DNA of 63,914 nt, counting the filler, from Ministeria vibrans ATCC 50519 (taxonomy: Eukaryota > Protista > Filasterea), in assembly GCA_943704425.1 (NCBI GenBank). It is 11 parts of 11 records of this genome, joined end to end, with 100 filler letters (N's around TTAATTAATTAA, not from the genome) between each part and the next. Parts side by side here need not be neighbours in the genome. Positions count along the whole stretch, not along the records: positions 41,768 to 52,624 come from CALSCP010002346.1; 10 more parts are not named here. One strand, written 5' to 3'. The notes beneath the pieces are model-generated. The model was not told where the DNA came from. It searched no databases and worked only from the letters and a program-made list of their open reading frames with translations. This document shows positions 1-63,914 of the stretch, one piece after another (position 1 is the stretch's first letter; each line of letters opens with the position of its first letter). A program made the translations under genes and the position numbers.

Positions 1-99
1 AATTATTGCGCTTTTCTTATTTTTTCTGGCCATTACAATAATAATTAATATTATAATATTTTGTAGAAAATTCATGTCGCGATTAATAATCCCAACAGG

Positions 100-713
100 C
101 ATTTGGTCACTGCGGTGACGTTAATAATTATAGGCATGCAGAATAATTTAATATAAAATTCATGATCGTTATTATGCCTGTTTTTGCACAATGATTCATT
201 TCTGGGGCTGTGTTGACTCTGAAGGACTTACTGTGAAAATAATTCCGTGAAATGTGACGATTCTGGATCTTCATCTGGCAAAATGTGATGCTTCCAGATA
301 GCGAGCGTTCCATCTGCGGATCCAGTGAGATAAAAATCTCCATTTGAGGAAAATGAGACACAATTGATCTTGCTAGGGCTAAGGAGAGTAAAAAACAGCG
401 AATACAAAATAAGCCACTTGCAGATTATCAAAAGCACAATTAATTAAAAAAGAAGCAGAGGATTTGCCTCTCTTCCCCTGAAATTTGAGCAATGCACGTA
501 CTTTTCGCGCAAGGAATATCGCGTAACTACACATCTATCCTTGGTAGTAGGTTCCACTCGAGGGCGAATGTCCCACACTTTGGCGACGCCATCGTCCCCA
601 CCCGTCAATAGAACTTGCCCGTCCGGCGCAAATTTCAGCGCCCTGATTGTACTATAAACAATAATAATAATAAGAATAACAATAATAAAATAAATAAATC
701 AATAATAATAATA

Positions 714-748
<35 letters not shown>

Positions 749-1640
749 GACAGTATATTATTGTCTTGTTTTGGCATTGAGTACATCTCTCTATTCTCTA
801 TTTCGTTTCTTATTATTATTAATGGTGGTAACGAAAGGGATGAAATCCAAACTCTTCGATTCGTACCACGAATGTACAAGAGTATACAAAAGTTGCAAAC
901 TCTCATCAGCCGTACGGGTCCACACGTACGCCTTTCTCGCTTTAGTTCCAGCGGCCACCTGAAATCTTCCATCTCTGGAATCAATATCAACTGACCCGAT
1001 TGTCGTGTTGTCTCTGTAAAGTAAAACGACACGTAAGAACAGTCAATCGTTTATGATGTTCCCCGGTCTCTTACGGTGTTAACAGATGCACAGGCGAAAC
1101 CACGCTCTCACGCGTGAGGCTGTCTAAACCAATAACATTCCACAGTCTGACAGACCTGTCGGCCGATCCCGTCACCAGAGTTGCTCCATCATGAGACACT
1201 GCAATACAAGTGACACCACTACCAAACGGAGTGTAAGTAGGAAATTAATCAGTTTCAGCTTTCTTTCTAACTTGTGATGTCCCCCCCAGATAATGCTAGG
1301 AGTGTCGTTGTCAAGATATGTAATTTGGATCGTTCCATTGTTCGACCCACTTGCAACCCAGTCGTCGCTTGGACTCGTGACAATCGCATTCACCCGTTTC
1401 CTGTGCACGGCCACAGTGCCCAGAGGAAGACTCAGATGTTCGCCGTGCTCTTCGTCTACCTCACCGAGGCGGCAAACCATATCGTTATTTTCCTTTCTCA
1501 ATATGCAGGCAAACAATTTTGGGTCGTAGGGATGCCGAGAGAAAGGCACCCTCATTTTTTCTCCCTACGTAGACAAAGGATGAATAATAATAATATTGAT
1601 GCGATTCTCCTCCAAAAGAAGACAAACACAACCTGAAATA
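100..1640 (-). CDS. WD40-repeat protein, partial, multi-exon (possibly ciliary CFAP43/CFAP44-like)
   Basis: WD repeats VAVHRKRVNAIVTSPSDDWVASGSNNGTIQIT and SKINCVSFSSNGDFYLTGSADGTLAIWK; GT-AG introns; both ends missing. Confidence 0.7.
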
Positions 1641-1698
1641 TATCCCCGACGACCAAACAGTGAGTTAACAGTCTGTCGACAACAGCCAATACGTACAA

Positions 1699-1798
1699 NN
1701 NNNNNNNNNNNNNNNNNNNNNNNNNNNNNNNNNNNNNNNNNNTTAATTAATTAANNNNNNNNNNNNNNNNNNNNNNNNNNNNNNNNNNNNNNNNNNNN
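1699..1798. other. Artificial contig linker (N44-TTAATTAATTAA-N44); also at 13431-13530, 19328-19427, 21613-21712, 40223-40322, 41668-41767, 52625-52724, 55129-55228, 58025-58124, 62136-62235
   Basis: Identical 100-nt N-flanked six-frame-stop spacer occurs ten times; genes are truncated at these points. Confidence 0.97.
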
Positions 1799-1872
<74 letters not shown>

Positions 1873-1873
1873 A

Positions 1874-2692
1874 CCTGGTTCACCAACACTCCTCCTTCGG
1901 GCGTCTGCTTTGTCGTCAAATGGTTTCCCAACATCTGCCCGGCAAGCGACTTGACCTCTTCAGGGCTACACAGAATAGAACGCACAAAGAAAAGAAGTCA
2001 GAAGGAAATGAAACATGGCATCATCTGCTTGCGTACTCCTTGGTCAATTTGACGCCGCCATGGAGACCACTGGGTGCAAAAACACCCTTGCCACGGCCTC
2101 CCGCATGGATCTGGGCCTTCAGCACGAGTTCTTTCGCGTCTGAAGAAGAATCGAGAGTCAAACGAATGGGCGATCGCACAAAACATCACACACTTCTTAC
2201 TGAAGTCCTTCAGGACCGACTCGGCGGCCACCTTGGCCTCCTCTGCCGTGGTGGCCATGCGAAACCGCTGCACATTGATCCCGTGGTCGCTCATGAGCTG
2301 AAAAAGATCAGAAAATTAGACATTTCGGTGCGACACAAAAAAGAGAGCGCAGTGGCGAAAGGATCGCCATAGCACCCAATCAAGGTAGCCCGGGACGTTG
2401 CATGCATGCTACAATGAGCCACATGGCGGCAGACACACCGGCAGTGGGCAGACGGGCCCAGGGCGGGTGCGACAGTGCCTCAGCACGCTTTCTTGCGCCA
2501 AAGAGACGTTTTCACATTGCTTACCTGCTTGCTTTGGTACTCGTGAAGGTTGAGGTGACGCACAGGCTGACTGCGCGGCACAAACACCTGTTTGATTTTT
2601 TTTTTTAAAAAAGTTTTTCAGATGCAGTCAAATGAAAGGCAACTTGTATCAATGCGGCTTACGCGACGAGCGGCAACACGGAGGTGGTTCAT
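1874..2692 (-). CDS. SUCLG2: Succinyl-CoA ligase beta subunit (GDP-forming-like), 5' part, multi-exon
   Basis: Spliced: MNHLRVAAR..RHLNLHEYQSKQ..LVLKAQIHAGGRGKGVF..GGVKLTK..QMLGNHLTTKQT; truncated at the contig end. Confidence 0.88.
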
Positions 2693-2861
2693 ATCGATTC
2701 CTGGGTGATTAATTCAACGAAAAGAGTGAACAAAATTGAAAATTTAATGATCATTTTTTTATTTTATTCACCCCCTTGATCACCGCTCGCTCCATCGCTC
2801 ACGCTTCTTGTGGCCTTCTATTGTTGTGAGCAGCCCATCACTACTCATTCTCTTCCTCCTT

Positions 2862-2892
<31 letters not shown>

Positions 2893-2918
2893 ACTTGTAA
2901 TATTCGACAGTGATCGTC

Positions 2919-4319
2919 ATGTTACCAGCGGTAAGAAGAGACAAGCGATACAAACCGACTCAACAACGTTTTGCAGTGGGTTGCGCCCGTTCTGATGGTG
3001 TTTCTGGGCTGTGGCGCCAACGTCTTCTTTCTTGAGTGTATTATCAAGTAAGTGGGCAGCGGAGGGGGCACCAAGGGGCGCTGCTAATCGTGTTTGACGC
3101 AGACGCGACGTTGGCTCTGGGAATCTCGTTACCTTTGCACAGTTTCTCTTCATTTCGCTCGAGGGTCTCATTGCCCAGGGCGGCTTCAAGGCATCCAAGA
3201 TTCCCATCCAGTAAGACGCACGGTGCCGAGCGTGCGGATCGAACACGCCTGACCGGCTCCCAATGCACTTGATGTGCGCCCGTAGACACTTTCTCGGCAT
3301 GGTGGCCATCTTCTTCACTGTGAGCGTCACCAACAACTACGCGCTTGGCTTCGACATCCCTTTGCCTCTTCACATGATCTTTCGGTCGGGCTCGCTCGTC
3401 ACCAACATGCTCTTGGGTGTGCTCATCAACAAGAACAGGTGATGGATGCGGCACACAAGACACCTACCTGCTCACTCTTTGATAGATACGACATTACCAA
3501 GTACGTGTCAGTGATTCTGGTGACGCTCGGTATCTTCACGTGCACGCTGGCATCGACGCAGAGTGGCCCAGCGGCATCGGCCGACGAAGACCGCTCCGAC
3601 ACGCTGGGCATGAGCCGCTTCCTCGTTGGCATTGGCATGCTCGCCTTTGCTCTCGTCATGTCGTCCTTCTTGGGTCTCTACCAAGGTGATAGTGTGCGAA
3701 ATTACCGAGTGAGGGGCTTACTTTGTCTTTGTAGAACGGTTGTACAAGCAATATGGAAAGGACTGGCGCGAGGTCATGTTCTACTCCGTATGCACCACAC
3801 CACACCACACATGAGTCTCTCTCACCTTGTTTTCTCTCTCTTGTTTTCGTTTCTTTATCTCTTCTTTCTCTCCATGACATGCCTTTTGTTTCTATCTCTT
3901 CCCTCTCTCAGCATGCGCTGACTCTGCCCGCGTTTGCGCTCATGTGGAGCGACATCTCAAGCACCGCCGTGCGGTACACGATGCTCCCGCTCGAGCCCCT
4001 CCCGGGTCCCCTCGCCGCCCTCTCCCCCTCACCCCAACCTGTGATCTGGCTCTTCCTCCTTGGCAACGTCGTCTCGCAGTATGTCTGCATCCGCGGCGTT
4101 TTCACCCTCACGACTATCACCTCGTCTCTCACCGTCACCCTAACCCTTACCCTCCGGAAGTTTGCTTCCCTCCTCCTCAGCATCTGCTACTTTGCCAACC
4201 CGTTCACTCCACTCCACTGGCTTGGCTCCCTTTCCACCTTTGCCGGCTCCCTCATCTTCTTTGGTGTTCACAAGCACCTTTTTGCCTCCAAGACGGACGA
4301 CAAGTCCAAAGTAGAATAA
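2919..4319 (+). CDS. SLC35B4: UDP-xylose/UDP-GlcNAc transporter (SLC35B4/YEA4 family), multi-exon
   Basis: VFLGCGANVFFLE, GNLVTFAQFLFI, IPLPLHMIFRSGSL, NVVSQYVCIRGVF, LRKFASLLLSICYFANPFT. Confidence 0.9.
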
Positions 4320-4384
4320 AGAATTTCCAATTGTTTCTTGTTATGTACAGAAGGTGTGTGTGGGTGCATGGTGGGGGTTTCGAT

Positions 4385-5186
4385 TTAGAAACCGTGGATC
4401 TTGAGCTGGTCCTTCGAGGCCAGGTCGTACTTGACAAGGAACTCGCACACCTGGTTGCGCTTGTCGCCCTGCAGCTGAATCACCTCACCGTACTCTACAG
4501 GACAGAAAAACAGCATACGACGGAGATCAAAAACATATTGGAGGGCCACGGGTGCGAATACCGTCGTGCTCGATGATGGTTCCATTGCACGCAAACTCCT
4601 TCTTGAAAGCTGTGCAAAAGGCAAAATCATCAATGAGAGAGTGTATAACAGAATGAACGACACTCTTGGCGGACCTTTGACCAGCCTGGACTTGCAGTAC
4701 TCGTTGGGGATGCCCTGCACTGTTGTCAACGTCTTACGGCCCACACGCTGTTGAACGCTACGCGAGCAAGCCAAGTGGGTTCGGAGGTTTGATGAGCGTG
4801 GCAGGAAAGAGAAANNNNNNNNNNGAAAAAAAAAAAAAAAAAAGAACATTGTGAGGGGACTCAGAGAAAGCGACAGGAAGAGGCAATGGTTTGCAAGGGA
4901 GCAACATGGATGTAGGCTGGAAGGGGCACAGGGGGCGGGGGGGATGCGTTTAAGGCGGCGGGGAGGGCAGGGGCGACAGAGACGGGTCGATGCGCAGGTG
5001 AGCCAGGGCCGTACCGGACGTGGATGTAGCTGGACGAGCGGCCATCCTGCCCAGAGGAGTCGGCGAAGGGATCTGGTTCGTGGGAGGAGAGAGAGGGAGA
5101 AGGAGGAAGGAAAGGAGACGGGTGAGAATATGTCATGTTTTACAAGGAAGCATACCAAACGTAGAGAGGTTCTGGATATCAGTCAT
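4385..5186 (-). CDS. EIF1: Translation initiation factor eIF1 (SUI1), multi-exon
   Basis: MTDIQNLSTFDPFAD..YIHVRVQQRVGRKTLTTVQGI..FACNG..EYGEVIQLQGDKR..LKIHGF*. Confidence 0.95.
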
Positions 5187-5328
5187 GATGCGTGTCGCGT
5201 GTGTACGTGTGATCAAGATGAACTGAGAAAGAAATAATGTTTTTTATTTTTTTTATGTGTCAGAGTCATTCATAATATTAGAAACATGAATAATAATTAA
5301 TAGAATAAGATTCACAATTCTTTCTCTG

Positions 5329-8300
5329 ATGGACGATTCACCAACGCTGTCCCCATCGTCTTCGCCTGTGATCACAGGCGAAAGTTCTGACGATCCTGCG
5401 GCGGGTCTTGTTGCGGTTGTGCCGGAGACGCGACCAAAATTTTCTCTGGAAGATGAAATGAATGATAACAACGACGACAGCGACGACGACGACGACGACG
5501 ACGACGTTGGTGGTTACGAGGGCGGTCTTCCCGGAGCGGACATTGTTCTTGGCATTGCTGCTGCAGCAATTCGCAGTGCGCAAGTCGAAGTCGATTATGT
5601 GCCGACAAGCGTTGTTGCACCGTCGTCACCCGCGCCTGCGCCCGCCCCAGCCGTCGCCGAAGAGGACAGCGCTGTGGTCGACGACAAGGTTGCAACTGAG
5701 GCGATTGAGGATGGCGTTGAGTCGCCGCCCACGTCGCTGTCGACGGGCGACCCCTGGGTTCTCGTGACCGACGAAGACACGGAAAAAACATCCCCAAGCG
5801 ACCCCACAGCGGCCAGCACAGTCGACGCGGATGCGACTGTGCCCGTTGAAGAGGATGTTGAGCCGACGGCCGCCAGCGACTCGGAGCAACCTATTGAGAC
5901 ACTTATTGGAGAGGCGGTGAAAGATATTGTTGCTCACGAAGACCACCAAGACAACAATGGCGAGGATGACAACAATGGCGACGACAACGACGACGACGAC
6001 GACGACGACAACGACGACGACGCTGTTGAGGTGTCGTTGCCGGTACCCGTTACCGCCGATGATTACTTTGACCAGGTGCTTGCGCAGCGCATCGATGAGA
6101 TTGCACGCGAAAGCATTCTCGACGAAACGGAGCGTAACGCAAGCGAAGACAAAGTGGTCATTGCCTCGGAAATCCTCGATTTGGCCGCAGAGGCACTTGC
6201 TGCGGGTGCAGACCCCTCCACATCCATTGTGGTCGACGCAGAAGTGTCAGAGACAGAGGCGGAGGCGGAGGCGGAGGCGTTGCAGCCCAGTGAGTCAGCA
6301 GTCGAGGCGGCTGAGGCTACACCAGCAGCGGTGGCACAGTCGGAGACCGTCACGCCCCTTGACGCGACTCTCTCTGCCGCTACTACTACTTCTTCTACTA
6401 CTACGAGTACTACTACCACTACAACTACGGGGGTTGCTGATGGTACGTCTACATTGGACAACGCTGGATCAACGCTGCAATTGCGTGGCACAATCGAGGC
6501 GCAGGCACAGATTATTGCGGGTCTGGAGGAGGAGCGGGCGACGTTGCGCACTCAGCTGTACGAGGAAGGAGTGCTCAAGAACACTCTCGAGCTGGAGGTG
6601 GTCGACCTACGTGCAGACTTGCGCACGGCGGAGCGACGTGCCGAGGAGATGGAGCGACGCTCGACGGAGTCTGAGGAACGGGCGCGAGTCGCACTGGACA
6701 AGGCAGACTTCCTCGAAATCAAACTGGCCGGGACAACCCTCTCGAGTGCGACTATTGGCGATGCATCGTCGTACGAGACCATGTCGCCCCTCGACCGCAT
6801 GCTAGAGCGCACGCTCAATGAGGACAAGGCGATCATCTCGGAGAAGAAGGAGCGCCAGGTATGTCACCAGAGACATGCGTTGAAAAGAAAAAAAACAACG
6901 GTCACGTTTTAATTAATGTATCACTAGGTGCGGGAGAAACTGGAAATTGCAGAGGGACGTATTCGAGAGCTGCAAGAGCGACTGAACGACATGCAGTTTG
7001 AGCGGACCAAGACCGTGCCGGATCGAGTGCACACGCAACTGCTGCAGTTGGCGCAGCAGGAGAGCAACGAGATTAGCAAACGACTGCTCGCCGTGGAGCA
7101 CGAGAACCACACGTTGCGTCGTCGTCTAATGGACTTGGGTCTTAGTGCCGATGATGAGCTATTGCGACATCGTGATCAGGAGCGCATCAGCGCCGAGCGC
7201 AGTCGCCATGCGTGGGAGCGTGAGCGAGACCCCTGGGGAGCGTACGGACCGCGTGATGTCCATGCACCCCCACCTCACATGGCACACACCATGGGTGCCT
7301 ACGCGCCTTACGGTGCCTACCCTGGTGCGCCCCCGCCTGGCTATGGCCCACCGCCCCCCGGTGCTCCAGGCCACTATCCCCCTTACGGCTACCCCGGCGG
7401 CTACCCCGGCGACCCCCACCACGCTCCGCCGCCCGCCCCGTACGCCCCCTATGGTTATGCCCCCCCACCGGCTGTTACTGCAGCAGCCGAGTCGACATCT
7501 GCAGTTGCTCCCTTAGACGCTGTTCCCTCAAAGCGTCCCCCAGTCGGTGGTGTGGCGACGCCAGTCGTTGTTGCCGCAGCGTCAAAGCCAGCGACTGCCC
7601 CCGCTGCGGCAGTCTCAACACCACCACCAAAGAAACGCAAGCCGGCGAGCCGTCCTCAGTCGCTAGTGACCGCCGCCGAGTCCAGTGCTACGACAACATC
7701 GGCTGTCGCCCCTGCCACCACTGCTGTTGACAAGGAGGTTGCGGGTGACGTGAGCGAGACGCGTCCGCGCACAGGCTCCGTGCGGGCCATTGCCTCTATG
7801 CACGAAGAACTGACAACCACGACGAGCGTTGATCCGTCCAGCAAGAGTGCTCACCGCGTCGGTGTTGAAATGCCTGCCATGAAGGAGTTTTCCAAACGTC
7901 CTACGGACGCGGCCGACACCGCCACCCCTGACGATTTTTCTGCTGCGACAACGTCGCGCCCAACAGCACGCTTGGCTGTGCCTCTGCCCAAGATGGCGCA
8001 TCGCCGACAAGACAGTAGCGATGGGGGAGTGGACGGTGACGACGATGAGGACTGGGAGCACAGTCACGACGACGATGGCGATCGTGTGAGCACCCCTAAA
8101 GTCGGCAAAGTCAAGTCGTTGATCATGTCCATGGATTCACCCGCGCCCGAGTCTGCCAGCGCTTCCACACCTGCCCCAGAACGCCATCCTCTGGTGACAA
8201 CTGCCGCAGTCGATGATGCGACGCCCCGGTCGCCACCGACGCCCAAGCGCAAACCAGGCAAACTCAACCAGCTTCGCATGTCGTCCATTGCGCCGCCCAT

Positions 8301-10392
8301 GATGGCCGGCGGCATGCCCGGTGCAACGGGTTTGACACTGTCGCAAATCAAGAAGCAAAAGGCGGCCGCCGATGCCGCGGCAGGTGTGACTTCGGACGAC
8401 GACGACGATAATGATGATGATGACGACAACGACACAGTCATGACGACGACGATGGCGGCGACGGCGACTGCGTTGCCTGTTGGACGCATTGCAATTGGTC
8501 TTCCAATGACATCGGATCACGAAGAAGAAGTGGTGGCCGGTCCGCCACCACCGTTGCCCACGGCGGTGCTCAAGACACGTGCCAAGGGCGACAAGACCCG
8601 TCGGCGTCCGTCGCGGAAGCGCATGACCACAGGCGATGTGGCCGATGCGGCCGCGGCTATTGCGGCCCGTCGTCGCGATGGCGGTGGTGGAGGTGGAGGT
8701 GGCGATGACAACGACGACGACGAAGCGCCGAGTGACCACCACGCAAGTGATGTTGCCGCACCCCCTCCGCCCCTGCCTCTGTTTCTTCCCATGGACGATG
8801 AAGACGAGGCCGATGAAGATGACATGGCAACAGTACCCATGCCCGTATCGTTCCCTCCCTTGCCAGTGTTGCCAGGGGACGACGATGGGAGTGGCGACGA
8901 CGAAGAGGAGGACGGGGAGGACGAGGCAACTTCGTCGACGGCCGTGACCACTGCGCCCGCCATTGCTGCCATGGCTATGAAGCTGCCTCCCCCGCCACGT
9001 ACAGCGCACGACTCGGATGGCGGTGGTGTTGGCGACGACGACGACGACTGGGACGAGAACCCCGAGGCGGAGGCGGCACTGGTGGCGGAAGAGGTGGCGC
9101 GGGTGCGCCGTGCACCCGCGCCTGTTGTGACAGCGGACGAGCCGCACGAAGAAAAAGAGGAGGAGGAGGAGGAGGAGGAGGAGGAGGAGGAGGCGGTGGT
9201 GGTGGAAGAAGCACCAGCGCCGGTGGCGGAGAAGACCAAGAAGAAGAAGGCGAAGGAGGTGCCGGTGGAAGCGCCAGAGGTGGCAGTGAAGCCGAAGAAG
9301 AAGAAGAAAGAGGCGCCTGTAGTGCCCGAGCCTGAGCCGGTGGTGGAGGAGAAGCCCAAGAAGAAGAAGAAGGAGAAGGTGGTGGTGCCCGAACCGGAGC
9401 CGGAGTTGGAAGTGGTTGCACCCGAGCCGTTGAAGAAAAAGAAGAAGAAGGCGGTGGTGCCCGAGCCGGAGGCGGTGGCTGAGTCTGAAGCTGAGCCTGA
9501 GGTCAAGAAGAAGAAGAAGAAGGCGGTGGTGCCCGAGCCGGAGGCGGTAGCTGAGTCTGAACCTGAGCCGGAGGTCAAGAAGAAGAAGAAGAAGAAGGTG
9601 CCGGAGCCAGAGCCGGAAACCGAACCGGAACCGGAACTGGAACCGAAGAAGAAGAAGAAAAAGAATAGTGACGTGGAGCGGGCGGCATCGCCACCGCCTG
9701 TCGTGAAGAAAAAGAAGAAGAAGGCAGTAGCGGAGGAAGCCGAAGCGGTCGCAGCAGAGGCAGAAGCAGCAGAAGCAGTATCGAAGGGGAAGACGAAGAA
9801 GAGCAAGAAGAAGGGAGTGACGGAGGAGGCGATCGTGGAGGAGGCGGTCGTGGAGGACGAGGCATCTCCTGCGCCTGTGTCGGTGTCGTCACGGGCGTCG
9901 GGTTTGGCGTCGGCAGTCATGTCGGCTGTGATGGGTGGTGGTGGAGATGAGGCGGCAATGGGAAAGCCGAAGAAGAGCAAGAAGAAGACGGACGAGCGAG
10001 CGCGACAGGCGGCGGCCGAGGCAATGCATGGACTGAGCGCGGGCAGCCGGATGAGCGGTGCTGAGCTGGCGGGCGACGTGTCGACGACCGAGGAGGCCGT
10101 TGAGATGAGTTTTGGGTCGGATGCCAAGGGCAAGAAAAAGAGCGGCAAGTCGGGAGCGACGGGCGAGGCGGCGGCCATGTCCGCCATGATGGCGTCGTCG
10201 ACGTCGGCGTCGGCAGTGCCTTCGCGACGCAAGGTTGGCGGTCTCTTTGATGACGACGACGAAGAAGAGCCCATTGCGTTCTCGCCGAAGCAGACCAAGC
10301 TGAGCTCGGCCAAGGCGGCTCCCGCTGCTACCAAGACCAAAAAGAAGCTGAGCAATCTTTTTGATTCGGACGACGACGACATTTGGAATTGA
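5329..10392 (+). CDS. Large low-complexity coiled-coil / Pro-rich / Lys-rich protein (about 1,660 aa, two exons), candidate actin regulator
   Basis: 527-aa and 1154-aa ORFs joined by a GT-AG intron (about 6859-6927); acidic N-terminus, coiled coil, YPG-rich tract, PEPE-K6 repeats. Confidence 0.8.
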
Positions 10393-10643
10393 ATGATTGA
10401 AAAAAAAATATTATTCTGTTTTCCCATTCATTGATTCGATCAGCAAATCTCCGTTCGTATAAAAAACAGCACTTGCTTTCCAGTGAGGTAAATTGCAAAG
10501 GTTCGTCATACTCCCAGTGGGGTCTTGGTGATCTGACGAGTTAATAGTGAAGCTGTAACAGCTGTCTTGTCTAACTCAACTTGGGGCGACTCAATTATTA
10601 GAAGAAGAATTTATATTATTTTCATTTTTATTTTTATGATCTG

Positions 10644-10771
10644 ATGAGTTGGGAGGAGTCGGACGAGGATGCACTAGTGCGTTTCCAGATCGAACTTGAA
10701 TTTGTCCAGTGTCTGGCAAATCCCCATTACCTCTTTCGTACCTCTATCTCCTGTTGCTCCGTCGTCTGATA

Positions 10772-10804
<33 letters not shown>

Positions 10805-11138
10805 GCTCTCGCTCTGTTTCTCTCCCTCTCGGCTTTCCCCCTAGACCTTGCACAGCACGGGCATCTCCGCGACGAGTCCTTCATCAACTATCTCCATTAC
10901 CTGTGCTACTTTCAGCGCGTCGAGTACGCTCGTTTCATCAAGTTCCCACAATCGCTGTTTTTCCTCGCTCAGCTTCAGCACGCAGCGTTCCGCGATGCGC
11001 TCCTGAACAAGTCGGTATGTGTTCCCCACAGGCAGGAGTGCGACATGCAGTGAGAATGATACGTTGGTCGTTTTGTTGTAGAAAATCGATTTGATCGCAG
11101 AGCAGCAGTACTACCACTGGGTGGCGGCCGGCGAGTAG
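10644..11138 (+). CDS. MED31: Mediator subunit 31 (SOH1), three exons
   Basis: RFQIELEFVQCLANPHYL..FINYLHYLCYF..EYARFIKFPQSLFFL..QQYYHW*. Confidence 0.95.
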
Positions 11139-11198
11139 TGCCATTGTGCATTCGTATTATTATAAAAACACAACGCGTGTATTGTACAGTGGATGGTG

Positions 11199-13113
11199 TT
11201 AGTCGTTGAGGCGCGCAAGCACCTCGTCGGGATAGTCCTCGTCGCGCTTCTCGCGCGCCACTCGCTCGTTGACGGACATTTTGACAGCAAAGGTGAAGCG
11301 AGGAGAGACCATGGAAGGAGCAGGAGGACGCGCAGAGTGAGGAATGTGGCCCTGGTGAAGAGCAACGCGTCCCAGACGAGGACGGATCTGTGGGGAGAGG
11401 GGGGGAGGAAGGAGGGTCAACTACGACTGCACCTGTATGCAAATTATTGATAACTCACCTGACCAACGAGCTCCCACGACTCGTCGCAGTCACTGACACG
11501 GAGAGAGTCGTCGCAGTCGGAGGGGCGCTGGTAGTAGGCGGTTTCGCCGTAGTGGCGCACGGAGAGCTCGTCGTCGTCGTTGAGGTACACGAGGAAGGTG
11601 TACTCGTCCTCGTCGCGGTTGCAGTCTTCGTGGATTCTACACAGGCCCGACCTATCAGATCATTCGATACCCCTGACAAACATACCGAGTGTCGTCGATG
11701 GAGCGCACAAGGTTGACAGACACGTCGTAGGGATAAAAGGTGGTAGTGCGGCCGCGCACCACGTCGACGGTCGCCTTGACGCGGGGCCACAGCGACGACG
11801 CCGTCAGCTGGTCGACCGACAGAATGCTGATCCAGTTGACGTTGTCCGCTTCCGGGTCGCCCTGTGGCCGGTTGTCCGTCCATTGTGTGTAGTTGGAAAA
11901 CCATTCACGCATGCGCCGCGTCTCATCGGCGCTGAACAGCCCATCCTACGCAAATGTTAAAGAAAGGAGTGGGTGGCAATCAGAGAGAGAGAGAAAAAAA
12001 AACAAAGTGGTAGAGGAAAAAAACAAAGTGATAGAGAAATAAACAAAGTGATAAAAAGAGATAGAGAAACAGAGTGATAGAGAGAGAGAGAGGAGAAAGA
12101 AACAAAGTGATCAAGAGAGAAAGAAACGAAATTGAAGAGAGATAGAGCGCCAAAGTGATACAAAGAGAGAGAGAGAGGAGATAGAGAGAGAGAAAGTAAG
12201 AGAGATAGAGAGACAAATTAGTGATGGAAAGAGAGAAATAAGACAGAACGAGAGTCAAGCATATCGGTAGGCACAATCGTACAAAGACGGTAAAGTCACG
12301 TTGTTGGGAGTCGCGGTAGCGGTGCGTAATGTGATGCGGTTGTGCAAGAAGACTGTGCACCGAATCGGGGGCGACCTCGTCTAGAAGAGGAAAGCCGCCA
12401 AAGTGCGTGGTACGACGCTCTGTGTCGCGTCTCTGTGTGTAGTCGTGTGCCAAGGTGCGTGCTTGGCGCACACAGCGGAGGTTGCGAGTGACGCGGATGC
12501 GCAGAACATTTTGCAGCTTGCGAGTGAGCACGGACGATGGACGCAGCGCAAAGGATGCGTGCGTCGGAAGCACCACTGCACGACCAAGACGGGGGGTCAC
12601 GGCGCGCTCAACGTCGCCTGTGGTTGCATTGTAGAGAACAAATTCGCCATAGAGAAGGGATGCGTCCCACTGAACATTCGCAAAGAGTAGCACTTCCGCT
12701 GTGGCACTGCAAGGCGCTGCGACCGGACCGCGCACGGTCTCGACTTGGTCTGCGGCTGCCCAGGTGCGCGTCGGAGTGAGATCGCCGCGCCGATAGCGCT
12801 CAACAGCGGCAGTCAGTGCGAAGAATTCTCCGCTTGCGCTGGTGTCGCCCGTCACAGCTCGCAGTGCGTCCACGACGGCCGGGCGCCTTAAAATCTTGCC
12901 CAAAAGAGACTCATCGTCAACCACAAGGGTCCAGGGAGCAGCGTCGTCGCGTAGCTGAAAGCGCCAGTGCGACGCTTCCTGTGCGAATCGTTCCAACTGA
13001 CGAACTGTGCTCGCGCTCATGGCATTGTCCACGACAACCAGAGACGGCGCTGACGACGCCTGTCCTATGGCCGACTCGGTCGCCAGAGCCAGGAGAATTA
13101 GCGCCACGAACAT
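11199..13113 (-). CDS. Secreted tandem 2OG-Fe(II) oxygenase (prolyl-4-hydroxylase-like), multi-exon
   Basis: Signal peptide MFVALILLALAT; second domain IHED..YTFLVYLN..PRLGRVALHQGHIPHSARPP..RFTFAVK; first domain has the related motif PRLGRAVVL. Confidence 0.75.
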
Positions 13114-13321
13114 TAAATGCTCACTGAATAATAGTGAAATTGACCAGTCATCAGAGTGAGAGGAAAGATGAGTACGTCTATAGTAAATAATTATTAAATG
13201 ATCGTATTATAACTATCCTGCTCGTGTTCACGTTGGTATCAGTAATATCTTGGTACAATTGTTACACAAAAATCGCTTGCATGCGCGCCACCTTCGCCAT
13301 CCCTCGACTCCTCGTGGATGC

Positions 13322-13378
13322 TTACTTCTTCTTCTTCAACTTCGGCTCGGTCTTTTTGGCGCCGGCGGGGTCGACCGT
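13322..13378 (-). CDS. Terminal exon of an unidentified gene (TVDPAGAKKTEPKLKKKK*)
   Basis: AG acceptor after a CT tract, then a short open frame ending in TAA. Confidence 0.45.
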   Translation of the reverse strand, partial: TVDPAGAKKTEPKLKKKK

Positions 13379-13380
13379 CT

Positions 13381-13430
<50 letters not shown>

Positions 13431-13530
13431 NNNNNNNNNNNNNNNNNNNNNNNNNNNNNNNNNNNNNNNNNNNNTTAATTAATTAANNNNNNNNNNNNNN
13501 NNNNNNNNNNNNNNNNNNNNNNNNNNNNNN

Positions 13531-13619
<89 letters not shown>

Positions 13620-13679
13620 CTCTCTCTTTCTTTCTTTCTCTCTCTCTCATGGTTCGGTACGTCAGTGAGAGCTCGCACA

Positions 13680-15313
13680 GGATACGAGGCAGAGGCGGCT
13701 TTGAGAAAGCGCACTGAAAACTCACGGACAGTCGGGGGGTGCACTCGGTACTGCAGCACACGCAGTACAAGTAGCTCCATCCGCAAGATCTAAGAAAGAT
13801 GCGTTATGGCGAGTGGGATGACTCGGAGCGTGTCCTTACGTGGTCATCGGAGTATGTGTTGTCGGCAATGTACGCAAACTCGGCAAGCGTGGGTGGGTAG
13901 ACCTCCTCAACCTTGGCGGCGAGGAAGAGACAGGCAAGCCCAACAAGCTGAAGGCGGTGACGAGGCACGTTCATGGCGCTGAGAAAGCGGTCGAGGTAGT
14001 TGACTGAGAGGAAGAGCGACTGTGCCGCCAGCTTGTACTCGGCGGCCACATCGATAATCCAGTCGCACAAAATGGCCCGCATGCTCACGCTCACGTGTTT
14101 TTGATGGCTCATGAACCCCCGTTTGGGCATCAGCTCCGTCTAATGCACAATGATAAAATTGAGTGTGACTAAAATGAATGTGGGCGGATGCGAGTGTGTA
14201 CCTCCTTTCGACGCAGGTTGGCCATGATGTCTTCAATGTAGTCACTGACCATTTGTGGGAGCATTTCTACAAATGAGTTAGACAGGAAAAAACATTAGTG
14301 AGCATATGTATGTAGGTGTATGAGTGTGTGCGTCAGTCTGTGTGTGTGCGTACTGTCAGCGCTGTCAATGTTGTCACATTCGCCCTGGGACTGAGTCGAG
14401 TCTGTGAGGTGGTAAAAAAGAGTAAGTGAGATCAAGTGCGTGGTGCGTGAGTGAAAATAGACAAACAGACCTGTGGAGAGATTTGCCACTGAATAGTCGG
14501 ACTGCGTCGAATGGTTTAGTGACACTGCAAAGATAATCATAGATTGTGTGTGAGTCAATTGCAAAACAAATGTCTTTTTCGTCAATCATACGGTGCTCTG
14601 AAAAGGAAAATAGTGATGAGGAAGAGGATGCAGCAGGTGCAAAGGAAGCCAGGGAGGGTGGGGCACGCGTAGTGGATGCGGGCAGCGCCGAGGAAAACGC
14701 TCTTGACGAGACATCGGTGTCCTTCTGAGGCTGTTGCTGTGCTGGGCGATGACTGCCAATCACTCCAAAGGTGGCAGACGGTTTTTGCTGTTGCTGTTGC
14801 AAACATAGAGCGGGCTGAGCCCGAGGCTGCTGAACAAGTGGCGCCTTCTACACACACACACAGCAAACGATCAACAACACAATCGCCATCTTCATTTGCC
14901 ATACCGACGATCGCAAAGTGTCTTCTTTGCGAGCAAAGTCAGACACGTGCAAAGCTGCATTGGTGACATCCTCCAGCGCAAAGCGCTTGTTTGGCTCAAA
15001 ATTGGACAGAGATGCTGATCCCTGAGAGACAGTGTGTGTGAGCGGAACACAGAATTCAAATTGGCAAACGCGTGCGGTGTTTTATGCGCACCTCTCGCTT
15101 GCGCTGGAGCGTATGCGGCGGGAAGGCGGTGCGCTTCTGGTCAATGTCACGCCCAGGAATGGTCTCTTCGGGCTCGGGGTCTTGATACATGACTGAGTCG
15201 GCAAAGACTTCGTCGTCATCGTTTTGCGCCAGATGGCTGTCGGTGAACAGCGACCGGCCCTCTTCAGAGCACGCCAGGTCGATAAAGCTGGATGGCCCCA
15301 CTGAAAACGCCAT
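13680..15313 (-). CDS. CCNA: Cyclin A, 5' part, multi-exon
   Basis: Cyclin box MRAILCDWIIDVAAEYKL..LSVNYLDRFLS..LQLVGLACLFLAAKVEEVYPP..FAYIADNTY. Confidence 0.9.
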
Positions 15314-15386
15314 GGCTTGGACTACAGAAGCTCTACATACGAAGCGTGTGAGTGTCCCACGACCAAAATGTTTTCTTCTCTGTTTT

Positions 15387-15418
15387 TTTGAAAAATTCAA
15401 AATTCAAAATTTCCGCCG
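15387..15418 (-). promoter_or_regulatory. CDE-N4-CHR element plus extra CHR hexamers upstream of cyclin A
   Basis: Minus strand reads CGGCGG-AAAT-TTTGAA-T-TTTGAA, about 90 bp 5' of the ATG. Confidence 0.65.
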
Positions 15419-15791
15419 GGCCAAAACCATGTGCTCTCGAGTCCTTCCTAGTGCGCACTTCTCGCAACATTTACTTGCCCGTACTATCGTATAGGCACCA
15501 GCAAACGTGCAATTGCAGTTCTGTCCAAGCCAAATTTTTAAACTCACCTCCAAATAATACCAAAGTTGAATACTACTTAATAAGAGTTGAAAAGGGTTCG
15601 CGGCTGTCGAGTGAGTGTACTATTGACTATTGACTAATGAGTGTTCACGGTGAAAGAAGTTAAATTGGGTCTATTGCGTCTGATTTATCTGAAAACCTGA
15701 AAAAGCGATCAGCCACAAAAGTATTCGTGCCACCGATATCTCTGTCAACTGTCAACTCAATTAACTTTCTCATTATATTGCCTCTCTCGCT

Positions 15792-18700
15792 ATGCCCAAT
15801 AGTACGAACGGGGACCATTTGGGTCCGGTGGCTCCCAAGAGGTATGTTGGCGCGGTGTGTCATATTCAAGTGTGAACTCATATTTGCTTGTTGGATAGAT
15901 TTTACTTCCAGCGGCGCACGGAACGCATCGACTGGCGCCGTCTTGCCGCCCTTGACGTCGACCGTATTGTCCGCGAGGTTGATGTTGCCGCGTTACAGGT
16001 TCGCTCTGCCGTCTCTCCTCTCTTTCTTTGTCGCGTTGTGATGCCAACCGCCGTTTCTTATATTTTTTTTGAAAATTGCGTCTCTTCTGCTCGCGTTGCT
16101 TACCCCTGTGTTTGCTCTGCTCTACCTTGGTAGGATACCTTAGAGAACATTGCGTTCTGTGATGTGCAAACGGACGCCGACGCTGGCTTGTGCGACCCGA
16201 ACTTTGCGAAACTGTTTCGTCTGGCGCAGCTTGACATTGAGTATCTGCTGCACTCGCAAGAGTACCTGACCGAGTCGCGTGTTGCCGCACAGCGCGAACG
16301 CGACGCGCTTCAGTCCGAGCTGGATGCAATGCGCTCCGCCATGACAGACCGCGATGCTCAGCTGCGTCGTCTCTCCAAAGAGTGTCGCGCGCGCAAAAAG
16401 ACCATTGAGAGCTATCAGGTAACAACAACATCGGTTGGTATTACATCGTCCCCACTCACACTGTCTTTCTTGGCTTTGTCAGCGCATTATATCTATGGGT
16501 GGTGCTCAAGGTGCTGGTGGTCGTGGTGGTGGCGGTGGCGGATTCCATTCGTGTCCTCTGTGTCCCAAAATGTTCCTGTCGCCGCAGTTCGTCGTGTCGC
16601 ACCTTGACCGCCGTCATCCTGGACACAACGTGGCAGTCGATGCACTTCTTGCCAACGCTACTGCTTTTTCTTCTTCTTCTGCTACTGCTGCTGTTGCGGC
16701 CATGACACAACAAGAGATGCAGGGACAGCTGGAGGGATTTGAGCGACGAATGCGTTCGGAAATGGAGGACAAGGTGGCGGAAGAGCGCGCGCGTCTCAAG
16801 CGACGCGAAGAGGAACTCGTCGAGCTCTCACGACTTGAACGACTGCGCCACGAGCAAGAAATGCGCGATCTCAAAGCGACGTTTACACGTGAGTTGGAGA
16901 CGCAGCAGCGTGCGGCGGAACAGCAGCAGGTGCAACATCAGCAACAGCAGCGCAGTCACCTGGGAGTGCTGCAGGACGACGAAGAGACCGAGGCACTGCG
17001 TAGACAAGTGCGCCAGCTTACCGACCGAATTGATGACACTCAGGTGAGCGTTTTTTTTGTTTGTTTGTTTGTTTTGTGTGTGCATGTCCCTTTTGCTTCT
17101 TTGACTCACATGTTTTGTTTGTTAGACACGTCTGACGAACAAGTACGAGACGGAACTTGCGAGTGCGAACCGTCGCTTTGAGGAGCGTCTCAACGAAATA
17201 CAGCGCAGTATCAACGAGCACGAGCGCGAACGGGCCTTTGAAATGCGATTGGCGACACGTGAGGCAGCGACGCATCAGAGAGAGTCCGCGCCTGTGAGGC
17301 GTACTGTGCACTCCACTTCTTCTGCTGCTGTTGCTGACCAGGATCGTGTTGAACGCTTTGTTGCGACTGATGATGACCACGAAGATTACGACAGCGTCTA
17401 TGGGAATGGTGGGCGGGATGAGGTCAAGAGGCTACGTCAGGAGGAGAGCCATGTGGCGTCACGTTCTGCTTCCGTTGCTGCTGCGTGCGATCGCGGCACA
17501 CAACAACAACGACAGCAACATCCACCACCGCGCAAGATCAAGCAGCCATCAAAGCGTCCGAATGTTGTCCAATCTTCTTCTTCTGTCCTGGCATCGGCAT
17601 CGCGTTCACATAACAACACGTCAGCGGCCAATCGTGCGACACAAGTTCCTACCATGAGTGACGCCCAACTGCGCGAGTCAGTCTTGGCCGATCCGCGTTT
17701 GCGCCCTACTCCTCTCCACGAGAAACCCTATCTTCAGTCGCGCTACTCATTTTCCCGCACTGACTTTGACCAGCAACGTGATGCCGTTGCCGACATCCTC
17801 GACGCCAACCTTGCCCATCGTGGTCTTGACAATGCCAGTGCGACGACGATCATGACCACCGCCGACTTTGACCACAAAATGGCGCAATTGCGTGCCGAGC
17901 AGGCCCAACGTGCCAGCCTCACACCCAACTTCATTGCTCTGCGTGACATTCTCGACGCAGAAATATCCTCCATTGCAGTGCAGCACGCTCCCACACTTCC
18001 TGCACTTCCGACGACCCAACCTCAGTCAGTTCCAACAGCACAGCCTCGTCCTCCTTCTCCCCCTCCGTCACTTGCGCAGGCACCGTCTGTTCCCAGCTTC
18101 AGCGGCATTCTCTCGTCTCCACCCGTCTCCCGCGCCGCACTCTCTTCGCCACCACCGACCAAGGCTGGCCCAAAAGCGACGACAACAACGACAATCGCAG
18201 ACCCGTCAGCACCCGCCTCGCCACTCTCTCAACGCCCACCCAAGGCAGCGCGTTCGACAGTGACTCCACAATCACCCACCACTACCACTGTGCGACCTGT
18301 TTCACCTGCGCTTGCCGACGACAGCGACGACGAACCCGACTCTGACGATGAAGCGTTCCGTCGCCACCAGCACCAGCATCCCTCGGCGTCTACATCTGCA
18401 GCCCCCGTCGCTACCCACACGCGATCCACCCAACCCAAGGGCCCCGTCTTCTCGCCCTCGGGCAAACGTCTCCCCCCCGGTGCAGTCAGCGTGTTCCCTA
18501 TGGGCGCACCACTTGTCCCCGTCTCCCGTGCCCCCGCTTCTCCTCCTCCCGCTTCCAACCTCTCGTCCACCTCTGATCACAGTGACTTTGACGATGACGT
18601 TGTGTAAGCACCATTGTTTTTTATTTATTGTACCATCCTGTTTGAGAGTATCCTATTCATCTCTCATCTCATTATTAGTGGTGGTACGCCCAGTGGACGG

Positions 18701-19102
18701 CTGTCTAGCACACCGGCACGCTCGCGAGTGCCACGCACTGAGCCAGAGAGCCCTGGAATGGACCCAGTGCCGCACGAAGGAGCATCGCCACATGACCCCC
18801 ATGCGCGCATGCAGGCATTTGACGCTGCTGACGACGACGACGATGACGACGACGAGGGTGATGATGAAGATGATGAGATGGAGGTGAGCGAGCGGGCGGC
18901 AAACGAAACGGTTGTGATTGAGCGCGATGCCAATGGCATGCCTCGCATTGCGGCGGACGTGCACCTGGCGCTCACCGACGATGACGACCTCTCTCTCTCC
19001 GACCAGCAGGTCAGTGCCGTCTCAGCTCCCTCCGACGACCAGAACTCCTACTCTCAGCCCCATCCCGCGTCAACAACCATTTCTCGACCAAAGACGTCCA
19101 CG
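15792..19102 (+). CDS. DZIP1: DZIP1/Iguana ciliary C2H2 zinc-finger coiled-coil protein, multi-exon, 3' end probably missing
   Basis: FYFQRRTERIDWRRLAALDVDRIVREVDVAALQ, DPNFAKLFRLAQLDIEYLLHSQEYL, CPLCPKMFLSPQFVVSHLDRRH. Confidence 0.92.
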
Positions 19103-19194
19103 TATGTCATTTTTTGTCTACTCTCCATTCTGTGTCCCTTTGTGTTTATTTTTCTGCCCCTTTGTTCATATCACTCTTACTGACCCACTTACTG

Positions 19195-19327
19195 TCTCTC
19201 TCTCTCTATCACTTTGTTTCTTTCTCCTCTCTCTCTATCACTTTGTTTCTTTCTCCTCTCTCTCTCTATCACTTTGTTTCTTTCTCCTCTCTCTCTATCA
19301 CTTTGTTTCTTTCTCCTCTCTCTCTCT
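19195..19327 (+). repeat. Intronic CT-rich minisatellite (core CTCTCTATCACTTTGTTTCTTTCTC, about 29-31 nt)
   Basis: Four tandem copies; same core at about 11985-12240, 25725-26110, 36935-37020, 41810-41920, 47635-47700, 49655-49790. Confidence 0.9.
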
Positions 19328-19427
19328 NNNNNNNNNNNNNNNNNNNNNNNNNNNNNNNNNNNNNNNNNNNNTTAATTAATTAANNNNNNNNNNNNNNNNN
19401 NNNNNNNNNNNNNNNNNNNNNNNNNNN

Positions 19428-19650
19428 GGGGGGGGAACGAGGGGTTCGGAAGGGTGAGTCAATGGGTGGCGTTGAGGGCGACGATGAAGCATTTGTACAT
19501 CTCCTCCAGGGGATGAAGTGCTTCATAGTGCGTGTCGTTGGTCGTGCGCAATGCCTCGGCAAGGGTCTTTCCGACCAGTGAGTCGAGTCGGTGTCGGTAC
19601 ACCGCTGGGTGAGCGCAGTAGAGCAGGAAGTGTTCAGGGCTCTCCAGCGG

Positions 19651-19690
<40 letters not shown>

Positions 19691-21600
19691 GGCTGTGGGA
19701 TGGCGGCGCACGCCCGACACCGAAACGTGTCGACCGATGCGTCGGCGGGGATGTTGAAGCGCGCAAAAGCTGGGCCCGTCATGCCCTGGCTGATGCTGGT
19801 GGTGCCCGTGATGAGTGCGTTGCAGCGCAGCAGTAGCAGCACTTGCCCCGATCTCTTCGGCAGCTTGCTCAGGTACTTGAATATGCTCAGTGGGTTGTAC
19901 CTCCTGTCTTTGAGTGGCGACGCGCTCGTAGGTCCGCTGAGGCTGGGCGTGTCTCGGAGACGCGCTCGCCACTCGTTTGTGGACAGACTCTCCGCTGCCT
20001 TCACGAGCTCGCCGTCCTTGATACGGTCGTAGCACAGGACCCGTCTTGCTGGCGCCCCCGCCGGCATTGGGTGCAGCGTCTCGAGCGTGTTGAGGATCGA
20101 CAGCGCGTGAAAGCGCTTTTTCGCTCTCGGAGCCGTCGCTGCTCTTTCTGGGATGTTTGCCAGCAGTGCCTCGAACACCTGAGATGCCAGGGGCACCATC
20201 TTGAGGGTCGTGCCTCTCGCCAAGTGTTGAAGCAGGCACGCTTGCAGCGCTCTCGCACGGCCGGCGACCGGCTCGATGCCGAGCTCACCTTGCAATCCCA
20301 CCAGTGGTGCAAACTGTGGTGCGCGCGCGAGTCGTCTGAGGTCTTCGTTCTGCAAGAGGTTTAGCTCGTCATACTTCCCTAACGGCAGCACAATCGTGGC
20401 TTGTCCATCGCGCTCCTCCCGGCCTGGACATACACGTTTCGTAGGGCACCCACCCGTAGGTCCCGCAGGAACACCCGCTGCCACACAGCGCGTGCCTTGT
20501 CATACCGCTCCTTGATCCCCGCCGAGATTGACTGGGAGAGCCTGAGCTTGCGTGTGGGGCGCACACCCGGTTCAGGTGTGGGAGCCGTGAATGAGCCGTT
20601 GATGCAGAGGCCAAGGTACCTGAAACCCTTTTGGTCGTCGACCCGCCTGAGCGCCACGCCGTCGTATCGCACTGGGTCTCGCGCAAGGTCGACCGGGTCT
20701 CTATCAATCACCTGTACGTAGCTCTTCGCACTGTTAACCACCAGTCGCCAGGTGCGACAGTAGTCCTTGATGTAATCTAGCGCTGCATATGTGTCCTCGA
20801 CTGTGTGGTTGATGAGCACCAAGTCATCGCTGAACATCATCTCAGCCGTTCGCGCACCCGCCACTGACGCTACCCCGTCCGCCTTGGGAAGGGCTCGCAG
20901 GCCTCTCAGCAGCCCGTCAAAGTAGTATGTGAACAGTGGTGGGCTCATGCAGCAGCCCTGTCTCACACCCAGGGGCAAGTGGTATTTGGCTGAGGCCGCC
21001 TCACCAAGCTGCACGTAGGATTGAGCATCTTCGTAGAACGCCCTGATCATCGCTACCGTCCCCGCTGACGCCCCTGCTCAGAGTGGCTGGTAGTACAAGC
21101 CCGGCCGCCAGACTGAGTCGAACGCACGACGTAGGACCACCATTGTCACAATCGCACAGTCGCTGTTGAGTGTCGCATTCCAATTCTGTGCCTTGCCAAG
21201 GTTTATACGCCGTCTGGGCTGGCGATAGGACGCCGTTGAGGACACGTGCCATGCGTTGAGCATTGATCTTAGCGAAGATCTTTGCTCGGGCGCGCAGGAT
21301 GGTAATGGAGCGGTATTGACACGCCTTGGCCCGATCACCGAACGATCACCACCGTCCTTGAGCAGAGCAATGACTCTACCCAACTTCCACTCCGCCGGTA
21401 GTCTTCCCGCCATCAGCATGAGAGTGTAGAGAAGAGCCAGAGCCTCGCGGACTGGCTTGCCACCGTACTTGAGCAGCTCGATGGGCACGCTGTCGTCACC
21501 TGGCGCTTTGTCATTGTGCAACTTCTGCAGCGCCATCTTCACCTCTATCGGCTCGACGGCCTTCGTCAGCTCAAGGGAGGAAAGTGGCCGTTGGTTGGCG
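19428..21600 (-). mobile_element. Decayed non-LTR (LINE) retrotransposon: reverse transcriptase plus C-terminal CCHC knuckle
   Basis: KAPGDDSVP, LPAEWK, YRSITIL, RRAFDSVW, GVRQGCCMSPPLF, MFSDD, FRYLG, CRAC..ESPEHFLLYC; no introns; several frameshifts and one in-frame stop. Confidence 0.93.
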
Positions 21601-21763
21601 TATAATAATAATNNNNNNNNNNNNNNNNNNNNNNNNNNNNNNNNNNNNNNNNNNNNTTAATTAATTAANNNNNNNNNNNNNNNNNNNNNNNNNNNNNNNN
21701 NNNNNNNNNNNNACTCATGACTTCTTCTTTTTTTTTTTTTGTTTTTTTTTGTTTTTTTTTTCT

Positions 21764-22418
21764 AGTGTGCCTTTTTGCCGCTGCTGCTTTCGCTGCTCCC
21801 CTTGACCTTGTCGCTGCACCGGCTGCCGCGACTGTCTCGGCCAGCGCGTCTATGATGGCCTCGGCGTCAGCCTCAAAGGCTGCGGCTGCGTCGACTGTTG
21901 CCGCCATGACGAGCGCCGCTGCTGCCTCGTCTGCTGCTGCCCCTGCCTCCTCGTCTGCCGCTGCTGCTGCTTCATCATCAGCTGCCCCTGCCGCGTCAAC
22001 GGCTGTCGCCTCATCAGCTGCCCCTGCTGCGTCGTCGTCCGCTGCCCCTGCTGCGTCGTCATCTGCTGCCCCTGCTGCGTCGTCCGCTGCCGCTTCATCT
22101 GCTGCCCCTGCTGCGTCGTCCGCCGCTGCCTCGTCAGTCTCCGTCTCGGCACAGCCTGCCCCGACTGTCACAGCCTCGGCACAGCCGGCCAAGAGCAGCG
22201 CCGCCCCGGCTGCCAGCAGTGCCGCACCCGCACCCACTGGCCCCACGCCCACGTACACGCCCCCTTCGCCGCAGAAGCACAAGTCGGACGCCGGTGCCAT
22301 TGTCGGTGGCGTCATTGGCGGCATTGCAGCCCTGGCCATCATCATCTTCATCGTCATGAAGGTCCGTGGCGGCAAGCCCCGCTACGAGGTTGATCCCCGT
22401 CGCCCTCTCCTCGAGTAA
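21764..22418 (+). CDS. Ala/Ser-rich mucin-like type I membrane protein (5' end missing)
   Basis: Signal-peptide remnant CLFAAAAFAAP, SSAAPAA repeats, TM AGAIVGGVIGGIAALAIIIFIVM, short tail. Confidence 0.75.
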
Positions 22419-22469
22419 ACTACTGTTTTTGTTCTTGTTTTAATCAATCATTCCTCGTGTTCATGTTCA

Positions 22470-22764
22470 ATCAGATCCAGTTCAATGCGCGCCAAGGCGT
22501 GCCGTAGTCTCTCGTTTTGCGTCTCCGTTGCGCGCAGCCTCTCCTCAAGTGCTTCCGCCTCTGCAAGAAAAAACAAAATTAATATTGATTTCACCATTAA
22601 AGGAAGCGGATGGAGGGTTCACACCTTTTCTGGTCTCTTCGGGGTTTGCCAGTGCTCGAGCCATTTGGACTATTCTCGCGTACATTTGTTCGTTGCTTCG
22701 TTGCACTCTATTGGACTTCTCCTCACTGCTCTGCAAATTTGTCTCTACCTCAAGCAAACATACA

Positions 22765-22804
<40 letters not shown>

Positions 22805-23402
22805 AAAAATAATTATTATTAATAATAATATTCTGGTCTTTCTTGCAGCTTTGCTTACCAATGAGTTTGAGGCTGTTGAGGGTCTCTTGGAGCTCTCCCT
22901 GCGCCACCATGATATCTTCTTCTATTTGCGCGCTCTGAGTCTGCGTCATCTCCTGTTCCATTGTCAGCTCGCGTTGTAGTCGCTCTCCGTCTCCCAACAC
23001 CACTCCAATGTGTTCTTGAAGTTCTCCGAGAGTTGTCTCTGCTCGTGCATGCGCTGCGTTGATTCTTCTCCGTTCCGTTCGCAGCTCCAAAAGTTCGTTT
23101 TCCAAATCTTCCACTCTGTTCAAGGTAGGAGATCAGTGAGTGAATTCTGATCAGAATGACTGTTATTGTCATACCTCTCTTGTAATGTTGACACATATCC
23201 ACCATATCGATCTCTCGTTTGATCTGCCAACGATCGTAATTGGACTGCTTTATCAAGTTGCTCTCGAAGCTACAGACAAACACCATTATTATTCAATATT
23301 TTTAATAATAATAATTATTATGAAGAATAATTATTATTGTCAGTAAAAGTTTGTTACTGTAAGTTGTTTGAATATTCCTCTCACTTCACACACACACTCA
23401 CT

Positions 23403-23433
<31 letters not shown>

Positions 23434-23812
23434 CGTGTCCTATCCATACAACTTATGCTATACCTTGGAGAGCACACAGCTGTCGTGGTCGTCGTCAAGT
23501 GGATTCTGTGCCATCGCACTGCGAAGCTCTGCAAATTCATTGGAATTTGGATCGAGCGCCCACGACGATCGCTGCGCAATTTGATGCGGCAAAGGACGCC
23601 GATAGGCTTCTTTGCGCTCTTCGCGAGTGTGTGGTGGTCGTTGGCCCTGAATTGAGGCGGGTATAGACGGTTCCTCAGCAATAAAACACATCGCTTTCTC
23701 CAACACTTTTTCACTGTTCTACCGCTCCCGCATCGCTGACTCTTCGATTTCTTTGGCTTTTATCATAGGAGGTTGCTACGGGAGCCGAGCTCCAGCGTCT
23801 TGGGTTGATCAT
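22470..23812 (-). CDS. Uncharacterised coiled-coil protein, multi-exon
   Basis: Spliceable exons including LNRVEDLENELLELRTERRRINAAH..LQETLNSLKL; (TAA)n and (CA)n introns. Confidence 0.6.
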
Positions 23813-23828
23813 AGGAAAATATTAAAAA

Positions 23829-24506
23829 ATTGAAGAAGAAGAGAACTAGAGAGAAGACATTTCCAATTTATTATCAATCACAAACGAAAAGCGACAACAC
23901 AAACTCCACACAAACAGCTAAGAAATTGAAGAAGAAGACATTTCATTATCAATCACAAACGAAAAGCGACAACACAAAGAGCTCAGAACCACTTTCTAAG
24001 CTACGGAAGCGTCGAGAGGAAACGGAGAGAGGTTGGCTGATGGCCAGACAAGTGACGCGATAGGCACCAGATACCCCATATCCTGAGTGGGACGTAAGGC
24101 TCTGCCAGCACAAGGGCCGGCACTAGATGGGAGCAGCAAGCTCCAGCACCTTTGGGGAGGAGGGGGGGAGGGGGGTAGCATAGTGGTGCACACCCGATAT
24201 TATGATTGTTCCGAGGGCGTCACACAACTGCTGCTTTGCCCCTCGAGGCGCTGCTGTGAGAAAGGTTAGTGGTTGCATGGGGGGGCCACTTGCCCTGGGG
24301 GCATACACGCGGCGGGCAGGGTCTTCCGTTTTGGTTGACATGAAAGGTGAAAATGCGGCTTATGCGGGTGATAGGGGGAGGGGGATCAAAAGAAGAAGAA
24401 AAAGAAGACATTTCGAAGACATTTCCAATAATAAATTAATAATAATAATTTATTATTATCAATCACTCAATCAAACGAAAAGCGACAACACAAACAACTC
24501 AGAACC
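23829..24506 (+). repeat. Three copies of a ~33-nt direct repeat bracketing a GC-rich island
   Basis: TTATCAATCACAAACGAAAAGCGACAACACAAA at 23871, 23946 and, with an insertion, 24456. Confidence 0.8.
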
Positions 24507-25651
24507 TAAGGCTCCAAATTACTATGTTATATGTAAACTGGATCATCTATTAAATACTAGAAGAAGAAGAATACAACCCATTTATTAATGATACAGTCAC
24601 CACGCGAAGACACAGCCAGACCGCCTTGCAAACTCGACCGAAACTCTAGAGGTAACATGGGAGAACANNNNNNNNNNNNNNNNNNNNNNNNNNNNNNNNN
24701 NNNNNNNNNNNNNNNNNNNNNNNNNNNNNNNNNNNNNNNNNNNNNNNNNNNNNNNNNNNNNNNNNNNNNNNNNNNNNNNNNNNNNNNNNNNNNNNNNNNN
24801 NNNNNNNNNNNNNNNNNNNNNNNNNNNNNNNNNNNNNNNNNNNNNNNNNNNNNNNNNNNNNNNNNNNNNNNNNNNNNNNNNNNNNNNNNNNNNNNNNNNN
24901 NNNNNNNNNNNNNNNNNNNNNNNNNNNNNNNNNNNNNNNNNNNNNNNNNNNNNNNNNNNNNNNNNNNNNNNNNNNNNNNNNNNNNNNNNNNNNNNNNNNN
25001 NNNNNNNNNNNNNNNNNNNNNNNNNNNNNNNNNNNNNNNNNNNNNNNNNNNNNNNNNNNNNNNNNNNNNNNNNNNNNNNNNNNNNNNNNNNNNNNNNNNN
25101 NNNNNNNNNNNNNNNNNNNNNNNNNNNNNNNNNNNNNNNNNNNNNNNNNNNNNNNNNNNNNNNNNNNNNNNNNNNNNNNNNNNNNNNNNNNNNNNNNNNN
25201 NNNNNNNNNNNNNNNNNNNNNNNNNNNNNNNNNNNNNNNNNNNNNNNNNNNNNNNNNNNNNNNNNNNNNNNNNNNNNNNNNNNNNNNNNNNNNNNNNNNN
25301 NNNNNNNNNNNNNNNNNNNNNNNNNNNNNNNNNNNNNNNNNNNNNNNNNNNNNNNNNNNNNNNNNNNNNNNNNNNNNNNNNNNNNNNNNNNNNNNNNNNN
25401 NNNNNNNNNNNNNNNNNNNNNNNNNNNNNNNNNNNNNNNNNNNNNNNNNNNNNNNNNNNNNNNNNNNNNNNNNNNNNNNNNNNNNNNNNNNNNNNNNNNN
25501 NNNNNNNNNNNNNNNNNNNNNNNNNNNNNNNNNNNNNNNNNNNNNNNNNNNNNNNNNNNNNNNNNNNNNNNNNNNNNNNNNNNNNNNNNNNNNNNNNNNN
25601 NNNNNNNNNNNNNNNNNNNNNNNNNNNNNNNNNNNNNNNNNNNNNNNNNNN

Positions 25652-25733
<82 letters not shown>

Positions 25734-26135
25734 CTTTGTTTCTTTCTCCCTCCTCTCTCTCTATCACTTTGTTTCTTTCTTCCTCCTCTCTCCATTACTT
25801 TGTTTCTTTCTCCCTCCTTTCTCTCTCTATCACTTTGTTTCTTTCTCCCTCCTCTCTCTCTATCACTTTGTTTCTTTCTTCCTCCTCTCTCTATTACTTT
25901 TTTTCTTTCTCCCTCCTTTCTCTCTATATCACTTTGTTTCTTTCTCCCTCCTCTCTCTCTATCACTTTGTTTCTTTCTTCCTCCTCTCTCTATTACTTTG
26001 TTTCTTTCTCCCTCCTTTCTCTCTCTATCACTTTGTTTCTTTCTCCCTCCTTTCTCTCTCTATCACTTTGTTTCTTTCTCCCTCCTCTCTCTCTATCACT
26101 TTGTTTCTTTCCCCCTCCACTCTCTCTCTCTCTCT
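25652..26135 (+). repeat. (CT)n microsatellite followed by about 13 copies of the CT-rich minisatellite
   Basis: Tandem TATCACTTTGTTTCTTTCTCCCTCC / TATTACTTTGTTTC variants. Confidence 0.9.
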
Positions 26136-26184
26136 TCAAAAATAACTACTAATAATAACAAATTTCTCTCACCGTTTATTTCAG

Positions 26185-26424
26185 CTTGCAACCGGAGCAA
26201 CGTACTGTATGATTGAGGTGGCCATATTTTCACCCTCTTCCTCTGGAGGCACCCTCTTGACCATTGGCGGAGCCGACGCGATTGAACTCAGTCTCACCAA
26301 CCCACTCACAACGCATACCATTGTCAACAAACTCGATGGAGACTCGAGTATGGTGGTGGGAAGCACCGTTACCGACACTGTCACGACGTGCACTCTTTTG
26401 AGCACTCGATTCACATCTGCTTAA
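26185..26424 (+). CDS. Terminal exon of an unidentified gene
   Basis: TTTCAG acceptor, then open frame LATGATYCMIEVAIFS..STRFTSA*. Confidence 0.45.
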   Translation, partial: LATGATYCMIEVAIFSPSSSGGTLLTIGGADAIELSLTNPLTTHTIVNKLDGDSSMVVGSTVTDTVTTCTLLSTRFTSA

Positions 26425-26848
26425 GAGTGTCTCTCTTCCTTTTCCGTCCTGCGCGACCGGGAGCAATAAAAAAAAAACCACTGTTCTCCCCATGCGTAGT
26501 AGAACTCGCTTAAAATTAAAAGAAGGAAGGGAAGTCGAAGGGTTCGAGAATATAAGAAGTACAGGCGATCTGTTTGTGTCCTATTGGATGGGAGTCACCG
26601 TTTGTACTATCATCTGATTCTTACACTGATCCTTTTATTTGTTTTTTCATTTTTTTTTTGGTTTATTCGCGCTTTTTTTTTGTACATGTTAATAATTTTT
26701 TGGTGAGTGAGGATAAAAGGGAAATTCAAAATACAATCACACAACGAGAGAGCGAGGGAAAGGAAGGGAAAGGAAGCCAGTTAATCCTACAAAAAGATCA
26801 CACAAAAGGTTCAGAGGGGAAAAGTTTGATGTTTGCTTGACAAGTCAT

Positions 26849-28906
26849 TCATACCTTCTTTGCGAACAAAGCGGCAGCGTAACTGGGCTTTTTGTCTTCG
26901 GAAGAGGCAGTAGTGTCGACAGCAGCAGCAGCAGCAGCGGCGGCGGCAGAAGTAGAAGAAGTACTAGTCTTACTGGCCTTGTGTGCACCACCCTGCTTCT
27001 TGTTAGGGCCACCCTTGGGTGCGGCGGACGAGGACGCGGCAGGGGCGCTGGAGGCGACACCATTGGCCCGAGGTTGCTTTGGGGCAGCGGGTTTGGAGGG
27101 ACGCGAAACAATGTCCGACAGAAGAGGAACACCACTGCTGTTGGATCCGGGCACAGCCCATGTTCGTGTGCTTGGCGATGCGCCGGTCGCTGGTGCTGCA
27201 GTAGTGGGAGCAGGAGCACTGCTTGTCACAGGGGCAGCAACCGCTGGTGGCGGCGCAGTTGTTGTGGTTGTGATTGAAGCATCAGTGGTGGGCAAGCTTG
27301 AGGCGGACTTATCACCACCGGTTTTGTCAGGCGACGACGAATCATTGCGAGAAGTTGAGGTAGTGGAGGAGTCCTCGGTGTCAGTGGAGAATTTCTTGGC
27401 AGGCGCCGACGTTGCGGGTTTCTTGGCGATTTCAGAAAAGGGAACGCGAGGGGCCGACTCGTCGTCACGTCGTGTCTCGACGACCGACGTGGAGAGCGGA
27501 GGAAAATTTGCAGGAGTGAGTTGTTCCTGTTGCTGGCGATCGAGGTACTGTTGTTGCTGTGGTTGCTGACTGGCATCGCCGCCGCCACTATTTCCACCGC
27601 GTCCTTGCCCGCGAGCACCACCGCCGTTGCGGCCGTCGTAGTTGCGTTGGTCGCCCTGAGGACGCGGACGCACGCCGCGAGCGAGAAGACCCGCACGATC
27701 CGTGCGCACTGTACGCTTGCGTTGGCCACCCGGTGTACCATCGTCCATAAAGGTGAGGATGCGTGGGAGCGGAGTACCGCCATCGCTGGGAGCCTCGGGA
27801 CCGAATCCTTCGTCAGTCATACCGGCAGCGTTTGCATTCCCTCCACCACCACCACCAGCAGCGGTGTAGGGACCACGATGATTACCACCACCGCCGCGGC
27901 CACCAGGGCCAGCACGACCGCCACCACGAGGTCCACTACCACCACCTCCGTTGTAAGGAGCACCACCGTTGCCACCACTAGAACGACGGTACGCATTGGG
28001 CTGCAACGGCATGCCGTCGGGACCCACGGGCATGTACCACTGCTGACCATCCATGGGCATTTGCTCGGGGTAGTAGTAGAACATTTGTCCGTTCTGCTGG
28101 TACAGCGTCATGGGCGGCGCCATGTGCTGCTGTTGTTGCTGCATTTGTGGCTGTTGTACGGCAGAGCCATGATGACCACCGTGGTGTTGTGCAGGCATGG
28201 CGTGATGAGTGGGCACTGCCGAGTCACCGCCGGCGAGCGCTTCGCCGTTGGCAGTGGACGCGGCCGAGCTTGCAGCGTTGGCGTCTGCGGCGTTTGCGAC
28301 AGCAGCGGCGGCGGTGGCACCACCCGAAGGTGTGCGTGAGAGGTAAGCAGTGCGTGGGGCACTTCTCAGGATGGGTTCGGACTTGATACGTACGCGCACG
28401 GGCGCTCCGTTGATTTTCTTGGTTCGCATCTTGAAGAGTGACTCGGTGGCCGCATCGGCAGAGGCAAATGTGATGAACCACATGTTCTCGATGTCTTTGC
28501 GAATGTGCTTGGCCGGTTCGCTACCAGCGTCCGCCAAGAGTTTCTCAATGTCTTCCTCTGTAAAACGAAAAGAGACAAGCGGAGCGTGTCAGTCGGAAGA
28601 CAGAAAAAGGACCGCCCGTTGAAGACACCCACACCCACACACACAAAACAAGAGGCGCCATTCAACGACACAACGAAAAAGGAGTGCCAGTCAAGGACAC
28701 ACACGCGGCACCAGTCCACAAGACACAACACATGCGCAATACAAATTTTTTTTTTACCCGTGGTCGCGTCGGGGACTTCACGCATGATCATTGTGGAGCG
28801 CGTCGTGGTGCGCGTCATGGGACGCACTTTGGTGCAAGTAGTGTCGAGCTCGACAACATCGGACGTTTTCAGAACCGACACGATCAGGTCCATGTCTTCA
28901 GTGAGC
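26849..28906 (-). CDS. LARP4: La-related protein 4-like (end of La motif, RRM, low-complexity tail), 5' end missing
   Basis: LTEDMDLIVSVLKTS..KVRP, RSTMIMREVP, WFITFAS, VRVRIKS, LTPANFPPLS, KPSYAA. Confidence 0.8.
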
Positions 28907-28983
28907 TGTACACGAATAAAATACAAAAATGATCAGAGACGAGTGCGCGTCGAATCCATGTCAGAACGGTGGTGTGNNNNNNN

Positions 28984-31618
28984 TTGTTGGTCCCGTCACA
29001 ACTGCAACACCAATTGCCCTTGCTGAGACGACTGTGGCTGCTGATAAGCCTGCCGTTTCCCAACAACCCGCTCCCTCGTCTGCGGCCATTATTGCGCTCG
29101 AGACGACAGTTTCAATTCTCACGACAGTTCTGGAGCGTGTACAAACCACTGCTGCGGCACAGACGACCCTGGCTCCTGCTGCTGCTGCTGCCACGACCAA
29201 TGCCCTGGTGGATCCCTGTGCTTCCTCGCCATGTACCACCGGCGGCACATGTACGAGTGCAGTTACTTCTTTTACATGTGCCTGTCCTGCAGAACGAACG
29301 GGCGCACTGTGCGAGAGTGACATTGACGAGTGTGCTTCGTCTCCGTGCGCTTCTGGTGCGTCGTGTACCAGCAACGCCAATGGGTTTGTGTGTGTGTGTG
29401 GAGCAGGGACGACTGGCGCCGTGTGCTCCAATGACATTAATGAGTGTGCGTCGTTGCCCTGTCTGAATGGTGGCTCATGTGTCAATGGCAACAATGCTTA
29501 CGCATGTACGTGTGCGGCGGGCTTTACTGACAGCGAGTGTGCAACCAATATTGACGAGTGTGCTTCAACACCGTGTCTCAATGGTGCCACCTGCGTGGAT
29601 GCGATTGCAGCCTACAACTGCACGTGTGCACCGGGCTTTGGCGGCGCTCTGTGTTCCACGGATATTGACGAGTGTGCTTCGTCACCCTGTCAGAATGGTG
29701 CGAGCTGTGTCGATACGGTCAACGGTTTCTCGTGTGTGTGTGCCACCGGCTACACCAGTGGACTGTGTAACGTGGACATTGACGAGTGTTCGTCGACGCC
29801 GTGCCATAATGGCGGCACATGTGTGCAGTCTGTGGCCGCAAGTGCCTCGTTTACCTGCACCTGTGCGGCTGGCTACACTGGCACGACCTGTCTGACCGAT
29901 ATCGCCGAGTGCGCTTCAATGCCCTGTCTCAATGGCGCCACTTGTGTTGACGGCACGGCCGGCTACAGTTGTGTGTGCGCTGCGGGCTACACGGGCGACA
30001 TGTGCGGCAGCGACATGAATGAGTGCGTGTCGTTCCCGTGCTCCAACGGCGCCTCTTGCGTTGACGGTGCGGGCACCTTCTCTTGCATCTGTGCCTTGGG
30101 CTACACCGGTGCCGTGTGCGACGCAGTAACGCTCCAGTGTCCCTCAACGCCCTGTCTCAACGGCGCCACATGCTCCGAGGTGGTTCCTGCCGCCTTCACA
30201 TGTACGTGTGTACCGGGATTCACAGGCGTCCTCTGCGGAGTGAACATTGACGAGTGTGCCTCGAGCACTACCAACGCTTGCGATGCCACCTCGTCCATCT
30301 GCCTTGATCAAACTGGCACGTACGAGTGTGAGTGTATCTCTGGCTACTTTGGCACAACATCGCTGGGCACCGCCGCGGACTGTACTGAGTGCACTTCTGT
30401 GAGCGATTGCTTTCTCTCTGTCACCTGCACAGACCCCGCCACGTCGCAGTGCGCTCAGTGCTCGCTTGGCTTTTCTCTGATCGAGACGGGCCGTGCCGAT
30501 GTGTGCACAGCGAAGTCTCTGAGCGCCGCCCAGATTGCCCAGGAAGTCAAGTTTATTCTCAATGTGCTTCTGTCGCAAGTCATGGCTAACCTTGCGGCCT
30601 TTATTGATGTCCTTGTCTCGCTTGTGAACCAGTATATGACTGTCTTGGCGCAATCACGCCGTCGCATGACCTGGACTAATATCACGTCGTCCGACGTGGT
30701 CTCGAGCGGATCTTCGTCGTCCTCGGCGAACTTTGTCGTCAACACCGCCGGGAGTACCACTCCCGTGGCGGCGTCCAACGTCGCCGCGGCTGCCAACAGC
30801 AACCTGGGCGCCTTTGATAGCGCCACGGGCGTGCCCAACACAGTTGCAAGTGTCGCAGCGGTGCAGTCGTCGCCGGGCGGGCAGCAGTCCGGCGGCAGCG
30901 GCGTGTCACCCGTCATCATTGGCGCTGCTGCTGGAGGCATTGTCGTCATTCTGCTCATTATACTTTTCGTCATTGTCATTCGACGTCAACGCGCCTCCCG
31001 CACCGGCGCGCGCAAGATCACGCGCACCCGCTCAGACTCCTCTAAGCGCAGCACAGTGGTCAGTGGCATCAGCGGTGGTGGAAGCAAGAGCAGCATGTCA
31101 CTGGGGATGGGGATAGACAGTGGCACAGGTGGCATTGGCGGCTCCTGGGACGTCAGGCACGATGCACACGCCGAGAGTGACGACTCCGCCTACATCCCCA
31201 TGCAGTCTGTTATGCCTGCAGCTGCCTCTCAGCAGGTTCGCCTTACCACAGACCCCTCTTCTGTGTCCCTTCCCACCGACATGTTTGTCCATCCCGTCGA
31301 GCCCAGTCACGACTATGAAGAACTTGACGAGGTAACTAAAATTTACATGGGGTGTACTCTGATCAATTATTATTTTTTGTTCTATCGCTTTTTTTGTTTC
31401 CTTTTTCGTTCTCTCTCTCTCTTCTTCTCTGTTTTTGTTTGTGTTTGTGTTTTACAGGACATCTATGAGTATCGTCCGGGCACGGGTATTCCCAATTTGC
31501 CTACGATTGAGCCCGATCATAAGTACGACGACGCACGACCGCGTTCAGGAAACTACGCCGCCAGTAAGGATTAGGACAATGCAATTCAGAAGTTTGAAGA
31601 GTAAACCTCTTATATATA

Positions 31619-31712
<94 letters not shown>

Positions 31713-32077
31713 ATGTGTGTGTAGCCACGACGAGTTTGGTGCGGTACCAGAAGCAGGCGGCCATGCTGAATGGCGAAGAGAAGCGCTGGAAGAGCGAATT
31801 GAAGCGACGAGGAATCACTCCCGCTGAGCGCCAAAAGGCCCAAAGCAAGCTTCTTGAAATCCGTCGTGAAAAGGTGAAAAAGAAACTGAGTGTAAAAATT
31901 CTGTGATTTTGTTTTGACTCTCGCGTGCAATATTGTTAGGCTGATTTGGTACATCGGTTTGGAGCGGAAGGAGGACGGGGCAGTGGCGTCTACGACAAGC
32001 GGGCGCACGACATGACGCCTGAGGAGGTTGAGATCTCCATCCAGGCACTGTGTGGTGGAGGCTCAGACTTCATGTAG
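28984..32077 (+). CDS. Type I receptor: mucin-like stretch, 10 Notch-type EGF repeats, Cys-rich and SEA-like region, TM, tyrosine-motif tail; 5' end missing
   Basis: DIDECASSPC-type repeats; TM VIIGAAAGGIVVILLIILFVIVI-RRQR; phase-compatible introns 31332-31457, 31564-31724, 31874-31939. Confidence 0.85.
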
Positions 32078-32185
32078 AGTGAGACAGACAGTGTCTGTGG
32101 GCGTGTGCATTTGTATCATTATTAATTTTTCCCTTATTATCTTTATTGCTTCTCAGTTTGTACGTCGATCTCATTTTATTATTAT

Positions 32186-32222
<37 letters not shown>

Positions 32223-32348
32223 GTGTGTGCGTGTGTGTGTCTGTGTGTGGTTGGGTGGGTTGGTAATGGAGGAGGGAGGGGAGGGGAGTTGATGCGGCAT
32301 AGGCATTGACAGGCGCTGACATGGGTTTGTTCTCATTCATGACGCAGA

Positions 32349-33029
32349 TTCGTTTACGCCCTACGAAGAAATCCAAGAGACCATCTACATGACAGTGCCG
32401 CGAAGGCAGAAACGAATGCCGCCGTGCGACTGTGTCGGTAAGCAAGCCCAATAGTGGTGTGCTGTGTGTCGTTTCTCTGATGCATTGAGTGTAGAAGACG
32501 AAGCGTGCAATGACTCGAGCAACTGTTTCAATCGATCGGTAGGACAACAGGCCTTTGTGTAGTTTAATAATTATAACGACTGTAATGCTTGTGATGTCAC
32601 AACAGATGCGCGTGGAGTGCCGTGCGGGATCGTGTCGGTGCGGCGAGCTGTGCCAGAATCAACGACTTCAAAGATGCCAAGGGGCCGCTGTGAATGTGCA
32701 GCGGGCAGGCAAGAAAGGATGGGGGCTGTTTGCGACAGAGGCGGTGCGCGCCCATGCCTTTGTCATTGAGTATGTGGGTGAGCTGGTGGATCACAGAGCC
32801 TTTCAGCGTCGCGTCAAGCGATACCGCCGTGATGGCTATCCTCACCACTACTTTATGACATTGTCTCCGTCAGAGGTGAACAAGAGAAGTGCTTTGTTCA
32901 AATGAGCGCATGCATTAAAACCCTTGTTTTTCTTTCTTCTTGTTTTGCTTTTTGCGTGTTTAGGTGATTGATGCAACCAAAAAGGGGAGTCCGTCACGCT
33001 TCTTCAATCACAGGTTAAATAATAAAAAT

Positions 33030-33067
<38 letters not shown>

Positions 33068-35013
33068 TTATTATTTTTATGATTATTACTGTACTGAATG
33101 GGAATGTTTTTTTTTGGTTGTTTTTGTATGTACAGTTGTGACCCAAACTGCGTGACGCAAAAGTGGATTGTGGGCGAAGTGGAACGAGTGGGGTTCTTTG
33201 CGCTGCGGGACATTGCCGTAGGAGAAGAACTCACCTTTGACTATCAGATGCAGACTTATGGGTATGGGAGTGACATGGAGTGGAGTGAATGAATGAATGA
33301 GACACATTATCTCTTTTCTTTCTCTTTTTTTTTAGGAGACTTGCCCAGGCGTGTTTTTGTGGAGCGGCCAACTGTCGTGAGGTGATTGGGGGATCACGAG
33401 TGCGTGTGGGTGGGGAGGAACGAGTGAATGGGGGAGGAGGAGGAGAAGGAGAAGGAGAGGATGGCGATGAAGGAGAAGAGGGCGAGGAGGCGATTGAGGC
33501 GGAGGAGGCGGAAGAGGAAGCTGATGAGGATGTGGATGTGCCTGAGATTGTGTATGATGTGCGGACCATGTTTGATGCGGGCAAGCGCAAGTCGTCGTCG
33601 TCGTCGTCTGTGTCACAGCATCAGCGCAAGAAGAAGAAGACGTTTGAACAGGAGGTGGAGAAGATGAAACGACGAGTCATGTCGGCAGTGAGCAAATCGT
33701 CCACTGAGAGCGACGGAACTGCACGTCTGGACGATGTTCTCACGACAATCATTCGCGATATGGTGATGCTTGAGGTGGGCAGCGACGAGCAAGTGGGGGC
33801 AGCCGCGTCATCGTCGTCTCCAGGAGGGCATGAGATGGGGGGCGATGCGGCACTGTGGGAGTCGGAGCGGCGTCGCGGGATGCTTTTGGGGATGCTTGAG
33901 AGTTTTGAAGAGTCGCTGCTGCGTGCTTTTGTGATTCGTGGTGTACTGCAACCATTGCGGTTTTGGCTGCTGGAAGCTGTTGGTGCGCGTCGCATGGCAT
34001 TTGTCGGACGTCTCCTCTCTGTGCTCGAGCGTTTGCCAGTGCACACGCGCAATATTGTGGACGACAGCAAGATTTTGCGTGCTGTCAAGCAGGCGGGTGA
34101 CAAGGTGGACGGCATGCGCTCCCTTGTGGACACGCTCACCGACAAGTGGGCCAAACTGCCCTCCGAGTTTCGCATTCGTCGTCAATCGCGACCCTCACAG
34201 TCTTCCGCTACTCCCCCCAGCCACAGCAACAGCAATATTAGCACCACCACCAACTCCACCACCACCACCACCAACAACAACAACAGCAGCAGTAGCAGTA
34301 GCAGCAGCGTTGCATCATCCAAACGCCGCGCTGACTTTGACTTATCTTCATCCTGGCGCAGCGCTTCTCGCCCTCGTCTCGACTCCTCGAACAGCTCCGA
34401 CTACCGAACCCCACCACGCCCCTTAGCAACACGGGCATCATCACCCCCCCTTTCCTCCTCTTTCCCCACCACCCCCGCCATTTCTGCGAGTGCCCCAGCC
34501 ACGCCACAGCGGCCTTCACTCTCGTTTCCTCTTGTTGAGGTCGCCGACGACGAAGCAGCCCTTTCTTTGGTTCCCTTTGGCTGGTCTCTTATGCAGGACC
34601 AAAAGGGCGTCAGAATATACCGAGACAAGGTAAGACGACTACATGTGCTACTGACGATGACGACGACGACGATGATGCTGATGATGATGATGATGATGTT
34701 TTATGCAAAGGTGTCGAGTGCTCTGACGTTTGAGCGACCCCCGCCTTCTGTAAATCTGGCAGACAAGCCAGTGCAGCTCAATGTCGTACGTTTGACACCT
34801 ACTTATGATCCACTTGGGACTCACGCGCACATATTTTGGAAATAGGAACGATCGGGAGCAGAGGCGGAAGAGGCGCGAGAGCGGCAAAGGCGCATTGAGG
34901 CGGCTGCACAGGAGTTGCTGGAACGACAGCGGCGTGAGAGGGAGGCCAATAGTGGCAAACTTGAAGGAGAGACAGAGTTCAAAGAGAAGGTACGCGATTG
35001 AGCCGATGCGCGA

Positions 35014-35090
<77 letters not shown>

Positions 35091-35472
35091 AGTGAGTGAT
35101 TGTGATTGTGTGTCTCTGTGCGAGTGAGTGATTGGGTGTGTGTTTGTGTTTAGTTGGCGAGTGCTGTGATGCGGAAGCTCAAGGTATTCCAGAGCGACTC
35201 GTGTACGCTGGGTCGTATCACGTCTAAGGATGACTTTAAGCACCTCTGTCGAAAGGTAATGACTGTGCCCATAGTGTGTGTGTGTGTGTGTGTGTGTGTT
35301 TTTTTTTTTTTTTGAGTTTCTTTCTCTGCTTAGATTGTGCATCTGGTTATGGAGAAGGAACGACGTGGAGTGCAGTCGCTGTCATTTACTAAGAAGACCG
35401 ACCGATATCAAGGTGGACAAGTTTATTGCAGCCTACATGGAGAAGATGGGCCCCATCTATGTGCGCAAATGA
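32349..35472 (+). CDS. SETD2: H3K36 methyltransferase Set2/SETD2 (AWS, SET, post-SET, WW-like, SRI), multi-exon; start unresolved
   Basis: CQNQRLQ, KKGWGL, FVIEYVGE, HHYFMTL, IDATKKG..RFFNHSCDPNC, GEELTFDY, CFCGAANC, GRITSKDDFKHLCRK. Confidence 0.92.
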
Positions 35473-35624
35473 GAGATGCAGTGAGTGAGTGAGTGGGAGA
35501 GAGAGAGAAAGAGAGAGAGAGTGTGTGAGTGAGTAAAATGAGTACGTTAAAAAATACTTAAAAGTTTGCTGTTTGGGTCAGTTCATTGATCATTCATTTA
35601 TTCCACAGTCGTGCTCTATTTTGA

Positions 35625-36429
35625 ATGTCTGGCGACGAAGAGGACGATCTACTGACGGTGGTGCGTGTGGGCGAGTTGGATGAAGTGAAAGAGATTCTGG
35701 CGACGGGTCGACAAGACATCTGCCAGGTGAACGAGCGCGGTGCCTCGGCACTCCACTATGCTGCCGCCAACGGCAACGGACGTACGCCACGAAGCAAGCG
35801 CAAGTGCATCGTTTGCTCATTTTGCTCCCTATGCAGCGATTTTGCACGTTTTGCTGCAGTCTTGGCCAGCCGACAAGCTGGACATCACCAACGAGTCGGG
35901 TAACACGGCACTGCACTGGGCGTGTCTTAATGGGCGCAAAGACTGCGTGCGTTTGCTGTGCGAAGCGGGCTGTTCGACCGAAGTCAAAAACGATCAGGGA
36001 CGCACGCCAATGTACGACGCCATGAACCACGCTGATCCAGAGGTGCGGTGAGTCGTGTGCGTGTGCTTAGTGTGTGTGCTTAGTGTGTGTGTGTGCTTAG
36101 TGTGTGTGCTTAGTGTGTGTGTGCTTAGTGTGTGTGTGTGCTTAGTGTGTGGTGTATTTGTATAAGGATGTGTGTATGTGTGCTTAGTGTGTGCGCTTCG
36201 TGTGTGTAGTGTGTGTATTTGTAAAGGATGTGTGTGGATGTGTGCTTAGTGTGTGTTTAGTGTGTCTGTGTGTGGATGTGTGCTTTGTGGTGTTTAAGTG
36301 TGTGTGCTTAAGTGTGTGGTATTGACTTGTATTCAATAGGTCGCGAGTGTGCTGCTTAAGTACTGTAAGGAGGGTGAGACCTTTCAGTGCGATGGAGCGG
36401 ATGAAAATTCAGAGGGAATCGCAGAGTGA
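35625..36429 (+). CDS. Small ankyrin-repeat protein (Yar1-like), three exons
   Basis: GASALHYAAANG, NESGNTALHWACLNGRKDCVRLLCEAG, KNDQGRTPMYDA. Confidence 0.8.
36055..36320 (+). repeat. Intronic (GT)n-GCTTA minisatellite; also at about 51315-51402
   Basis: Tandem GTGTGTGCTTA units on two different contigs. Confidence 0.85.
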
Positions 36430-36753
36430 GCTTTTTTTCTCTCCATTTGGGGACATTTTTGTCTAATACTCACTCATAGTCTCATTATGACTCTATGTCG
36501 AAAGCATTTTGCTATTCTTTCTTTTATTGTATTTTGTCACCTGTTCGCAGTACAGCTCACTCTACTCTCAATTCATTTACCCTCGTTTTGATTATTATAA
36601 TTAATATGTTTTCTTTATACATACACACTACACCAACCCATATTAGTCTGTTGCGACTTTGAGCACGAGCCGGTGTGGGTTGAAGGCTTGGGCCTTGCGG
36701 GATGTTTGTGACCGCATTATTGCTATGCTATTGTGTCGGGAAGATTGTAGTTG

Positions 36754-37016
36754 CTACGATTGAAACAGTGGCACTTTGCGACGACTCATTCCGACCTAAA
36801 CACAACAAAATCAACACTTATCTCATTCTCCTGTTTTTACGTGTTCAAGAGCCGTATTGAGATGTGTACTGGTCACTTGAGCACAATTCAATCGTTCCCC
36901 CAAACTCGAATCTATACATAGAATAAGAAATAAGAGAAATAGAAAGAAACAAAGTGAGAGAGAAACAAAGTGGGAAAGACACAAAGTGTGAGAAAGAAAC
37001 AAAGTGACAAAATAAG

Positions 37017-37070
<54 letters not shown>

Positions 37071-38846
37071 AAAAATACCAGAGTGAGTGGATTGGGCAGC
37101 GCATCGCAGACTGAGCATTCCGGCTTCCACAATGAGTCCGTGCAGATCCGCAAAGGTGAATTTGCTAAGGAAAAGAAGAAGACGTAAAAAGGATTATTTT
37201 GGGAGTTTTTGGAACGTACTCTGTGTTTTCGGCTAATTGAGTGATAAAAAGGTCGGTGACATCGGATGCGACGCAAAGGGGAGTGTAAGCAGAGGAGTAA
37301 TTCGCAGTGAGACGCATTTGGAGAAGAGCGTGTCTGTCGGTGAGGGACGGGAGAGACAGCGCAATGTGCTACGAGTTACACATTGGGGTTAGGATTGCCA
37401 TTGGGAAGAGTGGATTGGTTTACATGTTCAAGACGTCCGGGTCTGAGAAGAGCGGAGTCGACAGTGGAAATGTCGGTGAGGGTGGCAATGACAAGAACAG
37501 GGCGGTCGGAGGAGGCCAGACCGTCAAGCTGGGTGAGGAGGAGGGTGAGAAGACGGTCGGAGGCACCGCGGGTGGAGGAGGATCGGGCAAGAGCAAGGGA
37601 GTCGCACTGGTCGATAAGGAGCAGAGAGGGCGCGACAGAACGGGCACGCTGGAAGACTCGTTCGAGCGACTGTGCGCCTGAGCCGACTTGTTTGGAGCGG
37701 AACTGAGTACCTGTGACACTGATGAGGGTCAGATGGCACTCGTGCGCAAGAGCACGGGCAAGATGAGTTTTGCCACAGCCGGTAGGGCCGGAGAAGACGA
37801 CGCCGCGCGGCGTGAGAAGGCGGGTGAAAGGAGCGTTGGGGGTAAGTGCAGTGCGCAACATGGGCGCACAAATGGCCTCTCGCAGGTGCGTGATGGTGGA
37901 AGACAGGCCAGCGACGGTGTCGAACCCTTGGCTTGTTGTTGTTGTTGTGGTTGTGGTAGTGGTGTCGGTGGTAAGAAGAAGTGAGGGACGCATGCCTGCG
38001 AGGGCCATGTTGAAGTGGCGTAGGTCGAGTGTAATGCTGTTATTGCCATCCTGTCTTGCTCCTGCTGCTGCTTGTAGCGCTGTAGTGCGGTAAAGACGAA
38101 CAAGATCTGCTGCAACGTAGCCGTGTGACTGACGCGCTGCGTGTTGAATTGTGTCTGGGGCGACAGACACGCGCGAGGCTCGATCACACAGCAGTTGCAG
38201 AACGTCTTGCCGTTCCCTAAACGACGGCGGTCGCAGCACGATGCGCTCCGAGAGACGCCCTACGCGCACCAGTTCGGGCGCAAGAGCCTCAATGCGACTG
38301 GTGACGCCCACAATGAGGACAGGCGACGTGCCAGCGAGTGCCTGGTCGATGGAAACCAGCAGTGCCTGTGCGAGATCAAAAATCCCATTGCGAGAGAGTG
38401 TGTCACTGTCGCTTGGCACATTTTATTATTATTATTATGATATTTGATACCTGATAGACGCGAAGTTCAACGGGAGTACACGTCTCAAAGGCGGCAATGC
38501 TGGCAATGGAGTCGATGTCGTCGAGGACAATCAGCTGCGCCGCCATCGACGGATGCGCTGCTCCCATCCCCAATGCTTTGCCTATCGCCTCCTCCGCAGC
38601 CCCTTCATCGCGTCGAAACGACTCGGCAAGACTCACTCGTCGAATGGCACGATCAATGACGCCGGCAGCGACGAGTTCGGCGGCACAGGCGTCGACGAGA
38701 GCGGATTTTCCCGTTCCCGGAAAACCACCCACTAGAATCGCCTGTCCTCGTCGTTGCGATCGAACGGCCGCGCGAACCAGCTGTCTAGCTGCATCTCCAA
38801 CGCCCGCGAGCCGTTTCAGCACAGCAAGGACGATTTCGTCTTCCAT
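36754..38846 (-). CDS. Double-ring AAA+ ATPase (Cdc48/AFG2/SPATA5-like) with degenerate Walker B motifs, multi-exon; last exon uncertain (ends 36823 or about 36754)
   Basis: Walker A GFPGTGKS and GPTGCGKT; HGYVAADL; DRLLTLLLTQLDG; VDSALLRPGRLE. Confidence 0.85.
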
Positions 38847-38969
38847 GGATCAAGCTGAAACTGTGAATAAGTTTGAACTTGAATCATAATAAATTATTAT
38901 TATGATCATTATGGATCATGGTTTGGACTTTGGAAATGGAGTTTCTTTTAGCACTTTCAGTTTCAGTTT

Positions 38970-39654
38970 TCATTGGTACACTTGTATCTTTTGGAGTGCC
39001 TGCAAGAGAGGCCCATAGGCAGTTTCGTTCCAGTGAACATTGAGCATGCCAAAGGTCTCTTCGGCGCCCTTAGTGCGGCCAGTCGCCTACGCAAATGCAA
39101 TCAATGACAAGAAGAACTTTACACTATGGTTCTCATACGGGCGCCTGAGTGCCGTCCAGAGCCCACCAGTTCCAATGGACCGGCGTCTTGGATCCCAAAT
39201 AGTCCATGAGACACACAAACCATTCTGATGAAACCCCCTTGTCGTCGTGCGTCGTCCCAAACTCGCCAATCCACACGGGGGCCAGTTGGCGCGTGTGGAT
39301 GAAACCCCAGTTGCTTTCCCAGGTATGGCGCAGACCGGTGCAGTTCTCTTTGTAGTCCCAGCTGTATGCGTGTGCCGAGTAGACCAGACGGTTCGCCTCG
39401 GACAGCTCAATGGGGTACTGTGCGACTGCGCCCAACTCCAAAGCGTAGTTGATACCCTCGACGATGATCAGCATGTGCGTGTTGACCGCCAGCACGCGCT
39501 CTGCACCCCGCATCGCTGCTGCCCGCCAGTCCACGCGCGGGTCGGGCGCTGCGCCGCCCCACACAGGCGACAGGTGAGATCCATTGACCACTGACGCGCG
39601 CAGCTACACACGCCAAAATGAGACAATCTTGTAGGATGTGTGTGTGTGTGTGTG

Positions 39655-39690
<36 letters not shown>

Positions 39691-39700
39691 ATGTCTTTGT

Positions 39701-39753
<53 letters not shown>

Positions 39754-40203
39754 ATGTCTTTGTGGTGTGTGTGTGTGTGTGCTCCCTATTGGCGGATGGT
39801 ACCTCGTTGCGCAGATCAAAGCCAATGACGTAGGGCTGTGAGGCGTAGCGTGATGCAATTTGGCCGAGCACGCCGAGCCAGTCGTCTTCGCTGTAAGTCG
39901 AGGTGTACCACAGCCCATTGCCGTCGGTGAGGCTGCAGCACCAGTCGGCATCACTGACATGGTTGTCCATCACGCTGGCAATGCCAGCGGTGGCAAAGGC
40001 CTCCACAATGTGATCTAAGACCTCAAGTGCGGTCCGCCCGGCCAAATGCGCGTTTGCCGTGACATCCTCGCGACGCACGACGGGGTCCCGCATGGCCATT
40101 TCAATGGAGAAGGGAATGCGCACGTGGTTGAAGCCGGACGCAGCCACATAGCCGACAATGGCGGCAAGAGGCGTGCGGTCAAGCCCCGCCACAACAAACG
40201 CCT
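38970..40203 (-). CDS. Glycoside hydrolase family 5 (cellulase-type, GH5_11-like), 5' end missing
   Basis: GFNHVRIPFS, DNHVSDADWCCS..DGNGLW, GFDLRNE|LR (acid/base Glu), LVYSAHAY, PVWIGEFG (nucleophile). Confidence 0.9.
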
Positions 40204-40322
40204 ACCGCACAACGCAAATAACNNNNNNNNNNNNNNNNNNNNNNNNNNNNNNNNNNNNNNNNNNNNTTAATTAATTAANNNNNNNNNNNNNNNNNNNNNN
40301 NNNNNNNNNNNNNNNNNNNNNN

Positions 40323-41667
40323 TGCGCTTCGCTGCAATGCCCTCCGCATCAAAGTGCCCCGCGCCAATGTACCCGTCCGCTCGCGCACGCAGCTCCGCCA
40401 CAGCCTCGCCCTGTGCGCCAATCTCCACCTCAACCGACTGATGCTTCTTGCGCAGATCCTGCGTGGCAATGAGGTCGTCGCCCAGCTCGGCCGCATCCAA
40501 CGCCGCCTGCGTCTCCTGCGTCCACTGCACTACCTCGTCAACTCCCGCTCGGAATGCCACGCAGTCCAGCGCGTCCTTCAACTTCGCCGTCTTGTCCGAC
40601 GACACCTCCAACAGCGCCGCATACGCCGCCGACACCTGCTCCACCTTGGCCGGCGCCTCCTCGCCAAATTGATTGCCCTCCACCACCCGAGCCCCAAAGT
40701 CCCCCACGGCCGTGACACGCGCTTTGTTCGCCACCACTTGCGAGTGGAAGTCTACGTGCGCCGTCTGCTTCAGGTCCAAGTTCGCCGGGTCACGGTACGA
40801 CTCGTCCGACGCAACCTTCATGCGATCCGCAATCCATCTCTTCGCCTCCTCCGCCAGACGTCCAAAATCTTGCACTTCGCAGCTGTCCTCCAGCTCTACG
40901 CCACGTGTCTTGCCCAGTGCAAGCATCGCGTCCCACCGTTCACGCACCTGCTCCGCCCGCTCCACAATCGCCGCCGCGTCGTAGTGTTCGTCCTCGTCCG
41001 CAAGCTTACGTGCCTCCTTCTCCAGGCTCGTCACCTTGCCCTCTTGCACTGGCACAGTCAGCATAAAGTCCTGGAACGCCTTGCGCAGCTGCTGTGCCTC
41101 TGCCGGACTCTCGCCAATGGCCGCCGTTGACAAAAACTCCTCGCCACGCTGCATCCATGTGTCCGCCGCCGCCGCATCACGATTGAACACATGTAGGCTG
41201 CGGCATTGTCCCAAGGCATGCTCGCGCGTGCGCCACGACCCAGTCAGCGTCGCCTCACCGTCGTCCAGCTCCTGAATCGCCTCCTCAATTTGCTCCGATG
41301 CAAAGTGCTGATGCGCGACTAGTTCCCCGCCAGTACGTCGCACACTCTCCACGTTCACCAGGTGCGAGTCGATACCCGACTTGTACTCGATATGCTCCCC
41401 TTGCATTGCTTCGCATGTCGTCAGATCGGCCGCCAAGGTCTGCGAGCACAGGTGCTCGTCCATGCGTCGCAACGTCGCCATACATGCGCGCTGGTCCCGC
41501 ATAAACGACTCGAGGTCAAGCGAGTCCTTGAGCTTGCTACCCCGCACATTCGTGGCCGTCTGCAGCGCCGCCAAGCGCGTCTGCAACTCCTCGTCGTGAT
41601 CGCGCACCACAGAAGCACTCCCAGGCTTGCTCGACGCCAGCTCCGATGCCGTGTTCGCCAGCTCGCC
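40323..41667 (-). CDS. Spectrin-repeat protein fragment (beta-heavy/alpha-spectrin-like), intronless here
   Basis: About four ~106-aa repeats: FNRDAAAADTWM, DESYRDPANLDLKQTAH, LGDDLIATQDLRKKH, GHFDAEGI. Confidence 0.9.
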
Positions 41668-41767
41668 NNNNNNNNNNNNNNNNNNNNNNNNNNNNNNNNN
41701 NNNNNNNNNNNTTAATTAATTAANNNNNNNNNNNNNNNNNNNNNNNNNNNNNNNNNNNNNNNNNNNN

Positions 41768-41814
<47 letters not shown>

Positions 41815-41989
41815 AAGAAACAAAATGATAGAGGGAGAGGAGAAAGAAACAAAATGATAGAGAGAGAGAGAGGAGAAAGAAACAAAGTGATAGAGAGAGA
41901 AGAGAGGGCAAGAAACAAATTGAGAGTGTGAGTTGGGGATGAATGCCACTAAGTCGTCAATGGGTACCCATCTTCTTGACCATGGTAGG

Positions 41990-43410
41990 ATAACCCTGGC
42001 GCATCAGTCGACGCGCTTCCTCCTCACCATCCGCTGACTCGCTCATCTTAAACGTCAACGACGACTCGCTGAACGAAACCAATAAGAAAAGAAGAACAAA
42101 AGAAACACACATGTTAAAAAATTGAGCGTGAAGGAATGAAAAACAAAAAAAAAGCAAAAGCGAGAGCAAGTGAGTGAGTGAATGTATATGACGCACCGGA
42201 ATCGCAGATTCTCGGTGGGCACAAAGCCATCAAGGAAGATGTTGATGCCATCACGGACACCAAAGGGCATGGTCACGACACCGTAGGCACCGGGCGAGCC
42301 GTACAACACGCACACAAAGTCAGAGAGGTAGTCAAGAACCTGGAGAAGGAAAGTGCAGAGCGGTGTGTTGAGTGATAGGGAGGACAAGAGAGGAATTTGA
42401 GAATGGTTACGCTAAGATCGTGCTCAACGACAATGATGTAGGTTTGGGCCTCGATGAGCGAGCGGATGACGCGCGCTGCCTTGAGACGCTGCTTCACATC
42501 AAGATACGACGACGGCTCGTCAAACATGTACACGTCCGCTTTCTGCGCAACAAAGAAGAAGAACAAATAGAGTGAGTGGAAACAAAAGAGTCAGAATGAA
42601 AGACACACTTTTATAAGACACGCACAAACACATCGGTGTTGAAATGTAATGAATACCTGAACGGAGACAACACAAATGGCAAAGCGCTGAAGCTCACCAC
42701 CCGAAAGCTCACCAATGGAGCGAGTGCGCACATTCTCCAGCTCGAGAGCGATAGAAAGCTCGTCGATTGCACCGCGCGTGTCCTTTGACTTGAGCAGCTC
42801 GTCCACTGTGCCTTTAATTGCCCTGGGCAGGTTGTCAACGTACTGCGGCTTTACGGCCGTCTAATAATAGAGACGGTGTACGGGTGAGAAATGTACGAAT
42901 GAATGAGCGACTGGAGTGAAACACGAAATTACCTTGAGATTGTCTTCGAGCACTTTGGTGAAGTAATTTTGCAATTCGGAGCCGCGGAAGTATTGCAAGA
43001 TCTCTTGCCAGTCCGGAGGGTCCTAAAATACACCAATGGAGGTTATTCTTATTTCTGCCAGATTATTTTTTCAACGGGCGTGTACGTCGAATCGGCCAAG
43101 GTTTGGCTTGAGTTTGCCTGCGAGGATTTTGAGCGCCGTCGACTTGCCAATGCCGTTGGTGCCGACCAATCCAAGGACCTGACCGGGACGGGGCATGGGA
43201 AGACGATGAAGTTTGAAAGAGTTGGCAGAGTAGCGGTGTGTGACGGAGGTGGACAGGTCCTTGGGCAGATTGATGATGGTGATGGCCTCAAAGGGACACT
43301 TTTTCACACAGATGCCACATCCAATGCACAGTTCTTCCGAGATCCATGCCAGCTACACAGTATGTATGTGTGAGTGTGAGCGAGAGTATATATATATATA
43401 TATATATGTT

Positions 43411-43446
<36 letters not shown>

Positions 43447-44028
43447 TGAAGGGGTCCACACAGAATCGGTCACAAATGGGCTTATTCTGCGTGACTGCGT
43501 CAGTGGAAAGGGGAATGTTAAACCTTCGAATCAAGGCAAAGATGGGCATACGACGCATGGGGATTGAAGAGTCAAAGAGAACGAGCGGCAGAAGAGACAA
43601 GCAGACGATGATGGTTTCGCAATAGAGTGAGTTCCCCTCCTACGGCGTGTTGCTTGTAGCGCACATGGTATCGCACGCCAACCAAACGGTCTAGCGGTGC
43701 TCAGGAGTCCTCGCGAGCAGACGCGCGCCACGGTAAAGCGAAACACAGAGAGTGGATCACCAAAAAAAAAAGCAAGCATGCGCCAGAAGCAACGAAGCGA
43801 CAAAAGGGCCAACGAGCGGCTTCACCGTGTCGAGCGCGCCTCTCGTCGGCTGGCGGGGGCAGCGTGGCGGGCACAGCGAGCCCGGCGTACCTTGGACTTG
43901 GGCGTGACTTCAATGCACAGCTTCCCCATTCGCACAACGGGACACATTCGCTTGCATTCTCGCTGGCATTTCTTTGGTTGGCACCGATCCGGATTAAGGA
44001 TGGCAATACGCGTCAGCTTGTCAGCCAT
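41990..44028 (-). CDS. ABCE1: ABCE1/Rli1 ribosome recycling ATPase, 5' part, multi-exon
   Basis: [64 protein letters not shown]. Confidence 0.97.
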
Positions 44029-44177
44029 GGTGCAAAATTTTCTAGTCAATTATGTGATTTGAGATTTCTGTCCGTAGTAATGAAATATGTAAAGACCATT
44101 CTCGTGATCTAATGCAGAGTCTGAATTCTGAATTTCTGAGATAGAAATTAGCCTTATTCTTGACCCTGTAGTCCACG

Positions 44178-45190
44178 ATGAGCCTACATGCTGAGAGGCC
44201 CGCTGTCACTGTGACCAAGGATGGGGGCGTACGTGTGGGACACATCATTGCGAATTCAGCTCACTCATTCTCTGCGATGACTTGTAGGGTCTCTCGACCG
44301 TCACCATTGTGGGCATTGTAACAAACGTCTTGTCAACGGTCGGCCTGGTCATGGCCAACAAGTATCTGTACGGCGTCATGCTGTTTCACTGCATGATTCT
44401 GCTCACTGGGGTGCACTTTGCCACCACAAGCATTTGTATGCACGTTATGCGGCTGCGAGGCGCCTTTACCTACGAGCATCGGCCGCTCCTGAAGGTGCTG
44501 CCTGTGGCGCTGGGCAGCATTGGCAGCGTGGCTTTTGGCAACCTGTCGCTTGCGTACAATTCCGTGGGCTTTTATCAACTGTCAAAACTCGCAACGATTC
44601 CCATCACCATTCTCGCCGAATATATCATGTACGAGCGCACGGTGAGTCGAAAGATCATTGCCTGCATTGTAGTCCTTCTCTTTGGCATTGGTCTGACCAC
44701 TTCGGCCGACGTCACTGTCAATCTTGTCGGCACTGTCTTTTCGGCACTCCAAGTCCTGTCAACTGTCTTAGCACAGATTTTTACCAAATCCATGCAAGTC
44801 GGCGGCCTCTCGTCCCTCCAGCTACTCTACCTTTCCGCTCCTCTACAGGCACTCGGCTGCTTTATCATCATGCCCATCTTCGACAACATGGACCTGTGGA
44901 ATCTCTCCAGCTTCTACGCCGACAACTTCAGCGGCGAGTACACCATCCCGATCATTCTGTTGACGTGCACCTTCGCCGTAGGCAACAACGTCTCCAACTT
45001 CCTGATCATTGGCAAGACCAGTCCCGTCACCTTCCAAGTGATTGGGCACTTCAAGACGTGCCTCATTCTCACTCTCGGCTTTGTCATCTTCCACTACATC
45101 ATCGACGCTAAGACTGTCACTGGTATTCTTTTTGCCATGACCGGTGTCATCGCGTATGGCGAGGTCAAGAGACGAGCCGCGTTGTCTTGA
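44178..45190 (+). CDS. Nucleotide-sugar transporter, TPT family (SLC35E3/UXT-like)
   Basis: NVLSTVGLVMANK, NLSLAYNSVGFYQLSKL, IIGKTSPVTFQVIGHFKTCLIL; one 5' intron. Confidence 0.88.
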
Positions 45191-45219
45191 AAAGAAGGGA
45201 GGGTCGAGCGAGAAACACA

Positions 45220-45317
<98 letters not shown>

Positions 45318-45467
45318 AGAATAATTAAGTATATTGATCAAGAGGTGCTCGCGTTGAGCGAGTATTATTGTACGAGTGACTGAGCAATAAAGAAAATTGA
45401 GAAAAAAAAAAAACGAATGCATTTCGATGATACCACCCAAACAAGTAATTACGTAAATGAGATATGG

Positions 45468-45957
45468 TCACGAGCTGGAGGCCGTGGCGTCGGTGCGCCC
45501 GTGGGCGCGCGCAAGAGCCTGTTCGCGCCAGGCAAGGTACACGGGAGCGGTGATGAAGGGAGCGACGACAAGGGCGGCGACGGTGCGGAAGGCGGTGGAC
45601 GGGGCGCGCACACGCAAGTCATCGAGCGCAAAGACAGCCATGAAGAGCACAATTAGGGCACTGTGGAAAAGGTGAAGGGCAAAGGGAGCACCTGAGACGT
45701 AGCCGGCGGCCAGAAACGCCGACAGCGAACTATACACGCGTATACACCACATGATGAGGGCCGAGGCGAGAGTGGCATTGGCGCCGATGGTGAAGCCAAA
45801 CATGACCATGGCAATGAGCGCCACGTTGAACTCGGCACGCATGCCATGGGCCGGCGCGGTAGTGGACGACGTGACAGTGGTGCTGGAGGTGTTGTGGGTG
45901 TCCAGGCTGCCGCTGCCACTGTACATTTGCAATTGATTGCGCTTCTCGTCTCGCCCT

Positions 45958-46002
<45 letters not shown>

Positions 46003-48842
46003 CATACACACACATACACACACACAGGAAATGGCCGAGATACAATGAGAAGACTTTAGATGATTCCATACACAACTCGTTCAAATTGCACAGTCGTGGT
46101 CGTACGGATGAGAAGACGACTGAGCAGAGGGTAGAGCAAGGGCATGGCAACGGCGGCAACGGCTGCAATGTAGACGGGTGGGAGTGCGCGCACCGGCATG
46201 GACGCGATTGCGGCTGTGTTGACGATGGAGATGCAAAAGGCCAACGACACATGACCGAGCGTTGGACTGGCAATGTTCTCGCGGGGACGCACACGGCCCA
46301 CCACAGTTTCGCCTGCACTCACAACGACAGATGTGGAGCCTTGAGCACTATCATTCTCTGCGTCTGACACAAGAGAGTGGCGCCAGAGGACGTACGGCGC
46401 AGTGACACAAGTACCAACAACGCTGGAAAGAAGCACCTGGAGTGCACCTCGCGAGGACGTGCGATGCTCGCGACCTCGTTCGAGCACAAAAAACATGCAT
46501 ACCAGTGACGAAAGAGCCGCGGAGAAACACCAGGCGGTCGCGGCGGCCGTGTTCTGCACGGAACTGTCAATGTAGGCACGGAAGAGACAGCCCACAATGT
46601 TGAGGGTCGCATCCATGCCTAGACTGTTGCTTTGCTGTGCACACTCATGCAATTGATGCGGCACCCACATGGACACTATAATACTTGAGCCCAGCAGTGC
46701 AATGGCGGCCAGTAGTAAATACGCATTGGCAAAGGTGATCAGGGCCGCGCACGACCACTTTGCCTTGCTCTTCTCCGTCTCCTGCGCGATCGTGGGCCCA
46801 ACCGTCGTTTCAGCGTCACTGTCCCCCAGCTCGAGTGTCTTGCGGCTCTTGTTGTGCGACAGACCAAACTTGACTGCCAAATATGCGCTCTGGAAACAAA
46901 AAAAAACAAAAAAGAGTTTTCAAGCGCAAGTGAGAAGAAGCGCGTGAAACAAAAAGAGAAGAAGAGAAATGCGAGCCCGTACTCGAAGTGTGCGACGAGC
47001 ATTGAACTTTTTGATTTCGGAGTGGACCGTTGCCATGTGTTCCTGGCTCAGTTCGTGTTCTTGGGCAAAGAAGTCGTGCGTGAGGAGCGTCTCGGCGGAC
47101 TCGCGTTGGGTAGGATCGCGCGTGAGAAGCGCCGTAAGCAGCGCACGAGCCTTCTGGTTGACGCCCTTCCATTTGTCAGGCGGGTAGGGAATGGGATCAA
47201 CGCAGATTTTTCGGGTGAGAGTGGTGCGGTCGCGGCTCTGAAAGGGTGCACAACCTGACAGAAGAATGTACATGATGACGCCACAGGCCCACTCGTCAAT
47301 TTTGAAGTTGTAGTCGTGTCCGCTGATAAGTTCTATATTGCAGAGGCAGAGAATGTGCACGGTGCAAATGAGTGACACAATGCCCAAGTGAGTAGGTAAG
47401 ACATACCCGGAGCCATGTAGGAGGGAGTGCCACAGATAGTGTTAGGATAGAGAGGGTAGCGGTCACTGTACGACAGACCAAAGTCGCACACTTTGATGTT
47501 GATGGTGTCAGGATGTTGCGACGCCTGAAGCAGAATGTTCTCGGGCTTGATATCTAAAAGGAGTGTGTTAGCGTCCAGCTGACCATTATGTGGCCATCGC
47601 TTTGGTTCTTGTCGTTTCGTCTCTCATTTTGCCTATTTGTCACTTTGTCTCTATCTCTTTCTATCACTTAGTATCAATCTCTTTCTATCACTCTCTCTCA
47701 CACACTCTCTCTCTCATATCTCTTCATCACAATCTCTTTCTGTCTCTCTCTCTCTCTCTCTCTGCATCAATGTCCATTCGTGCACGTACCTCGGTGCACC
47801 ACCTTGAGCAGATGCAGATAGGAGACGGCATCGAGCAATTGGTAAACGATTTGCGACGCATGTACCTCTGTGAAGCTGGCGCGTCGCGAGATTTCGTCGA
47901 ACAGATCGCCACCCGTAAGGCTGGGAAAAAGCAAAACAAGAAAGAAGAGTGAGTTAACGTTGCGTCCAATTCCCTCTCTTTCCCTTCGCCTGCCATTATG
48001 TGTAATGCTCTTACAGCTCCATGACAATGTAGTAGTGATCGTCGTCGCGAAATACGTCGTTGAGGAGAACAATATTGGGATGGTGCAGGGATCGTTGGAT
48101 GAGCACTTCGGTGGCAAAGTTACTCTTCTTCAGCAGACGCGACGCAGTGATCGCCTTGAGGGCAAACGTCTTGTTGTTGGACAGCTTGACGACGCGGTGA
48201 ACATAGCCAAACCCACCGCGACCGATGCGCTCGAGCACATCATACTCTTGTGCCGGGTCGCACAACGGACAAAGCGACTCAAAGTCCCGCAACGCCTGCG
48301 AATCGTGCTCCTGGTCCTTGTGCACCAATCCTTCGCTACCACCCGCAGTCGCTACCTTGCTGGGAGTCTTGGCGGCAACGCCAATGAAGGAATAGCTAAC
48401 GACAAGCTCGCCCGTCCCCACCGGCTGCAGTTGCAGCACCTCCTGGCGCACCACGCCATTCGAATTGGCAATTTTGCTCAAGGAGAGGCTTGTCGAGCCA
48501 AGACTGTCGTCTGCCTTCCAGAAATCCCGGTCTTTGACCAGCAGTTGGATCACAGCGCAATTGTCGAGCACAATCGCCTAAAGGTATTTTTTTTTTTTAA
48601 AAATAAGAGTTCCTTTCACGATCATATTGTCAAGGCACCTGACGCGTTGACCACTTGGGTGATGTGGTGCTCTTGCAGGGGCGCGTCTTCCACTTCTTGA
48701 CGCCGTCGACGAGGACGGTGCAGTAGGGATTGGGGGCACTGCCGGCCACGGACGCATCGACGACATGCTGCTTGGGCTGGGGGCCTTTTGGATTCAGGTT
48801 TGCACTGACGATGGTCAGGAGTAGGTTCCCAGTCAGTTGCAT
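45468..48842 (-). CDS. C2 domain - CaMK-family kinase - calmodulin-binding helix - multi-pass membrane domain fusion, seven exons
   Basis: C2 (PNPYCTV..KT..SPKW..VKDRD..DDSLG); GRGGFG, ALK, HRDIKPEN, DFG, CGTPSYMAPE; KKFNARRTLR|SAYLAVK; introns 46890-46982 and 45956-46105 keep frame into the TM exons. Confidence 0.8.
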
Positions 48843-49056
48843 GATCAAATGAGAAATCAATGAGTGAATAGAGTCATTAGTGATTAGAGTGTGACTTGAG
48901 TGCGGTTCAATTATGTTTCAGTTTCCTATTATAAACTATGATAATGAATAGCGTTACGTCCTTGTTGTGTCCCTTCAACAAATATGTGTCGTAAAGTCGT
49001 GCCACTGTATTCATGCCAATAAAGAGAAAAAAAATGTTATACATACACTAACTTTT

Positions 49057-51658
49057 TCACTCGCGACCAGCAAGGAGCAACAGCGATTGCATCTTCTGCG
49101 GCAAAAGCTCGATGACTTCGCGACAGACCGCGAGTTGCTCGTCGGAGTCATGGTAATCGGGATGCGCATCGCAATACTCGACAATGAATTTGTAGTCGAG
49201 ATACCTATGAGAGAGAGGGAGAGAAAAAAACACAAATGTGCGAGTCTGAGATTTGACCGAAAGAGGTGCGCACATGAAAAAGAGGGACGACCTACGCTTT
49301 GTTGGTCTGTAAGAGCTCCATTCGCTTGTTTGGTGGTCCCAAAAACTTGGTCCAGAGTCGCGCACGACCAAACCGCGCCGAAAGCATTGGCTTGACGTAC
49401 AGTGGCTCGAGATCAGAGGGAAGTTGACCTGTTGCGTCGCAGAGCGAGTCGTAAAATCGACTGTACCACTGTACACTTCGCGAGATACTGGGAAACCAAA
49501 ACAAACAGAACATTAGCATCAAAAAGAGACGAGAGATTGGCAACGCACTAAGTGTTGATTTTGGCAATGGCTGCTTTGGTTTCGCTCTGATCGGACTGCG
49601 TCTGCTCAAGCGCACTCATCTACATCAGCAGTTTCAGCACAGGTCACATCGGCTCCCCCTATCACTTTTCTTTTTCGCCCTATCACTTTGATCTTTTGCC
49701 CTATCACTTTTCTTTTTCGCCCTATCACTTTGATCTTTCGCCCCCTCTCTATCACTTTGTTTCTCCCTCCTTTCTCTCTCTATCACTTCGTTTCTCCCTC
49801 CTTTTTTTCCTCTCTCTCTCCAACTCACTTTGGTTTCCATAAGCGATGAGTAGATTTCGGCACATTCAAAGTAGAGCTGCCGCAGTGTCGCAATGTAGTG
49901 CTGAACACTCAGCTGCTCAATCAAAGGCTCAATCAAGTTTGCCCGTTTCTTCAGGGCTTTTCTATATAGTATACACAAAGAAAAGAGGGTGCATAAGACA
50001 AAGAAAGCGCTTAGACGAATGGGAAAGCACGAATGTGCACATACGCTCGAACGGACAAGTCTGCCTCAAAGGCGGCAAGGAAGTTGAGCAGCTGACTGTA
50101 CGCCTGAACGAGCGCCACGTGCTCGGTCACAAACCCATCGAGTGCATAGTAGTCACTAAAGAGGAGCAATAAGGGCTATGAGAGACAGGTGCTTTGGTTG
50201 GGGAGGTACGACGTGGTACAGAGCAGAGAGTGTGCGTTCTTGGCCCATGTGAAAGAGGGCGCGTGCGTGCTCAGGCGTCTCGGCGACGTGGGCGAGTGCG
50301 AGTGCGCTGGTGTATAATGGGGCGGTGCGCAGCTCGGGAAGACACGTGGAAAAGTCGGGAGCAAGCGCGAGAGTGGCGGGGTCAGGCGGAGAGGGCAGTG
50401 GCGCAGGTACATCGTCAAAAAGACGGTTGCGCGACACGCGTAACAGTGCATTGACAAACACCGCCCAGTTGCGCGCCACTTCGGCACGTCGACACTGAAG
50501 TTCCTTTTAAAGTCAAAATAGAATCCGTCAGCGACGTGAGCGCCAAAACAAAACATATATACCTCAGAATTAGGTGGGTGGGAGTCGAGCGAGGAGAACA
50601 TGGCGTCGGCGGCCTGCAGACAGTGCATAGCCTGGGGCCACGCCTCGTCGCCAAGAAAAAAGTTGCACATGCCCGCCGCGTTGATTGCCCACTGGAGTGG
50701 GTCAAAGGAGGCGCTTGAGCGCGTTTTGAGCTGCCGTAACAGCGTCTCGCCACAGTACTTTGCGCCTTGCGCATTGTCATTGAGCATCATGTGCACTTGT
50801 GCCAGATAGAAAAGTGTCTGGGTGTGGGCAACCTCAAGGGAGTCACTCTCACCGGTATTAGCAAGATGTGACACGAGATGGGAGCCGATAGGATAAGGAG
50901 CGGCCGCAGACTCGTCCACGGTACTCTTGAAGGAGACGTAGCCAGCACGCGCTCGCTCAAACAACTGAAACGCCTTCTCGGCATCAGAGCGTTCGCTCCA
51001 CAGAATGCCCAATTGATTCAGAGTAGCAACCAACGTAGCAACCGACTCACGCGTAAATCCAACGGACTCAATGGCAGCCAGCGCTCGGTTGAGTGTGCGC
51101 TCGCCTTCGCCCAACTACGTGTTTGATTGTCGTACGTGGTTTTCCAGGCGTCCTATCGACCAAAACGTACCTCTTCCGTAACTACATAGTTGGCACCGAG
51201 GAAGTAGTCAAGACCACCGAGAACAAGATTGGCAATGGCTGCAGGAAAGAACATGCAGGGAACAGTCTGAGACGAAAGACGACAAGTGCGTATGTGTGTG
51301 TATATAAATATATATGTGTGTGTGTGTGCTTAGTGTGTGTGTGTGTGCTTAGTGTGTGTGTGCTTAGTGTGTGTGTGTGCTTAGTGTGCTTAGTGTGTGT
51401 GTTTGGTACTCGTCTCATCGTCGGGCGCCTCTTCAGCAATGCTGGACACAGCCGAACGAATCTCGTTGATCACTTCACGTGCGGCATACTTGCTCTTGAA
51501 CGGGGTGCTAGCCGGGTCCTCCGCCTGTGTGTACAAGTGTCAGCTGGAGATGTCTGAAAATTGTGTGTGCAAATGCGTACGCTTGAAAGAGCTAACATTT
51601 TGCGCACTAGAGGCTCACCATCGCCGTTAATGTACGCGAGAATCTTTCCCGTTGACAT
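49057..51658 (-). CDS. KIFBP: KIF-binding protein (KBP), multi-exon
   Basis: PFKSKYAAR, NQLGILWSER, HTQTLFYLAQV, YCGETLLRQL, DPLQWAINAA, KKRANLIEPL, CREVIELLPQK. Confidence 0.92.
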
Positions 51659-51942
51659 TGCGAAAAAAGAAGTAGACAGACAAGACTGTGAATTGTCAAT
51701 TGTGATATGTGAAATGTTTCACACACTTTCTTAATTTATCACAATTTCTTTGATCATTATTCGTCGGTCACCGACTTTGACCTGTATCACTGAGTAGTGA
51801 GTACTCTAAATCACCCATTACTGTGTTTAAATGTCGTGGAGAAAGACGTACACTGTGCGCAGGGTATGAAGTTGTCACATCTGTCAAATTCTCTTCGCTA
51901 CTCTGCTCTTCGTGAGTGGGATCCTTGGATCTCTTCCGCATC

Positions 51943-52512
51943 ATGGTTGAATTGGATGTGTATACACCTCCGTTTCAAGTGGCACGGCAATACGTGCCCA
52001 GATCTGCCTGCGTCGTCTATTCTTGTGACGTAGCCTCTTTTTTAGAACTGCTCGACACTCTCGCTCTGGTCGTGCTGACTCCCCCTTTTGCTTGTAGGGC
52101 ACGGAAGAGGAGGAACACGATGCGGAGGTCCTATCCCTTTCATCTGTGAGCGCTATTGACCGAGTTCTGGATGAGACAAGCGTCAAAAGAGCTCTCGAAC
52201 TTACCGCACACGACCCGATCACCTTAAATGTGGGCGGCAAGCGGTTCGAGACGTATCCTTCGACCTTTCTAGCCTATCCAGACACCCTCGTAAGTGTTAC
52301 GCAGTGGCACGTCTCGACCCTTGTGCGCTTCAGATCTGAACAGTCACTCCTTCTTTGTGTGCTTTCGCCGCCCCTCCGCCTCTCTCTCCCTCTCTCCCTG
52401 TCTCTCTTATTCATTCTCATCGCGCCTCATCTGTTATAGTTGGGCGCCATGTTTTCGGAAAGGAACAGATCAATACTCAAAGCGAATAGCAAAGGTGAAT
52501 TTTTTATTGATA
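51943..52512 (+). CDS. KCTD-type BTB/POZ (T1) domain protein, 5' part
   Basis: ITLNVGGKRFETYPSTFLAYPDTL|LGAMFS..GEFFIDR. Confidence 0.88.
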
Positions 52513-52531
52513 GGTCAGTCACGCAAAACTC

Positions 52532-52605
<74 letters not shown>

Positions 52606-53212
52606 GTAATAATAATAATAATAANNNNNNNNNNNNNNNNNNNNNNNNNNNNNNNNNNNNNNNNNNNNTTAATTAATTAANNNNNNNNNNNNNNNNNNNN
52701 NNNNNNNNNNNNNNNNNNNNNNNNGCTCTGGCACTTTGTCCCATCTACCTGAAGAATTGGCTCAATACTGATACCACTCAGTCTCTTCCTTTCCCTAGCT
52801 TACTCTAACAGGCAGAGACACACACGCACATTCGTTTTTTGTTCAATCACACACACACGGACACTGCAACGCGCTGCTTATTGTTGGCCGTGCTCTAAGG
52901 TCTTTAACAGGCAAGTCTGAAGTCTCGGTGACGAGATTCTCTGTTGAAACTGGGGTGGCGAGAGAAATCCCGCAGCTCCGCCAGTCTCTCGCCCCTCACT
53001 CCCTGACAACAGAGAAATCTCAGGCACCACCTGACCCCGTCTCGCCACTGAAAAGGAACACAAGCCTCCTGTACTTGAATAGATGCATCACTCGAGAGGG
53101 AAGGACGTGACTCGGGGACGAGGGAGAGAGTGATGGTCACAGGGCCGAGTCGTGAGAAAAAACAAGAAAAAAACAAGGGACACACTTGATTTCCCATCGC
53201 TCTCGAAAAAAA

Positions 53213-54602
53213 CTACTCCTCTGTATTCAAACCAACCTCCGTAACAGCATAAGTGTTGGAAAGCACGGGGATATCAGTGGTTGAGTGAAAGCTTGAGCCT
53301 CGACCATGCACCTCGAGCCTAAAGTCTGCGTCATAGCCGTACTCATCCCGCGGCGTCTCCGTCATATGCGCAGTCCAGCATCGCCCTGTCCGCAGAATGT
53401 CCACTGCAGCGCCGAAGAGATGGTTGTCCGTCTCCTCAACGTACCTCTCTTCCACGTACCACGCAAAGTAGTTGATGATCCCCGTGAGAAGGGACGCCAC
53501 ACTCGCATGCTCCGTGACCTGCCACTGCGGCGCGGCCACAAACGCTTCTGTTTCGATGTACCGCCGAGCGAACAGGACGGAACTTGCCGTCCTGAAACAC
53601 AAGGCAAAGCTCGTCTCCGGCGATGTCCATGCGAGAGACGCGCACGCCGGTCATGGAGGGGTAGTGCTGGCGGTTGTGGGGCAGAAACACCGGCGTCGAG
53701 GTCAAAGGTGCGGGACAGACGTCCGAAAAGGTCTCACAGATGCGTCGTGTGAGGTTCTTAGGGCTTTGCGGTAGGGTCTGTGTGCGGATGAAGAGGAGAG
53801 CGATGTCACAGAGAAAGCGTGCAGTGACAGGGAATCGCTGATGTCACAGAGAAAGCGTGCAGTGACAGGGAATCGCTTGTCAATGTCGAGGGGTGCTTCA
53901 GTCGGCTTGCCGTTCAAGCAGTCGTCCCATTCCATGCACTTGTTCAAGGAAACCGAGCCCTCGCTAAGTCTGATGACAAAACGGTCGTCGCCTGACTTCT
54001 TGTCGACAACGGTGTAATCCGTGGGGCTTTCGCGACGAAGATTCAGGTCTTCGTTGCTGACACGCAAATTTGTTGGCCAAACCAAAGAAAGGTCGCAGAA
54101 GGCCTCCTCTGTTGATTGCGGGACCTAGGGAACAAAGGGTGAGCTGATAGTTGGACGAGATGATAATTCGTACGCTTTTCCGGCGGAGAGGGTGAGCAGA
54201 CGAGTGTGTTTGTGTGTTTTCTTCATCTGAGTCGGTCACTTCGTCGCTTTCTTCTTGATCCTTCTCTTCCCGCAACTCCTCTTCCTCGTCCTCTTCTTCG
54301 TCTTCATCCTCGTCTTCTTCCCCGTCCTGATCCTTCGTGGTGTCCATTTTCTCAGCAGGAACAAGCGCCTCGTTGGGTCGAGTGCAATTTTCCGGCGGCA
54401 CCATCCTCCCTTTGTCGTCTTTCGTGAAATGGTGCTCGCTGCAGAGATGCTTGACGAAGTTCCCGGACGTTCGGGGGTGCTTGGTCAACAGGCCAAAGCG
54501 ATCCGTTCGGCTCGAACAAGGCTCCAAGCGACACCGATAATGCTCGTTGCCTCCCTCGGACAGTGTTCCTGTCGGTGTGAAGTATGACAGGGCGATGGAC
54601 AT
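53213..54602 (-). pseudogene. Frameshifted gene with an N-terminal BED-like zinc finger, acidic linker and unknown C-terminal domain
   Basis: YRCRLEPC..TSGNFVKHLCSEH; one probable intron (about 54124-54173); reading frame broken by a 38-bp duplication and a second shift near 53575. Confidence 0.55.
53802..53877 (+). repeat. Perfect 38-bp tandem duplication
   Basis: GATGTCACAGAGAAAGCGTGCAGTGACAGGGAATCGCT twice. Confidence 0.95.
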
Positions 54603-56042
54603 GGGGGGTTGGGGTGGCGTTGGGGTGGCGTTGGGTGGCGAATAAAGTGATCTTGGCCAGGATGAGGTTCAGTCAATGCGAATCTGAGGCGAATCTGAAA
54701 AAAAAAACTCAGACAGACAGACAGAAACCGCTCAATCAGCTCCTACGCGGTTGATTCTATGGAGCTCGTCAGTCCGGTTTGGTATTCGCTTACGTACAAG
54801 TTTCAGAAGTTTTTAATTCACGACAAACAAACCAACAAACAGTGAAACACAATCAAAAGTCCAGATTCGTCGTGTCGATCAATGGCTTGCTCTTAATCGA
54901 CTCAAAATAGCGACGCTGAGCTGGACAGGACCCCACACTCGAGTAATCCTTCAACGACCATGCGTTGAGTTGGTCGCCGTTGGACACGCTCAGCAGTGAT
55001 TGATTGTCCGGTGACGCTGCCTAGGATGAAAGCTTCATTGTATAAGATTTTGAAGTTTGTAAACAACGGACCAGGAAAAAGATAATGGACAGATGGAAGA
55101 CACTGAGGCGCCAAAGAGAGATGGAGATNNNNNNNNNNNNNNNNNNNNNNNNNNNNNNNNNNNNNNNNNNNNTTAATTAATTAANNNNNNNNNNNNNNNN
55201 NNNNNNNNNNNNNNNNNNNNNNNNNNNNGGGACTTTTTTTTTTTCTTTTTTTTTTTTTTTTCTCTGTCCGCTTTTCCGTCCATCCTCGCCATCCACCGCG
55301 TCCACCCGGGTATCCGGGGACTCTGGACGGCGCATGCGCGTCACACGACCCTCCTCTTGTGCGCCGCGTGTGCGTGTGCGTCGTCTGTCATCTTCCGATC
55401 TTATGACCTCTCTCTCTCTCTCTGTTGAGAGAGAGAGAAGGACGAAGTGAAAAAAAGGGGGAAAGAAAGCCTTTTTAAGGCCAATCACGCCCAGCCAGGA
55501 GCGTGTGATCACCGCTATGTCACTCGCTGACTGCATTGTGTTTCATTTGCTTGCTATTTGTACGGTTTTTTTATTCTTATTTGTATTCAATTATAATATA
55601 ACATTTCGTATTGCGGATGTCTCTACTGTCTTACTGAACTCTTGCACTTTGACATCTTCCGTGTTTTCCAACGCTGGAGTTTATGTTTTGTTTTTTTTTG
55701 TTTATGTTTTTGTTCATATTACTTTGTGTTTACAACTTTCCTTTCTCACGTTTTTCCGAATGGAATTTTTTGCTGCCACACTCCGACCATGCGTGTATCA
55801 GCAAGTCTATGGACTTCTCCTCTTGCGACATTCCCACTTCGTTTTTTTTAAAAAACTCTTTTTCCGTTTGTGACTTAATTTACGAACTCATAAACGAACT
55901 CTTTCCTTTCCATATGTTTTTATTTTTAGACTCGCTTTTCTGGTCTGTGTGTGATTCGGTGATGTGATTGTAGTACAAGAAGAAACAAAGAAACAAACAA
56001 TTTAAAGACATTTGGAAAAAAAAGTTCTATAAACTTTTATAT

Positions 56043-57893
56043 TTATTGGGGGTAACGCTCGAGAATCATTCCAAGACCCTGACCGCCGGCGGCACAGGCG
56101 GAGACGAGGGCGTAGCGACCGCCCTCGGCGTGGAGCCGGTTTGCGGCCATGGTAGCCTGGCGGACGCTGGTGGCGCCAAAGGGATGACCAATGCTGAGGG
56201 AACCGCCCCACAGGTTGAACTTGTCCATGTTGATCGAGCCAAACGCGCCCGGCAGGTTGAGGTACTTTTGGCAGAAGTGGGAGGACTCAAGGGCAGCAAC
56301 GTTGGCGAGGATCTGGCCGGCAAAGGCCTCGTGAAACTCAAAGACATCGACGTCGGCGAGGGAGAGGCCGGCGCGCGGAAGCAGCTTGACTGTGGCGTAG
56401 GCAGGTCCAAGCAGCAGCTGGTCCTTGGGGTCCTGGCTCACAAAGACAGACTGGCGCAGGTAGGCCTTGGGCTTAAGGCCCAGAGCGAGCGCCTTCTCCT
56501 CGCTCATAATGAGGCAGGCCGACGCGCCGTCCGTAAGGAACGACGAGTTGGCGGCCGTCACGGTGCCGTGAGGTTTGACAAAGGCGGCCTTGAGACGCGC
56601 CAGCTGAGCCATCGACGACGGACGCACGCCGTTGTCCTTGCTCACCGTGCGCCCCGTCGACGGTACCGTCACCGGCACAATATCGCTCAAGTTGCCCTTG
56701 GCATGTGCATCCGCCGCCATCTGGTGCGACCGCAGCGCATACTCATCCGACGCCTGACGTGACACACCAAACGCAGCGGCAAGACGGTCCGCACTGTGGC
56801 CCATCACCTCGTTGGTGCTAAATTCTGCCACTGCAGGTAGCTCGGGTGCCAAGTCCCGCGGACGCAGGCTCATCAACAGTGCGCCCACTCCAGCCTTGCG
56901 CGACGCCATCATCTTCTTTCGCATACCTCGGTTGAATCGAATGGGGACGTCCGACCTACAAGAAAAAAAATAGAATAACAATTATTATTATTAAAATTAA
57001 TTCTATTATATTCGTATTATTAGTGTAATGAGTCATGGGGATGAAATAGTGTCGCTATATCTTTTCTCGTCGTACATGCTCTCTGTGCCACCTGCGACCA
57101 CCACATCAGCTTGACCCGTCGCAATCATGCCCATGCCCGAGGTCATGGCCTGACCCGACGAAATGCAAGCCATGGTCACTGTGTGCGCCGGAGTGCTCAG
57201 CGAAAAGCCAGCGCCCAGAGCAGCCTAACAGTACAAAATATTAATAATAAAATATTATTATTGATAATAAAATTATTAATAATTATTTATTATTATTATA
57301 ATAATATTATTATAATGAGTCGCATTACAATTCCGGTTTTTCGGGTTCACTCTCACAAATAGGTTCTCTTACCTCGCGCGCCACATTGCTTGTCTTCACC
57401 TCCTGAATCACCGTTCCCGCCACAATGTAATCGACAATGTCCTTGTCAATACCAGTACTAATATAATGATAATAATGATTAATAGTATCCTAATTCATCA
57501 TCATCAGGAGAGACGTCCACTCTCCCGATTGACCTTCATCCACACCCTTACCGTTTGAGAAGTCCTTCAAATGCAAGACGCTGCATGTCGTGGGGCCACA
57601 AGTCCCGGTATTCAGAGCCGGCAGTCTACAAAAAGTGGCAAAGATGAGAAGGAGCGTAATCCACTGGACTCAGTCCATTTGTCAACTAACGCAAAAGGGA
57701 ATGCGAACACCATCGACAAGCACAATGTTGCGTGCGCCACTGGCGGACTTGCTGGCATGCACGGCAGCGGCCGCAACAGGCGCCGCCGTGGACGGCTTGG
57801 TTGCGGCTGCGGGCGAGGAGGAGGAGGAGGACGACGACGACGCCTTAGTCGCTGTGCCGGACGCCTTGTTGGCCGCACGCGTCGCGCGTGTCG
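56043..57893 (-). CDS. HADHB: Mitochondrial trifunctional enzyme beta subunit (3-ketoacyl-CoA thiolase), multi-exon; start unresolved
   Basis: [74 protein letters not shown]. Confidence 0.95.
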
Positions 57894-59181
57894 CTAGATA
57901 GCATCAAATCGGTGAGACAGTGAGCATTGGAGTCGCGACAAAAGCGATACACGAAGGAAAGGGCGTCGTTACAACGAGAGAGTTTGGAAAAGACAAAAAA
58001 AAAAAAAAAAAAAAAAAAAAAAATNNNNNNNNNNNNNNNNNNNNNNNNNNNNNNNNNNNNNNNNNNNNTTAATTAATTAANNNNNNNNNNNNNNNNNNNN
58101 NNNNNNNNNNNNNNNNNNNNNNNNATTATATAAATTAGAAATGGCGTATTATTATATGATGCACCGGGGACTGCCGTGTACAGGGCCCACCTGTGCCTCC
58201 GTACATTCTTCTCATGGGTGTATCAGTGGGTCTATGGGCTTCTTTCGGGATATTCTCGTCTTGAAGTCTACGGCGTAAGTATTGTGCTGCTATAGTTTTG
58301 TTTTGAGATTGAGTACAGCTCGATTCTGTATTTATTTTCTCTTATTTTAATAATTATAATATTATTATGAATTTATGACTTATGAGGCTTAAAGCTATGA
58401 TATTAATGATGATAATTAGATTATAATTTATATTGAGTATTGACCTATCTTTTGGGGGTTGTTCTGTGGCGAAAGTGTCGTATAATTAGTATCCTTTTTC
58501 TTTCTTAAATTTGCTTTCTCACTTTGATCTTTGCTTTTTAAACTAAATCAAACTTTATTGATTATTCATTATTCAATAATTTTGGTATATTCAGTGTGTA
58601 AGACAAGATCCTTTAATGTGTATACATTCTGCAATGTGTGTTGTTGACTGTGACCTGCGAAAGAGCGGCATTGGTCGTGTTTGTCAACCCCTAGCTTGAG
58701 GATTCGAATTTTTTTTCTCCGTTTCATTTTTTAAAAATCTCAGCTTCCATGTGCATCGCACGCTGCAAATCGTGCACAATACGATCCAAAACACACATGT
58801 ACACCGTTCCGTGGCCTTATTGCCGCCGTTTATTGCGCTGCTGTGGTTGTGTGGATTCAAATTCAGCTGAGCCTTTTTTTCTTGCCATGCAAAAACGCCA
58901 TTTTTGAATTTTCATAGCCAATGGCGACTCTTCTTCGACACAGTCACTAACTATATGCTATTATCTGTAGTGTAGATACAATTTTATCCGACGAAGGGAG
59001 ATGGCATCGCGAAGAGAGCAGATGGTAAGAAATCAAATTTCGTTAGACTCGTTTTCCAGCGCATTGTGCAATGCTCGCGGGGCACATGGCGCCCTCAATG
59101 TCTTCAATACGCTCTTTGGAAGGGATTTCGATGGCGCGATTGCCATCACGCGGGCCAATAAGTCGCAGCTTTACTTTGGAT

Positions 59182-59197
59182 TTTGAATTTCGCGCGA
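59182..59197 (-). promoter_or_regulatory. CDE/E2F-N4-CHR element upstream of cyclin B
   Basis: Minus strand TCGCGC-GAAA-TTCAAA (plus TTTGAATTTCGCGCGA); further CHR hexamers at 59341 and 59375. Confidence 0.5.
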
Positions 59198-59759
59198 TTG
59201 CCGACTCGTCCCAGCCCCGTTGCTTAGACCGGGAGCTGCATTGTGCCTCTGGCGCCACAGCAACAAAACGCATTTGTCCTACTATATGGTTACAAAACCG
59301 GCGTGTTTTGCGTCCATCCATTTGCTCGTTGAGTCTTTTTTTTGAAATCTCCTTTTTTTCTGTCTCACTCCTTTTTCAAAATTTCGTGTTGTGCCAAACA
59401 GCGCAAAAACAACAAAATCTCTGGACGCATTTACAATTTCGTGCGTTTCACTCGGGTGTGTAACTATCTACTTTGCGCTTCCCCCTTGCGTTGTGGCAGA
59501 AAATCGCGACACGTTTATTATTTTTCCATCTGACAAGAATGAGACGAAATCGAAGCGCAAAAAATATCATTATTATGATATTATTATAATATTATTATAA
59601 TAATATTGTTATTATTATTATTATTACTATTATTATTTGCCATGAAAGTTTTGCGAGTTATTATTTTAAATGCTATGCCAACGTATATAATAGAAGATGG
59701 AGATGGAGGGTTGTTGTGTGCGTGCAAAGTTGTCTGACTTTGTGTGTGTTTGTCCTTAG

Positions 59760-60449
59760 GAGACGGCAATTGCGTCGAGTGAGAACGCAGTGACGCACAA
59801 CACTGTAAAGACAGTTGATACGGCAAGCGGAGTCACAACGCGGGGAAAACGCGCGGCTCTGGAAGACATTGGAAATGTTCAACCGGCGAAAAAACGCGGA
59901 AGGATTGACGCAAAGGAATCAACAAAGCCAAACATCCTGCGGTCGATTGCGACGGCAAAGCGGAAGCGTACAGACAAGCCTGCTGTTGAGGTACGGCAGA
60001 GAAGAATTTAAACTCTTTTGCAAGGAATTCATATTAATTGTGTGCGAGTGTGTCTCTGTGTGTGTAAATCACTGTGTAAATCACTTGTGTTGATTAAGAT
60101 TCTCTTTGATGCGCAGGAGACAAGAGGACTTTTGGAAGAGTCAATGGAGAGCAAAGAAGAAGAGCCATTAGAGAAGCAAGAGGTAGCAAAGGAGAAAAGT
60201 GTGCCGGAGGAAACAATGGTGGTACAAGTGAGCAAGGAAGAAGACGACAAAGACTCAGAGCAGACGGAGACGAGAAGAGAAAGTCCGGCAGAGGAGATTG
60301 TGGAGGAGACAATTGACTGTGGTGAGGGACTAGGCGAGCCCTTTGACCTTGCTGTGGGTGTGATGGACATTGATGAGATGGACCGTGGGAACCCGCAGAT
60401 GGTGGCTGAGTACGCGTCGGAGATTTACAAGTATCTCGATGAACTGCAG
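59760..60449 (+). CDS. CCNB: Cyclin B, N-terminal part (first exon unresolved; truncated before the cyclin box)
   Basis: D-box RAALEDIGN; VMDIDEMDRGNPQMVAEYASEIYKYLDELQ followed by a GT donor. Confidence 0.85.
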
Positions 60450-60622
60450 GTAAAAACGGTGTGCGTCTGTGCGAGTGTGTCTGTGCGAGCGTGTTTCTGA
60501 GTGTATTTGCGACTGTGTGTGTGGGTGTGTGTGTGTGTGTGAGGGAGTGTGTGTGTGTGAGGGAGAGGGAGAGAGAGGGAAAAGCCGTTCTTGGGCTGTG
60601 GTGTGGTAAGGAAACGGGTGTA

Positions 60623-60755
60623 CCAAATTGACGATGGAGTTGGCCACGTCTGCGTCGGAATTGGGCCATTTCAGACTGGCAGAGGGAGCTGCAGCAAATA
60701 CACCACCACTTATCATGACCACAGCCAATGCGATTATAACAGGACACCGAGACAT
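60623..60755 (-). CDS. First exon of an unidentified secreted protein
   Basis: Signal-peptide-like MSRCPVIIALAVVMISGGVFAA, then a GTACAC donor. Confidence 0.5.
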
Positions 60756-60815
60756 TTTCAAAACAAAACTATTACTTTAAAAATTGATCGTTTGTTGTGT
60801 ATATACAAATTGTCT

Positions 60816-62027
60816 TCACTGAGCTCTCGACGTTTGTTTATGTTTTTGGGCGACGAGATGTTCACCCGTCGCACGAAAGCTGTGGTCGGAATCGAGAGGA
60901 GTAATGTCTTCGAGGCAACGCAGGAGGATGGCCTCGTTGAGCAAGTCGGCATCGAAGAGCTGGAAAATGAAGCGCATGATGGTGGCAGCGTTCTTGCTCG
61001 TGGCACTGGCCGAGGGATCACTGGCAACCACAGCCTCAAAAGTGCACTGGCAGCATGTGTAGAAAGCACGCCGGAAGCTCATGGAACCGACGGAAAGAGT
61101 CTGGGCAAGTTGGGTGTAGAGAGAGACGCGCAAGGGCAAACTTAGGACACAGCGTAGCAGCTCTTTGCTTGTGATCGTGTCTGGACATTCGAGCAGCTGA
61201 ATCTCGTGCGCAGCGTTGGCCACGGTCGACGGAGCAATGCCTTCAAGGATGCTGCTGAGGCGCGCGCGCAAGAGCGCCTGTTTCAGTGCCGTGGGTGGTG
61301 GCGGTGAGGGTGCAAGTGCGGGCTTCGCCGGTGGCTCGAAGAGTGCGTCCATGACACGACACGGTGCGGCTGTGTCGCTCTTGTTTGCAATGAAGAACAC
61401 GGTGCGCACGGGCGTTGTTTCACTTGTTGCTGTGTCGTCCGCGGTTGTTTCCAATTGCACACCCACAAAGATGACCTGTGCGCGCAGCGCCACGCGGCCG
61501 TCTCGCAGGCTCTTTTCTTCCGTTGCACTCAACTCACGCGGCAGGGTGCGCTCTTCGATGACGAGGGTGTGAAGGACGTTCCTGACTGCGTCGCAAATGG
61601 TGACGACGTGGTCCAAGTCCACAGTGCCATCGTCCACGGACGGGGCGACGTCGGGACGCTCGAACAACAGAAGGTCGTAGGTCTTGCAGGGGGTACGACT
61701 GACTCCTTCGAGGGACGTGCAGCCGTGCGCCTTGAGCTGCGCTTCCGTGTCGGCGTGCGCCAGCAGCGCCGTGACCAGTGTCGTCCAGTACGCACTGGGC
61801 GAGATGACGGGCACAAAGCCCTTGCCAGAGCGGAGTGTATCTAAAGCATCGGTGATAAGGCCATGGGCAGTCGCGAGCGTGGCGGCCGGAGTGTCCGAGG
61901 CGGCGCAGACAAAGTCGAACGTTCCATTTTGATATCGCAATGATTTGGCACCAGCCGTGGACGCAATCTGTTCTAGCCTGTCTCGCGTAAGGTAGCGGAT
62001 CTCATGTTGCTCAAGAGAGTGTTGGAC
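60816..62027 (-). CDS. Protein with a C-terminal MIF4G-like domain and unknown N-terminal domain; 5' end missing
   Basis: RARLSSILEGIAPSTV..SLYTQLAQTL..FRRAFYTCCQCTFE..IMRFIFQLFDADLLNEAILLRCL. Confidence 0.7.
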   Translation of the reverse strand, partial: VQHSLEQHEIRYLTRDRLEQIASTAGAKSLRYQNGTFDFVCAASDTPAATLATAHGLITDALDTLRSGKGFVPVISPSAYWTTLVTALLAHADTEAQLKAHGCTSLEGVSRTPCKTYDLLLFERPDVAPSVDDGTVDLDHVVTICDAVRNVLHTLVIEERTLPRELSATEEKSLRDGRVALRAQVIFVGVQLETTADDTATSETTPVRTVFFIANKSDTAAPCRVMDALFEPPAKPALAPSPPPPTALKQALLRARLSSILEGIAPSTVANAAHEIQLLECPDTITSKELLRCVLSLPLRVSLYTQLAQTLSVGSMSFRRAFYTCCQCTFEAVVASDPSASATSKNAATIMRFIFQLFDADLLNEAILLRCLEDITPLDSDHSFRATGEHLVAQKHKQTSRAQ

Positions 62028-62235
62028 TAAAAGGAAAGGAACGAAATTGTAAATTGTTTAATCTAGTAAGTTCACTGACCGTTCAGTCAAGAGTGGAGTT
62101 GAGTTGAGCTTTTTTTTTTTTTTTTTTTAGGAGTTNNNNNNNNNNNNNNNNNNNNNNNNNNNNNNNNNNNNNNNNNNNNTTAATTAATTAANNNNNNNNN
62201 NNNNNNNNNNNNNNNNNNNNNNNNNNNNNNNNNNN

Positions 62236-62296
<61 letters not shown>

Positions 62297-62381
62297 GTTA
62301 GAATACATAATAGTATCATGTGCGCGATTGGAAGTGACAATATTGATCTGATTGTGTGATAGATGAGAGGAGTGTGGGTAA

Positions 62382-62462
62382 AAAAATAATCATCCAACTC
62401 CTTTTTTTTGAAATGATCATCCAACTCCCTTTTTGAAATAATCATCCAACTCCTTTTTTTGA
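62382..62462 (+). repeat. Three tandem copies of a ~25-27-nt unit
   Basis: AAAT(A/G)ATCATCCAACTCC(T)nG three times. Confidence 0.85.
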
Positions 62463-62506
62463 TCTGAGTTGTGCGCGTGCAATCAATCAATGAATGCTAG
62501 ATGTTA

Positions 62507-63845
62507 CCTTTTGTGATGACAGCCAGATCATAAGAAATGTTACTGGAATGTCTGAACCGCTCAAGAGCCTTAGTCGCATCCAAATCACGACCGACACTCA
62601 CAAGAAACGAGGGACTTTTAGGGAACCAAATCAGAGTGAACAACTGACAGTTGAGCGCAAAAGAGAGAAAGAAAGAAAAAGAAAAGTTTGAGAGAAAGCA
62701 AAGTGATAAGGAGAGCGAACAACGGAGAGACAACAACGTGCGAGAGTGAGTGAGTGTCACATTAGAGATACTCGATTGATCTGTTGTTACTTGAAAGAGA
62801 GAGAAGAATGCAGGAATAGCAAAAAGCCATGGCCAAAGTGACACAGTCGCAAGGGTTCCCTAAGAATAACAAAACATCGGCAAATTAAAACAAAACTCAC
62901 TTCACACTCGTTCAACTTTGCTTGATCTCATGACATACCGGTACGTCTTGAAGGGCAATGACCTGGCTGATGAAGATTCCGGAGGTGATTCCGACCTGGT
63001 TGAGTACGCCCAATGTGCCGCGTTGGTTGGTCGGTGAGATTTCCGAAATGTACATGGGCACGACGAGCGTTGCAAGCCCTGTTTGGGTGCGATTGGTCAT
63101 TTAGCCGCAAAAGTGTGCGTTAAATCTTGTATATTAGAGTGATACCTGCGCCGACGCCAGTGAAGAAGCGTCCAGCTGCGAGCATACCCCACATGTGGGC
63201 GAAGGTGGACAGACCGGTGCCCAGCAGAATCATCGAGTTGTTCACCAGAAGGGCGTTCCGTCTGCCCAGTCGGTTGGCAAGCACACCGCCCAGGGTGCCT
63301 CCAACAAGACCACCGCCGCTGAATATGGACACGGAGACTACGCAAGCAGAGCGAGAGAGAGAGAGGGAGAGAGAGGAGAGAGAAAAGAGCGGCAAAAGAG
63401 AGTGAGCGACAAAACAGAAACCCACAAGGAGTCGACTGCTGGAGCATGTCCAAGGGCTTACAGTCCCAGCCAAACGACGGAATGGGGTGGTTGTGCTCGT
63501 AGAAGGACGCGTTGACGGGAATCTGGGCGTTGTTCATGACACCCGTGGCCCATCCAAACTGGACGCTGCCGCCGACGACTGCGCTGAATGTGGCCATCAT
63601 GAGCGTCCATGTGAGTCCCCACCGCGGCACAGACACAGCGGCTTCCTTGACATCGCGGTGGTCGGGTCCTTGGATCTGCTAGGAGTGCCCAGAGAGAAAG
63701 AGAGAGAGAGAAAGAGAGTCAGAGGCAAAAACGGCCTTGAGTGCTTTTGCGTCGCAAATCCATTCACCTTTTCGCCTGCGAGAAGTCCTTGGCGGTCGTC
63801 GTACGGCAGGTAGTCCTCTGACGGTTTCGAGGCACCGCTTGGCAT
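62507..63845 (-). CDS. Facilitative hexose transporter (GLUT/SLC2A class I-like), 5' part, multi-exon
   Basis: GGSVQFGWATGVMN, NRLGRRNAL, GRFFTG, VPMYISEISP..RGTLGVLNQ, PKSPSFL. Confidence 0.92.
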
Positions 63846-63914
63846 GGTCAAATCCTGAAAGGGAACGTATTCAGGTCGGGACGTGATGAGAGAGAGAAAG
63901 AGGATAATATTATT

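Follow-up and report, generated by a model that had tools for sequence, protein, structure and literature searches.

A locus of Ministeria vibrans that ORF-based gene calling had split into pieces, and that may serve as a caution for annotation, is probably a single seven-exon gene for an 888-residue integral-membrane C2-CaMK kinase, under Ca2+/calmodulin control in the mechanism that we propose. It lies in the window, by which we mean the whole stretch of 63,914 nucleotides that was analysed. The original prediction had placed in one gene a C2 domain, a CaMK kinase, a calmodulin-type helix and a duplicated membrane module. That central reading is supported by spliced transcripts, by a relative in a second organism, by homology and by a shuffle test.

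Gene structure and splicing

Read from the ATG at 48842 to the stop codon at 45470-45468 on the minus strand, the locus is a single gene of seven exons (Table 1). The exon lengths total 2664 nt, that is, 888 codons, and translation reveals no internal stop in any exon; the codons of the HRD Asp and the APE Glu are each completed over a splice junction. On the 5′ side of the start, the same frame is interrupted by a stop at 48920-48918 and contains no earlier ATG. A transcript contig extends to 48861, and the poly(A) site of the upstream gene is at 48978.

The transcript evidence consists of assembled contigs, not reads, from runs taken as RNA by guess. In spliced contigs of three such runs from two studies (X1, X2 and X5), the predicted GT..AG introns are excised exactly, which agrees with the earlier proposal that canonical introns unite the ORF pieces, and in one 2862-nt contig spanning 45326-48861 all six introns are out. 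RNA-like contigs of X1, X2 and X5 skip 46890-46982, 47333-47406 and 47554-47789; in X1 and X2, 47921-48014 and 48578-48638 are missing as well. Intron 5 had been expected to join ...KKFNARRTLR to SAYLAVKF, and it is indeed removed in all three runs, giving a joint at 46889/46983 whose shorter side carries 182-255 letters. If retained, this intron would put a stop at 46920-46922 and end the protein there. The contig depth in the intron-5 bin equals the exon-only share, and therefore no contig retains intron 5 so as to end at the 46920 stop, the contrary outcome that the original prediction had envisaged. A minor intron-retaining isoform, giving rise to a soluble C2-kinase, may exist and would be compatible with the contigs. 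The other difficulty raised beforehand, a misassembly at 46900-46980, is ruled out because the DNA run X9 (record 17, 46035-47679), which retains the introns, is continuous across this region with no mismatches.

Intron 6 was likewise foreseen with its present borders and phase. Record 6 of X2 bridges 45955/46106, running from 45947 (plus 7 letters) to 46105/46106, which by arithmetic corresponds to the exact removal of 45956-46105; this excision is seen in a single contig, beside a masked repeat. Exon 7 is covered by transcript contigs in X1, X2 and X5. It had also been pointed out that the membrane ORF has no ATG before the end of its first transmembrane segment, and in the membrane exon Met does in fact not occur before residue 74, where the first hydrophobic segment ends. 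Rfam gave no match on the 45468-48842 piece.

Table 1. Parts of the gene and their predicted content (exon 6 content is derived from translation, hydropathy and predicted helices)
Feature	Position	Strand	Content
Exon 1	48639..48842	-	Start codon at 48842 and first half of C2; 68 codons
Exon 2	48015..48577	-	Rest of C2, linker, kinase N-lobe with glycine loop GRGGFG and lysine of FALK
Exon 3	47790..47920	-	Kinase segment to HR/D; Asp codon split G/AT at the junction
Exon 4	47407..47553	-	Catalytic loop (D)IKPEN, DFG, activation loop with NTICGT, to AP/E
Exon 5	46983..47332	-	Kinase C-lobe and first half of CaMKII-type regulatory segment, ending ...EIKKFNARRTLR
Intron 5	46890..46982	-	93 nt, GT..AG (GTACGG...TTCCAG), phase 0; kinase-membrane junction
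Exon 6, N-terminal part	within 46106..46889	-	Rest of regulatory helix (SAYLAVKFGL), charged linker of ~35 residues
Exon 6, membrane part	within 46106..46889	-	Module A helices 1-4 (46754-46386, ...TAPYVLWRH), Ser/Asp-rich loop, helices 5-6 (46259-46113)
Intron 6	45956..46105	-	150 nt, GT..AG, phase 1; holds (CA)n/(TA)n microsatellites
Exon 7	45468..45955	-	Ser/Thr-rich linker (45953-45834), module B helices 7-10 (45833-45528, ...TAPVYLAWRE), short tail, stop 45470-45468

C2 domain, kinase core and regulatory segment

Searches and structure predictions were run exon by exon. The Pfam C2 profile matches exon 1 with 23.9 bits, above the cut-off of 22 (profile 5-51), and continues collinearly in exon 2 (profile 62-97, 14.5 bits); the closest solved structure is the Itch C2 domain. 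Loop 1 reads D...PNPY, with Asn in place of the Asp of the canonical SDPY, and loop 3 reads KDRDFWKADD. By the loop positions that we take to bind Ca2+, the C2 domain of the window protein is without one canonical Ca2+-binding Asp, and the C2 domain of its relative has fewer acidic loop residues still.

Pfam Pkinase is spread collinearly over exons 2-5 (profile 1-78, 81-122, 124-166 and 169-263). The solved structures closest to the kinase are CaMKII, twitchin, CASK, DCLK and CDPK, of which CaMKII and twitchin are the best relatives of exon 2. The Gly loop, the VAIK Lys, the αC Glu, HRD, DFG and APE can be read directly from the sequence and are intact, and so is the activation-loop Thr of NTICGT, all as first reported; this Thr, which we take to be of the CaMKI/IV style, is Lys in the relative. 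By these marks the kinase belongs to the CaMK group and has a complete catalytic core. A receptor-like TKL/RLK kinase was considered and rejected: the order of the parts is reversed, with the kinase first and the helices last, a signal sequence is missing, and the kinase resembles CaMKs.

Exon 5 aligns with CaMKII chains at E 7e-18, and EIKKFNARRTLR is matched with CaMKII ...LKKFNARRKLK up to the final residue of the exon. In the relative the alignment to CaMKII goes on, with RGAFMAV against KGAILTT. The calmodulin-binding-type stretch is the best-conserved part of the protein outside the catalytic core, and its KKFNARR is identical to that of CaMKII. Judging from these alignments, the C-terminal extension of the kinase and the autoinhibitory/calmodulin-binding segment of CaMKII are homologous, and the helix that the original prediction saw completed across intron 5 is the counterpart of the CaMKII regulatory helix. 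The position of CaMKII Thr286 (R-x-x-T context) is occupied by Val in the window protein and by Ala in the relative.

A relative with the same design

The proposed search for collinear homologues yielded one. The metagenome protein P0001 was the only match among 1.84e9 protein representatives (E 2.7e-13, exon 6 residues 55-259), and it is within this set that one other sequenced organism was found with the C2-kinase-helix-membrane design. The protein collections contain no protein of the window itself and only this relative, in truncated form and labelled 'serine/threonine protein kinase'. In its genomic contig (L001), one continuous ORF encodes the C2 domain and the kinase, followed by KKFNARRKLRGAFMAVKW and the helices of the membrane part. 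Since the design exists in a second organism in an uninterrupted frame, the fusion is conserved. The introns of the relative occupy the same places as here, in C2 and after helix 6, and its ORF closes at a GTACG donor homologous to the intron 6 site. The membrane parts of the two proteins are ~31-34% identical, and the nine residues FFVLERGRE are the same in both.

Exons 6 and 7, searched separately for stand-alone relatives, gave none, and a search with the P0001 membrane region, under length limits set from the whole protein, returned only P0001 itself. There was no match in bacterial and archaeal genomes searched with the repeat alignment, nor in viral contigs. Metagenome scans with an alignment and with back-translated FFVLERGRE produced 29 loci, all of which were set aside as unrelated or low-complexity after tblastn and ORF inspection.

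Membrane region and its internal repeat

The multi-pass nature of the membrane part stood up to analysis; the earlier count of 8-9 helices did not. Hydropathy and predicted helices give about ten, arranged 4 + 2 + 4: modules A and B, of four helices each, flank a two-helix hairpin, and four helices are predicted in exon 7. Smith-Waterman alignment of modules A and B scores 59 versus 31.4 +/- 5.2 for shuffles, none of the 2000 shuffles reaching 59. In hhalign the modules align in the same register at E 0.13, and BLASTP between the two membrane halves gives no alignment; the internal repeat is thus significant solely by shuffle-calibrated local alignment. Both repeat ends quoted in support of the originally proposed duplication are present, and module B is, by this comparison, a diverged copy of module A. 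Helices 5-6 are unlike either module.

A 10-helix N-in/C-in model places 18 K/R residues in the cytosol-facing segments against 8 on the opposite side; counting the Arg whose codon is split between exons 6 and 7 would bring the cytosolic number to 19. This topology is tentative, as helices 4 and 10 have basic residues on both flanks. AlphaFold2 models were poor (pLDDT 58 for exon 7 alone, 53 for exon 6 with a two-sequence alignment), and the matches from fold searches, being generic helical hairpins, were discarded. Regulatory helix and helix 1 are connected by a linker of low complexity, ~35 residues long here and longer in the relative.

Possible kinship with DUF2834

The membrane part had initially been likened to DUF2834, a likeness suggested by language-model neighbours and found neither with the Pfam model nor with a strict repeat-end motif in bacterial genomes. 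In the ESM Atlas feature comparison, where scores <0.9 count as leads only, the neighbours of exon 6 are fungal DUF2834 clusters of 336-364 aa (0.84 and 0.82), and the top three neighbours listed for exon 7 are bacterial DUF2834 clusters of 111-132 aa (0.86). The ten best family-annotated matches of exon 7 are all in the DUF2834 family or clan. Overall, the DUF2834 neighbours of the two halves, which were searched separately, score 0.82-0.86 with 175-194 shared features, and the unit of about four helices seen here suits the size of bacterial DUF2834 proteins.

Pfam DUF2834 (PF11196) gave no match at E <= 10 with exon 6, exon 7, their sub-pieces or the relative's membrane part, under HMMER filters that discard most very weak matches. 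No Pfam family is matched by exons 6 and 7, and for the membrane parts Pfam (E <= 10) and NCBIfam returned sub-threshold noise only (ER_lumen_recept, DUF4131, Cytochrome_B, TIGR04206). We also rejected TAPxYLxWRE as a DUF2834 signature: the back-translated pattern hit 25 loci in bacterial genomes, none of them in a hydrophobic protein. We therefore treat a DUF2834 kinship of both membrane halves as a lead only. The original prediction had also named PaxA/AtmA-type membrane proteins. PaxA (IdtA), a membrane cyclase, makes the tetrahydropyran ring of paspaline, with Asp279 being essential (PMC12038925). A PaxA-DUF2834 connection is absent from PMC3760044 and PMC12038925, and our search of the literature on DUF2834 found nothing relevant.

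Proposed mechanism and alternatives

The protein begins with C2 and has no N-terminal signal sequence; therefore, the C2 domain, the kinase and the regulatory helix are presumably cytosolic. In the resting state, the KKFNARR helix would block the kinase, and binding of Ca2+/calmodulin to the helix would lift the block. The C2 domain may contribute lipid docking, while the flexible linker would keep the kinase at the membrane module. Because of this tether, the likeliest targets of the kinase would be the Ser/Thr-rich cytosolic loops of the module and neighbouring membrane proteins, and a DUF2834-like membrane activity would come under Ca2+ control. Both the gating by Ca2+/calmodulin and the part played by the membrane module are what we infer from the sequence. 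Counted against the gating were Val or Ala at the Thr286 position, Lys for the activation-loop Thr in the relative and Asn for the SDPY Asp in C2.

The identity of FFVLERGRE in proteins otherwise ~31% alike suggests that the membrane part has a function beyond that of a mere anchor. One may tentatively go further and suppose a bifunctional protein, in which the module has its own transport or catalysis around the ERGRE loop and is switched by the kinase phosphorylating its Ser/Thr-rich loops. We regard this as possible, though not as the likelier case; were it true, the protein would open the first functional access to the widespread DUF2834 family and represent a new class of membrane effectors under Ca2+ control.

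It is rather unlikely, in our estimate, that the membrane region is an anchor only, fixing an ordinary Ca2+/calmodulin kinase to one membrane by helices that are neither active nor a substrate. The linker to helix 1, variable in length and low in complexity, does look like a tether, and the membrane part matches no enzymatic or transport family. However, one helix would be enough for anchoring, yet about ten are present and their internal duplication is ancient, a charged 9-residue motif is identical between distant relatives, and the language-model neighbours form a widespread stand-alone membrane family.

Signalling might also run in reverse, with the membrane module sensing a lipid, a metabolite or an ion and governing the kinase, and with the CaMKII-like helix acting mainly as an autoinhibitor and not as a calmodulin target. 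In both organisms the regulatory helix immediately precedes the membrane part, which is consistent with such an arrangement, as is the lack of conservation of the usual switch residues (Thr286 and the activation-loop Thr). A long, variable linker of low complexity would, however, be a poor transmitter of conformational change, and the prime conservation outside the catalytic core falls on the calmodulin-binding stretch, with KKFNARR as in CaMKII; we consider reverse signalling improbable.

Finally, that the fusion is unreal, with adjacent genes joined by read-through or chimeric transcript assembly or with the downstream ORFs untranslated, is very improbable: although the runs are taken for RNA by guess, are represented by contigs rather than reads and bridge intron 6 by a single contig, the in-frame 46889/46983 splice recurs in all three runs, which come from two studies, no ATG precedes residue 74 in the membrane exon, 422 more codons remain open over two introns, the same parts form one uninterrupted genomic ORF in the second organism and the membrane part is conserved at the protein level (E 2.7e-13).

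Fusion of kinase and membrane genes hints that both parts work together. It further suggests a link to Ca2+ signalling for DUF2834-like membrane proteins, which have no known role, and offers a concrete protein for testing it.

Comparison with known kinases

Among solved structures, CaMKII matches the kinase lobes best, and the alignment extends through KKFNARRxLx for the window protein and the relative alike. In CaMKII, the C-terminal hub domain builds a 12-14-mer holoenzyme; here, in contrast, the association (hub) domain is absent and a ten-helix membrane region is found instead, a C2 domain is added at the N-terminus, and the Thr286 position is not Thr. CaMKI, II and IV are either soluble or attached peripherally, and we know of no CaM-kinase whose polypeptide runs on into a multi-pass membrane domain. 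Stramenopiles have a variety of CAMKs (PMC3019232), and in the Phytophthora infestans kinome the kinases with membrane helices are all TKL, with no CAMK among them (PMC3019232). Our literature search found no paper on a CaMK with membrane helices and no description of the present architecture, in line with the original prediction that it was undescribed.

With CDPK and CCaMK, the window protein shares a CaMK-group catalytic domain followed by an autoinhibitory junction and, presumably, Ca2+ decoding in one polypeptide. CDPK and CCaMK, which are soluble or lipid-anchored, have fused sensors of the EF-hand or visinin-like type, whereas here EF hands are absent and the protein is predicted to be integral to the membrane.

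Known fusions of multi-pass domains and kinases include the TRPM6/7 channel-kinases (chanzymes), which carry an alpha-kinase, and the oomycete GPCR-PIP kinases, which carry a lipid kinase; to our knowledge, none of them has a calmodulin-type autoinhibitory helix ahead of the membrane helices. The kinase class differs, the membrane folds are unrelated, and in those proteins the membrane part comes first. By analogy, however, the window protein would resemble them in combining a kinase with a multi-pass module on a single chain and may likewise couple membrane activity to phosphorylation, in this case through a CaMK catalytic domain and a calmodulin-type switch joined directly to a ten-helix duplicated membrane module.

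Gene model and transcript evidence

The kinase gene lies in a piece of eukaryotic character (41768-52624; about 50% G+C, short GT..AG introns, numerous microsatellites), and our results bear out the original prediction that canonical introns join its parts into one spliced gene. Its seven coding exons total 2664 nt, or 888 codons, and none contains a stop when translated in its own frame. The first in-frame ATG is at 48842, with an in-frame stop ahead of it at 48920-48918. Four split codons (CT/C, G/AT, G/AA and C/GG) give Leu, Asp, Glu and Arg, the codons of the HRD Asp and the APE Glu being formed only by splicing.

Contigs of four public runs were aligned to 44100-49600. Three of these are small assemblies that behave as transcriptomes: X1 and X2 belong to one study, X5 to another. 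Introns 46890-46982, 47333-47406 and 47554-47789 are absent from X1, X2 and X5 contigs, and introns 47921-48014 and 48578-48638 from those of X1 and X2; every skipped intron is bordered by GT..AG on the minus strand, and the contigs carry no mismatches. X2 record 6 (2862 nt) covers 45326 to 48861 in pieces whose lengths are exactly those of the seven exons plus untranslated ends, including the 45955/46106 joint next to a masked microsatellite. No intron-retaining contig was found, with the reservation that contigs drop rare forms, and depth in the intron 5 and 6 bins (intron 6 in X2 only) equals the exon-only share. A misassembly at 46900-46980 had been raised as a possible objection; it is removed by contigs of the DNA run X9, which continue through the introns (46035-47679 and 47773-49600) with 0 mismatches. 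The seven-exon gene model is real.

Exons of the kinase gene and neighbouring genes in the window
Feature	Position	Strand	Remarks
Exon 1	48842-48639	minus	
Exon 2	48577-48015	minus	
Exon 3	47920-47790	minus	
Exon 4	47553-47407	minus	
Exon 5	47332-46983	minus	
Exon 6	46889-46106	minus	
Exon 7	45955-45471	minus	stop 45470-45468
ABCE1/RNase L inhibitor	42055-44049	minus	Fer4_RLI and ABC_tran matches; several exons; microsatellite-rich introns
TPT-family transporter		plus	5' intron 44229-44287
KIF1-binding-protein (KBP_C) homologue	48978-51114	minus	introns 49202-49292, 49488-49548
BTB/POZ (BTB_2) gene, start	52146-52624	plus	

The kinase gene converges with the TPT-family gene. Transcript contigs of the latter end near 45201 and the kinase transcript reaches 45326, into a (GA)n repeat (45202-45325), so the two 3' ends abut or overlap inside the microsatellite. 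Upstream, a poly(A) trace of the KBP_C gene at 48978 bounds the 5' end of the kinase gene only about 135 nt from its ATG, which implies a very short promoter region. A long AAT/ATT run, poly-Asn or poly-Ile by frame, closes the piece. Runs X6-X8, which carry two further organism labels, contain 5-6% of the sampled words of the locus, which could reflect a conserved segment in related species.

Domain architecture

Searches and folds were run exon by exon. The Pfam C2 profile matches exons 1-2, and the Pkinase profile matches exons 2-5, where its stretches (1-78, 81-122, 124-166 and 169-263) are fully collinear. The closest solved-structure match of both kinase lobes is CaMKII, and in exon 5 the alignment takes in the CaMKII regulatory segment and continues up to the last exon residue (EIKKFNARRTLR versus LKKFNARRKLK). 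The helix behind the kinase is thus homologous to a known calmodulin-binding helix and is itself a putative calmodulin binder. The activation-loop Thr (NTICGT), which we take to be of the CaMKI/IV style, is present here and is not conserved in P0001, the single relative discussed below.

Exon 6 continues with the rest of the regulatory helix (SAYLAVKFGL), a charged linker and six hydrophobic helices; exon 7 contributes a Ser/Thr-rich linker and a further four. Helices 2-4 align with helices 8-10 at a local score of 59, against 31.4 +/- 5.2 for composition-preserving shuffles (0 of 2000 as high), and hhalign gives the same register, confirming that the membrane module is duplicated. Helices 5-6 resemble neither copy, hence a 4 + 2 + 4 layout. 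In a ten-helix model with both ends cytosolic, the inside count of Lys/Arg is 18, or 19 with the Arg whose codon is split between exons 6 and 7, and the outside count is 8. The charged, conserved loops that follow helices 3 and 9 violate the positive-inside rule, so this topology is a candidate.

A single relative

Among 1.84 billion protein representatives, the sole HMMER match to exon 6 was P0001 (661 aa; E 2.7e-13, 34% identity), and other searches found no further relatives. Members of this family are extremely scarce in public data. P0001 is encoded on L001, a 3.3-kb metagenome contig of genomic DNA, and shares an identical FFVLERGRE with the window protein at about 31% overall identity. 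The L001 C2 domain is split by introns; an uninterrupted ORF then encodes the remainder of C2, the entire kinase, KKFNARRKLRGAFMAVKW, a low-complexity linker longer than that of the window protein, and six membrane helices, ending at a GTACG donor at the exact start position of window intron 6, after which the contig ends in repeat. Because kinase and membrane region are continuous here without splicing, a second organism supports the fusion independently, and an artefactual fusion is very unlikely.

Two introns lie at homologous positions in both genes, one in C2 and one behind helix 6. Within L001 659-3322 the kinase domain is intron-free, whereas that of the window gene has three introns, plus a fourth in the APE motif; intron loss or gain is thus combined with positional conservation. 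L001, a G+C-rich contig, runs out in (TCTG)n, which leaves its last exon outside the sequence. Both proteins share a loop motif before helix 5 (RVRPRENIASPT, window 46290-46260; RLRPCRDVASPS, L001 about 3000-3040), whose invariant Ser-Pro could be a proline-directed kinase site rather than a site for the fused CaMK.

Possible kinship of the membrane region

The suggested resemblance to DUF2834 stands in part, and that to PaxA/AtmA is a possible one. The Pfam DUF2834 model matches no piece, even at E <= 10, and by the family's own criterion the region does not qualify as a member. In contrast, an ESM Atlas feature search returned fungal DUF2834 clusters (336-364 aa) for exon 6 and three bacterial ones (111-132 aa) for exon 7, with scores of 0.82-0.86, graded by the tool as leads, and 175-194 shared features. 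Since two independent halves agree and the four-helix unit fits the bacterial protein size, remote kinship to DUF2834 has moderate support. Published work shows that PaxA (IdtA) acts as a membrane cyclase and depends on an essential Asp (PMC12038925, PMC3760044), and DUF2834 is not connected with it in either paper.

Possible function and comparison with known kinases

In one polypeptide, C2 and an intact CaMK core are combined with a regulatory helix of CaMKII type and a ten-helix region that is conserved and duplicated. Its soluble parts would face the cytosol, where Ca2+/calmodulin would relieve autoinhibition and C2 may contribute lipid docking; the tethered kinase might then phosphorylate neighbouring proteins or the module's own Ser/Thr-rich loops, which hold 10 and 14 Ser/Thr. 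Such a mechanism would make a DUF2834-like membrane activity subject to Ca2+ control. Alternatively, the membrane region may be a pure anchor, or a sensor that controls the kinase. The interest is real, if bounded: this is a lineage-restricted, rare protein with a candidate function read from sequence.

In the literature we found no CaMK described as carrying a multi-pass membrane domain, and membrane-helix kinases of the Phytophthora infestans kinome are all TKL (PMC3019232). Three features set the window protein apart from textbook CaMKs: Val at the Thr286 position, the CaMKI/IV-style activation-loop Thr that P0001 does not share, and Asn replacing the SDPY Asp in the C2 domain. The parts of the protein are of known kinds; their combination is new.
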